From Antedon mediterranea (lineage: Eukaryota > Animalia > Echinodermata): a stretch of DNA of 64,000 bases. Made by a program: the position numbers and the translations under genes. The DNA lies in NCBI RefSeq assembly GCF_964355755.1, contig NC_092670.1, positions 7,368,201 to 7,432,200 of the forward strand, given 5' to 3'. The notes beneath the pieces were generated by a model. That model saw nothing but the letters and a program-made list of their open reading frames with translations, searched no databases and had not been told where the DNA came from. This document shows positions 1 through 64,000 of this stretch, in pieces (positions within the stretch are counted from its first letter, which is position 1; each line of letters starts with the position of its first letter).

Positions 1-1913
1 GGGGCTTAGATGGACACCTACTCGTTCACTGCACTGGGTTCTTGTGCACATAAGTCAGATGTGCATTGTATCTCTAGTTTTAATCTGTACGTGAGGAGAC
101 ATGTTTGGGGAGAGATTTCAACATGTGCTAACTTTATGGCTATGGTTTGAAGTGTCCCTGTAACGCTTGGTGTGGAATATGAGAATGGGGTTAGGTATGT
201 TATAACCAAATATAGTACCTATGTATTGAGTATATCCGTATCAGTATTTTTGGACAAGACATAGGTATGTTAGTGGTAGATGTAATTAGGAGAAGACAAA
301 CATTTGCAAGAAACGTTAAAAAAATCAATAGATTCAGAAGGATATATTAATACGCTTTATGTATGCATACTATGATTCTATAACTTTCTAAGAAAATTAA
401 TACCTACTTTATCTGCATACAAATACCTAAAATAAATGTATTGTTTACACTACATATTGCTGATATTTTGTACAACAAAGCGATATTTATGCTACTGGCA
501 ATTCCTGGAGACAAACACTTAAACAAATTTATGACCATGGAAAACTGCAGTGGTTCTGTCACTTATAATCATGAGATTAATAATAGACAATTTAGAAACA
601 AGCCACAGGTAGCTAAGCTAATCATCCAGGCTACTTGGAGAACCAGGGCCTTAGCATTTATCTTTTTACATAAATATCCCCAGGTATCTGTTTATGGGAC
701 ATTAAGGATTTGATGGTTTGGTTAACATGCTATAAGAATATATCTAGTTCACTATTTTAAAATGCAATGGGTTAAATTAAAAAGAATATAAAATTCAGAT
801 TAATGATAGATAATATATAAACACACCACAGGTGTTACTGTTAGCAACACATCCAGGACACTTGGTAAAGTCAGATAATATGCCTGGAAAGTTTATAGTT
901 ACTAGCTACAATTTCAATCAAAAAAGTTGAATAGTTAAAATAAACAAAAAATGTAAATGAATAATGCTAAAATAGACAATTCTCCAGCATATCAGAGCAA
1001 AATCCAAAAATGTTTAGTTAATCATGTGACAGATCAAGTATTTAGTGGCCAGAGCCTTGTTTTGTACGTTACAGATTATTCAGTACAATATAATTGTAGT
1101 GAATTTATAGAGTCTATACTCTATATGTCTTTCTACTATGATCTTATTTTCTCTCCCCATTAATATCTATAAGATTTACTACTTATACTTGACATGCAAA
1201 TTAGGGGCTTCTGAGGAGGATCAAATGTTGCCTCCAAAAGTTTCCCACCAAAATTATACTATTCTGATTGGCTCATAAATTAAGCAGACTAGTCTGAAAC
1301 ATCCTTTATCTAACTACAAGAAATCAGAAACATAATATTATGACAATAATAATTATTTCATAATTTAAAAAAAGGAAATATTAATTAATTATTTGAAAAT
1401 GTAGGTGTCTTTTATGTTAATAGTATAAAGTAAACTAATTATCTTGATAATTGGTTGATGCCACTGTCTCCTGCAGTAATGGAAATAAAATGTCAAGATA
1501 TTTTCAAAACTATAAACAGTGATTTCCTAGAAACGTGGCCTTACTTGCTGGAGTTTATTTGCCATGCAAACAATAATTGTCAACTTGTTTTTAAGTAAAT
1601 TTCTCTTATCAACTCGCAGTAAACAGAGAACACTCGTTTGATTGCCCTTAACCAGTGACTGCTATGTCAACCCACTTATGACAATCTGTTTGAATATACA
1701 ATTTTAAGAAGATCAGGCTTAACGACTAATCATTTTTGTTCAATTATTTCAGTACTATTTGATTTATTTATTTCCTTTCTGACATCAAGCAGTACTCAAT
1801 TCAGGCTTATGGTAATTGCTCATTCAGTTTTTAACTTCAATATTTACTACAATATTATAAATTTATCAATCATTGAAACAAAAGTATCAATAATAATTGT
1901 TGACCTCAATCCT

Positions 1914-2560
1914 CTCATTTCTGATAGCAGACATCTCCTATGGGTACTGTATGTTCAGACTCTTAACAGGAGAGTTAAGGCCCTTTTATACTAGGACGAT
2001 AACGAACAACATAAACATTAATTTCATCAACGAGAGTAATGAATGCTTATTCTATTTTTCTAGGATGAAAACTTTTCTAATTTCTTTTGTTTTCTGTAGA
2101 AAAAATGTATATTTATAAATTTATTGTTAGTTTTTATCATGAATAGTATAAACAGACTTCTAAGTCTGAACAACACCATGGATTAGAGTAAGACAGTTGT
2201 TAATGACACCTGACATCCAGTTCATAAAATTAGAGGCTAGATTCTGGATTAACAAATGCTACTTCTAATATCAGTGATTTGTATGTCTGTCACAGACATG
2301 GCTACCAAGTATAACGAAACTCTAAAATTTGATGGAGGAATTGAGTTAATCAATGTGTCTGAACACAATACACAATTAGTCTAACCAATAAAGTACAAAT
2401 AAAGTAACTTCTATGTCAAGAATATTAAAATAAAAGAAAATTTAATCAACAATTTACAATATTTCTATAGGAATAGCTTCAGTATTCACGAATTATGCAA
2501 TAAACCTTTATAAACAGCCAAATAATGTTTTGAAGATAACTAAAATATCCATTAATTAAT
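1914..2560. repeat. ~640-bp direct repeat, copy 1 (copy 2 at 4540-5159)
   Basis: Near-identical sequence starting CTCATTTCTGATAGCAGACATCTCC. Confidence 0.92.
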
Positions 2561-2768
2561 CGCAAATAAAAATTAAACAAATTGTAACTCTTAAAAATGA
2601 CAACCACTATGAGACCATAATTCAATTTTGCATCCCACCCCACATCTTGATAACTAGTAAAGATGAACATAAATATTATTGCAAATAAATTATTTAAATT
2701 AAAATATAATCAAACAGTTTATTGAAAAAAATGGATGCACTCAAGAGGTAGGAAAATGTGTCACTTAC

Positions 2769-3062
2769 CATTCTTAGTTCTTCTCGTACTGGTTTGAGGG
2801 CGCCAACTCTTCTATTACTACCGTTAAGGCCTTTGTTGCTCCCAGACATCATTAAGTGTTGATAACTAAGACTACTAAGATTGCCGAACTGAAGGTTGGA
2901 TGGGTTCGCTCCGTACGGTTCAAACACTTCGGGGCGCGAAGTTGGAAAACTACTTTCGGAAAGGCACAAACTGCGAGGACGTGGAAAGTGAGGTGCAAAC
3001 AAATTCTGGTTTGATAGATGCTGGAAGCTCAAATTACGTAAACTCTCGGAGCGAATAGGCAT
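2769..3062 (-). CDS. KIF13: KIF13 exon 33, Ser/Pro-rich tail exon, possibly alternative (MPIRSESLR...[10 protein letters not shown])
   Basis: cacAG acceptor, GTAAGT donor, 294 nt, phase 0-0, GC-rich island in AT-rich intron. Confidence 0.78.
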
Positions 3063-6000
3063 CTGTGAAATGATTAGTACAAAAATCCATATAAAGGCAA
3101 CTGAGTAGATTTTGAATATTTGTTGATAATAGTTGAATAATGTTGTTTTTAATTAATTTATGACAGGTACAGATTTTGAGGACAGAGTGTAAGTGAAAGA
3201 AAGAAGGTGAACAAAAAATACAAAGAGTAGGTAGAAAAGATCATATCAATTTATGATAAAGAGGAGATGATGAATGATGAATGAGAATAGTTTTACATAG
3301 TTATGCAATAGACAACAACAAATGATGGAAAAAAGAAATATGAAAGAATAGATGAGCAGATAGAAAGATTAAATATGAAAGAATAGATGAGCAGATAGAA
3401 AGATTAAATTTGTTTTAAAGAGATTGATGGTGATTTTCAATATCAAAACAAGATAAAACAGGAAAAAACCGAATACAACGTCACAGTAAATACAATTACA
3501 GACAAAATCCACCAATATATTTGATAAAAGAAAAATAACAAACCAACAAAACGAAAGAAAACCAACCAACAAAATAACATGCCACAAATTCAATGAATAA
3601 TTTTAACATTACAACAACAAAATATACATTTTCCCAATTATATACAAATTAGATTAAATTATTAAAAATGATTAACAATTTTAAATGGTTATATCATGCA
3701 GAAGTAGGTGTATACATCAAATGTCAATCATGCCATATAAGGAAATCAATCCATATAAGGTATACAAGAGAAGGATATAAAGTTAACAGACAAATAGGAG
3801 ACATTAAGCAACGATACCACACATCGTCAACAGACCAGAGGACATCAATAGCATACGGCAATGAGTATCCAGGCAGAGAATGGTTTAACGAATGCAACAG
3901 GAAAAGAAAACAACTCCGTTAGAAAACCAAATCAACCCAATTCTAAACGCTTTCTTAACTAAAATATGAAAATGTTTCATTTGTAAACATGAAACAACTT
4001 TAATAAGTTGCATTCTATTCACCGAATACAATACATTTTAATATTTGTCTATGGTTCATTGTCTATGTTTGTCAATTTGTTATGTACTTATGTAAATAAT
4101 GTCCACACTAAAAATTGATCGAATATGAATATCAACAATATCCACAATACAACTTAAATATTTACATGCAAAAACCTACAAAAAGTGCAGTCAGTTTGTA
4201 AATCAATTTCAGCAAATATATAGAGTATATGTGCATATTCAACCATTATTCATTGATATCTCAATTTAAATACTGCGGGTTGGGTGGAGGAAGAAATGCT
4301 GATAATTTATATTTATTGCGATAATGTAATTTTTTTTATTGAATAAGTTTTTACATTTTTTTTTCTTATCATCCAACATTTGGAGAGGGATAGGACGTTG
4401 AGCTGAACATAATTTTTATTTGCTCCACAAGGACATAAAATATAAACGAAAATAAATATTCGGATTTAAAAATGTTTATAACTGGAATTTTGTCAGTACT
4501 GATCCTTGATTAAGCTCAAACATGTGTTGTTTTTCTGAACTCATTTCTGATAGCAGACATCTCCTATGGATACTGTATGTTCAGATTCTTAACAGGAGAG
4601 TTAAGGCCCGTTTATACTAGGATGATAACGAACAACATAAAGATTAATTTCATCAACGAGAGTAATGAACGGTTATTCTATTTTTCTAGGATGAAAACTT
4701 TTCTAATTTTTTTTGTTTTCTGTAGAAAAAATGTATATTTATAAATTTATTGTTAGTTTTTATTATGAGTAGTATAAACAGACTTCTAAGTCTGAACTAC
4801 ACCATGGATTAGAGTAAGACAGTTGTTAATTACACCTGACATCCAGAGTTCATAACATTAGAGGATAGACTATATGGATTAACAAATGTTACAGTACTTC
4901 TAGTATCAGTGATTTGTATGCCCGTCACAGACATGGCTGCCAAGTATAACGAAACTCTCAAATTTGATGTAGGAATTGAGAAAGTTAATCAATGTGTCTG
5001 AACACAATACACAATTAGTCTAACCAATAAAGTACAAATAAAGTAACTTCTATGTCAGGAATATTAAAATAAAAAACAATTCAGTAATCACGAATTATGC
5101 AATACACCTTTAACAGTCAAATAATGTTTTGAAGATAACCAAAATATCCATTAATTAATTAACTCAATTTGCAATATACCTGACTATTATTATTAGATCA
5201 TGTTTTTATTGCAAGGTCAAAAACATTGTAAAAATTGTTGATTGTCATAAGTAATACAGTCTTTTTGACTAATTACATAACCAAATCTTATTGACTGTAT
5301 TATATTGCCTTTTGAAACCAAGATCAATGTTTGTTTTGATGAATCAAGATATTGGATAAAATTATGAACAGAAAAATTCAAATATTATTTGTCCTTCAAA
5401 ATGCGGTTTAGTACACCACTTTGCATATTCTATTTTTAGAATTTATAGATGATATATTTATATTGCCTCATAAAGGTAGCAATTGAAAATAATATTTTTT
5501 AATTAATACAAAATATACATTTCAGTAATACAATAGAAACATATAAAGAGGCGATAATTTGGGACCAAATTCCTCATTAGTTGTGTCCCTTGATTAGAGG
5601 TTGACCATAGTGTTAAAACAAATATTTTTTCCATTGTTTGGTGTGTTGGTACCTGAGTAGGGGTGTCTAAAAGGAGAGGTTCATTTTCTTTTAGTTGACA
5701 ATAACTGAAAGCTTTCAATAAAAAAATAGTTGAATTATACCATATTTATTATAAACCCTTTATAAATGAATAACATTAATATTAACAGTTATATTTCTGT
5801 GATAACTCATAATCAGTGGTGCTTTATATACTGTCATAACATTGGTTGAAAGTAGTGGAGCTGTAGCTTGGTGGTTAACGTGCTTGCCTTCCAATCCCAA
5901 GGTCCCGGGTTCAATCCTGACCTAGTGCAGGGTTGTAACTCATGACTCTTTCAACTCCACTCCCTAAGCCTCAAATGAGACTTAGTTTATAAGCACGATA

Positions 6001-9000
6001 AATTAATAAATAGTTTATCTATCCTGTAATTGCCGAGTTACTCGCTGTTGGATGAGTATGAAATAAAAAATAAATAAAAAAATAAAAAAAAATAAAGTTT
6101 TTAATTTCTTTTTAAACTGATTGCAAATCATCTAAAACAAGTTACGATTCGCCAAATTGGTTTAGAAAAATTGTTTGTGAAAAAATGTTTTGTAAAATAT
6201 ATATTATTCTGTGTTTGGTCTACAAACATGTTAACTTGAAAATTACTTATATTGTATAGAAAAAGTACAGGTATGAATTTTATATCACATTAAGACCTAT
6301 TTTTACATCATAATAGTCATTACATTATTATAAATATGTGTAGATAAGCAGTGTGGAAAAACACATAAGAATTTTAAATGAATACATATCCATTAATATG
6401 ATAAATGTTCACAAAGAAAAATATAATCATACATTTATAAGCTGGTAAAAATTTATTCTCATGAGGGATTCGCATTATCTCCAAAAATGTGTAACCGTTC
6501 ATTTTAATGAGTCAAGTGAGGTGGGATGATTTTGTAATGTTTTCTTCTTACTACGACAGTACTATGATTTATTGTTTTATTCAACAGTTTTGTATGTATT
6601 TTATTGTACTAAATTCTTTATATTAAAATGTTAATATTGAATCAACAAAAAAAAAAAAATAATGTACCACTTGTATGTTGTTCAAATTTGTAATAAAACA
6701 AAATAATAGATTGCTATAGCCTTGAATCAACCTTTTAGACATTGGAGTTTAGAAGACATTTTACTGTGAAACAAACATACAAAAATATATTTCAACACTA
6801 ATGGCAAACCTCTATTCAGCTCTATTAAGGGACAGTTTGTTGGGTGCCAAACGTGTGATCTTAATAAATGTGAGTAGGATTATTAAATTGAATCACATTG
6901 TAAAGATAAGAAGTTGAAAATAAGCATGGTAAATTGGAGTTTAGAAGACACTTTCCTGTGAAACGAACCTATTAAAATATATGTTAACACTATGGTAAAC
7001 CTCTATTCAGCTCTATTAAGGGACAGTTTGTTGGGTAAGGTGTGATCTTAATAAATGTGGTACTGCATGAAGTAGAATTATTGCATTGTATCACATTGTA
7101 AAGATAAGAAGTTGAAATAAGCATTGTAAATTGGAGTTTAGAAGACACTTTCCTGTGAAACGAACCTATTAAAATTTATTTTAACACCATGGCAGCTCTT
7201 ATTAAGATACAGTTTGTTGGGTCCCGAAGGTTTGATCTTAATAAGGTGGTACTGCACAGAGTAGAATTATTGCATTGTAAAGATAAGAAGTTGAAAATTT
7301 ATGAAAATTCAATGCAATGCAATATTAAGTAGATTCGGATTTCTTGTAACCAAGTACATTATGCATGAGAAGCATGATACCATAAGTCGTTAATGCCGTT
7401 TTAATTACAGCACTGACATCAACACAATCACAAGATTCAGAGTGTTATCGGGAATTAATCATACACAAATGCATATCATATTATCATAATTTTGTCAATA
7501 AAGTTTATATTCAATTCATAAAAAAATGCTATTCTTGTACATGGCTCAATTTATTAGTAGCCTCTAGTCGTAGGTAATAGCCCCAATTCTAGTTTTGATG
7601 ATTTTCCGGGTTACTAAATTCAGGTAATTGAATACCTGGATAGAAATTGAGGGGGCTTTGGTTATTAACAAACACATTACGCAATTTATTAAGAATATTT
7701 TATGTCTGAAATGCTATTAGCCAAACTTGTAACTCTTTATCTTGTTATCATTTCAACGGCACTTTAATCATAGAGGCAGAATCCATAGCTTAACATAAAT
7801 TTTGAGATGGTTATTTATAGATCATGCTATTCTGAATCTCTTAATAGCAATGATACAGATGGTATAGCAAGTGTCACAATAATAATAAAGCATTCAACTT
7901 TGCTCTGTAAAATTACAATATCTAGTGTAACACACTTGAACCTGTGGGGACATCTCTTGAAAGTGAAAGATTTCCCATAACAGACTGTCATTCACAATTT
8001 TTTTATTATCTATATTCTGTATAGAATTAATGCATAACGGTTCCTTCATAGGGGGTTCTAGATGGCCCCCAAATGTTAAATTATGTGATGGTGCTATGCA
8101 ATCATATGTCTGTCTGGGAACTGGGAAACCTGATACCATTATTAAAAAAGTTTTATATGTTGTTCTATATGTCAATTTTATATTGTAAATCAATTGTATG
8201 TATGAAATATGTATATCATGTTTTTGTTATTATTAACACAGCAGTATAGAGTCATCTTACATACATAATAATATATATATGAAATCCAGTATTACACACA
8301 CTAAAATCACTTTCTATCCGGGTACTGGGATACTTGATACCATTATTAAGTTTTATATGTTGTTCTATATATGTCAATAATTTATTAAATTGTAAATCAT
8401 ATTAAATTAATGATAATGTATGTATATAAAAAGGATATCATGTTTTTGTTATTATAACACAGCAGTATAGAATTATCTTACAAACATAATAATATATGTA
8501 TGAAATTCTATACATTATATGTAATATCTGTATCACTATATGACAAAGTGTACATTATGATAATCAAGTAGTTATACCATGCGAGTTTTCGACAGCTTTA
8601 ATACAATGTTTAGTTAGCAAGTTAAGAAAATATTAAAATGTCATAAACAGAATCAAGGTCTTGCATTGAAATTAAAATCCATAGGGAGCACTTAGCAAAA
8701 ATAATATTTCTATGTTGCTATTAAAACTATATTGCTATCAAAGTACTTTTTTAGGTAGCTGTATGTAATATAGGAGAAGCGGGAGAGAGTGACAGTTGTT
8801 ATTAATCTCTCATATTTACTAAAATTACAGTCTGCTTTTATCTCTCATATTGGCTAAAACAGTGCATACATTAATCTCTCATATTGACTAAAACAGTCTG
8901 TATTCATCTCAAATAGAGAGAACATAATTATTGGCTAAAATAGAGGAAATAATGTATTCAAAAATGTGCGTCACTTTAACTTCATTTTTTTTTCATTTGC

Positions 9001-12000
9001 ATTTTGGGAAAGAGCAAATAACATTGTGAGCTTAAGACTTTGCAGTGTGACAATAATAGATCATCAGTAATAGTCTGCAATTGTACTTCTCCGCATTTGC
9101 ATTTACCAACACAAGATCACAGGAATTAGGAACGGACTATGCGCTCAAGACTGGAGAAAATGGCAGCAAGAGAGGTGGTGACTATGATGAGCACACCAAC
9201 AGAGAATGAGCATACTGATTGACTCCTAACTCTTTGTACATCATGATCCACATTTTTTTCTAAAGACAAGTAAATGAAGGTAATGATCTTGCCAAAGCTA
9301 GATGCCACTGACTGGGTATGAACTCAGCCCTGGTCTTTGAGTTCCCTACAACTGTGCCATCTTGATCTTATGTAAAAATATCCCTGAACCAACTACTTCC
9401 AAAGTCCTATACTCAAGATGTGTTCAGAGGTACATTCAATTACTGTGAAATCTTAATGTATACAATATGTATCCAATGAACGAAAGCTTTGTAAGTTCCC
9501 TTCAACATGCTACCCAGAAGAAAATGAAAGAAAAAAAAACACAAACAGCAGAACTCCTCAAATATTTGCAGTACTGTTTCGTCATTTGTGAACCCAATTT
9601 AATTTAATCCAGGCCTTTGAAAAAGATAGTTTTACACACTCGCTCAATAGAAATAGATAACCTTATCTTTAAGTCCAAGGGATTCCAAATTCTATTTTAC
9701 CATTATAAAAACACATTAGGAATATCAGAATTTCTGGAAGGGAGATTTTATTTAAATTATAATAATGAAAGAGGTAATTGAGGGCCTTACTTGTCAAGTG
9801 TATTGAGGAGTTCTACTGTACTGTTTACTAGAATCAATCAATGCCTATAGTACTCACCCTAAATTCATTGTCAAAGCTTTCAGACCGTGACATGTCATAG
9901 GTTGAAGACATGGCAGCTTGCTGTCAACAAAAATACAAAGTCAAGCTAATTAAGTAATATGTTATAATTATTCGCTATTGAAAAAATGTGTAAATAATGT
10001 TTTAATGGAAGCAGAAAAACTTTAAACCACCCAGTGATAATGTTGATATGACTAATAATGTGAAAAAATAAAGAAAATAAAACTTTAGTAAAAAAGTTGC
10101 CAAAACTAGAAACTGAAATAAAAATATTTTGCTTGATACTTGCTCCCTTGCATATGAGACATTCAGAATCGTACAATCCTAAACTTTTTACATATTTGTT
10201 TCTCTTACAAAATGGTGGACCTTTCAATCACAATTAAAAAATAACTACAGTACTGCGCATACAAAAAACTATAGCCAAAATAACTATAATACTCACATGT
10301 ATATTAGGTACGCTAGCAGTTTTCCGAACTAATTTTCCCTGAGCTGAGAGTTTCTCCTTGATGATAACCTCTTGTCTCAGTCGATCCAATGCAAGTATAC
10401 TCTCCACTGCAGATACTCCTTTGGTATATTTTTCAATGTAGGATTCCCCTTCTTTGTTCTCAGCACCTGTGGCTGCCATCATGGCCAGGGTCTCCCTGTC
10501 TTCTGGATCTTCAAGGGCCTAGTAAATACAAAGAAACTTAAGCTTGGTCTACACTATCAAATTAGTTTGACAGAAAAAAGTGTGATGTGCCCAAATATGG
10601 TAGTTGTATATGACATCATTGTGTCCATATATGGGCATATCACAATTTGTTTGATAGTGTAGACAGAGCTTTGTACAAGTCCATGTTATTTTGTTGTCAT
10701 CCTAATATACCAGTCAATAACACAAGTACATGAGTATCATGAAAGAAACTTACCTTTGGAATGTTTGCGACTATTTCATAAGTAACACCGGAAGAACGAT
10801 GCGTTTCCTATTAAAACAAATGGAATGGATTTTAAATTTTACTAGCAACTTTATATAGTGGGTTCTAAAAGACAAAAGCATTAGTAAAAAAAACAAAACA
10901 TATATGATCACAATTGCAACCCATTCCACAAAAGAATGCTAAAGATTAAAACGAACACATTAATGAACTAGTTATACTAATTATAATGTGATCATTATCG
11001 AATAATTTTCTTTTGCATGAAATTTATCTTAAAGATTAGAGCTCATTTGTTATTATAAACTAAAAAAACTTAATTAACATACAGGCTTAATGTGGTGGTC
11101 AGATCATATTTTTAGAGTCCTGATTTAAATAAATTGGTTGGTTATTGGCTTGAACTAATGGTTTGGTAGTGAATTCCAGTCATTTACAACTCTAACTTAA
11201 ATAATTATCAGATAGTATATACTAAATAAATTCCTGTCCTTTGGATCGCCTCATGAAAATATAATTTCATCTTTCACCTAATGAAATTATTTGTACCATC
11301 GCACTCGTAAACATTTATTATTTGTATACTATTTTGGTGGTGCAATACTAGTACTATTTCTTACCACTTTAGATATTTTGCGTTTCAAGGTGGATGCAAG
11401 ACTTTGTTTCTTGTACACATTTACACATATGCGTTTACGTAGCACGAGTTCCATCATGGCTGGATGACTTAGTTGAACTATGACCTTGATTATCAGGTAG
11501 ATACGCTCATCTTGTGAAGTCACTCTGTTCAGATATGCTGAGTCATGTATAGATGAATCCCATGATGCAATAGCACACACCTGTTTATGGATATGGAAAA
11601 GACAAGTTATGTATTACAATATTAAAGTATATTATTTTTGTTTATGATTTGGACAGTACAATATTAGTACCTGTTATGCTTTATACCTTTTAATTGAATG
11701 AACATACTGCTTTTTCCTTTTTAATAAATTTTAATATAACAAAATATTTCTTTTTGATAGATATTTAATTGTTCACATGTTAATAAGATTATTCTTCAAA
11801 ATCTTAAAAACACAGTTATACCTATCACATGGAAAAATACGGAGATGACATGTCAGTCAACAAAATTATTAAGTGAACACTCATAAATACTGGAAACATT
11901 CAATAAGTTTCTACTGTAAAACCTGTTTTTATCTCCTTTTCTGTATAATAAATTAATTTTGACTTAATATGTACAGATCTATGCTTCTTGTAACTTCTGA

Positions 12001-15000
12001 CCTCACTTGTTCAATTGGCATTATGCTAGAGAGGATTATTAGGTAATTGAAGTGTTTGTCAGATCGACAACCACAACTATGCATAATAAATGCAAAGAGA
12101 TACACTTCACATATACTGTGATACATTAGTACTAATGCATTCCATGTGACCAACAATCATCCAATCAAATGGCAGGAATTAATTTAGATGTTATGTAATA
12201 CTAAAACTGAAATGGACCAAATACTTAACATTCTATCTGTGCTGTATTTCTTAGTTCTACTCCACAAGCATTATATTAATTTTTTATTTAGTTTATAAAT
12301 ACATGTATCTACTTACATCTTTTTCATTGTATTTAACTATTGGTAGACTGATCATTTTAGCCCCATGTTCCTTTGGTAATATTGAGTTGAAAGCAGCAGC
12401 ACAAAAGGTTTCCATCGAGTCATAAGCACCCATATCATCAGCTGAAAAACAAACACAAAATAATGAATGCACATAATTAAGTAACAAGTGTAAGATTGAG
12501 CAAAGGAATGAGACTCATGCTTTAAATAAGGTTTAAGTTTAAGACTCTGTCCTTAAAGCTCTGTCTACACTATCAAACTAGTTTAAAAAAAAGTGTGATG
12601 TGCCCAAATATGGTAGTGATATTACATCAACACATCTATTATGAGCACATCAAATTTGTTGTCAGTTTGATAGTGTAGACAAGGCTTTAAAGATGCATCC
12701 TCAAACTTCTATTATGAATCATTTTCCATACAGTTTCAATAATCATTAAATAGAAAAAGCATTTTCTGGATAATTACAATATATATTCTGTAATAACTGT
12801 CTAGACATTAAATCTTGTTTTTGTGAATATGTCAATGTGACAATACAATAACAACTGTGTTTATACTAGATGGAGAAAATTGTTATTGACACTTGGTTAC
12901 AAAAATACAACACTAAAAAAAAAAATAATAAATTTAGCTTTTAGGAATTGAAAGTAATAATTGGCAAAATGCAGAAAGACAGAGGACATGTTATTTAATA
13001 TCTAAGCAAGTTCCGTCAGAGCTTCTGCAGATGGATTTATGAATGAATTGAGGCCATCATCACTTTTAATCAGGCTTATACCTACACGACCTTCAACAAA
13101 ATACTATGGACAATCTCAATCAGGAAAGCTGAATCACTCACCACATTCAAAGAACTCGTCAAATCACACCTTTTTAATTTGCACTTTCCTCATTCCTCTT
13201 TTACTAATATTTTCTATTTATTGTTCAGCGCTTAGAAACGACCTGCATTTTATGCTATATTAAATTGACCATTATTATTAATATTACAATTTTGTGAGAT
13301 CACTACGGTCAGATAGCTTGAGACTTACTATTTAAGTCAAGGAAGAGTACAGGCACATGAGTTTCCATGCCAGCTGGTGGATGCCAGCTGGCCACAGCAC
13401 CTGGAATGCCACTACCATGAGCCGGCACCAACACGGCATTACGCTCTTCCGTTAATGATACCCATTGGTTGATTAAACTTGCTTCCCTTTCCATGTCTTG
13501 CTCGGTTTTTCCAGCTGAAAAGAGAGGGAATTATATTTCAAGACATTTCAAAATTGTTTACACTTTTCTACATTGACTAAATTTAGAAATCGTTCATATT
13601 ACATCACACTTTTGTTTATCTTTTTACATTGTATTTTATAAATGGTAATAAACAATTTTGTTTTAATAATCACATTTTTTGTAAAAGATAATAAAAACTA
13701 GATGACATTTTTTTTAAACATTTTTCTTTTTTCCAGTAAAGAAGCATGACACTTTAGATTTTCTTTTCATCTCGCTGCTGAGTTAATTGTATTGCTGACA
13801 ATAGACAGTATGATATAACTTAACAATGATAATTTAGCACATTAGAGCTTTTGGCTATATATTTTCTTGATGAAAGAATTTCTAAAAATAAGATATATCA
13901 TTTTACATACAAAAAGAAGCTAATATGGCTGTTATATGATAGTATACACATCTACAATATTGAGATTTAAATGGGCAATAATGAGTACTGACATATATTA
14001 ATATTATATTCTGATAAAAAACACATTATATGAATGAACTGTATGAAAAAATCATTATAACCTAAATGCAAAACACATATCCAATACCAAAAATTAATTG
14101 GCAATATCGGATAACCAACAGGAATAAGATTGATTTTCTTGTTATGATGCTATAGGTAGAGCAATGACCGAGTAAGGATTTGAACCTAAAACCTTGGTAG
14201 TATGTTAACCACTACTATATATAGCTTTAGCAACTCCACCACTTAGTATTTTTTATCTATTTATTATGATAATTACAAATAGATCAATTATTATCATCAA
14301 TTGAAAAAAAGAAAAACAATATTTAGGAAAAAATTTAGTTAAACACTGATTTTCTAACTGTTGATAACCATGAATTAATTAACCAAAAAATTGATATTAT
14401 TAAAAACTTGAAAAATTGTATTCATCTAATGATTATGATATCAATGTGACCTCCTCTATCTTTATTATCGTTCACTTTGACTACATTTCTAAGCTCATGG
14501 TTGCAAAATCTGAATCAGAAAAAAAATTACTCCTCCACAATGTAAGTCATACATTGTGATGAAGCACTAAACATTAATGCCCAGTACCATCATGTGTTTT
14601 TAGATATATATTCTGCATTAGTTAGGATGATTATACATACATGTAAATGTGATGTACAGTAGTTGTTATTATTCTACATGTATGATTATGATAAATTTAT
14701 GACATTGTTTTAGTATATAATTGGCACAAAGCTTCTTTAATAATTTGAGGCAACGAAAGGCATTTACAAGTTCTAAACACCTTAGGCTTTTATTACGGAT
14801 TTTATTAGGATTATACCAGATGCAATTAGTATAACAAAATGGCTACCCAGAAATGTTGGTTAGAAAGAGGTATATAAACAATATAGAAATAGGTCTCAAG
14901 ACAGAAAGAGGTTACAACATTGAAAGAGGTCGCAGAGCATAGACAGAGGTCACAACAAAGAAAGAAGTTACAACATAGAAAGAGTTCACAACATAGAAAG

Positions 15001-18000
15001 AGGTTACAACACAGAAGGTTACAACATAGAAAGAGGTCAAAACACAGAAAGAGTTCACAACATAGAAAGAGGTTACAACACAGAAGGTTACAACATAGAA
15101 AGAGGTCAAAACACAGAAAGAGGTCACAACATAGAAAGAGGTCACAACACAGAAAGAGGTCACAACATAGAAGGTTACAACATAGAAAGAGGTCACAACA
15201 TAGAAAGAGGTCACAGAGCATAGACAGAGGTCACAACATAGAAAGAAGTTACAACATAGAAAGAAGTTACAACATAGAAATAAGTTAGAACGCAGGAGGT
15301 TACAACATAGAAAGAGGTCACAACACAGAAAGAGGTCACAACATAGAAAGAGGTCACAGCACAGAAAGAAGTCACAACAAGGTCACAATACAGAATGACT
15401 TTTAAAATGCATAACAAAGAGGTCAAGGCACATAGAAAGGTCATAGCATTGAAAGAGGTCACAAAATAGAAATGTCATTAAATAAAACGACATCATAACA
15501 TTAGTGTATTATGATACACACATGGAAACATGAATAGCATACATGAGAATTTGTTAATTTTGGACATGAAACCTTTAATAAATCTATATTATTTGCATGT
15601 TGTGTTTCAAGTATCACTTTACCAACTTTGCGGCGACGACGTTTCTTTTCCTGTATAAGTCTTCGAATAAACTCTGTAAATTTATGTTTACTATGGTTAT
15701 TTCTAGAACAATAGATTGTTATGTGTAAACACATAACTAATAAAAGTTTGGCACAATTGGCTTCTAAGCAAGCACATGTGTTACACTTTTACATTTTTAA
15801 CAGTATTACTAAACATTTAAAAGTACAGTATATATAAAGTATACACACTCAAAATCAAAATATATTTAAACAATAAAAATCATTAATTGATAAAAGCTAC
15901 AACAAATCATAAACAATCAATCAATAACACTTAGTTTCCATCATAACAAACATAAAACACATAATGATGGCACATTTACAATAACACAAAGAGCAAACCT
16001 TGAAAAAAGTCAACCTAAACACATTTTGCTGTATCTTGTATAGATATACATACCTTTTTTGTTGATGATTTTATGTATTTGTTCATCTAAGTGTTCTCGT
16101 CGTTTCATCAGTGCCTCCGACCACCTGTCTCTAAGTTTATTCAAATCACCATCTTGATAGCTGTCCAACGCTTTTTGTAATTTTGATCGGTTAGTAATAC
16201 TACCTATGGATACTGCTGTGATAGCCTCGCATATTATGGGTAGTGTTCCAGAATTCTGTACTGGTTGTACCCAAACTTTCACTCTCCTAGACTGACCCTA
16301 AAAACAGATTGATAAGAAATGAGGCAACAACTACATTTGTTTTAAGATTACAAACACTGTCCATAGATACAATGCTGATTGAGTCAGTACTGTTTGTGTG
16401 TATGAAGTATAGTTTTATAACTTGGTAATTGCAATATACTAATTACCTGTCTAAGTTGGAAGACACCACCTGATAGGATATCTGGTCTTTGTGTGCACTC
16501 AACCGAAACATAATCACCCTGTTCATTTAATTCCTGAATCTCAACCCACATCTCTACTTTGTGTGTAAGTTCTTTCCATCTAATTAAAAAAAAAGAAATA
16601 GAACTTGGAAGAGTTAATTGTGAATGAAGAATTTGGGAGTGTAAAGGTAGGCTTAGGTAGGCTTACAGTATGTGACCTTTCAACTGAGTGGCGTTTCTTT
16701 CAGTTCCACATCGAAAATAAGCCCACTAGAATCTATCCAGGGAATAAAACTGTGATGCCCAAATAGTCACTTTCAGAATAAATTAAACGAAAAAAGTCTC
16801 TACCTGTCAGCTAAAGATCTTGACTTCGCATGGATATTTTCCATTTGCCAGCCTGCATTGCTTCCAGAGAAAACTTCCGTTCCTGAGCTGCGATGGCCCC
16901 AGACTTCAACGGCTAACGATCCCTCCAGTGCATGCTCTACAAACTCCTCAGATACATTGACTGTAAACTCCTAAAATAAATGAAATAACCTTATATATAA
17001 GTAGTATTTTTCTAATGCTTGGTTCACACTAGCAACGCAACATAACACAACGAAAGAAAATGCCCTTCCCATAATTGTGTTTTCCCCCGCCTGCATGAAA
17101 TCAAACTTGCTATGTTTGCAGGATTGTTGCGTCGTTGGTTCCCACTTGTGATTATGCAATACAGCACTTTACTTTACTTTACGTCGATACGTCGTTGCCT
17201 TGCGTCCTAGTGGGAACCACGCTTAAATAATTCACCCGAATTGCTCTACATATCCTTGCAGTGTAAATATCTGTACATACTCTATTTGCCCAATTGTTGT
17301 AGTTGTTCCAGTCAACATTTTGAAAGGTGTAAACAAAAATTAGAAAGAAAAGAAATTTGCACCGCTCTTTTGCCTTTTTCTTCTAACACTCCTGTTCAGT
17401 ATCCGATTTAAAATGTTAAACATCTTACCCTAGTGTGGTTAAACTTGACCTTGCGTTGTGAATCTTTTGATCTTCTACGTGGAAGTACAAAATCGTCAGT
17501 GTCTGGTCCAATCAATGGTGGTACAACCATCGGACCATCCTGACCCCAAAATGTATACTGGCAGAATACAAAATGGGCTAAGCTAAGAGGAAGTTCTGAG
17601 GCATTCACTATTTTTATCTGTAAATGTCAAATGAAATTATTAGTTAATTATTAGTCTAATCTAATGAATACCAAAATAGAAATGAGAAAAGTTATTTTAA
17701 ATTTATGACTACAGATAAGTCATCTGGAGATTGTGGCTTCAAGTAAAACCATCAGATCAAGAGGAACAATGAAAAAGAAAGGACTTGCAACGACCTAAAG
17801 ATCAAAGGACAATTTGATGCACCAATCTATGCTGAAGCACTACTACCTAAAAAATATATTTGAAACCAATGTCATCAGGAGGGAGCTTAACGGCGCATAC
17901 ACACAGTATGATTTTGTTTATTTTTGTAAAATTATAGGTGGTGTGCATGGTGGCAAAAGACATTGTACCAGTGACCTGAGATTTGTTCTCTTCTCTACGG

Positions 18001-21000
18001 TATTGAGTACATGTCCATGAAATTTACGACTTGGTGTAAATGCTAAAAATGTTTTTATAAGATTTTGTATAAATTACAAGGGTAAGTTAAGTTGTTAAAG
18101 CACAAAGGCAGGATGAAGGGTTGAAGAAGTTGGATAATTGAAAGAGGAACATGGCAATCCTTCAAAAGAAGAAAGCTGAATATGTAATGAAAACTATTAC
18201 TTACCCGACAGCATAGTGGCGCTCCAACAGCTAGTCCTTCAACTTCATTTTCTCCAACCACCTCAAATCCACTCTCACTCTCATTACTACCTAGAGGTTC
18301 CACATCTGGTTTCTCATATACTGGAGGGTTGATTCTTTGTAATTCTACATGTAATCTACCAGCAACCTATAAACAAATAAAAATTATACAGTTTAATAGG
18401 GTAAATTTCCATTTCACTGCACACCACCAGGTGTGGTGTTGTGCAGCATGGTAGAGCTATCCAGATCGAGGGTTATCTTGCAGACTAGTTCCTTATCTAG
18501 ATTACAGTTAACTGATTTTACAGTAAATAAAAGCAGAAAATCCACAACTTGTCCAAGCTGGATTTGCAAACAAGTTGTCCAAACTATTATTAGGCAACTG
18601 AGTTCAAACTGACCTCTCCTTGTTGGTTGATGATTGGTGCTGGATACTCTAACTTGACATCATGAAACAGTACTTCAAGGAATATATTGGCAACGCCAAT
18701 TAGATTATGGTTTTCTTGATATTCATAAAATGGATCCACTTTGTCTTCATCATCCTAAAAAATAAATGAGTAGGTTTCAAAAATTAAGACTCTAACTTTG
18801 GTGATAACAGTTGAACTCATCCTTGATACAATTAAGGGACATATTAGCACATTTGACAATACTGTACTTATTAATGCAACTATATCATTTTGTCTTGCAT
18901 TAGGAGTCCATAAAACATGATTGCATTTTGCTATTATCTAAGCATGGTGCACATGTATGTATCTATGCATGTTAAACAAGTAGTGGAGCTATTTAGCTTT
19001 GTGGCTAACATGCTTGCCTTCCAATCCCAAGGTCCAGTGTTCAATCCTGACCAAGTGCCAAAATTATAACAATTCTTTCAACTCCACTAAGCCTCAAATG
19101 AGACTTAGTTTATAAGCAAGGTAACTTATAAAACAGTATACATCCTGTAATTGGAGAGTTAAAACTGCCATAGGATTCCATAATTATGTATTTTAAATAA
19201 TCATTTTATAGCCCAATACCTACTGTAGTATCCCTCTAAACTGGTACAATATTTAAAATCGTAGATCAGCATGCAACATTAACACAACTACTCTAACACA
19301 AAAATACATATTCAATTGAAAGTGTCAAGCTCTAATATGTTTTTCACAATGTTACAAACTCTCCCCACCACTTATACCATATCGTATTACATACAGATAT
19401 GCAATATCCTTATTAACACCACATTAAATTACATGTATTTGTGCTTGAATATCACCCATGCACAAACCAAGTGGATGGTCTAGTGTAGAGAAATAGTTCC
19501 ATGCTTCTAATACGGTATGTTACACCAGGTATTACTATTAAAATGTATTCAGAACATTTTAAATGGCATTATTTGAATAGTATGTATTTGTATTTTGTAT
19601 TTGCACAGCCAGGGAATAACATTTGATCTGATCCTCTGTGGTTAAATATAGTTGAATTGAAAAAACGAATTCAATTTTAAAATTGTACTTAATCTGTATA
19701 AACTATTCCAACTGCAGTATTAGAAAATTATTACTTTTTTACTTTTTATTTATTTATTTATATTTTTTTTTTAATTTAAACTTTACTTCTTAAATAAATA
19801 ATTCTGTTTGTGTGTGCTGCAGCATTTTAGTAGATCATGCAAATGTTATGAATGAATATTACATATGTAGTGCCATGGTATGGGAGTACATGCGTCCTAT
19901 AAAATACAGTGTTAAATCTAGTACATATATACACCATCTACAACAGTCACTAATAATTCATTGACATTAGTACTTCTGTAAAAATGAATTAATCTAAAGT
20001 AATATATAATAATAATAATAACAATACTCCATGCATCTTATAAAGTAAAATAACTAATATACTGTACAGGCATATACAAGCATAACTGGGAACATTTATA
20101 TCACCTCAATTTGTTCCGACAAATTAGCTCGCGATGAAAACAATGAGTCCTGAACAGCAAATAAGTTAAAGAAAAGAAAACTGTTATAACAAATTAATAA
20201 TTAATAAAAAGAGAACTCAATCAAAAATAATTAGAGAAATAAAATATAAAAAAAAAATTTTGCTATGAAATCAATTACAAAACATTTTAAACTAGAACAG
20301 CATGCAAGTTTTCAATTGGTAAGACATTGTGAAACTTCATTTCAAGTTTAAAACCATTTTTTCCCTGTAATTTATTCAGCAATAACATAATGATCAGAGT
20401 GCATGGGTTCACCATTATTAGTTTGATTAAAGTGTTAAGCTCTGCCTACACTATCAAACTTTATGTGAAAAAAAAAATGTGCCCATTATGAAAATGATGA
20501 TTTCATGACTACCATATTTGGGCATATCACTACCATATTTGGGTACATCCCACTTTTTTTATCAAACTAGTTTGATAGTATAGAAAGAGCTTTAGTTTAG
20601 CAAGTCAGTGCACTAATGTAACTTATAGTGAACAGTATTAATATCTGCTATCAATAATAAAGTGCACAAACGTGTCTTATTAGGAGACTTACTAAAGCAT
20701 GACCAAACCCAATTTTTTAATACATCTAAACATAGAGGGAACTATTAGGAAAATCAAAATGCCAGCTGCCTTCTAAAGTATTTTTTGCACTGTTAACTAA
20801 CCTTTTTAATTAAACATGGTATTACCCTAAAATACAGTAGTAAATGTTTACACTATTGATGTGTGTTTTTGTATATCTTAAACAATTAGGACAAATTGCG
20901 AGGGACGAGAGGTCACTCGAAATTATGGGAAACTCCCACAATCATTGGGAGACTTTAGAGGTTAGTTCACCACAATTACAGCTTTTGTTACTACTCAAAA

Positions 21001-24000
21001 CCTGAAATGAAGATAATGACAGAAAAGCAACCTGGAGTAGATAACTTGTTATACATTTTTTGATGATGTGCAGAGACATTTATATATTAACTTGGTGAAC
21101 TGGGTGAACTGGCTCAACTACAGTGATTTAGTTTACTTAGGTTGATCCTGGTTTCCGAAATGTTCATTTTTTACTACTGAAAAGGACCAAATAAATAATG
21201 TAATGAAATAATAAGAATAACAACTAAAGTATTACCTAAAATTCTTGATTTAACGAGGTAATTTTCAACAAGTAAATAATCACAAAACTACACTTAACTA
21301 CCATAATAAAACATAGATAGACTCACCAAAACAACAAAAAACAAAAATGACTCACTAACTATTAAGCATGCTAATCTACTCTTCCACCTCAAAGCATTAA
21401 TAACTATTCTAAGAAAAATTTATCACTAATCCAGTAATTTTATATAATATAGTTACACAGCAAAAGAATATTTACTCTAATCAAACACTAAAAGCTACTA
21501 ATACTATATCATTTAAAAATTGATCAATCCAAATAAGTATAATAAATTATTATTAATTCAAAACTATAAATAGAAATTAATTTCAGCAAAGCAAATTACC
21601 CAAAACTAATCAAAGACTAAAATATAATTATCTAATTAATCTAGCACATAATACTACGTCTACTACCACTTTTCTAAAGCAATCAATTTTTCTCAGCAAA
21701 GCAATTATTAACTTTTTTTTTTAAATGGGGTCTTATTAGGCTGCAACAAATCTCATAACAGCACGCATGCAGAAAATAACTGCTCTGTATAAAACAGAAA
21801 GTCTTATTTCATAGCATGTTCAGTTTTGCATTTCATTACCATGTGGAGTAAAAAAGAAATGAATGAATTGTTTCCTTTTTTAATTTATGGACAAATCACT
21901 ATATTAACCAAATATTAGGAAAAATAGCTATCCATCTGGTTAAAAGCAAAAAGAACAACAATAAGAAAACAAAAAGAACTTTATTTCAAATCAAGCACAA
22001 AAAAAAAGAAAAAAAAAACAGAACAGGAAGGTTAGTTCAAAGTTCACCTGAGATTCAAAGAACGACATCTTGCGTAAGGGATGCATTATACCATCCTCTT
22101 CCTAAAATGTAAAAATGATTCACGAATATTAAATACATAGAGTGAATGACTTAATTGGCCAATGATTTCATGAATATGCATTAGTGCGAACCTTATGAAT
22201 ATTAATAAGTAATGAGTATATAAAGGGGATGCACCTCTTTAGAAATGATTCATGAATATTAAGTTAAATAGTAAATGAGTTATTGTTATTGGCCAAAGTT
22301 CAGATGAATATGCATTTAGCATGTGAAAAACATGAATATGTATTAGATAATTTGCAATAGATAATTTGTGAATTATTAGTACGTATAATCTGTTATATAA
22401 GACAATATGAATTTTGTAATTAATGTTATTATTTATTTGTATTCATCTATTCTTTACTTGTTTATATTTATTTTATTTACATATATTTTGTATGTTATTG
22501 TAAGGTTATGAGAGCGATTGTGCTTGTAATTAATCTTTGCAAGGACCAAATAAATCTGAATCTGTTTCTATACAATTAAGATTTTGTTGAAAATGAACAT
22601 CAAGCTCACTATGGTATTTTTGTCAAATTAATAAGGGAAATATAAACCAAATTTGAAGGAACCGATATTTAATGTCAGCAGTAAGTATCTGCAAATGTCT
22701 ATGTAATATGTAAAGGTGTAAATAATAATTTAAAACCTGAAGTTTGTCTTATAACCAGGAATATACAGTAATATTGTGATATGAAAATGATAAGATATTA
22801 ATAAAAAAATTAGTAAATTTTAATAATACATAATATAATAATCTAAAAAAAAAAACAAATGAAATTTAGATTAATAAATGTATTTATTAAACTGAAAATA
22901 CAAAATAGAGAAAGTGATCAAACAGTATGGAAACAAATTTAACGACTTGCAAAAACAGTTATGAAAAATATGACTTTTATAAACCGTTTTTTTGTATAAA
23001 CTGCTTTTTAAATATCTAAACCTGCTGAAAGCAGCATTCTGATAGCTTCCCAAAACCATGACAAATTCTGAATTATATATCTAGACACAGAATGTTGGTT
23101 TTAGCCTTCCTGGGAGATTAAGTATTTCTGCTTCATAGAGTGGTGTTCTCATAGTGTGGTGTATAGTACAAAGATCAAATGGCTGAGCGGATAAGGTAGG
23201 GGCGCTATTTATCCTAAAGAGCCATCAGCATGGGTTTGAGGTCGACTCATTTCTAGTTCTGGTAGTGGAAGTCTTCTCGCATAAGGATTAATAAACCATA
23301 GGTCCAGTATACACGGTTTGTCCATGTGTACTTTATAAATAAACCTAGTTGATCATCATTAGTGTCGAGTGGATACCTCTGTGTGGATGGTATTACCACC
23401 TATTTGATAGGACATCAATTAATTTACTATCAGTAATCCTTGATCATGTTCCTAAAGATTTAAATAAAAATTAAAAGAAAGTCCCTAAAAACTTTACATA
23501 AATTTTCTTTTTTTTGTTGTATTTTATCTGAAATAACATTACCTTGTGGTATTTTTCTTTCTTTTCTCCATATAACTCTCTCATGTCTACAATCTTATTT
23601 TCTAGTTTCTCAACAGACCATACTTGTGTTCCTCTTCCCTTTCTCTTTACTTTGATGGCAGGTTCACTAACTAAAACACCTCTCTAAAATTGTAGATAAA
23701 AAAGGTTAAACATTTTTTAAGTTTCAGTGCCACAAGAAATTAAGTGGTGCAGTGGTCACAACATAAAGGGAACAATTTCCTGGATTGTCAAAGGCCTGTC
23801 AAAAAATGATCACGAGCGATCATTCATAACAGTGCATAAAAAATATATTGAGGTTCCCGTATATTATGAATGGGGAATTGGTTATGTCTTTAATGTACAT
23901 ACAGAAATAAGCTTTAATTGGTATATGGGCGAAAAGTTTCATATTTTATTTCACATGTTAGGCTACTGTATGTCTATGATTATATCTGCAGGTGCTTAGC

Positions 24001-27000
24001 GAAAAAAATGTAATTCCAATACAGTGTGCTTTCCCATGGAAGCCATGGTTCTCTAAAATTGATGAAGATCTTAAAAGTCTGAACTACTTCCCTCACTCTT
24101 CCTACCTCACGAACTATAGTCTATCATCGTCAACATATGTAAATGTAAAATAAACCTTTCTATTTGGCGTAAGATTTGCAGCAGGTATTTGTAAAGTAAC
24201 ATGGAATTCTGTTTGTTTCGTCATTTCTTCACTTAAGAAGTTAGCTTCTCTTGCTAATGCGTTTGCCTTCAAAACATCTTCTTTTAGTTTAGCTAGACAC
24301 TGTTTGAATTCATCCTCTCTGTAGAAAATACAACAAGTTTAAAATACAGTATAATCAATCTTTTGTCATTTCCTATTCAGAGACACCCCTATAACAAGGA
24401 CACTTTGCCTAAAAGAAACGAGGGGAAATACAGCTGCAGGTATATCTTAACAATATTTATTGCTGTCCTAAGTATCGTAGTACTGGTGGATCAAAAAAAA
24501 TTGAACGTACAAAAGTAAAAAATAATATAAGTATAGTCAACAAATAGTTATTAGGACACCACTATCAGTTGAGCCAATTGTCAATCTTTCATAATTTTTA
24601 TATCTCAGCTGGGCTGTTTTCAATGTACCTTTTTCTATTCCAGTATTTAAGTATACTACAAAAAATAGATGAAATGGTTGGAAAGTAGATGAACGTCATC
24701 ATTATGAACATTGGCTGCACATAACAGTATCTACAATTTCATTATGGTATTGTGAAATCTTTTTACTATTACCGCAATTTCTAGAATTTCTTGTAATTTT
24801 GAAACTTTAATGCTACATTGTGATATTACTAATTGCAAAAAATTACCTAGCATCTGCCCATCTGTCCTCCATTGATGAGTTAGCCTCACTTCCTCCTTCA
24901 CTACTGCTAGGGCTGCTACACCTCTCAAGGCTTGAGCTATCTTCTGATCTATGTACTTTGGGCTGTAGTTGTTTTCTTAAGCTTTCTAACTGTTGTTCGT
25001 ACATCTGACGCTGTTTTTCTAAGGCACCATCTTTATCTTTTTTGTGTTGATCTTCTAGAAGTGTCATAGCTGCTTGAATGGGGTCTATCAGTGGATAATT
25101 TTAACAAACAGAATTGAAAATTTATAAAGTATTCCATAATAAAATGGACTTTAAAACTATCAATTCGTAATATTTCTTCCAGCAATAACATTAGTAAACT
25201 TAATCAAGTTTGCGGGACCTAACCAGGTACCCATTTTATACCCATATATTTGTGATTATTTGCCATGTCAACTTTTAAACAACAATAAATAGTATTGCTT
25301 TGATTTAAGTGGTTGTTTTCATTTTCCCCAACAAAAAGAATATCTTAATAGTTGATGTGTTTTTCCAATACATAAAAACCCTGCATCTCTATCAACTTTC
25401 AATGTTGGTCTCATACCTTATTTAAAACTGTTCTTAATTCTATGGATAGATAAGGCGACCTCAGTAGTTTGCATTTCACAATTCTCATACATTTTGACTA
25501 CTTATAAATTGGCGAATTCTAATATACATTACCATTCTCTAGTTCCTGCATCATGACCTCATTCTGAGCATAATTGAAGTCATACTGAGTATTCTTTGTC
25601 TCAGGTTCTGGTGTGCTGCCACCACTTGATCCTATTATTGAAAGATAATTTGCATACAGGTGGTTAACATAGATGAATCAATATATTCATTCATTATTCA
25701 AGATTTATTTTTAATTTACTGTGTATGTTACATAGTTGTTTATAGTATGTATGAATATTAACTCAGTGTGTGTAGTAAAAAATGTAGTTAACCCATTGTC
25801 TTTTTAACCTTATATAGCGCACACTTCTATAACTCATAATAAATGGCACAAATTTACACTGTCATAATATTGGTTGAAATAAAAAGTATTTTATAAACTG
25901 ATTTAAGATGTTCAAAATTATTTCAATTTCATGGTTTAGCCAGGTCAGCAAAATAACTGCTAATTTGAAGCAAAATAAAAATGCACAAAACCAGTATAAC
26001 AGCAATAGCAATGATTTTCATTATGGAGGCCCTAACATACTTTTTAATCAGTTATTCCTCTCAGTGAAAACAGGCCCTAAGGCTCTGTCTACACTATCAA
26101 ACTAATTTGACAAAAAAGTGTGATGTGCCCAAATATGGGCAAATCACATTTTTTTGTTACAAAAAGTTTGATAGTGTAAACATAGCCCAAATCTAAATTC
26201 AGTTAGCTTACACTGTAAACACTATAAATGTCACCTTTAAACTTACCTACACCAGGAGATCGTGGACAGTTAATACGGAAGAAATGGTTGTTACCCCACA
26301 GTATTCTGTCACCATGCCGTAAGGCTGTCCTTTTCTTTATTATCACCCCATTCACACAGGTTCTGAAGTTATAAATAATAATAAATAATAAAATATTATA
26401 TTAATTATAGGTAAAATCATCACTGGCTGTAAGTTCCTAAATATCTCAGATATTCTAATTAATAATTACACCAGTGAAGGAATCTTTTATGTCCATAGAT
26501 GTCTGGCTTTGGTATTTTAACCAAATTGCAGCAAATGGGTCTGTACAGAGGGGAGGCTGCTCCCACATTAGTAAGTATCCTACAACATAATCCTTACATA
26601 CAATAGTACACCATGATGTAATCCTTATGTCTATAGATGGCTGGCTTTGACATTGGCATTTCTGACCTGAATGCAACATATTGCATTTAATTGATTTATT
26701 CTCATTTGACAAGGGCACACTATTGTTTATTATAAATCATTGGCTTTCCAGCTTGCAGTTTTTAATATGAGATATGATAAATATATTACTGAATAGATAT
26801 TGCACAAGACCACAATATTTTATACAAACTAGTATAACATATGCTATATTATATTATTTAGTAAAGTATATCATGGAAAAACCTATCTAACCTGTATAAA
26901 TATTGTTATCACAGAAAAAAGATAAATATTTTTTTCTGTGATTGAATAAACGGATTCTTTCATAAAAATGTACCACCAAATGCAGTCGTTTATTTCAATC

Positions 27001-30000
27001 ATTTGGTATACTCACTGAACAAGTGTATCAACTGTTCATCATCAGAGACTGATGGAAGAATGGAAGGGAATCCAATTATAGCATTTAAGAAGGAATAAGT
27101 TTGAGACCTGTCTGTGACATCATGTTTAATAATCACCTTGCATTTTGTAATGGTGTAATAGACACATCCGTATGGTTATGTATGTCAATAATACAATGCT
27201 GGGGACTGATTCCTAGGCCACTTAGTTGTATGTCCTGCCCAGGCCTAGTTTCAGGCCTACCAACTAGTGTGTGCTCCTATAGGAGAAAGAAAATACCTCA
27301 ATTCAGTTATAATATGGGAGACGTTATGACATCAAATTTAGTACTAAATATTCAAGCAGACTTACAAGAATCTATACAATAAGATAGAGTTTGTACCATT
27401 GTCCACTATGCAAATGTATGGTATTGAATGAGGTATCAACATGATCAGAATTGTACTAGGAAGGTTTTAAAACTATATTTGAAACTTGCCCTGGGGCTTT
27501 TGACCCAAAAAATTTGGAGGGTACAAAAACTGATCCTTTGGGACTTTGTAGTGACCTTTCAGAAAAAAAAAGAATTTTATCAGAATTTTGTGAAAATTGT
27601 TATCTGGTGGAATTCTGCTTTTTATCAGCATGTTCTGTGTCACCTTTTGTAAACACAGCCACAGTCACAGTCACAATGTAACCAAATTAGGAATGTATGT
27701 TGGATAAAAAATAAACAAATACATTCATTATTACCTTAAGGTAATATACCAAGAGTTCATTGAGCGAAGGGTCAGCATTTAGATTCACCAGGAAACATTT
27801 GTTGCGTTCAACTTTGATACCAGAAGCCTGCACAGAGATTCCCATTTGTTCCAAGGCATGTTGCCTCTCCTATTACAAAGCATTAAACAATATATTTAGA
27901 TTTAATAGGATTCCTTTATGTACTGGAAAACAGTCCTACCTACAGCATAAACATTGTGCGAAAGTTACAATTCAATTGATGATTCTATGTTTCAACACAT
28001 CAAACAACAAGTAGTACGTTCAAATTACAAGATGGATAAACTACACCAAGTTTATAAAGTTCCATTTGAGGTTTAGAGAGAGGATTAGACACAGATGTAA
28101 TTAGCTATGACTTTACATCAGGATTGAACCCTAGCAAGCTACACCTCCACGAATCATGAAGCCCTATTTATCATATTACCTTGTGTATTCGTTCTGTTTT
28201 TGTTAATTTCTCCTCCCAAGTTACTGTCATATGTTCCATCAATTTTTCCGATTCTTGTAGTCTTTCTTTTAGATGATCTGCCTTTAGACTCTATAAAAGT
28301 ATTAAAATAATTTTTTTATAATCGGATTTATACAGCTGTGTGCACTTAAAAGGACTATGTGTATATCTTCCAGAAAGTGGGGGTTGGGGGGCTCCTAGTG
28401 TTTCAGCCCAGAAGACAGGATCTTGAAATATGCTAATCATGCAATCCTATAGTAATAGTTAGTACGTCATTTTTGTATGATCATTTTAATCATTGAATAT
28501 GAAGGCTAGTAGTTACCTCTGCTTTCTTTAGTTGTTTTTTAAGCATATCAACCTCTTCTCGTAACTCGCGTATAATCTAAAGTAAAAAACACATATATCA
28601 TTACAAAAATATTTTTGTTTGATTTCATATTTGGTATAGTAAAGCATGTTTTTTTTTTTTTTTCTTTTGGTAGGAAGCTGAATGCAAGTTCAACACATAT
28701 TTCCTCTCTAATTTTCTGCAAAAAAGTGTCTTCATTAATAGAGGCATTGATTGACTGCATAAAGATTTCCTAAAATAGTATTCAACTATCAACTATTCTA
28801 TTCAGGAAACAAAATCATAAACACATATTCATTTCATCTTTAATTATATGAGTCATTTTCCAGTAAATAATAATTGTCACCTTTGCATTTGGATCTTCGT
28901 TGATAACGGCATGATTAACGATTCTTTTGGCACGGTCGGCATAACGTAAAGTTGATAATGTCTCTTCATAATTATCGCCTGAGGGGCTAATGGTTGCGAT
29001 CATAACTGTCTTACTGTTTCCTCCTAAACTGTCCTGCAGGCAAAAGAATATAATGATGCAAAATTCAGGAAAGATAATCTATCACACAGCTATTAAAGGG
29101 AATGAATATGTGTTATTTGAAACCACAAAAGCACACTGCAAAACTATTAAAGGTGATTAAAACTTGAGAATACAACAATACAGTTTATAGATTATAGAGT
29201 TATAATATCTTCACATTACAAGCTTCTCAATTACAAACACTCTACATTACAATCCCTATTTGTTTATACTGATCATGTATATAAAATGATGTTTTGTGGC
29301 AACAGCTGAAATTATTTTCAAACAGTCAAATACAAGTCCTTAGAGAGACATTGTGTTCACTGGGATCTGCCGCCATTGGCTTCCTGAGAAGACTTGATAT
29401 TAATTTTATTATAAAAATATGAAATTAAAACACGAATAATAAATTTTGTTTATGACAGAGGTGTAGGCAATTAAAGGATTAAATCATTGTTAGTTTAAAA
29501 CTAGAAATTAGAAATGTCTCTCTACGGCAGCCACAATGTAGTATCTACCATGATAAACTAACTGGCAGTCCTTTATTTTTTAATATTGTACCAAGTTAGA
29601 TTTATCAATGATATGTGCATTGTGTACACATGGGACCAATGACTTTATATCTTATCCAGAGGACAAGGAATTGAGAGTATTTTGGCTATAGAGGATGCAA
29701 TAATGGTGAAGATCGGTCTCAAACAAAAGCATCTCACATGCTACTTATAGCTCTAAGGCCCATCCCAAGGACAATTGGGCAATGAAAATATAGCTTGTGC
29801 CTATATGGATACAAGAAAAATACTCTCACAATCACATAGTCATATATTATGATACCTCATTATAATGATATCTTATTATGATATCCCAACCCATTAATGA
29901 TATACCAATATCATGATATACCGATATCATGATCATGATACCCCATATGATGACATTTAGTTGTTATTTTACCTTTAACAGCCATGTGAGTACTGAATCT

Positions 30001-33000
30001 CTGTATGGAACAAAGTTGCTTTTTCTTTTTCCTGCAGCCTGTTCTGCTAAAGCAGAAATCACCAAGCCTAGAGTTGTTAGTGATCTAAAAAGGAAGTCCA
30101 AAAAGTTATTGTTTAGGTACAAATAATTTATTGTTAATTATGCTGACAGAATACGAGATTTAAATGTTACATCATCACATGATATTTGATGAATGTTATA
30201 CTGTCAAAGGTCTAAAAGCAGGACATAAAGTAACTCAAGATTTTATATTTGTAAATTTATTATTACATATTTGTGGCGCCATACTATGATTGCCATTGGG
30301 ATTATTTTGTTTCTATAATCAGCACTCTACTACAACCAGAATTGTCTTTCTTTTGCAGTATACACCAATGTTACCAGGATGTACGACACCTCTTTTACTA
30401 ACAAAATTGGTTTCAACAAAAGGGGCTTTATATAAAAAATGGACGTAGATCATTTTACCTGTTAATGTTGCTTCCCTCCTTAAGACGATCTCCTGTTGAC
30501 CCAGTCTTTGACACCCTCTCACTACCTGCAAGATCCACCAGGCTTATCTTGCTTACCTTTTCGCCAGATACCTAATGATAAATAATATACATACATATAA
30601 AAATTAAGCTATATAATAATGCAGTACCAGTGTTGTCAAAACGAGTGTGTTTGACCTGAATTTGACCTTAACTTTGATGATCAACTTCATTAAGCTTACA
30701 ATCTTGGATTCAAGTTCAACATTAACATAGTAAGGCAGCAGGTTCACACTACATGAGTAAGATGATCACGATCAACTGTGAAAGTGAACTTATAGCTATA
30801 GTACTGAAGTATTAATTTTATAGTGAAAGTTTATTATTTTAGAATCAATGCAAACTAAAACATACATTATTAAATAAAATAAAATAAAATAAAAAATAAA
30901 ATAAAATAAAAAATAAAATAAAATTAAAAAATATATCAAATAAAACAAATATTGTGCACAGTAAATATGTTTATTAGGTTTTAATATTCATAATTAATCT
31001 ATCAGATTACAAACGAAAAATGCACTTTGAAAATGAAAATGGTACCCAGCATAAAAAAAACTCCTAAAACATGGTTTAAAAACCGAAAAATAAGCAAAGA
31101 AATACACCAAAGAATAGAAAATTTAGGAATGAGAATATTTACTATGCAAAAAGTAATTTTGATTAAGCTTGTGATTGAGGAATAATTTAATGTAAAGTAA
31201 AAAATATCCAAGGTATTCATAATTCTTTCTTCTGGGGGAAGAGGGCATCTCTAAGAATGGAGACTAAAAATCTCACCCCGATGAGCACTATGAAAAACCC
31301 AGATGAAAATAAGAGAAGAGAGAAGATTCACTTAAAACATAAATTATTAGCTCTATTAAGTAAATTGGCATTACGTATATAAATGTATAAAATAAATTAT
31401 AATAATGAATGCAAAGGTGAAAATAACACACCAAATACATGTCAAATAGAATAATATTACAAGTAAAATAAAGATGTGTATGTATCTAAACTGAATATTA
31501 TATTATTATTATATTAATGTATAAAAAAATCATTATTATTATTTGATATTATTTAAAGATTTTGAAAGTATAAAAATCCATCAAATTTGATTTTCAAATT
31601 TAAAAACTGTCATTGTACAAGAACTAAAAGGAAACAGCATAGCAACGTTCATTATAAATAAACGACACATAAAATATTAGGATGTTCTGTTGCGTGACTT
31701 TTGAGTATTAATAGATTGAATATAAAAGCAGATTTGCTTGCTAAAATGCCTTTTTAATCATTTCTACGTTTTATTACATTAAAATGATTGTTCTCTTATA
31801 AACCAAGGCTGAATATAAATGTGCAGTGGTTTAGCAACTAAGTTCAATAGGGTTTCCATGGAGCCTGAAAAACCACAAGAGCTCTTATGGGGAGCGCTGA
31901 ATGAGGCATTGGGGAAACTTTTTTAGACCAACATGTATTGTAGGCACTGTATACTGTACTATAAACAAGAGATACTCTATAAAACAAAACACTCAACATT
32001 AGTGCAGGGGTTCTCAACGAGTGCAATCCCTAATGTCTGTACTGCAGGATTTAAAACTAAAAGAAATAAGGAGAATTGAATAGATTTTCTGATTTTCTGA
32101 CATGAAATCAGGCCTATAGACAGTAAAAAATGTTAAAACAACCAGAGAGAGACATCACTGTATGATGAAAAACTTTATTAAAATGTTGAATGTAAAACAG
32201 CAAATGTCATTGATATAAATTATAACATTGTACTGTACTATACAGTATAATTTTTTTTTAAATTAATGAAATATCATTTACATAAATATTATTTGTACAT
32301 GTATTTGTATTTGGTGTAATAAATGTTTGTTAATTTGAATTTGTCAAAGTTGTTTATAGTTTTGTTTTAAATAAACTCAGCTTTTTAATGTTTTATGATA
32401 ATAATTGTGCAAGTATAAGACTTGTGAAAAAGGCATGCTGTATTGAGTTTATCTTTAGCGGCATGATAAAAAATAAGATATTAAAATTGACTAAAGGAGA
32501 ATTACAAATACAATCCATTCTGTATAGAACCAGAAATGTGTTACTGTACCCTACATCATTCTTTCAACAACTGCTACAATTTATTAATTACAGTATTTAA
32601 ATTAAGTGACCGGAATAAATTTAAAATAAATTGAATAATTCCTAGAAATTTAATCATCATAAGTACAGGATATGACAATAGGCACAACTTAAAAATTGTT
32701 ATTTTACTTATTAATATTAGTCATAGAATATTAACAAAACTAACTGCATATTTTAAAAAAAATTTAAAATAATTTAAAATAATATTTATTGAAAATTTGA
32801 ACAATATTTTTTTTAAATATTTATTTTATTGTGACATTTCATGCATTTACTCAAAATATGCAATGTCATTGTAAAAAATGCTAGACACAACAAAATTAAT
32901 ATGTTATGTTATTAGAAATTATAATAAATATAGTCAAATTCTATTGTAGCTTGGCTATTTTTTTAAAAATTTTAATTCATTTGTAATTAACTGATGGAAT

Positions 33001-36000
33001 TTTCCTCAAACATCTGTTTTCAAAACATATTATTTTTTTTCCTGTTGAGTCTGACAATTATAATATTAATGTGAAATCTTAAATCAAATATGTAAATTAA
33101 AAAATAATTGTGTAATATCATTGTAAAAAAAAAACAGCAGACATGCATTTAATATTGATAGAATTTAGAAGCTTACCGCCGAGACAACTTCACCATTGTC
33201 CTGGAAATAAGACCAATGAGAGAATAAGTAGTAACGGCCTACAGTACTGTACATACTGTATAATCTAGGGACTTTATGCATCAGGCACCCAATTCCTGGT
33301 ACTTACTACAGACTACTAGATTTCTTTAGTATCATAGGAAAATTCCATAATACAGTACATCATGTATGTTTCACATGTATTGCCATCATCCAGACCATAA
33401 CCTCACCCTTAATCTAACCTTACATGTCAATACATGTGCCAAGTGATATAACATGAGATGCTGTATACCAAAAATGTTCCTATGATGCTGGGAAAATATT
33501 GTTGTACTGTAGGTGCAGATACAGCTTTTGTATTCATCAGAGCGTGACATGTCATTCCCTCTTGCCTTAGCAAGTAAGCAAATAAGGATTACGGTATGTA
33601 ACATTTAAGAATCTTGGCGTTTCGACTGCAAATATGTAACTTATCGCTCCTAGAAATGTGCCATAAAAAGTGTGAATTGAAGTCACTCTGCACCTCCAGT
33701 CCTGATGCATAAAGTCCCTTATATTTTCATGCTAGATATGCTACACATTGCCTCATTTACACTTTATTACTACTTGGCCTTTTGGAGAGTACTCTTCAGT
33801 ACATGTTAAATGTCATTATATCTCCTCCATTCAATTTGTACAATATTCTAGACCATTCACAGGATTATTAGTCTTTAAAGACAGAAATTTATATGAAAAC
33901 TGAATCATAAAAATTTATGTTTACCGTAATTTTAAAATGTCATTTCTTAAACTCATGGTAGACAAAAGAAAGCCATTAAAATGTTCACTTATCATTACTC
34001 AGTATGTTTACTGTTTGTTTAAAAAAATTTTTTTTATTTTATTAATATGATTCATTCATTAGAAAAAAAAATGTTTTGCTATAGTGCCGAATTTGGGCCA
34101 GACCAAATCATAAAGTGTAAGTGTAAATGGGGTGCATGTCTAATAAAGAGAATCCTATTTAAACAACATGCTATCTATATATCCCTGATGCTATGTATAT
34201 ATTAATACTACTGTAAGTACTAACGATTGTTTAAAATATGAATGAAAATATGAAAACAGATAAGAAAATGTTTCAGGGTGAGGAGGAAGGTATATGTGGT
34301 GATAAAAAGTTAATATAAATATACTGTGTATATATTTTGCTTTACATACAGTATTGAAAAAATGTAATAAGATTTAAATGGAAACATTTTGGCTACAAAC
34401 AATATGGAAAATAGAAAAATAATTTGTATAAAAAGGCATAGGGTGCATCGCTTTATCATTTCAGTATCCTTTAATACAGATTTTCTACTGTGTGTTAGAT
34501 TCTAATGTTTTGAAATTTGATTTTTATATCGAGTTTAGTAAATGTAATTAAAACATCATAAAAATAGCAAACCACTTTTTATTATAATGCTCATCGTAAT
34601 GTTTAAGGTGAAATAAACTGGTGGCATGCGTGCCACGATAATTTCTAAATAAACAATTGAATATTTACTTTAAATTCTGCATAAATTGTAGTAGCTAGAA
34701 ATTAAAATAACATTGTCCATTGACAGAATTTTGATTTTGAAGTTTATAACCTTGATTGATGGTACAAATCCATAACACAGTGTAAAATATTATACTAAAA
34801 CTATTTTATTCAATGATTGTACTAATTGATTGTACTACTAATTACAGTCACTTTATAAGTAGAAATAGTTCCGAAGTAATTATACTTAGGTAAAAGTTAA
34901 ATTCAATTAAATTGGAGTTAGGTGTTCCTGGAATTATAAAAATGGAATTCAGCTTGTTAAATTTTTAACGAATACAGATCCTAAAAGGAGAATGGTCTTT
35001 TCCTGAAAGGAGGAGAGAAATACTGTATGTTTAACAGTCAACCTGTAACTCTATCCATTCTATTAAGTCCCAAATGTGTCCCCTTAATAGAGGTTTTAAT
35101 TGATTTAATAATAATTACTGTAGATTGAAAATAATGCACTGTATTGAGAATATGTATTGTAATTTTTAATTTTTTTAAACCAAAATAACTGAAATCGTAT
35201 GATTGAAGGAACTTACATTTGTCTCAATATCAAGAAGAGTTTGCGTAAGAGTGATATTGAAGACGGCGTGAGATCGGCTACTCTCGTGGTTCATGTTTGT
35301 GGCAGCTACTGTTCTGGATTTGTTTCCCTCGGACATCAAAGATTCGATATCCTGTAAAGAAATATATATAAAAAACATTTCAGCACACCAACCATCTGGA
35401 AACATTCTCATTAAAAAATGCTGATTAGTTTTTTTTTTAGTAAATCTAAATTGGAGAAGTACGGTTTTTTAGTACATTTTTGGCTATACCATCTTAGTTC
35501 TTGGTGTGATAAACACTATTGCATTTCAAATGAAGCTATTATTTTTTCTATCATCAGGGCAAGAATAATCCTGGACTTTTCCAATGGTAAGATCAATTAT
35601 ATACAAGTTTCAAAATATTATATTTCTATGAATGAAGTGTTGGGTTATAATTATATCCTATTGTTAAAGTCTCCAGATTGCTAGCATAAAATCATAGCTC
35701 TAGAAATGTTAACTAACACTGCACACTGTATTTAGGTTGTCACAAACAAGCAATGACACTCCTATTTTTTAATACATTATTACATTTTTATTTTTTGTCA
35801 TTTTAAACATAGCTACAAGTCTAAAGAATGGAAAGGGTTAACATCTATAGTAACTTATACTGTATGTGTGGACATTATTGGATTGTCATATTGTGCTTAT
35901 AAATGTAAACACACTGTTTAGCACACTGCTGTTTTAACACACTGATTACTAGAGACATTGAACGTGTACAATACTGTACATGGCTGAAAAGGCTTAGCAA

Positions 36001-39000
36001 TGACAAATGAATGACTATAATAGGTTCTATAAACATGCGTTGTTTATGCTCTTACTGGTGAATATTAGCGGTGGTTCAAGGGCAAAGAGAATTATCAATA
36101 TTGTTGAAAACCTTTGCATTATATTACATGTATGCATATTTAATAATCCTACTGTTAATGTATGTAAAATCTAGTGTAGTACAAAAACTGAATTTTTTTA
36201 ATATTTTGTCATTTTAAAGTACTGTACATAAAGCTATTTTAACCAAGCGTTTTAACCAATGACAAGCGAAGTTATAGACAGTTAGCAATCACAAGCGAAT
36301 AAGCCATCGCTTGTGATTGGTCAATTCGCTTGCGTTGCGTTTACGTCCTTGCGTTACGTTCTAGTGGGAACCAAGCTTTAGAGTGGACCCAAGACATGCC
36401 TTACTACGCTTTTAGCTTTTGTAATAAAAGCGTTGTACGACTATAATTACTGTAAGTTTTATGAAATCATGTCAAGTGTTTATATAGGCATATTTTTAAT
36501 ATAACAATTAATATGTGTTAGTATAAGAAAATTGGAGTTTATTTATAGATATAAGGAAGAAAAGCAAAGAGATTATAGAATGTGCTATTCCTGAATATAC
36601 CATACTAAAGTATCGTAAGTTTAAAACTCATTTCTACTGTTAAATCTCTTTATACTGATAGAAACCTATCCACTCAGTTTAGCTTGTTTTAAGATTATTG
36701 TTAAAATGTTCTGTGGATTCGTAGTGTTCACAATTATGCTGTTGTAAAATAAATTAATGTTTTCCAAATGTTCAAACACAGCGCAAGTCAGTTTGTATAA
36801 ATGATGAAATATTTTATTCAACACTACTCAACACCTAACTATACTTATCTTTCTACTACTACTTTAACCGCCTGAAAGGTATAAAATATTTCTTTACAGT
36901 TTGATTGTGTGTACTGTTAGCACTCAACATAAACAGAAACCTGTCTGCAATTTATGCAAATTAGCGAGCAGTAAATGGATCGAACATAAATACATATTAG
37001 ATTTTGATTATTTTAAAGGATTAATTTTCAATATTCACAAAATTATTAAAACAGTTTTTTAAAGGGTTCTACTAAAATTAATCTTTATTAAATGTAAAAT
37101 AAATTTTTATGTTATTGTTTTTTTCTTTTTTTTTTTATCTTTTTCATGGAGGAAAATTAAAATAAGACAAAAAGACATTACAGCCTTGTCAGGGAAAAAA
37201 ACTTCAATTTGTGTACTGTGCAACTCTCCCATGCTACACTTTCATCTGGGTTTTGGTCTTCCTTGGTCCTGTGAGACCGTTCTTCTTTGTCAGTCTGTTT
37301 TTATTGTTCTGGCAAAGTGTCCTGAACATCTTCATATCTTGATTGCTACTTGCTGCATGATGCATTGAACCCTTGTTTGATCTCTATCCACCTATCAGTT
37401 TTTATTCTTAATATATCTTTAATAGTATATTTGAAAACAGCATTGGCAATTGAACGCTACCAGGGATACCTTAAATACCATTAGTACTTACTACTGTATA
37501 GCTAGCTATACTGACAGGTATGTCATAACATTTAAAAACGTGATGCTAATAACAAGATGAAAAATTAATGAGTATTAAAAGCAACTGGTATTTACTACCA
37601 GCTGTTTAATATCAAGGCCATTGAAATAGATTCATATTGAATAAACGATGACACGCAAACCTCTTTCATCTTTCATATACTAAACATCATAAATATTTAG
37701 CAATATATTCTGTCAAAGAACAGATGAGAGATAACGGTGATTGTTCCTTGTTGACAGAAATTGTCACGACTGTTGAAAATGAAATCTTTGTCAGCATCGG
37801 AAGATTAGTGGGTTTCTGCTTGCTTTGATATTTGAAGTATATATGATGTTGCCTGAATGTATTAACAGTGATATTTGAATATGTAGGCTGTGTATTACGA
37901 AATGTTTAAGCATGTCTATGACATGCTAGTATTCTTCTTTTACATCACTTTGACTTTAATCTCGTAACACCAGTATTCCTAGATGGACTCACTTCCAAGA
38001 ACGCAACCAGGCCCAACATTTGACAATGTTTGGCTGTATATCTGATGACTTTAGAATTTTCTTTTTAAACATCTCAAGCAAGATTTTACAATATACTTTC
38101 ACTCATTGACAGTTTAAACCAAAATAATAATACTATTTAGTTCTATGCTCCCTGACACATTAGCTGAAGACATGATTCTTGGAATATAAAATTAATATGA
38201 ACAGGGGTGTAAATAATGACATTTTTCTAGGTTTAATATCTCTCATTTCAAGAAGTATGGGCTATTGTTGGTTTATCCGAATAAAGCTTCTGCAATTTTG
38301 AATTTTTTTTAAATAATAATATAATAGTAATAATCCTGTATTTTGCAACCTACATCACGTTTGCTAATTTCGTTCAATGTTAATAATAATCAACATTATG
38401 TACTGCAGAACACGCATCAAAATTAAACTGATGGATTTATATTCATAATCTGCAAAACCTTCAGGCGTTAAAGGATATTGAATGTTACATCCAATTGCAA
38501 TGTACATAGCGCATCAAGACAGAGAAATAGAACCTGACCTTTCAACCACTGTGAAGTACACATTGAATATGAAAAAATCATACAGTACTGTACAGTGTGC
38601 AAATACTCTCTTTGAAACCATGTGATAGATTGAAATAACACTTTATTACAAATAGGAAGAGGAATTGCTGTTTTTGGTTTACAGGTTTTATCTATGTATA
38701 TTATTACAGATCCTGTGAATCATGACAATATAACTGAGCAATGGCAATTGTTAAGAGGTTTTTATTTTTAGAGCCTCAACGAATCAACACAAAAGTGGCT
38801 AAAACTACACTAGTCCTGCTCTTTGTTTTACTTTACTACTGTAGCCCAGGCAATGCAAACTTGAAATCATTAAGTTTAAGTACTGTACATGACTTCCTGT
38901 GTTATGTACTCTGACAATTGTACCGCAATAATGCAACGTGTTATATAATTTTAAAAATTCAAAATCAATTTGTTCTTTGTATTAGAATCAATATTTAGAT

Positions 39001-42000
39001 TTGAGAAATCACCTATAGTATTGAAAATTTATTTTCTATGTATATGACAAATAGTATTGCACAACATGCGAGGACCAGTTACTTATTTGTATGTGCAAGT
39101 ATTTTGAAATTCAATATTACAAACTATATATGCTGCTAATGTACATTCACCTGGATTTTGTACTGTAGTGCAACTACAGCAAATGCATAGCTAATGTACT
39201 GTTGAAGTGGCTTGTATTCAAATAGAAAGATAAATATTTAGGTAGCTAAATACCTGGAATGAGGAGACTGCTAGAGCTGATAGGCCATCTACATAGGGAC
39301 CGTAAATCTTATGCTCTCGTACACGAAGACCTTGCTTCCTATGATGAAGATAATTAAACATTAGATATTGTGAAACCAACCATATAGATTGCTATTGAAG
39401 AAAAATGAGCTGGAAAAACTGTAATATTAAATAATATTGAACAGTTACAGTATTATTCTAAACAATCTCACTTTAAATCATTTGGAAAATTAAATTTCAT
39501 AAACGTTTTTAAATTGTGTATTGTTATAATGGGTTTGATTGGTGATATTACAAATGGACTGATGGGCTAGACCTTACGGTGTACAGTACAGTACTTTTTG
39601 CAGGCAATGTATTGTAGATTGGGGATGTACTGTAAGACAATTGGCACCAACATGTAACTAAGGAAAACAAAAATACTCACCCTCTCGGATCTAGTAAATC
39701 GCGTACTTTCTCATTGTATATTTCAATATAAGAAACCTCAACTTTAAATGATAAAGAATCGTTTGTGTCTTCCTCTAGAATTCTTTCAAACAACGTGTCA
39801 CATAGCCTTGGAGTTAGGCCCTTGTTGTCTTCTGTTCCCATCATAGTGAACGATTTACCAGAGCCTAGATGGATAAAAATAATAATAATAATGTCACAAA
39901 ATCATGTGGGAATGTAGTATAAAGTTAGTTAAAAAATGATACTAGATGTGTGTGGCACTTTCCTACGCATTCACAGTGGAGCTGTCGCTTGGTGGTTGAA
40001 ACATGCTTGCCTTTAAATCCCAAGGTCTATGGTTCAATTATGGGTTGTAAACTTATAAATCCATTCCCTACTGTACCTCAAATGAGACTTGGTTTAAGCA
40101 TGATAAATTATAAAATAGTTTTATCCATCTTATATAATAAAAAGTTGCTCTCTGTTGGACGCGTATAAAATATATAATACACAGCGCCCTATTTCTTACT
40201 TACTTAACTGCCGATCCCTTTCTTTCCAGTCAAAACATTTACTTTACATAATGTTTCATACCTGTTTGTCCATATGCAAATATGCATGCATTATATCCCT
40301 CAAATGAGTTGTCCAATAGGTCCAGTCCCAGACACTCAAACACTTTACTTTGTCCTGAAATATGAAAAGGAACACTCATATTCGTACTCGCACTTTGGTG
40401 CAATTTCTTTTCAATGGCAGACCTATTGTAGGATGCAATGAGGTATTGCTATGGTGTTCAGACTATAATATACTGCTTCTCCGGGTTCATTTTTAAGTTA
40501 TTTTAAGTTATATTTTAAATTGTTCATTTTATTCTCATTCTCGACTTTGGTATAAATATTGTGCTCTTTTACAACTGCAAATTATCATTTTCAAAAATGT
40601 TTGAAACGAAATCGTAGCCAGTTTGTACATTATTTTGCAGTGAGTTACAACTAAACTCCCTGGTATGTTGTCTATATAGTTGCCATTTACTGTAGTGTTG
40701 ATATGGCAAATCCCATGACATACGAAAGTTTGAATCAACTATAATAGCGAGTATAATCTAGGATTATACAACAAATTATCCATTACTAGAGAGTTTAACT
40801 GATACAAAGAACTAAACAGTTATACAGTATTGATGTCACCTTGCTTTTATTTGACCATCTAAAATAGAAACTGCCAGGATTTCACACACTCACACAAACC
40901 TTTATTTTAATTGTCCACAAAATAATGTGATCTGATTTGTATTATATTTTACAGCCTATATGGTATAGTATATATGGTGGTCAATCAAAGAAAAACAAAT
41001 TAAAAGTTGAAATGTTTAAGGCACATTTTTTATAGTAAAAAGAACTAGAGAACTGTAGCAGACAAGTAACCATGTTTCAATTGAAGCCCATACTACTGTA
41101 CTACTATAGTATTACTGTAATTCATATTCTACAATTGCACTAAGCACTAGATAGCTCCTAATACTGGTTTTACTACTTCATTTGTAATTTCTAATGACAA
41201 CATTTTATATAATTTCAGCAAATTATTCATGATTTTTTGTCACAAATGATTACACCATGAGTCATAGGTTAATATAATTACAGGTATAGTGTACTACTAT
41301 AGTTCATTCTCATAAAAAAAATGACAATGAAAAATTAGACACACTGTATGTGGTTCACATAACGTATTACACAATGAGCTCTACACAAGATTGTCTAAAA
41401 ACACGCTTTTAGTAATAAATATCTTGCAAAACGGAAATCATAAATACTACAAGCTTTGGGCTTATACATTTCAGGTCATTTAATATCATACGAGAATTGA
41501 ACAATGCATAGTCAATATTCACTGGCGTTGTAATGTGCTGGCAATTTTATAAATGGGCAAAATTACTGTATATTTTAAGTATCACTTTGATGGGTATATT
41601 TGTGCACACAAATTGCGCAGGTTATGTAATGGTAGAGTCTATTTAATTTTTGATTTTTGATTTTTGAAACTATATGGCCTAGCTGGCACAAATTGGATTT
41701 TGCAATGTACTGTTCAGAACATTTTGTAAACCTTAGGCCTTCAATTAAGTACTTTTAATATCACCAAAATGCAATGTACAGCAATCACCAGGAAGATTGC
41801 TTTGAAGGTCTGACCCATTCAAACACTCTATCATACAATTGATTCCAAGACACTATTGTTTCCTGTATTGGTATCTTTCCTTCCTTCTTTCTATGAGTAT
41901 TCCTGAATCTCGGAAACCATTCCAAACTACAGTACAGGGATACTCAACAGTGGTAGAATTTATAACTGCAGATGATTTACAATTCACAAAGCATTTTAAT

Positions 42001-45000
42001 AAAACAATTTCATTTTTTTTATTTTAAATTTATTTTATTTAAACTGCAGTGCAAACCTTAACATATTAATTAAAGATATTAAAATTATCATTTCTATAGC
42101 GCCTTTACGAAGATCAAAGGGGTTTACAAGGACTAATGGTGAACATTGACTTAAAAAAAGAGATTTTAAGAGTTTTTAAGAATGTCACTGATGGTGAATT
42201 GCGTATAGGTTTACTAAGGTTATTCCGCATAGTCAGGCCAAGATTTGAAAACGAATGTTCACAAAATTATTTTTGAGACTAGTTTTTGTTTATAATTTTA
42301 CCAAAGTAATTCACGCAAGTAACCTGTAGACAGGCGCAAGGTAATTTACACAATTTTTTAAACTTGAACCCAAATGTTAATGTACTGTATTTTTAATATT
42401 TAAATATAAATACAGTGAATCCGTTACTTCTAAAATTCTATAGTTATATGGAAACTGTAACAAAACATCAGGACATTGAACACTGTAGAATGAGGATAAT
42501 TTATCCAATGTCATCTAATTATTAAATATGTTAATTATAGTATTGAAATGATGGACTCATAAACAACTTTTATTGTCATCAGATTAGCTTTGATGAATCA
42601 TCATAATACGTGATGTTTGTGATGAAAAAAGGCAATTTAATCATGAAATTATCTTTCTCAAAAATTCATAAATCTTTAATCAATAAAATATGTTTAAAAA
42701 ATAGATAATTTTGCATACCATTTTAAAATCAATAAACATGATAAGGTTTTGAATATATTATTTAAAAAAAAAAAGATTTTATATAAACCATTAAGGAAAC
42801 ATTTTTAAAAATTAAGATAATATAATGTACAGTACTATACTAGGTATGGTAGAACTATGTGTTTTGTATGTCTTTTTCCATTACATCTTTTTCCATTATG
42901 TACTCTGTCAGACATGCCAAAGGCAATTACAGATAGACCTTTAGTGTTCAATACATAAAAATCATTTCCAAGGATTGTCATACAGTAGATTATACAAATA
43001 AATGACGTCATAGAAAGAATCTTTGTATTACGGTAATACATTATAACTTTGTGATTGGAATTACTATCGTCATCACAATCAATAAATTCAATATGGTTTG
43101 GAAGAGTAAAATGAATAATACTGTGTCATAGAGAATATGTTAGAAATAAGTATGGGCATCCTTGTCAACATTGTCTGTGTTGAAAAAAAATATCTTATTT
43201 TCTCACATAGTTGACAATGCTGTCAAACTGTAGATTAAACATTAAATCTGCCAACATACTTTGCAACAATTCTTTTTAAAAGCATGAGTACATTTTGGTA
43301 TTTGAGGTACACATAAAAATGTTGCCATGTTATCCTGTTGTGTATAACTGTAGACTTATATCCTTTTCACACTGCGTTTAAAATTGTTACCACTTGTTAC
43401 AAGTTGTAACCAGGTTTGATCTCCCAAAGACATGTTTTCACACACGCAATTCAGGCAATAATTTCGCCAGTGTAGCATACTGTAGCAAAACAACAAAACA
43501 ACCTTTTTGCTACAGATTTTTAAATTTGTGTAGCAAAAAATACAATACAAAACTATGTTTCTCGACACAAAAATCAGTTTGATTAGCAATATTGCTAAAC
43601 AAAATTTTAAAATGAAATTTTCCCCTGCGCATACACGAACCTTGTAATATCGCGGGAGGACAGAATAGCAATTGAATTGCAATACACGTGACCACAGTAA
43701 AAGAATGCGGAACATTTCGTAACAAACACAGGCCTCTTGTTCGGTGTGTTTTTCTTCCGAAATTTCACAAGGGACCCTGGTAAAATCTCTGGACCCCTGT
43801 GAAATCTCGGGAGATTTTCCACAAAATTGTCTTCACACTATGCAAACCTGGTTACAACTTGTTACAAATTATTACATTTTGTAGACAATACAATTTTCTC
43901 ATGCTTTCGATAGCAGTGCACAATTCTGCAGTACTATCCAACCAAACTAAATTATATTTTGTAACCATCCACGGTTGTGCATAGACAATAAATAATTAAT
44001 TCTCTGATGACTGCAATGCAAAACAATGATTGTAAAACAAAAATAGTTCCTACACAGATTGGTTGTGAATAATTATAAGGAAGTAATAATTCTGTATCAC
44101 ACAAATCTTTGCTTCTATTTCAACAAAATTGACCTTCGACCTGACTCATAGCAAATTATTTATTTAGTATACAATTCTTTATTTTTACAGTAAATTTAAC
44201 TGTTGTTAAAAATAGGAATAATAGGAATTTAAAATGATACTGTATTGAAAATACCATAGTAATTAACATACTCTTCATTTAAACGTTTAAGTGAGCAAAC
44301 AAGTAAAGGGCTTACAGTACAAAAAAAAATGTTATGGCATATGGGAAAGGGGAGATTCTTAGGAACAATTAAATCTTTCAGGGAAAAAAAATATGAAAAT
44401 TTTCTTTCTCTGAACCAAAGATATATTCTATTTTATTTGGCCTTAGTCTTTCCTTTTTGATTATACTTAATTACAGAATGTAGACCACTTCAAATGGCAG
44501 AGCTTGTATTGTAAAGCACTTACTGTACTGTACAGTAAATTCACCAAGGACTTGAATACACACAGACATGTATAGGTCAGATAGGAACTCCACAAAACAA
44601 AATTCTCAATTTAGAAGATATTTACAATTATGGCAACTGTACATAATTCAAAATACAGAACTCGAAACATGATATTGTAGTTGTTTAATTTAGTTGTTAT
44701 TTTCATTTATTTTAAAATTGTTTTAAATTCAAAATCTTAGTAAAGAAGTGTCTTAAATCAACTTCTCATGCACATGTTTCAATAACTTGTTCCTACAGGT
44801 AATGTCTTTCTGCAATCCTTTGCAGGCAAATTAACTATACAGTCTGAACCTACCTGAAAAATTTGGGCTATTGTCTTCCATAGAACAAAAACAATGATCA
44901 TAATTAAAAGTCTGTAAACAAAAAACATGATCAAATTAGTAATTTCTTTATGGCTTTTTCTTTATTTCTCAAGTAACATTTCATAAAATTGTCAGTTATC

Positions 45001-48000
45001 ATTGTATCAACAAATGTTCACTTTTGTTTGAGAAGCATGGGATTTAAGAAAAGGCTATCATGAAAGGTACAGCTGTATAGAGACAACAATTTAACCAGTC
45101 CATCTCATTTGGGGCAAAGTCCAATTGGAAAACACAAATCTATTTTCGCATTCAACCATGCAAGTGAAACAGAACCAGATCTCAATTGTAGTTTGTACGC
45201 ACTTTTTTGATCAATGACCTACAGTACGCCTTCCTAATTTATAGACAAAATATCTTTTAATGCAAAGTTCCTAAAACAATGGGTATTGTGGATGGGATGT
45301 TTTTGAGGAACTTTTATTCATTTAAACTTGAGTAGACTTTTAATATTTATTTAGTGATACAAATAGACACTCACCTTTTTCGATTTGCTGTTGAAAGTCA
45401 ATGGCAGGTCAATGGAAACAGGAAATGAAAAAAAAAATACATAAAATGTAATACAAAACTGTGAATTAAATCATTAATATATTCTAGTTCATGTTTACGA
45501 AAATAGAATATGAATTTTTAAAAAAAATATTTAAAATGTGTTATTTTATTTATACTGCAGTATGTGATGTAGCATTAATTGACGAATGTGTTAAAATAAA
45601 GCAGTGACAAGATTACAGTGGTAGATACTGTAAGGTACTGATGACTTTCTACTTTCAACACAAGGTTCCTGGTTCAAATCATCTATTTTAAGCCACTGGG
45701 CCTACAGTACTAAAGCCAAACTCTACTCGCACCTAAATCCGGGACCACTCCCGGGGGGTTTTAACTTGATAACAGTACATCTTTAAAAAGTCTGATTTGC
45801 TAGCACTTCTGTTCATCCTTGGCATGGTGGAACATTACTACTGTAGTTCTCAGTAGTACAAACATGCAACTGAGATCAAATTGATAAACCATGAACTCAC
45901 AAGAGAATGAACTGTATTTACAGTAATAGTAGATGAAGAGATTTTTCTCTTTGGCATGTATGGTGGATGGGCACTATTTATTACCGGTAAGTATGGAGAA
46001 CGTGGGGGGATGACTTCAAACTGCTAGTAGACTGGAGTATAGTAAATTAGTCTGCAATTATGTCTTTAGGCATGATGTACAGTACACCAGTTTTTAAAAG
46101 ATCATAATTTACAATTTTCATATAATCTCATGTCTAATCATATTCATAATATAAGTACTGTATAGTATTACTACTGAGTAAAAAGAAAATATTTAAATTA
46201 GCTATCTGATTATGCAAACCTTACAGTAGATCAATAGTAGATTATCATGTTTAAACTGAGGTTATCCCCAATGATGTACATCAGTACCTAACTGTATCAT
46301 TCATAGATAAATTACACTAGGGTAACTAAATAAAACAGATAACACTCAATATGTAGTTAGTGTGTAAATTTAATTTTGGAGACTGAAATCAAGTCAGGGT
46401 TATGGATTCTGCTGCATAACACCGAATAATCAATTTTGTTTCTGTATTTTTTTTTTCTTTTTACTACAGGTCATCTATGTGGCAATGCATTCTATCTAGC
46501 TGTTGAAAAACCAGTTTGACCTCATCAATATCACTATGCATACAAAAACTAGCGACATATGAATTGACCATTCGCTTTTATTATATTGTAACCTAAAACA
46601 TATTCCTGTCCACCTTATTATACTGTATCACTATCACCTTAACTTATTACTTGATTGTGATAATCTCGACGCCTTCTTTCCTCTGAAAAATTAGTGTTCT
46701 TCTTCATGTTTCCATATTAAGATAAACATCTGATGGAGGCCCTTTTTTCTCTTTTTAATTAATCTTTCATCATGGAGTTATAAAATGTTATTTTCAAATG
46801 TTGTTTCACACTTGAACAACTCTCTCACTTTATAAAAAATTTACTCACTATCAATTCTTTTCAAATAAATTTTTAAATGTACAGTATTTGTTCAGCAAGA
46901 CAAAAATCATTTTTATTTTTTATTGGCGCAATACAAATGTTTGTATTACTACAGTATTATTTATAATAAACTGACTGACCAGTGACAAGGTTTGAATAAA
47001 GTAATTTGGTACTAGATGTACTGTATAAAGTACAATAGGTGTCTAAGACATCCCCATGGCCTCTATTTTGATTGGTTAATGAATCAAATTAGCCAGAAGC
47101 ATTTAGAGAACTGTGTAAATGTACTAACTGTATTTAATCTTAAAACAAACATCTAATGTAAATCTAAGAAACGTTTGTACAGATACAGTATTTAGAAGGT
47201 TGAACACATTTTGGGGAAAAGATGGTGTTCAATGGGTTGGGTGTATTATTACATGACTGATTTGTATTAGCTGCTAAATTGTGTTGTTATTTAATATTAA
47301 ATTTGAATTTCCTACTGTATTAATAATAACATGGTTTAATTGTCCTAATAATAATAGCAATACCACACAATTGTTTAAAAAGTTGTATGGATTACACTGT
47401 ATGTATCATGGGGGACCTGTATACCATATTTTTTAAGGTAATATGGAAACCAAAACAGGGATGTTTTTTTTATTATCATCATGTACAGTAATTTTAAATA
47501 TTATTCTTTAAATTGTAAAAAGTCCTGCAAAATGGAGGCGAGTACTGTAGACCAAGTGTTTTTGTTTTCTGTCAACTCATCTCTTTTAACTCAATCAGCA
47601 TGTACAGTATTTTCACATTTTGTTTTAATAACCAACTAACAACTACCGGTAGTAGTAGTAGAAGTTCTACTAATATTTAAAGCAAAGTCTTCTAAACATA
47701 CATAAACAGGTTTGGGAACAGACTGTCGTACAGTAAGCTTTCTTATATAACTTTTATGTGAATGTTGGGTTATGGACATCAGTTCAGTATTGTATTTGGA
47801 TTTCAATCTATGTTTTTATCTATTAATTTGTTGCTGAAAGCGCTTTACAAGTTAATAACACCAACTAACCACAGGGCATAATTTTACCTGTCACATTTAA
47901 TCAGTCCATCTTACTGAGCACCAAAGGAACACAACAATATTCAGTTATGATATTAAGATTTTATAGGCCAGGGTAAATTTTAGGGTAACATTAAACAATA

Positions 48001-51000
48001 ACAAATTATACACACAAATTTGTGTAATTAATATAAATTGTTTATCTTTTAATCTTAAATCAAAATCTATTTTTGGCCACATGAAAAAAATGTGCAGAAA
48101 TAATGTTTTATATAATTATTATTAAATTCTAAAAGTCTATTCGTTAATTAGGCACATCAGAATGCTGAAAATTGACTTGTTTCTATTTTTTGCGAATTGA
48201 AAAACTGCACAACCAATCGTATCTTAGGAAATAAGTCCTGACGTCCTGAATCGAAAATCGCAGCTATTTTCTTGTAAAAGGGTAGTGCAATGTTTTTTCT
48301 CTGCTGAACATTGGATTCGTGAAAATAAATTTGCCTAGTGGAAAACATGCTTTAGTATTCAACCTCTAGTAGTAGATCAACAATGGTGTCTAATCTGATT
48401 ATCATTCTACATGCCAATTATAATCAACAAACAATACATAATCACATGTACATATAGTGAACTATAGGTGCTTAGCCAGCGTGAATATTCATAATTCAAT
48501 ATTATTATTTCTAACTGCACTGATTCTTTGCAATCACACAGTTATAACTCTCTGTTTTCATATCCTGTTTAAAATCACATCAATAATGTAACAACATACA
48601 GTAGTAATTTTTTAGTTAAAATATTAAATATTTTTATCAATATTCGACGTATTCAAATATAATTTTAATATCATTTATTTTATTTTCTTTAGTTATTTAT
48701 TATAAAGCCGGCGTTAGATCTCATGACATTGGCGTTGATGCAATTGTACGGTTCATTACTATCAATCAATGTAGTCATATTTGCATCATAATAGAATAGG
48801 CCCAGATGTATGGAAAGTAAACAAAGAGTGAGAGTGGACATATTATGCATGATTTGATTCATAAATATACATTTCACCACACAGTGTTGTCCTAGTTATT
48901 TGTTATTACTTTCAGTGTTCACATAATAATAGTAGTACTAGTATAGTAGTGTTCTCTAAAATAAGAAGAGTCCTTCTCAAAAGAATGCAAATTATTTAAG
49001 GGCCAGTGATGTGTCTGTACTTCCAATAAGAACCAAGCCCTGGCCCACTCAAAGGTTCAGGTAAATTTTAAAGGCCCATGTACAGTAGGATGGTCAAGCT
49101 GCATTCACGACTTCTTTATTAAAATAATGATACTTCAATCAAGTGTTTAGTTGCCATCCTCTAAAGAATGGGTACCAAAAAAGGTCTGCAATAAAGATAT
49201 TATGTGTGCCTCTCACAAAAATGCCTACTGTTTAGTGACTGTTAGTAATATATGGTCAAATCTCCCAATACCATTTTACCAGACTCTCTGGAAACCAGAA
49301 ACTCTCCCAATTACCAGATTTTTCTTGAAGTACAGTAGTCGAACAGTCCCAAATTCATTTTTACCAATAAAAATGCATTCCGAATACCAGACTTTTTCTG
49401 AAACCCATTTCATATTTGGCCAGCCCAAAGGAGTCCGCTATTGGCAGAGCTGACTGTAGTATAATGCGAGTACAGTTTAGTTGCATACGTAGTTAGTAAA
49501 TATGGACTAGCAACTTTACAGGGCCGAGATACTAAACTACCAGTTGTATCCTGTATGCAATACTGTTTTGTAAACAATTTTATCTCCACAATGATAAATC
49601 CAGCAATTAGTATTGGCCTTATCACATAAGTCTGCAACATTGATATACAGTAGGTACAGTAATGTATATTATGTACAGTAGAAAGGAATGGTATTGACTA
49701 CAGTGGATTGTAAGACATCAAAACCAAGTGTTGCGGATGATTGAGTTTTTTTAATTTTAAATGTGTTTTACCATAAGGGTTTACTTTTTGTGTGTCTAAA
49801 GTTGTTTTTAATAAGATGGCACAGTCTTGCAGGATTTGTCAACGGGAAGGGTGGGTTATTCTGAGTATTTGGACAGTACAGTGGGAAACACATGGTTGCG
49901 GATGCCAAGAAGAACAAAAGAAAAAAAAACTATATCACTCTAACTAACGTTCAATAAAATGTCAGTACTAAAGACATGTGTGATGTAATTTTTTCAAAAC
50001 AATAACAATACTAAGTCTGTATTGTAATCCAAAAGTTGCCCGAGAATCTATGTTTTATGCTACACATTGTTTGATGACAAGCAATCATACATTGATGAGA
50101 GAGGAACTGGCTGTCACAATGGCAGATAGGAAGTTATGGAGGAATCTAGTAATACAAGTTCAGGTACTGTATGTCCCGGACTAAGTAAGTAAGTTTGATG
50201 ATAAAGAGGATGTTTAAGTGATGATAATTTAGACTTGTGTGATACTATAGTGATGGTCACAATGGCAGATAGGAAGTTATGGAGGAATCTAGTAATACAA
50301 GTTCAGGTATGTCCCGGACTAAGTAAGTAAGTTTGATGATAAAGAGGATGTTTAAGTGATGATAATTTAGACTTGTGTGATACTATAGTGATGAGAAAAC
50401 GAAATTGGTATTGCTGATTTTATAATTTAATAATAAAAAAATGCCAGTAATAATAAAAACAATGAATGAAATATAATTTGTTCGGTTCCAACATCACTGA
50501 CACTTACCGGTCTGACCCTTTTCCTGAAAACGGCAATAAGTATGTAGTATTTCCTTCCATTTCGACACAACATTTTGTTCCAAGGCTTATCTCTGTAGAA
50601 AATACAATTTAATTAAATACAATATTTCTGCAATTTCGAAATATGTCTTTAGAAATAGGAAACTCCAGATGGTATAGAGAGAAAAAAATTGTGCAGTTTG
50701 TCAGAGCTCAGGAAATGAAAACAAAAATTAAAATTGAGCACTAGATCTTGTAATAGAAAACAAAGGACGTAAAACAACTGCAGGATTTGTGTAAATATGT
50801 AAATTTGCCTACAGTAGTACAGTATAAGAACAACTTTTTGCAGTTGCTTAAAATGTATATTTTACAGAACAGAATTTACTGTAGGTGTAAACTGGGTTAT
50901 GATTGGTTGGTTAAACTTTTGCAGGAATCTAACAAGTTTAAGACCTGAAGTTGGCTTCTGGTTTTTGGTAAACTACAGTATTTTGTAATAATTGTGAATG

Positions 51001-51673
51001 AACAATCACAATTTGGCATGTTAATTAACACCTGCCTGCAAATCCAGAAATTGCTGATTAGAAAGGAAGAGGATGTTGATATTACTTTTTTCTAGCCTAC
51101 TTACTTACTACTACATCAATACAAACACAGTTGAATTGGTATAATAATCAAATACCAGCACAATTAATATAATAATAATATATAATATAGAGGCTATTGA
51201 CACTGTCTGTAGGTTTAGATATGGTTTTAGATATACAGTAGGCCTACCTCTCTTTTTCTGGCTGGCTGGGGGTATGTTTCAATTCTACAATACTTATTAT
51301 AAGATAAGGCTAGGAGGGCCTAGTAGGCCTAGCCTACTAGAGTACAATTCAATAAATATTTCATGTAGGCCCTAGCTAGATATTAATTATTATTTGTTGT
51401 CCTTTTAATATTATACGCTAGGCCTATATGCTATTGCTATAAACAAATATTTATTTAATATTTATTTAATTCTTCTATTATTAAAAGACAACTTTACAAT
51501 ATGGTACTCTACATCAGAGCTGGTGGTAACCAACCAACTTCACACAGTGATTGGCACCGCCCGTTGAGGCATGTCATTACATCATATTCATAAGAAAGAA
51601 GATGGCTCAGCCTACCTCGCCTGTTGAAGGGTCGCACACGGACAGCCACTTTCACTTTGCTCTTTGAAGACAT
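2769..51673 (-). CDS. KIF13: Kinesin-3 family motor, KIF13A/KIF13B (Khc-73) orthologue; multi-exon, 3' end not found in window
   Basis: 33 GT-AG exons assembled by hand with consistent phases (4488 nt, ~1496 aa, no stop). Motifs: [15 protein letters not shown]-loop YGQTGSGKS, switch [10 protein letters not shown], switch II DLAGSER, neck [37 protein letters not shown] domain [18 protein letters not shown]13-type tail. Confidence 0.96.
3103..3924 (-). promoter_or_regulatory. Candidate distant branch point plus 811-nt AG-exclusion zone
   Basis: TTCTAAC (A at 3919), pyrimidine tract, then no CT on the plus strand from 3103 to 3913. Confidence 0.7.
4540..5159. repeat. ~620-bp direct repeat, copy 2
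   Basis: Matches 1914-2560 with scattered substitutions and small indels. Confidence 0.92.
5851..6096 (+). mobile_element. tRNA-derived SINE (Gly-like head), near full length with A-rich tail
   Basis: A box TAGCTTGGTGG, CTTCCAA loop, B box GGTTCAATCC, (AAAT)n tail; homologous copies elsewhere in window. Confidence 0.8.
6741..7297. repeat. Tandem repeat, ~190-bp unit x3
   Basis: ATTGGAGTTTAGAAGACA at ~6741, ~6933, ~7130. Confidence 0.88.
8116..8505. repeat. Tandem duplication, ~205-bp unit x2
   Basis: GGG.ACTGGGA.AC.TGATACCATTATT at 8116 and 8320. Confidence 0.8.
9858..9920 (-). CDS. KIF13: KIF13 exon 32 ([21 protein letters not shown])
   Basis: gacAG acceptor, GTGAGT donor, phase 0-0, open frame. 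Confidence 0.8.
10297..10518 (-). CDS. KIF13: KIF13 exon 31 ([12 protein letters not shown]...[25 protein letters not shown]...)
   Basis: YIEKY..GV.AVE.IL.LDRLRQ motif. Confidence 0.94.
10541..10670. mobile_element. PIF/Harbinger-like MITE, family A
   Basis: TIR AGCT..GTCTACACTATCAAA / TTTGATAGTGTAGACAGAGCT. Confidence 0.8.
10754..10807 (-). CDS. KIF13: KIF13 exon 30 ([18 protein letters not shown])
   Basis: GVTYEIV.NIPK motif. Confidence 0.92.
11365..11580 (-). CDS. KIF13: KIF13 exon 29 ([14 protein letters not shown]...[12 protein letters not shown]...)
   Basis: ASWDSS.H...LNRVT, kinesin-3 tail (DUF3694-like) motif. Confidence 0.94.
12317..12441 (-). CDS. KIF13: KIF13 exon 28 (DDMGAY...NSILPKEHG...)
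   Basis: NSILPKEHG motif. Confidence 0.92.
12557..12686. mobile_element. PIF/Harbinger-like MITE, family A
   Basis: Same TIRs, TAA/TTA flanks. Confidence 0.8.
13040..13286 (+). mobile_element. L2-clade LINE 3' fragment
   Basis: [19 protein letters not shown], then CAGCGCTTAGAA...TATATTAAAT and an (ATT)n tail. Confidence 0.62.
13329..13514 (-). CDS. KIF13: KIF13 exon 27 ([30 protein letters not shown]...LFLDLN)
   Basis: [18 protein letters not shown] motif. Confidence 0.94.
14900..15470. repeat. Minisatellite, 18/15-bp unit (ACAACATAGAAAGAGGTC)
   Basis: About 25-30 degenerate units; explains the QHRKRS, CCDLFL and VVTSF ORFs. Confidence 0.93.
15623..15673 (-). CDS. KIF13: Candidate KIF13 cassette exon, 51 nt ([17 protein letters not shown])
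   Basis: tttacAG|...G|GTAAAG, phase 1-1 matches host intron, CpG-rich Arg codons. Confidence 0.55.
16054..16297 (-). CDS. KIF13: KIF13 exon 26 ([20 protein letters not shown]...KIINKK)
   Basis: LDSYQ..DL.KLR..W motif. Confidence 0.94.
16447..16579 (-). CDS. KIF13: KIF13 exon 25 ([21 protein letters not shown]...GGVFQLRQ)
   Basis: [16 protein letters not shown] motifs. Confidence 0.94.
16804..16970 (-). CDS. KIF13: KIF13 exon 24 ([13 protein letters not shown]...EVWGHR...)
   Basis: V.EEF...LAVEVWGH motif. Confidence 0.93.
17016..17223. mobile_element. PIF/Harbinger-like MITE, family B
   Basis: TIR GCTTGGTTCACACTAG / CTAGTGGGAACCACGC, TAA flanks. Confidence 0.72.
17429..17617 (-). CDS. KIF13: KIF13 exon 23 ([24 protein letters not shown]...)
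   Basis: [10 protein letters not shown] motif. Confidence 0.93.
18205..18366 (-). CDS. KIF13: KIF13 exon 22 ([11 protein letters not shown]...PLCCR)
   Basis: VAGRLHVE motif. Confidence 0.92.
18614..18754 (-). CDS. KIF13: KIF13 exon 21 ([11 protein letters not shown]...PIINQQGE)
   Basis: [20 protein letters not shown] motif. Confidence 0.94.
18979..19165 (+). mobile_element. tRNA-derived SINE, same family as 5851
   Basis: Shared TGCTTGCCTTCCAATCCCAAGGTCC and CCTCAAATGAGACTTAG. Confidence 0.78.
20105..20149 (-). CDS. KIF13: Candidate KIF13 cassette exon, 45 nt ([15 protein letters not shown])
   Basis: tttgctgttcAG|...GAG|GTGATA, phase 0-0, TGCATG downstream. Confidence 0.62.
20438..20591. 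mobile_element. PIF/Harbinger-like MITE, family A
   Basis: Same TIRs, TTA target-site duplication on both sides. Confidence 0.82.
22048..22101 (-). CDS. KIF13: Candidate KIF13 cassette exon, 54 nt ([18 protein letters not shown])
   Basis: cattttAG|...CAG|GTGAAC, phase 0-0, open frame. Confidence 0.62.
23178..23472 (+). mobile_element. Decayed tRNA-derived SINE of a second family (V/Meta-domain-like core)
   Basis: TGGCTGAGCGG A box, GGGTTTGAG B-box remnant, TAAACCATAGGTCC core, AATAAA tail. Confidence 0.5.
23543..23683 (-). CDS. KIF13: KIF13 exon 20 ([38 protein letters not shown]...)
   Basis: QVWS.EKLENK..DMR.LY motif. Confidence 0.94.
24156..24318 (-). CDS. KIF13: KIF13 exon 19 ([13 protein letters not shown]...[15 protein letters not shown])
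   Basis: [23 protein letters not shown] motifs. Confidence 0.94.
24847..25084 (-). CDS. KIF13: KIF13 exon 18 ([11 protein letters not shown]...[13 protein letters not shown]...)
   Basis: [10 protein letters not shown] coiled coil. Confidence 0.92.
25533..25631 (-). CDS. KIF13: KIF13 exon 17 ([10 protein letters not shown]...[17 protein letters not shown])
   Basis: Phase 1-1, DFNYAQ.EV motif. Confidence 0.9.
26081..26187. mobile_element. PIF/Harbinger-like MITE, family A (short copy)
   Basis: GGCTCTGTCTACACTATCAAACT / AGTTTGATAGTGTAAACATAGCC. Confidence 0.78.
26247..26362 (-). CDS. KIF13: KIF13 exon 16 (FHA domain, second part)
   Basis: VNG...[20 protein letters not shown]. Confidence 0.95.
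27137..27276 (-). CDS. KIF13: KIF13 exon 15 (FHA domain, first part)
   Basis: TLVGR...[15 protein letters not shown]. Confidence 0.94.
27735..27869 (-). CDS. KIF13: KIF13 exon 14 ([13 protein letters not shown]...[16 protein letters not shown])
   Basis: Kinesin-3 pre-FHA motif. Confidence 0.95.
28180..28290 (-). CDS. KIF13: KIF13 exon 13 ([18 protein letters not shown]...TWEEKL)
   Basis: Coiled coil 1, TWEEKL motif. Confidence 0.94.
28517..28576 (-). CDS. KIF13: KIF13 exon 12 ([20 protein letters not shown])
   Basis: Neck coil, phase 0-0. Confidence 0.93.
28881..29033 (-). CDS. KIF13: KIF13 exon 11 ([17 protein letters not shown]...NEDPNAK)
   Basis: End of motor domain and neck linker. 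Confidence 0.96.
29973..30084 (-). CDS. KIF13: KIF13 exon 10 ([13 protein letters not shown]...[14 protein letters not shown])
   Basis: PYRDS motif. Confidence 0.96.
30459..30571 (-). CDS. KIF13: KIF13 exon 9 ([19 protein letters not shown]...EGSNINR)
   Basis: Switch II motif. Confidence 0.96.
30871..30926. repeat. (TAAAA)n microsatellite
   Basis: Direct reading. Confidence 0.8.
33177..33200 (-). CDS. KIF13: Candidate KIF13 microexon, 24 nt (DNGEVVSA)
   Basis: tcttatttccAG|...|GTAAGC, phase 0-0, TGCATG ~30 nt downstream. Confidence 0.62.
33267..33719. mobile_element. Non-autonomous TIR element (Harbinger-like)
   Basis: Perfect 19-bp inverted repeat AGGGACTTTATGCATCAGG / CCTGATGCATAAAGTCCCT. 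Confidence 0.8.
35217..35351 (-). CDS. KIF13: KIF13 exon 8 ([31 protein letters not shown]...)
   Basis: Switch I motif. Confidence 0.96.
36243..36378. mobile_element. MITE family B-related, right-end fragment
   Basis: Ends CTAGTGGGAACCAAGCT-TTA. Confidence 0.6.
39254..39338 (-). CDS. KIF13: KIF13 exon 7 ([28 protein letters not shown])
   Basis: Kinesin-3 LRVREH..GPYVDGL motif. Confidence 0.95.
39681..39864 (-). CDS. KIF13: KIF13 exon 6 ([10 protein letters not shown]...[15 protein letters not shown])
   Basis: P-loop and EIYNE motif. Confidence 0.95.
39974..40172 (+). mobile_element. tRNA-derived SINE, diverged copy of 5851 family
   Basis: GTGGAGCTGT..CTTGGTGGTT...CCTCAAATGAGACTT. Confidence 0.72.
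40262..40354 (-). CDS. KIF13: KIF13 exon 5 ([10 protein letters not shown]...[11 protein letters not shown])
   Basis: Start of P-loop, canonical splice sites. Confidence 0.95.
42085..42275 (-). mobile_element. L2-clade LINE 3' fragment
   Basis: [26 protein letters not shown] resembles RSFS..GP.LWN.LP..IR.S.S..F; GGCGCTATAGAAAT tail. Confidence 0.55.
43393..43867. mobile_element. Non-autonomous DNA transposon / foldback element
   Basis: Inverted repeat TTGT.ACAAGTTGTAACCAGGTTTG, CpG-rich interior. Confidence 0.65.
44854..44911 (-). CDS. KIF13: KIF13 exon 4 ([19 protein letters not shown])
   Basis: FxYDHCF motif, canonical splice sites. Confidence 0.92.
45375..45387 (-). CDS. KIF13: KIF13 exon 3, 13-nt microexon (KSKK)
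   Basis: caacAG|CAAATCGAAAAAG|GTGAGT; needed to bridge phase 2 (exon 2) to phase 0 (exon 4). Confidence 0.85.
46638..46682 (-). CDS. KIF13: Candidate KIF13 cassette exon, 45 nt ([15 protein letters not shown])
   Basis: tttttcAG...AG|GTGATA, phase 2-2 matches host intron, open only in a compatible frame. Confidence 0.5.
50088..50193 (+). mobile_element. RTE-clade LINE 3' fragment
   Basis: Translates to [20 protein letters not shown], followed by a (TAAG)n tail. Confidence 0.6.
50113..50393. repeat. Tandem duplication, ~140 bp x2, covering an RTE 3' end
   Basis: GTCACAATGGCAGATAGG at 50113 and 50257. Confidence 0.88.
50508..50592 (-). CDS. KIF13: KIF13 exon 2 ([29 protein letters not shown])
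   Basis: tacAG acceptor, GTAAGT donor, phase 1-2. Confidence 0.92.
51616..51673 (-). CDS. KIF13: KIF13 coding exon 1 ([19 protein letters not shown])
   Basis: ATG at 51673, kinesin N-terminal motif, donor GTAGGC. Confidence 0.93.
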
Positions 51674-51857
51674 GATTGCGTATATAACACATATATTTAT
51701 AATTGGAAAATTAAATCATCATTTTAAAAATATATATCATCCAAGAGATTCCATTTTAGATAATTCCGACAGCAGATACACAGCCAAGAAAACTAGACCA
51801 AAGCCTCCCTTACTTTTTATCTCCGATTGATGTTGTGTTGTGCACACTTGCAGATTC

Positions 51858-51873
51858 TCTCTAGATGGCGCTA
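51858..51873 (+). promoter_or_regulatory. CTCF-like motif between RPL19 3' end and KIF13 start
   Basis: TCTCTAGATGGCGCT resembles the CCASYAGRKGGCGC core. Confidence 0.45.
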
Positions 51874-52638
51874 TAACAAATTATCATCGCCCCCGACAAG
51901 CAGCTTCTTCAGCACATGTCATGTTGTTGGTTGAAAAACTGGGAAAACCCAGGGAAGGTCTTTGGAAAACCCAATTTAATGACTACGGTCCACGGAACAT
52001 TGTCCCTATACATTTGTATTGACCTACGTAGAAAACCATATTGTATTTAATGATGATTCATGAATTTGGTAAATGTAATCTCTTTCCATCACATTATTTA
52101 TGGATGTGGATACACAAACAAATTCCAGTTTGTTGTAGAAATAAAAAGTTACCTACCTATTAATTATAGGAAAAACCAATACAATTGTGAATGTTGTTGT
52201 AGTATCATTTTCATCTACCAATGAAATATTCTCTTCTTCCTTAATGAATACAAAACATTCATTGTGAAGACAACATACTTTCTTCTAAATGATACAAACA
52301 GAAAATCATGTACTGTATCATATTTATTTATCTCAACAAAAAGCCAGCCTGCTATTTTTTATCTTGCCAGACATCATTAAAACTCGCATTTATTTCATGC
52401 TTGAAGTTGTTTTATACTGTCCTATACATAAAACGTGCATCGAGTGGCTGATAAAAATCTAGGTTTGATAAAGGGTAGCCTGAACATACGTGAAAATGAA
52501 ATCAAATATTATGATACTAAATTAACAATATGTACTTATGACTAGGTAATTTTTTTACTTCAGGAATGTTGTCAAATCTAGGCGGTATTTTTGAAACACA
52601 ATAAACAAGCAAAAAAACAAACAAACTTTAGATACAGT

Positions 52639-52649
52639 TTTATTTTATT
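52639..52649 (-). terminator. RPL19 polyadenylation signal (overlapping AATAAA x2)
   Basis: AATAAAATAAA ~120 nt after the stop, followed by a GT-rich tract on the minus strand. Confidence 0.65.
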
Positions 52650-52770
52650 TTTGATTCGCAAACAAATGTTACAGGATTTGAGGAGTATGCCAGACTTGGC
52701 ATCTAGTAATGCCTTGTACAGTGTTCTTCTGCATCTTAAGTTTCTGTTGCTTTTTTCAGATAGTATTCTC

Positions 52771-52882
52771 CTAATCCTCTTTCATGTATGAGCTAAGCAA
52801 CTCATCACGTTTCTGCGTGATACGAGCCTCACGTCTCTTGCGAGCTTCCTTTGTCTTTTGTCTTCTTGCTTCAGCTTGGTCA
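52771..52882 (-). CDS. RPL19: RPL19 exon 5
   Basis: [39 protein letters not shown]. Confidence 0.95.
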
Positions 52883-55800
52883 CTGAAAATAAAAAGAAAA
52901 AAGGATTATATTCACATGAAATTCTAATAAAACTACTGTATATACCAATCTACAGTTAACATTATAGCATTACAGACGAGCGAAAATTGTAAGCAAAAGA
53001 CTCCGTGGCTTTTCCCATTTACACAGCGCGCGGAGTTCGCGAACAGAGTGGTGGAAAGTAGGTGCGTGTAGGCCTCGAGGCTAATGCATGTTACAGTCAC
53101 TGCTGGCCTGGATGTGACTGACTGTCAGTAGGCCTAGCACACACAGGCCTAAGTTTTAGAGGGAATTGTTGCCTAATAATGTACTAAAATGTATATTTTC
53201 TTTTCACTATCCTTATACGAACATTAGTCACGTCGTAGGTGTTTGTATTTCTGAATAAAAAGAAGAAGAAACTATAGGCTAGGCCTACTACGGCACTCTC
53301 GTATTTATTGTCGTCTTTCACTCGACGGACGCAAAAAAAAGTTGTTGATAGATGACGTCATTTCAATCATTGGCCAGAATCCATAATTACCACGCGGTAT
53401 TCTCAAAATCGAATCTGTTTCGATCCTCTGCGGATTTCCGCTCAACCGCTCCGCGTTCTGTGTAAATGGTCGTAAGAAATAACATAGCTCCTATTTTTGC
53501 GTTTTCCGCTCAACTTTACCGTTACCGCTCGTCTGTGTAAATTGGCCTTTATAGGCTGTTATGCCACACTGCCATTCGCAACAAAATACAGAATATTAAA
53601 TCGGTAATTAGCGATCCTGATACTAACAGTTAACATTATAGTAATATATAAGGCTGTTGTGCCACACGTCATTCGCAATAAAATATAGAATGGAAGTATG
53701 TTTCCATATGTGCTTGATCCAAAAATGTGGTAACAATATGTATAGTGCTTCGAGGTCTCACAACATTAAGCTGCTCTATAAATCAAGGATATTATTATAT
53801 CTAAACGGTAACATTAGCATTCCTGATATTGATGTGTTCTGTGCAACCAAGCAGGATTGGGCTGTCCAGATCATTCATTTACACATAGATTGCAATCAGT
53901 TAGGATTACAGTCACTATTCCTGGTCTAAAAAAAAACAAATTGACCAAAACTTACGAAAGGAGTTTGCTTCTGGCATTCTCCGCCTTCTTTCTGTGAATG
54001 TACTCCATGAGTACTCTCTTATTTTTGAAGACATTACCCTTTGACTTGAGGTAAAGTTTGTGATATAAGTGGCGATCGATCTTCTTGTTCTCTCTGTACT
54101 TTCTGAGAAGACGTCGCAGGACACGCATTCTTCGGATCCAGATAACTTTGGTTGGCATACGGGCATTAGCAGTACCTTTTCTTTTACCTAAAATGACAAG
54201 TACATAATAATAAAAATGTTAATGTTTTAGACAATTGTGCCAATCTGACAGTAAAATAAAATAAAATTTGTCAGCTGCTGCTTTTACAGATTTTTTTCCC
54301 TTGATTGACACTAAAGTGTTTAAAGCTCTGCCTACAGTACCCAACTTTATGTGACAAAAATATGTGCCCAAATATGGTAGTGATATGCCCAAATATGGTA
54401 GTGATATGACATCATGAGTAGAAACATGACAAACTCTTGCAAACGTGTTGGATTGTTAACAATTGTAAATGTTTTTTCCGAAATGTATAATAAAATAAAA
54501 TGTTTATATATAAAAAAAACAGTACTGGGTTTGACAAATAGCATTAATTTCGTGAACTGTTTTCCTGGATGATCATACAATAAAAACGGTAATGTTGAGA
54601 GGTGTTTTTCTGAATGATCATACAACGGTACTGAGTTTGACCAGACTTTTGCCTATCCTTGGATAAATCTGATCAGTTTTAATTAATTACACCGAACTTA
54701 CCGTAACCGGTATGACGTCCTTTCCTGCGTGCTTCTGTATTCTTGCGTACCCTGGCTCTGGAGTGCACAACCACAGGCTTTCGAATAATCAAACCATCTT
54801 TGATTAACTTTCGTACATTTTGTCCTGAAACACACAATTTTTACATTAAAAAAACATGAAATGTTTTAATCTAATGTTCTATTACACAAACTATGGCAGA
54901 GAAGTGCCTTAAAGATGTGCTGATGGATGCAGTCTGTACTCCACCACTCAACTCGTGTCTCACTTTTAATGTAATACTTACTTGAATTCGCATTTGCAAT
55001 TTCAGTGATTTCATTTGGATCCAACCAAATCTTGTTTTTGCCACAGTTCAGAACGCTGGAAGCCAGACGCTTCTGCAAACGGAGATTACTGCAAAAAAGA
55101 AAAGTCAAGATATGAAAGTGGTAATATAATATGCACATTATGGAAACAACTCAGGAACTGGAATTATCAATTCATTAAAAATTTGACCTACCATCCACAT
55201 TCCAAAACATTTACTCCTCTTAGACTACCGGATTAGGCCAAGTTGAGCCGCCGCCAGAAAAACATTATTTTCTATGAAACGCCAAATGCTTACTTTCGCC
55301 GGTGCTCGTTTCTATTTATATTAGGCTAATTATTAGATATATCGATGTATATTCCAAAGTTTATATATCACGGTTTTTAGTATATATTATTAAATATTAT
55401 AATTAAAGACTATCTGACTTGTAGATTCCAAAATATAAAGCTTAAAACATGACCGAAAATGATCGTTTTTAGCCAAAAATGACGTAAACATGTTGCCCCC
55501 TCAGGCGGCAGTTGTATGAACTCCTAGGCCTACTCCATTTTTCGGTAAAATAATTGCATAAAATCACCGTTTTTTAGTAAAATATTTTGTGTATTAACAT
55601 TGTAAAATTCAATAAAATATGATATTAAAAGATAGAAAATAAAAAATAATTATTATTTAACCTCATTCGAATAATATCAATACTCTATTAGTTCTGAGAG
55701 ACAACATGATTTTACGTGGTAGGCATACACGCGAGAAAAATATTATGGAGTGCACTGCATTTTTACCTCAATGAAAGATTAAAAACAATTAAATTATTAA

Positions 55801-56677
55801 ATATGACTACTTTCCTTTGCTGTGTTGTTATGGCGGTTCAAACCAACAAAATTGTAGTATGTAATTATTATTTATTTTCATGACCCAATAAACCTAAAGA
55901 CCATGAACTTATGTACTAGGACACCACTCTATCACTACGCGAAATGTCGTAAAAGACGCACTGAGCGTTTCATAGAAATTACCGGCGGCTCAACTGGTCG
56001 GCGGCCCAACCAGTCATATCCCAGACTACCTACCACACAGAAATGTTATGCGATTCAAATGTTCATTGCTTGTTTTTTTTTTCAAATTGTATTTATATTT
56101 TAACCTCACAAAAAATACTGGCAAGGGACCTGCAACCTAGTAGGTAGTAGTAGTATTCCTGGCTAGTAGTAGGCTAGGCTTCTTCAACTCAATTAAATGC
56201 TGTCCCTTTTTTTATAAACTTTACTTTTAGTTTACAAAATCGTGGCGTGCATGATGCAGGAAGCACGAAGACGAAGTGAAAGCTGGTTTATTAATTAAAA
56301 TGGTGGTGGCAAGTGTAGTAAGGCAATGTAATGCACTTTCGTACTATTCTAGGGCCATATCAATTACTTTCAGTTTTGCATCTTTGAGCGACACCTCTTA
56401 TATTATAAGCTAGCCTAAACATCATTGGTTACCCATCATTCACAACCTACCACCCCGACCCGCCTCAAAGACACACACACGAAGTAGACATAAAAAAAGA
56501 ACTCGACTGGCCTAACTTAATGTTCAAAATACAGATAATCGATTTCCCTAAACAGATATGTTTATCAAAAGGATGGATACACAAATGTTATTAGATCAGT
56601 TAGTTTACTAATTTCGACGTCATTTTACACATATAACGTTAAATTAACCTGTATTTTACACACACAACTTACCTCAT
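52771..56677 (-). CDS. RPL19: 60S ribosomal protein L19 (eL19), 192 aa, 5 coding exons
   Basis: join 56673-56677, 54982-55088, 54702-54824, 53956-54187, 52771-52882 gives [28 protein letters not shown]...KGTANARMP...[30 protein letters not shown]...MKED*; all introns GT-AG. Confidence 0.97.
52971..53548. mobile_element. Harbinger-like non-autonomous element in RPL19 intron 4
   Basis: Right end CGCTCGTCTGTGTAAATTGGCC; truncated left end ACAGACGAGCG; internal inverted CCATTTACACAG / CTGTGTAAATGG. Confidence 0.65.
53956..54187 (-). CDS. RPL19: RPL19 exon 4
   Basis: [33 protein letters not shown]... Confidence 0.96.
54324..54417. mobile_element. MITE family A, partial copy in RPL19 intron 3
   Basis: AGCTCTGCCTACA, internal GCCCAAATATGGTAGTGATATG x2. 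Confidence 0.65.
54702..54824 (-). CDS. RPL19: RPL19 exon 3
   Basis: [41 protein letters not shown]. Confidence 0.96.
54982..55088 (-). CDS. RPL19: RPL19 exon 2
   Basis: [35 protein letters not shown]. Confidence 0.96.
56673..56677 (-). CDS. RPL19: RPL19 coding exon 1 (ATG AG)
   Basis: caaaATGAG|GTAAGT, 30 nt after a pyrimidine-rich start. Confidence 0.88.
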
Positions 56678-56681
56678 TTTG

Positions 56682-56710
56682 CCAAGATGGCTGACACGAG
56701 GTAAAAGGAC
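56682..56710 (-). promoter_or_regulatory. RPL19 5'TOP/TCT-type transcription start with YY1-like GCCATCTT
   Basis: Minus strand TCCTTTTACCTC (56709-56698) then GCCATCTTG before the ATG; typical ribosomal-protein promoter layout. Confidence 0.65.
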
Positions 56711-57120
56711 TGACAACTAACCGACCACGTTCAATGGAAAGTAGTACTATTTTTTTACAAATTAAAATGTTATTAATTTATTCTTTATATCATCTGTGAT
56801 GTTTTAAAAATAATTTTTACTTCTCAAGTACTTATATAACTGACATAAATGACGTGCACATAGTAGAAATTAAATGTTTTATTCAGAAATATTATTACGC
56901 ATGATTGTGAAATGGCTATTGTTTATACTAAACGACTGGAAAAAAGTCTAAATGTTATTCTCGAAAATGTATAATTATTGGTGGCGGTGGTGGTGAAGTA
57001 CGATCAGAGCCATATATAAAGAGTTACGACATTGAAAATTAGAAGCCATTTTTGTGTCAAAGAATTCGCACGCTGAGGGCGCGCGCGTCTCTTTTGTATA
57101 GCGTTTTCCTGTAGTTCCAT

Positions 57121-57158
57121 CAAAGATTATATAGCGCCGCTACGCTATACAATCTTTG
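57121..57158. mobile_element. 38-bp palindromic mini-element with 7-bp TSD
   Basis: CAAAGATTATATAGCG-ccgcta-CGCTATACAATCTTTG flanked by GTTCCAT on both sides. Confidence 0.75.
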
Positions 57159-57678
57159 GTTCCATGCATTATTTTTAGATTTTGTTGTCAATGAAATAAC
57201 GCTTAGATTCCGTTTTTATTTTAGTAAATAATGTTATTAATGGTATTAATTTGGTAACATATATATCATTGTGTCTATAATAACAAAAGAATAAATGCTA
57301 GGGCCTACATGCAAGTCAGGATACATCAAAGCATGAACCAATACAAAAAACACACAAATTCACCCCACTTTTTATACAGTATGCTCTCCGTGTGTTTTTG
57401 ATACAAACTTTCCGAGACTCGTTCATCATTTCATTTGTAATAATTTGCCTTTATTATTTTAATATTGTTCATACCTATTCAATATATTAAAAAATATATC
57501 CACGACACTTTATTAGTTTCTTTAGTCATCAAAGCATGCATTATGAATTGAAAATATTACATAATTGTTATTAATAGGACCAAAGAATATAAATAGGTAA
57601 AGAATCAACAGTACGCGCTGTTATACATAGAAGGATAGGAAACGGAACTGTTGTATCTTCTCCTTTTATTATCTTTGA

Positions 57679-58041
57679 TAGGACGTAGCAAAGAACTTAT
57701 AACACAAGAATCTCCTGTTCTTCAATTTGCATTCAAAACACAGTATCGGAAGTACAGGGTTAAAAGGTCAAACTGGGGGACGCCATTTCACAGCATGGAG
57801 CAGCGCCCCCTCCAAACTAGGAAGTCAATTACTCTACCCCCCCTAGAGTATTAGCACAACCCCTCTATGATTTTGACTTTCTAATTTGATGCGGGCGCCC
57901 TACTCCTCAGTCAATTACTCTATCCCCCCTAGAGCATTACTCACAATGGCGCCACCCATAGCTCTATTCTATCCCACAATGCCTTTCGAAATTGTTACGC
58001 GCTTCGGACGAACAGGAGATTCTTGTGTTATAAGTTCTTTG
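57679..58041. mobile_element. 363-bp MITE with 32-bp perfect TIR and 7-bp TSD (P-superfamily-like)
   Basis: CAAAGAACTTATAACACAAGAATCTCCTGTTC at both ends; GACGTAG duplicated at 57672-57678 and 58042-58048. Confidence 0.88.
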
Positions 58042-58514
58042 GACGTAGTTATGGGATGTTTCGTTCCAAAATTAATCAATCGAACTTTATAATGTACTAG
58101 CGCACGCGCGCGCAATATTCTTTGCCGCAAATACTTCTGTACGCTGTGCACATCGATATGTCACCGTAAAATTTGCAATTAAATTTTTTTAAATATAAGA
58201 AAAAGTTTAAATTATTTTCTTGCTCCTATACTTTACATGAATTAACGGAGACAAGTTTGACACAAATTGATCTGCATATCAAGTGACTACTATAATCCAA
58301 TGTCGTAACTCTATGACTCTGGTTTTTTCCATAACCTTATCGTTATATCATGGACCTAGGCCTATTTTATTACCTTCTTAGCCATTTTTATTATTCTCTG
58401 TAATTTATTTGAATTATTCTTAGATAAACTATTTATAAGCCATACAATACAGCAAAATGTTAATATGGACTGTATCATAGCCTGTGGAATAGAGACAGCG
58501 CATCTCTGCCAATC

Positions 58515-58712
58515 TTAAAGTTTCTTAATTTCCTTAAGAAGTACAATCTTTTGGTTTGCCTTCGCATAGACTTTGGCAGTGTTGGCATTCCATGACAGTT
58601 TTTCATCTATCCATACTCCTAAATATTTATGTTCTAGTTGTGCGGACATCATTATCTTGATATTTAAAGGTATCAGTTGCCTCTTAATTTTACGAAAATC
58701 AAACACAATTTC
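58515..58712 (-). mobile_element. Rex1/CR1-group LINE ORF2 fragment (after the RT core)
   Basis: FDFRK...PLNI...KYLGVWIDEKLSWNANTAKVYAKANQK. Confidence 0.8.
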
Positions 58713-61700
58713 CTTCCTTTTAGACAGTTCATATCACACCAGTTAATTATATTATTAGCTTCAGTTCTATATGTGCTCTTTCTCAGATATACATATAAAA
58801 ACGCATACTTTTGTAGACTTTCCCTAAGTCTGTATTCATTGTCTTTTTTTATTTGTTCGTTTATTTTTCGATTTTTGTCTCAAAAAACTCATGTAGTTAT
58901 ACGTAAGAAACGCCATATGTGCCAAAATATTTATCTTTTTACTAATATTAACACAAAACTCCGTCTGGAACCCATACTAATACTTTTGGAATGCGCAGTG
59001 CTATTGTTTGTGTTATAATTGCTGCGCAATCAAAATGTTTGCTTCCCGCTTAAAAATAATCCCTAAATACTGATACCAAACACGTTTACATAATATGACA
59101 TTACATGAAATATTCCCAGTATTGTTTTATAAAAGTCGAAGTCGAAGTTTTCTGTTGCTTGTGTATTATGAATGATAATAAATGGTGAATGGAAAATACT
59201 AAAGAGTCATGGTGCCATGCCGTTCCATTAGGACAGAAGAGTCAAACTTGCCATGCAGTGTAGTAGAAGATAGTGGCAATAGATGATAATGCCTACGGTG
59301 GTAGTGTTTGTTGAATTATCTCTGTTTGTGGTGGTTCGGGATTTCATTTTGACAGGTAGGTAGGCCTACTGCTTGAACACTGAGTACCTTGCCTTTTGAT
59401 AATAAACTCAGATTTTGAATAGGCAATTGTTTTTCCGTAGGGAAAAAAAATAATGTTTTCACTTTCAAAAAGACAAAATAAGCTTCCAGTCAATTTGAAT
59501 ATTTTTGCTTTACATTTAGTAGAGAAGTAGATAATTTTTTGTATCGATCCAATTTTTGATCAAGTTGAATATGTGATATTGAATTGGTATGTTTATATTC
59601 ATGTGTACAAAATTAAATTTCCACGATGACATTTGAGGTCGATGTCCACTGACCAGCCAAAATTACCCTTCCCCACCCAAGCTCACTTCCAGGTAGATCT
59701 TGAGACCCATAACTATCAGATGTGTGAAGTGAAATCAATTCTTTTATTTTCACAGAATGACTTTAGTTAAATTATCTAATTTTGAGATATCAACAATTTC
59801 GGAAAATCGTCCATAATAGGCCTACACCTAATTGAAAAAGTTTTGTAGGCCTACTGGGTGTTTGTAGATTTAAAATTATTCCTAAAACCCCCTCCTATAT
59901 AACGCAATTAAGAAGTGTTGGTGGTGGTTTCGAGAAATATCGAAAACATGGGTCTCTGATGTTGGGGTCTTTATTTTCGTACCATCCGTGAAAAAAACAC
60001 GGTCACCACATTTGGCTGTATGAATGTTATGAGGTAGGCCTACTCGGACATGGTGGTGTTCTCGGCAAAAACGTCCCGTCACCTGTGAAGTGTTTTAATA
60101 CTTAGGCCCCTATACATAAATATGCAACATTGACAATTCAAACAACCACAAATCTTTTCATTTCATTTATTTTTCTCTCTTTTTCTTTGTCTCCCACTCG
60201 CTATACTCTCCTTTATTTTCTTCATCATCAACCCGGTACTTCAGTGTCCAGTTAAATCCGCCAGGAGGACGCTCGGAGTTGCCTTAGAAAGGCTGATCTG
60301 GACTAGTAATACGTCTAGGCTGTTGTATTACTGATCATCACATTTTTGTGTTTTTATGATGAATACAAATAGTAAAGATGATGTAGGCCTATTGTCCACC
60401 AAAAACATGAAAATGAAGATTAATTTATTCAGACTTTGCAGTTTTAATAAATTATTCACTCCCGTAGGAAAAACCTTAAAAAAAATAATTAATTAATTAA
60501 GTTTTTACTTTTTTCAGTTTCAAACAAAAACCCATTCTGGCAGCCAATTTGGACTTTTTTTTTGCTTTAAATTACAGTTTTTCGGGTGAATATTTTTCGA
60601 TTTAATTTTTGGTCAATAACTATGTGACATTGACATATTATTCATTTTTCTAAATCAAACTATTGAATCATGAAAGTGGGTTTTGTGAAAATAACTGTGT
60701 ATATTATTATTATATTATTATCTGGTTTGAACATGGACAATGAAAACTCGTGCTATGTATTTACTCCGTCACGGTTCATTTACTTCCAGGTACAGTACGC
60801 TGTACGTCGCCCATATCATGTATTCATCGTCCATTTGGTCAGCCTCTCCTCTTGCAGCCTGTTGATGTTATGTATGAGCAGAGAGATTCAGAAGCCACTT
60901 GACTCATCATGATCCATCGATAGTGTGGTTAAATTGTGGACAGCGAAAACCAAATATGTGTTGTAAAATGGCATGTCACGAGGACATTGTAAATGAAAAT
61001 GCAGTACTGCCAGAGAGAGCCGCACTTAATTGTACTTAAATCCCAAGTAGGTACAATCATTTTCAGATACTCTGTGCATGGAGGTATGCTCTGTGACTAC
61101 CATACAGTGTGAACGAGCTGCTATTGTATAATATAGACTTAGGAGGCATTGAGATTATCTTTAGGATTAGAAAGTGGATAAAACTAGTGAATAGTGAAAA
61201 TCAAGTCTTGACCCTCTTTAAAAATTTGGGGGAAAAATCAAATTAAATGTGAATACAATACACTTGTCGGTCATTGCAACAAATTGCAAAATAATTTTTT
61301 TTCGAAAAATATCAACTTATTGAAAAGTATTCATTGACTTATAAATTATAATTATACTTCACAAACTAGATGTGTGGCTAATCTCGGATTGTGCCATAAA
61401 ATATGAACATTATTTTCACATGTACATGGTACTATTCATTGATGATTGTACAGCGTAAATTTGCGGAATATATGCAGTGGTAAGTTTCTTAAGTTTTAAG
61501 AGTATGCTTAATCGGTAAGTATGACGAGAAATCGTTCAAGAAAACGTTAATTATATGTTTTTTCTCTTTTGTAGAGTTCACCACTACTTTTATTCATATT
61601 AACTTCAAAAGATCAATACATTATTTCACATACATTATACACTAGATGTCCCCGTGGCCTCCCCCCCCCCTCCCTCGCAATATACTCAATTACTAGATTT

Positions 61701-61723
61701 TAGCACTGTTAAAGTCTATTTAA

Positions 61724-61935
61724 GGCTAACTCAGACAGCGTCGTGCGACGAGGCCCGAAGAGTCATCTCATCGGGAGAAGATTAAACATAATGTTTAGAG
61801 TTCTCCCAACAACCTAAAAATTACGGCCGATGCTATCTCAAGATGGCTCGTCTCGTCAAGATTCAACTCAGACAGCACCAACGCGTCAAGACGTTTTGTC
61901 GGTCCTTGTTGTGCGATGCTGTTTGTCTTTAGGCC
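61724..61935. mobile_element. Harbinger-like MITE
   Basis: Imperfect TIR GGCTAACTCAGACAGCGTCG / CGATGCTGTTTGTCTTTAGGCC. Confidence 0.55.
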
Positions 61936-63387
61936 TACTGTATGTACCATCAGATCAGCTAGGGGGGTTGGTTCATTCGAACCCTTGAACTCCCCACAGT
62001 GTTTACGGGCTCAATCTCAGTTGGTGTTAGGATGCAGTGTGCCATAAAGATTTAATACTAAAAAGTGTCACTTAATGTATATATCTTCTTGACTTTTATT
62101 AGAACAACTTTACAATCACTCAACACTAACAGTAGGCTAACACTCAAAAGAAGAACAGCAATATTAGTAGCAGTTGGTATGTGTGGCCAAGCAAAAAACT
62201 AATAAATACCAAATTTTGCTCACTGGTCCGCAATTGCTAATTCATATTTTCAGGTTGATATAATAATGACACATACCAACAACAAAATGGTCTCTCAATC
62301 GGTATCTTCTTTCTAAGTATACAAAAATAAATGTTTACCTTATATTTTCTGCTAAAGATGGTTTGAATGTGTACTTCCAGTCAACCAAAACAGAAGTCAA
62401 ACTGAGAGGGTAGCATATCAAGTAACGACACACCCCTTCACGTGGCGTGGAAGAAATTCTGTTTATTATATTGACGTTAGAATAACTTTACGCTTACAAA
62501 AAAATAACTCCAAGTTATAGAACCATGTAAGCATAGTATATAAATTGTCTGTGTCCAAATTATCTAAAGTATACATATATAAACAAGATCTTTACTCATT
62601 TATTTTTTCTACTAAATGAACGAGGCCTGATTTATTTACATAATCACGATCAAAGAGCGTGTTTTAATTGGTGGCGCTTTTCTTCACGCTACGTGGCAAA
62701 AATAGATACCTATTTTTGTTAGTGGAAAATTTTACGGTTAAATTACAAAATTTAATCATTATGGCACCCTACATCAGTAAGTATAAATGACCGTGAAAAG
62801 CATAAACTTTACTTTGTTCGGTAGGTATTAGTTTAAAGTTATTTGAAACTAGCTTGAATGCGTCAGTTGAACAAGCACACCGAGTTAGCCTCGCATTACC
62901 GTCTTCCTGCAGTCTAGCATGATGCAAAGGCCCGTAAGTCATCAGTATTGTTGGTCTCTGGTTTCCACAGAGGCCTAACCACTTTTTGAAACATAGAACA
63001 ACATTGAAGTACTTACAGCCTAAATATTCAATCTCTATCAATATGATAAAGTGTAAAGATTTTTTTTGGTGCTGATGGGCTATGGGATGTGAACCAAATG
63101 CGGCCATTCTCCATTCCCTGTTAAATTTAACACCCCTCCCCTGTTTTCCCACTCTTTCCATCAAATAGTAATAAAATAATAACCTTTTTTTTCAGTAAAT
63201 CTATCCGAAATTGACATAGCAGCATATGTGATAAAGAGTCATTTACCTGTAGGCCTACTTGCATTAACCATTATGTTGTAAGTATTAGTTAATATAGATT
63301 TTACATAGTGTACATGTAGGTGTATGATAATGATTACAATTTTAGAATTGTTCCAAAATTGTACACAGTCTAATTATTTCTATGTAG

Positions 63388-63513
63388 TTCCATTGTGTTG
63401 TACCTTGCTGAAAATCCTGAAATTCAGCAGCTGGTGTGCCTGACGGCTGATGTGGTCTACAAATTCCTGATATGGAAAGGCCTTACCATGTGGAAATTTC
63501 TAATGAAGAACAG
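63388..63513 (+). other. Possible isolated exon of an unidentified plus-strand gene
   Basis: ttctatgtAG|126 nt|GTACAT; one open frame SIVLYLAENPEIQQLVCLTADVVYKFLIWKGLTMWKFLMKNR. Confidence 0.25.
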
Positions 63514-64000
63514 GTACATTTTCTTTTGCTGTAATTAGCATAGGCGTTTATTGTTCATAAAGGTTAGGAGGTGGGCATTTATTTGAGGGGGAATTTATTC
63601 AAAATGATGTTCTATGGGGGAGGGGGAATTTATTCGAGGGAGGTGTTTATTCAAATAAATCTGGTAATTGATAATCTGAAGTCAATGTAGGAAATACAAT
63701 GTGTTGCATTTTGGCTATCAATCATACAAATGTACAGTGAAGGTAGTGAGTGTTGTATGGCATTTTGCCACACTGCTATATTACATATTATATAACACCT
63801 AAATAAATTCCTGTCATTTGATTGGACGATTGTGGGTCACATGGCGTGCAATAGTACGCACTATTAAACGATTGTTTAATAGTACTTTTTGAAACATTTT
63901 TGTGTACGAAAAAAAAAACGTCTCGCGGATGAAAAAAAATCTAGTACACAAATTATCCTATGATATGGCTCTGTACTGTGAAATACAACAGCGCCACCTG

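Follow-up and report, generated by a model that had tools for sequence, protein, structure and literature searches.

How could a splice acceptor be used when its own surroundings hold none of the usual signals, and why do the 811 nt that lead up to it contain not a single AG? Both questions arise at the 3' end of one intron of the crinoid Antedon mediterranea, in a stretch of 64,000 nt (the window hereafter) in which a kinesin gene is read on the minus strand, from higher to lower positions. A preliminary description of this DNA had proposed an extremely distant branch point serving an exon of 294 nt. The reading we favor, at a probability of roughly six in ten, is that a choice between two branch points, one at -819 and one proximal, switches the tail of the kinesin, and that the AG-free zone is the path from the distant site at 3919 to the first of two acceptors.

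The KIF13 gene and its alternative ends

The minus-strand gene is crinoid KIF13 (kinesin-3), an identity given in the preliminary description and borne out by protein domains and by matches to proteins of Antedon and Anneissia. Identity between the exons of the window and Antedon mediterranea proteins is 100% or close to it, 32 of the 33 junctions tried could be placed by spliced alignment, and Pfam finds kinesin motor, FHA, KIF1B and DUF3694 domains in the matching Antedon proteins. The 98-codon exon (3062-2769) has one match, Anneissia japonica KIF13A at 88%. A metagenome scan with these 98 residues gave one match, with 38% identity over 40 residues, which was treated as spurious. Elsewhere in the gene, a 51-nt cassette exon (about 15673-15623, minus strand) is present in 8 of 11 Antedon isoforms and in none of the six Anneissia isoforms checked; it codes for a very basic 17-residue stretch that resembles a nuclear-localisation signal or a membrane-binding patch. 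Three more cassette exons vary among the Antedon isoforms (22101-22048, 20149-20105 and one of 24 nt that lies between 35217 and 30571).

The donor at 9857 opens an intron of 6.8 kb, and the AG-free zone lies at the 3' end of that intron. Two acceptors follow, separated by 38 nt and referred to below as acceptors 1 and 2 (Table 1); the zone stops at acceptor 1. Transcript evidence includes one sequencing run, X5, which was taken as RNA by guess and whose exon-to-exon loose ends fit RNA. One contig of this run goes straight from the last bases of the 63-nt exon to 3062, the product of acceptor 2, and loose ends at 2769 lead to an exon outside the window reading SNGQL-stop, as in Antedon isoform X8. 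The reading frame entered through acceptor 1 ends in LPLYGFLY, the exact end of Antedon isoform X9, which predicts a short form of 1464 residues with the motor. By Pfam, CAP-Gly is found in the long form only and is missing from the short one. If the short form is real, one gene would supply motors with and without a CAP-Gly tail.

The stop codon of the short form lies 305 nt before the 2769 donor, a position prone to decay if splicing continues from there, and decay of this mRNA may occur. The conserved terminal peptide suggests that the short form is probably translated, and its transcript possibly ends at a nearby poly(A) site. One contig of run X5 continues past the 2769 donor into the intron; together with the AATAAA at 2723, this is a weak hint of a terminal-exon form of the short isoform. 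Two direct copies of an element of about 650 nt (1914-2560 and 4540-5160, about 90-96% alike and some 2.6 kb apart) flank the 294-nt exon and the AG-free zone and are probably a repeat family or a local duplication, and three diverged direct copies of about 190 nt lie within the 6.8-kb intron at 6726-7300.

Table 1. Positions of the features discussed, numbered along the window, with strand and basis of each
Feature	Position	Strand	Basis or remark
63-nt upstream exon (QAAMSS...NEFR)	9858..9920	-	spliced alignment; loose end in run X5
Predicted distant branch site TTTTCTAAC, branch A at 3919	3918..3926	-	sequence
AG 4-5 nt past the branch A, too close for use	3914..3915	-	sequence
Pyrimidine tract beside the distant branch site, 18 nt	3896..3913	-	sequence
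Best-conserved block of the zone, branch-site end	3784..3925	-	organism B: unsubstituted among the listed differences, one insertion of 2 nt
AG exclusion zone, 811 nt	3103..3913	-	sequence, shuffles, comparison with organism B
Three GCATG, candidate RBFOX-type sites	3733-3729, 3699-3695 (as TGCATG, 3700-3695), 3582-3578	-	sequence
35-nt perfect tandem duplication, AG-free	3336..3409	.	repeat search
Five-copy YCAY cluster	3267..3284	-	sequence; two copies lost in organism B (3273 and 3269 substituted)
Acceptor 1, first AG past the zone, A-rich 5' side, no pyrimidine tract	3101..3102	-	score; annotated isoforms P0134 and P0002
Dual-use 38-nt segment	3063..3100	-	short form: LPLYGFLY and stop (3076-3074); long forms: branch motif, tract, AG
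Proximal branch motif TACTAAT, A at 3074	3073..3079	-	sequence; 3' of acceptor 1
Acceptor 2, conventional	3063..3064	-	joined to the 63-nt exon in RNA-like run X5; score
294-nt exon, 98 codons	2769..3062	-	continues, via exons beyond the window, into the SNGQL-stop form or the long tail with CAP-Gly
AATAAA, candidate poly(A) signal for the short form	2718..2723	-	46 nt past the 2769 donor
Proteins with other tail variation at the same point: P0144, P0176, P0018, P0020, P0021			protein comparison

The AG-free zone and the branch motif at its edge

Between 3103 and 3913 the plus strand is without CT, so that the minus-strand pre-mRNA is without AG for 811 nt, and the zone is bounded by CTs at 3101-3102 and 3914-3915. 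The preliminary description had predicted 20-30 AGs from base composition, and this estimate held: 22.5 are expected and none is seen, with 20,000 shuffles of the zone giving a mean of 22.5 and a minimum of 9. Shuffling inside 20-nt blocks gave a mean of 18.7 and a minimum of 5. The run is the longest AG-free one on the minus strand of the whole 64-kb window. The second longest, of 502 nt (15398-14897), is an 18-nt minisatellite in mid-intron, and a human zone of 369 nt has been put down to a repeat (Gooding et al., 2006; PMC1431707). An origin of the skew in chance, low complexity, a repeat or an antisense element can hardly be credited here, however, with only 74 of the 811 nt made up of tandem repeat, no shuffle approaching zero, no Rfam match for the zone, folding of the whole zone no better than that of shuffles (z +1.34), and both zone edges coinciding with splice signals. 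The low-complexity or antisense origin, which had been named among the findings that would count against the proposal, is largely refuted. As had been claimed, the 35-nt duplication is AG-free, but it extends to 3409; in the related organism described below it appears to be single-copy, judging by gap letters and a loose end.

On the folding result and the lack of an Rfam match, an RNA structure bridging the 0.8 kb was rejected. An exon hidden in the zone was rejected too, as run X5 has no joint there and only low-depth pieces. The minisatellite (14878-15379, 28 copies of the 18-nt unit, AG-free on the minus strand for 502 nt and an adjoining 172 nt) lies 3' of a cassette exon, with the next acceptor some 1.4 kb away, and is therefore not an acceptor-linked zone. 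Among the acceptors of this gene, the set against which the zone was ranked, the 31 others have AG-free stretches with a median of 42 and a maximum of 94 nt. Against the 150 nt or more of AG-free sequence directly 5' of the 3' splice site that marks distant-branch-point introns, acceptor 1 has 811 nt. The zone had been thought to end at the acceptors of the 294-nt exon; in fact it ends at the AG 3102-3101, and the acceptor of the 294-nt exon has an AG-free stretch of 36 nt.

At the other end, the zone starts 5 nt past the A of a TTCTAAC motif, at -819 from acceptor 1 and -857 from acceptor 2. This motif and the AG at 3915-3914 were confirmed as first reported, and AGs less than 12-15 nt from a branch site are bypassed in the systems treated by Gooding et al. 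(PMC1431707). The AG separates the motif from its pyrimidine tract. The tract that had been placed ahead of the zone is present, but inside the zone (3913-3896) and past the bypassed AG. The 30 nt after the motif are 70% pyrimidine, while AG density upstream of the branch site is normal, with 10 in 200 nt and 43 in 1000 nt. A mutually exclusive exon adjoining the branch site was considered and rejected: the AGs at 3960, 3955 and 3944 score only 0.5 to 1.7, and such an exon near 3919 is absent from all 11 Antedon isoform proteins.

The zone was compared with a related organism, organism B, known from two contig runs with 9-10 differences over about 360 nt around the exon. It covers 2750-3968 continuously and the flanking intron in patches; the interval 4066-4102, with contig depth above 1000, is likely part of a high-copy repeat. 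Inside the zone organism B carries at least 34 substitutions and at least 13 indels, and none of those listed creates an AG. From the 33 scored substitutions 2.2 AG gains would be expected (P about 0.08, weak alone and for listed differences only). The check for AG absence in related species that had been called for agrees with the proposal in this one organism. Among the listed differences, the motif is unchanged at 3918-3925, and the sole change in the tract (3896-3913) is a 2-nt insertion. Immediately 5' of the motif, organism B has gained an AG at 3927-3926 through two substitutions. On these listed differences the zone is conserved in its ortholog, and it is not derived from a repeat. A distant branch near 3919 is thus well supported, if indirectly, by the sharp edge of the zone, the conservation of 3784-3925 and the normal AG density upstream. 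Contrary to the original proposal, it most likely serves the acceptor at 3102-3101 and not the 294-nt exon, which has a proximal motif of its own and is the one joined in run X5.

Distant branching could also be real and take place mostly at nearer sites (3783, 3827 or 3672), with 3919 minor or a former site. The zone holds seven further branch-like motifs, one of them, at 3783, followed by a stretch with 73% pyrimidine, and long mammalian zones can use several sites (Corvelo et al., PMC2991248). We consider this very improbable, since in organism B position 3781 is substituted and 3783 bears an insertion while the 3919 motif has no listed change, and since AG exclusion all the way to 3913 requires that 3919 be used.

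The zone had further been described as a platform for Nova/RBFOX-type regulators. Three GCATG motifs are present as reported, but only one is a TGCATG; 0.3 are expected, three are reached in 4 of 2000 dinucleotide shuffles, and none has a listed change in organism B. The YCAY cluster stands out as such, being matched in 12 of 2000 shuffles, but over the whole zone the motif is no more frequent than expected (22 copies against 19.7 in shuffles), and two of the five clustered copies are lost in organism B. The regulator platform is thus only partly supported. Judging by the three GCATG motifs, the spacer probably carries regulator sites that would set the isoform ratio by tissue.

Alternatively, the zone may be a pyrimidine-rich regulatory platform, with acceptor 1 using a weak local branch and regulators and AGs purged as cryptic acceptors near U-rich tracts. 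Several 25-nt windows of the zone are indeed 80-84% pyrimidine, GCATG is enriched, and distal branch sites in human minigenes affected productive splicing only modestly in the experiments presented by Taggart et al. (2017; PMC5378181). However, AG absence extends through the A-rich parts of the zone (3700-3601 and 3175-3103) and survives block shuffling, the zone stops exactly at the branch motif, and the best-conserved block is at that end and not at the acceptor end. We consider the platform an unlikely explanation of the zone, although it comes closest of the alternatives to the preferred branch-point choice.

Two acceptors and a segment read in two ways

Acceptors were scored with a matrix built from the 31 other acceptors of the gene, themselves scored leave-one-out, with 2464 decoy AGs as background. 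Acceptor 1 scores -4.6, below all of the others (3.9 to 13.7) and at the 34th percentile of the decoys. Its bases -25 to -4 are 50% A, and with the pattern used no consensus branch motif occurs between 3443 and 3101. Acceptor 2 is an ordinary site by the same measure, with a score of 5.9 that exceeds 96% of the decoys and an AG-free stretch of only 36 nt. Acceptor 1 is used nonetheless according to annotated isoforms that match its product, a support made up of database gene models (one possibly from the same assembly) and one assembled-run protein of a sea cucumber, whereas the single RNA-like run X5 shows only acceptor 2. As contigs drop rare variants, the gap of X5 over 3064-3101 was not counted as absence of acceptor 1 use. 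An acceptor that looks like a decoy and is used would have to draw its signals from elsewhere, and the AG-free path leads to it from 3919.

By its AG-free zone, its branch motif with tract, the AG density upstream, a signal-less acceptor and conservation, the intron works like a distant-branch-point intron. In the mechanism that we propose, U2 snRNP and U2AF would assemble at 3919 and the first step of splicing would take place there. The spliceosome would then take the first usable AG, 3102-3101, which would need no tract of its own, and the product would be the short motor form without CAP-Gly. Any new AG in the zone would capture this distant pathway, which is why AGs would have been purged from it. 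Were a proximal site used instead (the TACTAAT with its A at 3074, or some other A of the 38-nt segment), acceptor 1 would lie 5' of the branch and could not be chosen, so that acceptor 2 would be used and the longer tails would follow.

The segment between the two acceptors would thereby be read as both code and splice signal, since TACTAAT, the proximal branch motif, also holds the last Tyr codon and the stop of the short form. This overlap could explain the final Tyr and some of the hydrophobic residues without selection on the protein. It offers no obvious reason for the Pro at position 2, the Tyr at 4 and the Gly at 5, all of which are invariant.

Only 12 nt separate the proximal A from acceptor 2, close to the minimum for a branch point, and acceptor 2 is the one seen in run X5. 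These points favor a version with a single distant branch point for the two acceptors, in which a hairpin or a weak context often causes the first AG to be skipped and control is exerted at the second step; in keeping with it, the minimum-energy fold places acceptor 1 within a hairpin loop. The hairpin is weak, however (-4.0 to -4.4 kcal/mol, z -0.05 and +0.99), the competition between AGs described by Gooding et al. (PMC1431707) is for spacings below 12 nt and not 38, and acceptor 2 scores as an ordinary, self-sufficient site. We therefore hold a single branch point for both acceptors to be quite unlikely, a little more so than the platform.

Known distant branch points and the spread of the short ending

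Distant-branch-point exons with AG exclusion zones were defined by Gooding et al. (2006), with PTB exon 11, nPTB, GABBR1 exon 23 and HTR4 among the cases treated (PMC1431707). The KIF13 intron shares with these a long AG-free stretch, a motif and tract at its 5' end, a bypassed near AG, normal upstream AG density and alternative splicing. It differs in its distance, predicted at 819 nt here and verified up to about 400 nt there, the known upper range as given by Corvelo et al. (PMC2991248). Branch sites at -275 and -351 are verified in the former account, which also lists an unverified human zone of 1126 nt (PTPRS) that is only 229 nt in mouse (PMC1431707). The outcome differs as well. Most of those cases concern cassette exons or mutually exclusive ones, whereas the outcome in KIF13 is a choice of acceptor that ends the protein; for long zones in general, the same account gives no excess of alternative-acceptor events (PMC1431707).

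Branch position steers the choice of AG also in human introns described by Taggart et al. (2017), where the spliceosome is obliged to take the downstream AG if it branches at the upstream one or past it, and where distal branch sites may act mainly as holding states (PMC5378181). In those introns both branch sites are near the acceptors, whereas in KIF13 the predicted partner lies at a distance of about 0.8 kb, and the proximal motif also supplies the Tyr and stop codons of the short form. The nearest functional analogue is exon 9A9' of Xenopus tpm1, for which a distant branch point was mapped in vivo at 274 nt (10.1101/2022.03.17.484714). It likewise has an AG-free spacer, there with regulatory elements and an AG-independent acceptor, and it also chooses between alternative C-termini, the exon being internal or terminal. 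However, tpm1 has one acceptor, makes its choice at the 3' end of the exon and spans a distance three times shorter than that of KIF13.

We thus regard the KIF13 intron as a long, ancient-looking variant of known distant-branch-point splicing. It would offer a natural test, at twice the range of about 400 nt, of how large a gap between branch point and 3' splice site the spliceosome can span and of whether it truly scans, with a built-in readout in that the two predicted branch sites lead to different acceptors and different protein ends. Our literature search, mostly of open papers, found none on a short KIF13 isoform or on echinoderm distant branch points, and supplements may list longer distances.

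On the protein side, human KIF13B uses its CAP-Gly domain to raise landing and processivity on tyrosinated microtubules (10.1101/2022.08.09.503328). The echinoderm proteins share with KIF13A and KIF13B the motor, FHA, KIF1B and DUF3694 domains, and CAP-Gly in the long form. They differ in that one gene gives forms with and without the tail by splicing, and in that the aromatic ending of 8 residues was seen in echinoderm proteins only, among the members listed of the 267 proteins compared.

Three echinoderm classes have retained the last 8 residues of this unstudied short form. The ending reads LPLYGFFY in Anneissia isoform X8, IPPYGFFY in Acanthaster isoform X12 and IPLYGFFY in Asterias rubens isoform X5, and LPPYGMFY in the short forms of Holothuria and Apostichopus as well as in a 718-residue assembled-run protein (sea cucumber). 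Among the members listed, it was found in 7 of the 267 proteins, all of them from echinoderms, and in six of the 13 named echinoderm species. The other seven (four sea urchins, a brittle star and two starfish) did not show it among the members listed, nor did three hemichordates or the amphioxus, mollusc, nemertean and arthropod proteins. Fourteen candidate short fragments were examined for the ending and none carried it. Its C-terminal pattern of hydrophobic, any and hydrophobic residues recalls, in our view, the class II PDZ ligands.

The lineages of crinoids, starfish and sea cucumbers have been separate for roughly 480 million years. Tentatively, and with the odds somewhat against it, we suggest that since the common ancestor of the three the KIF13 tail has been switched by branch choice, the far branch point using a signal-less AG to yield a tail-less motor with an aromatic cargo-binding octapeptide, and the proximal one, which doubles as a stop, yielding the CAP-Gly forms; the zone and the twin-acceptor layout are known from crinoid DNA alone. 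Proteins of several echinoderms vary at the same point in other ways. Acanthaster isoform X11 has a 34-residue alternative end and Apostichopus isoform X6 a 2-residue one, and the tail carries inserts of 6 residues in Asterias and 9 residues in sea urchins.
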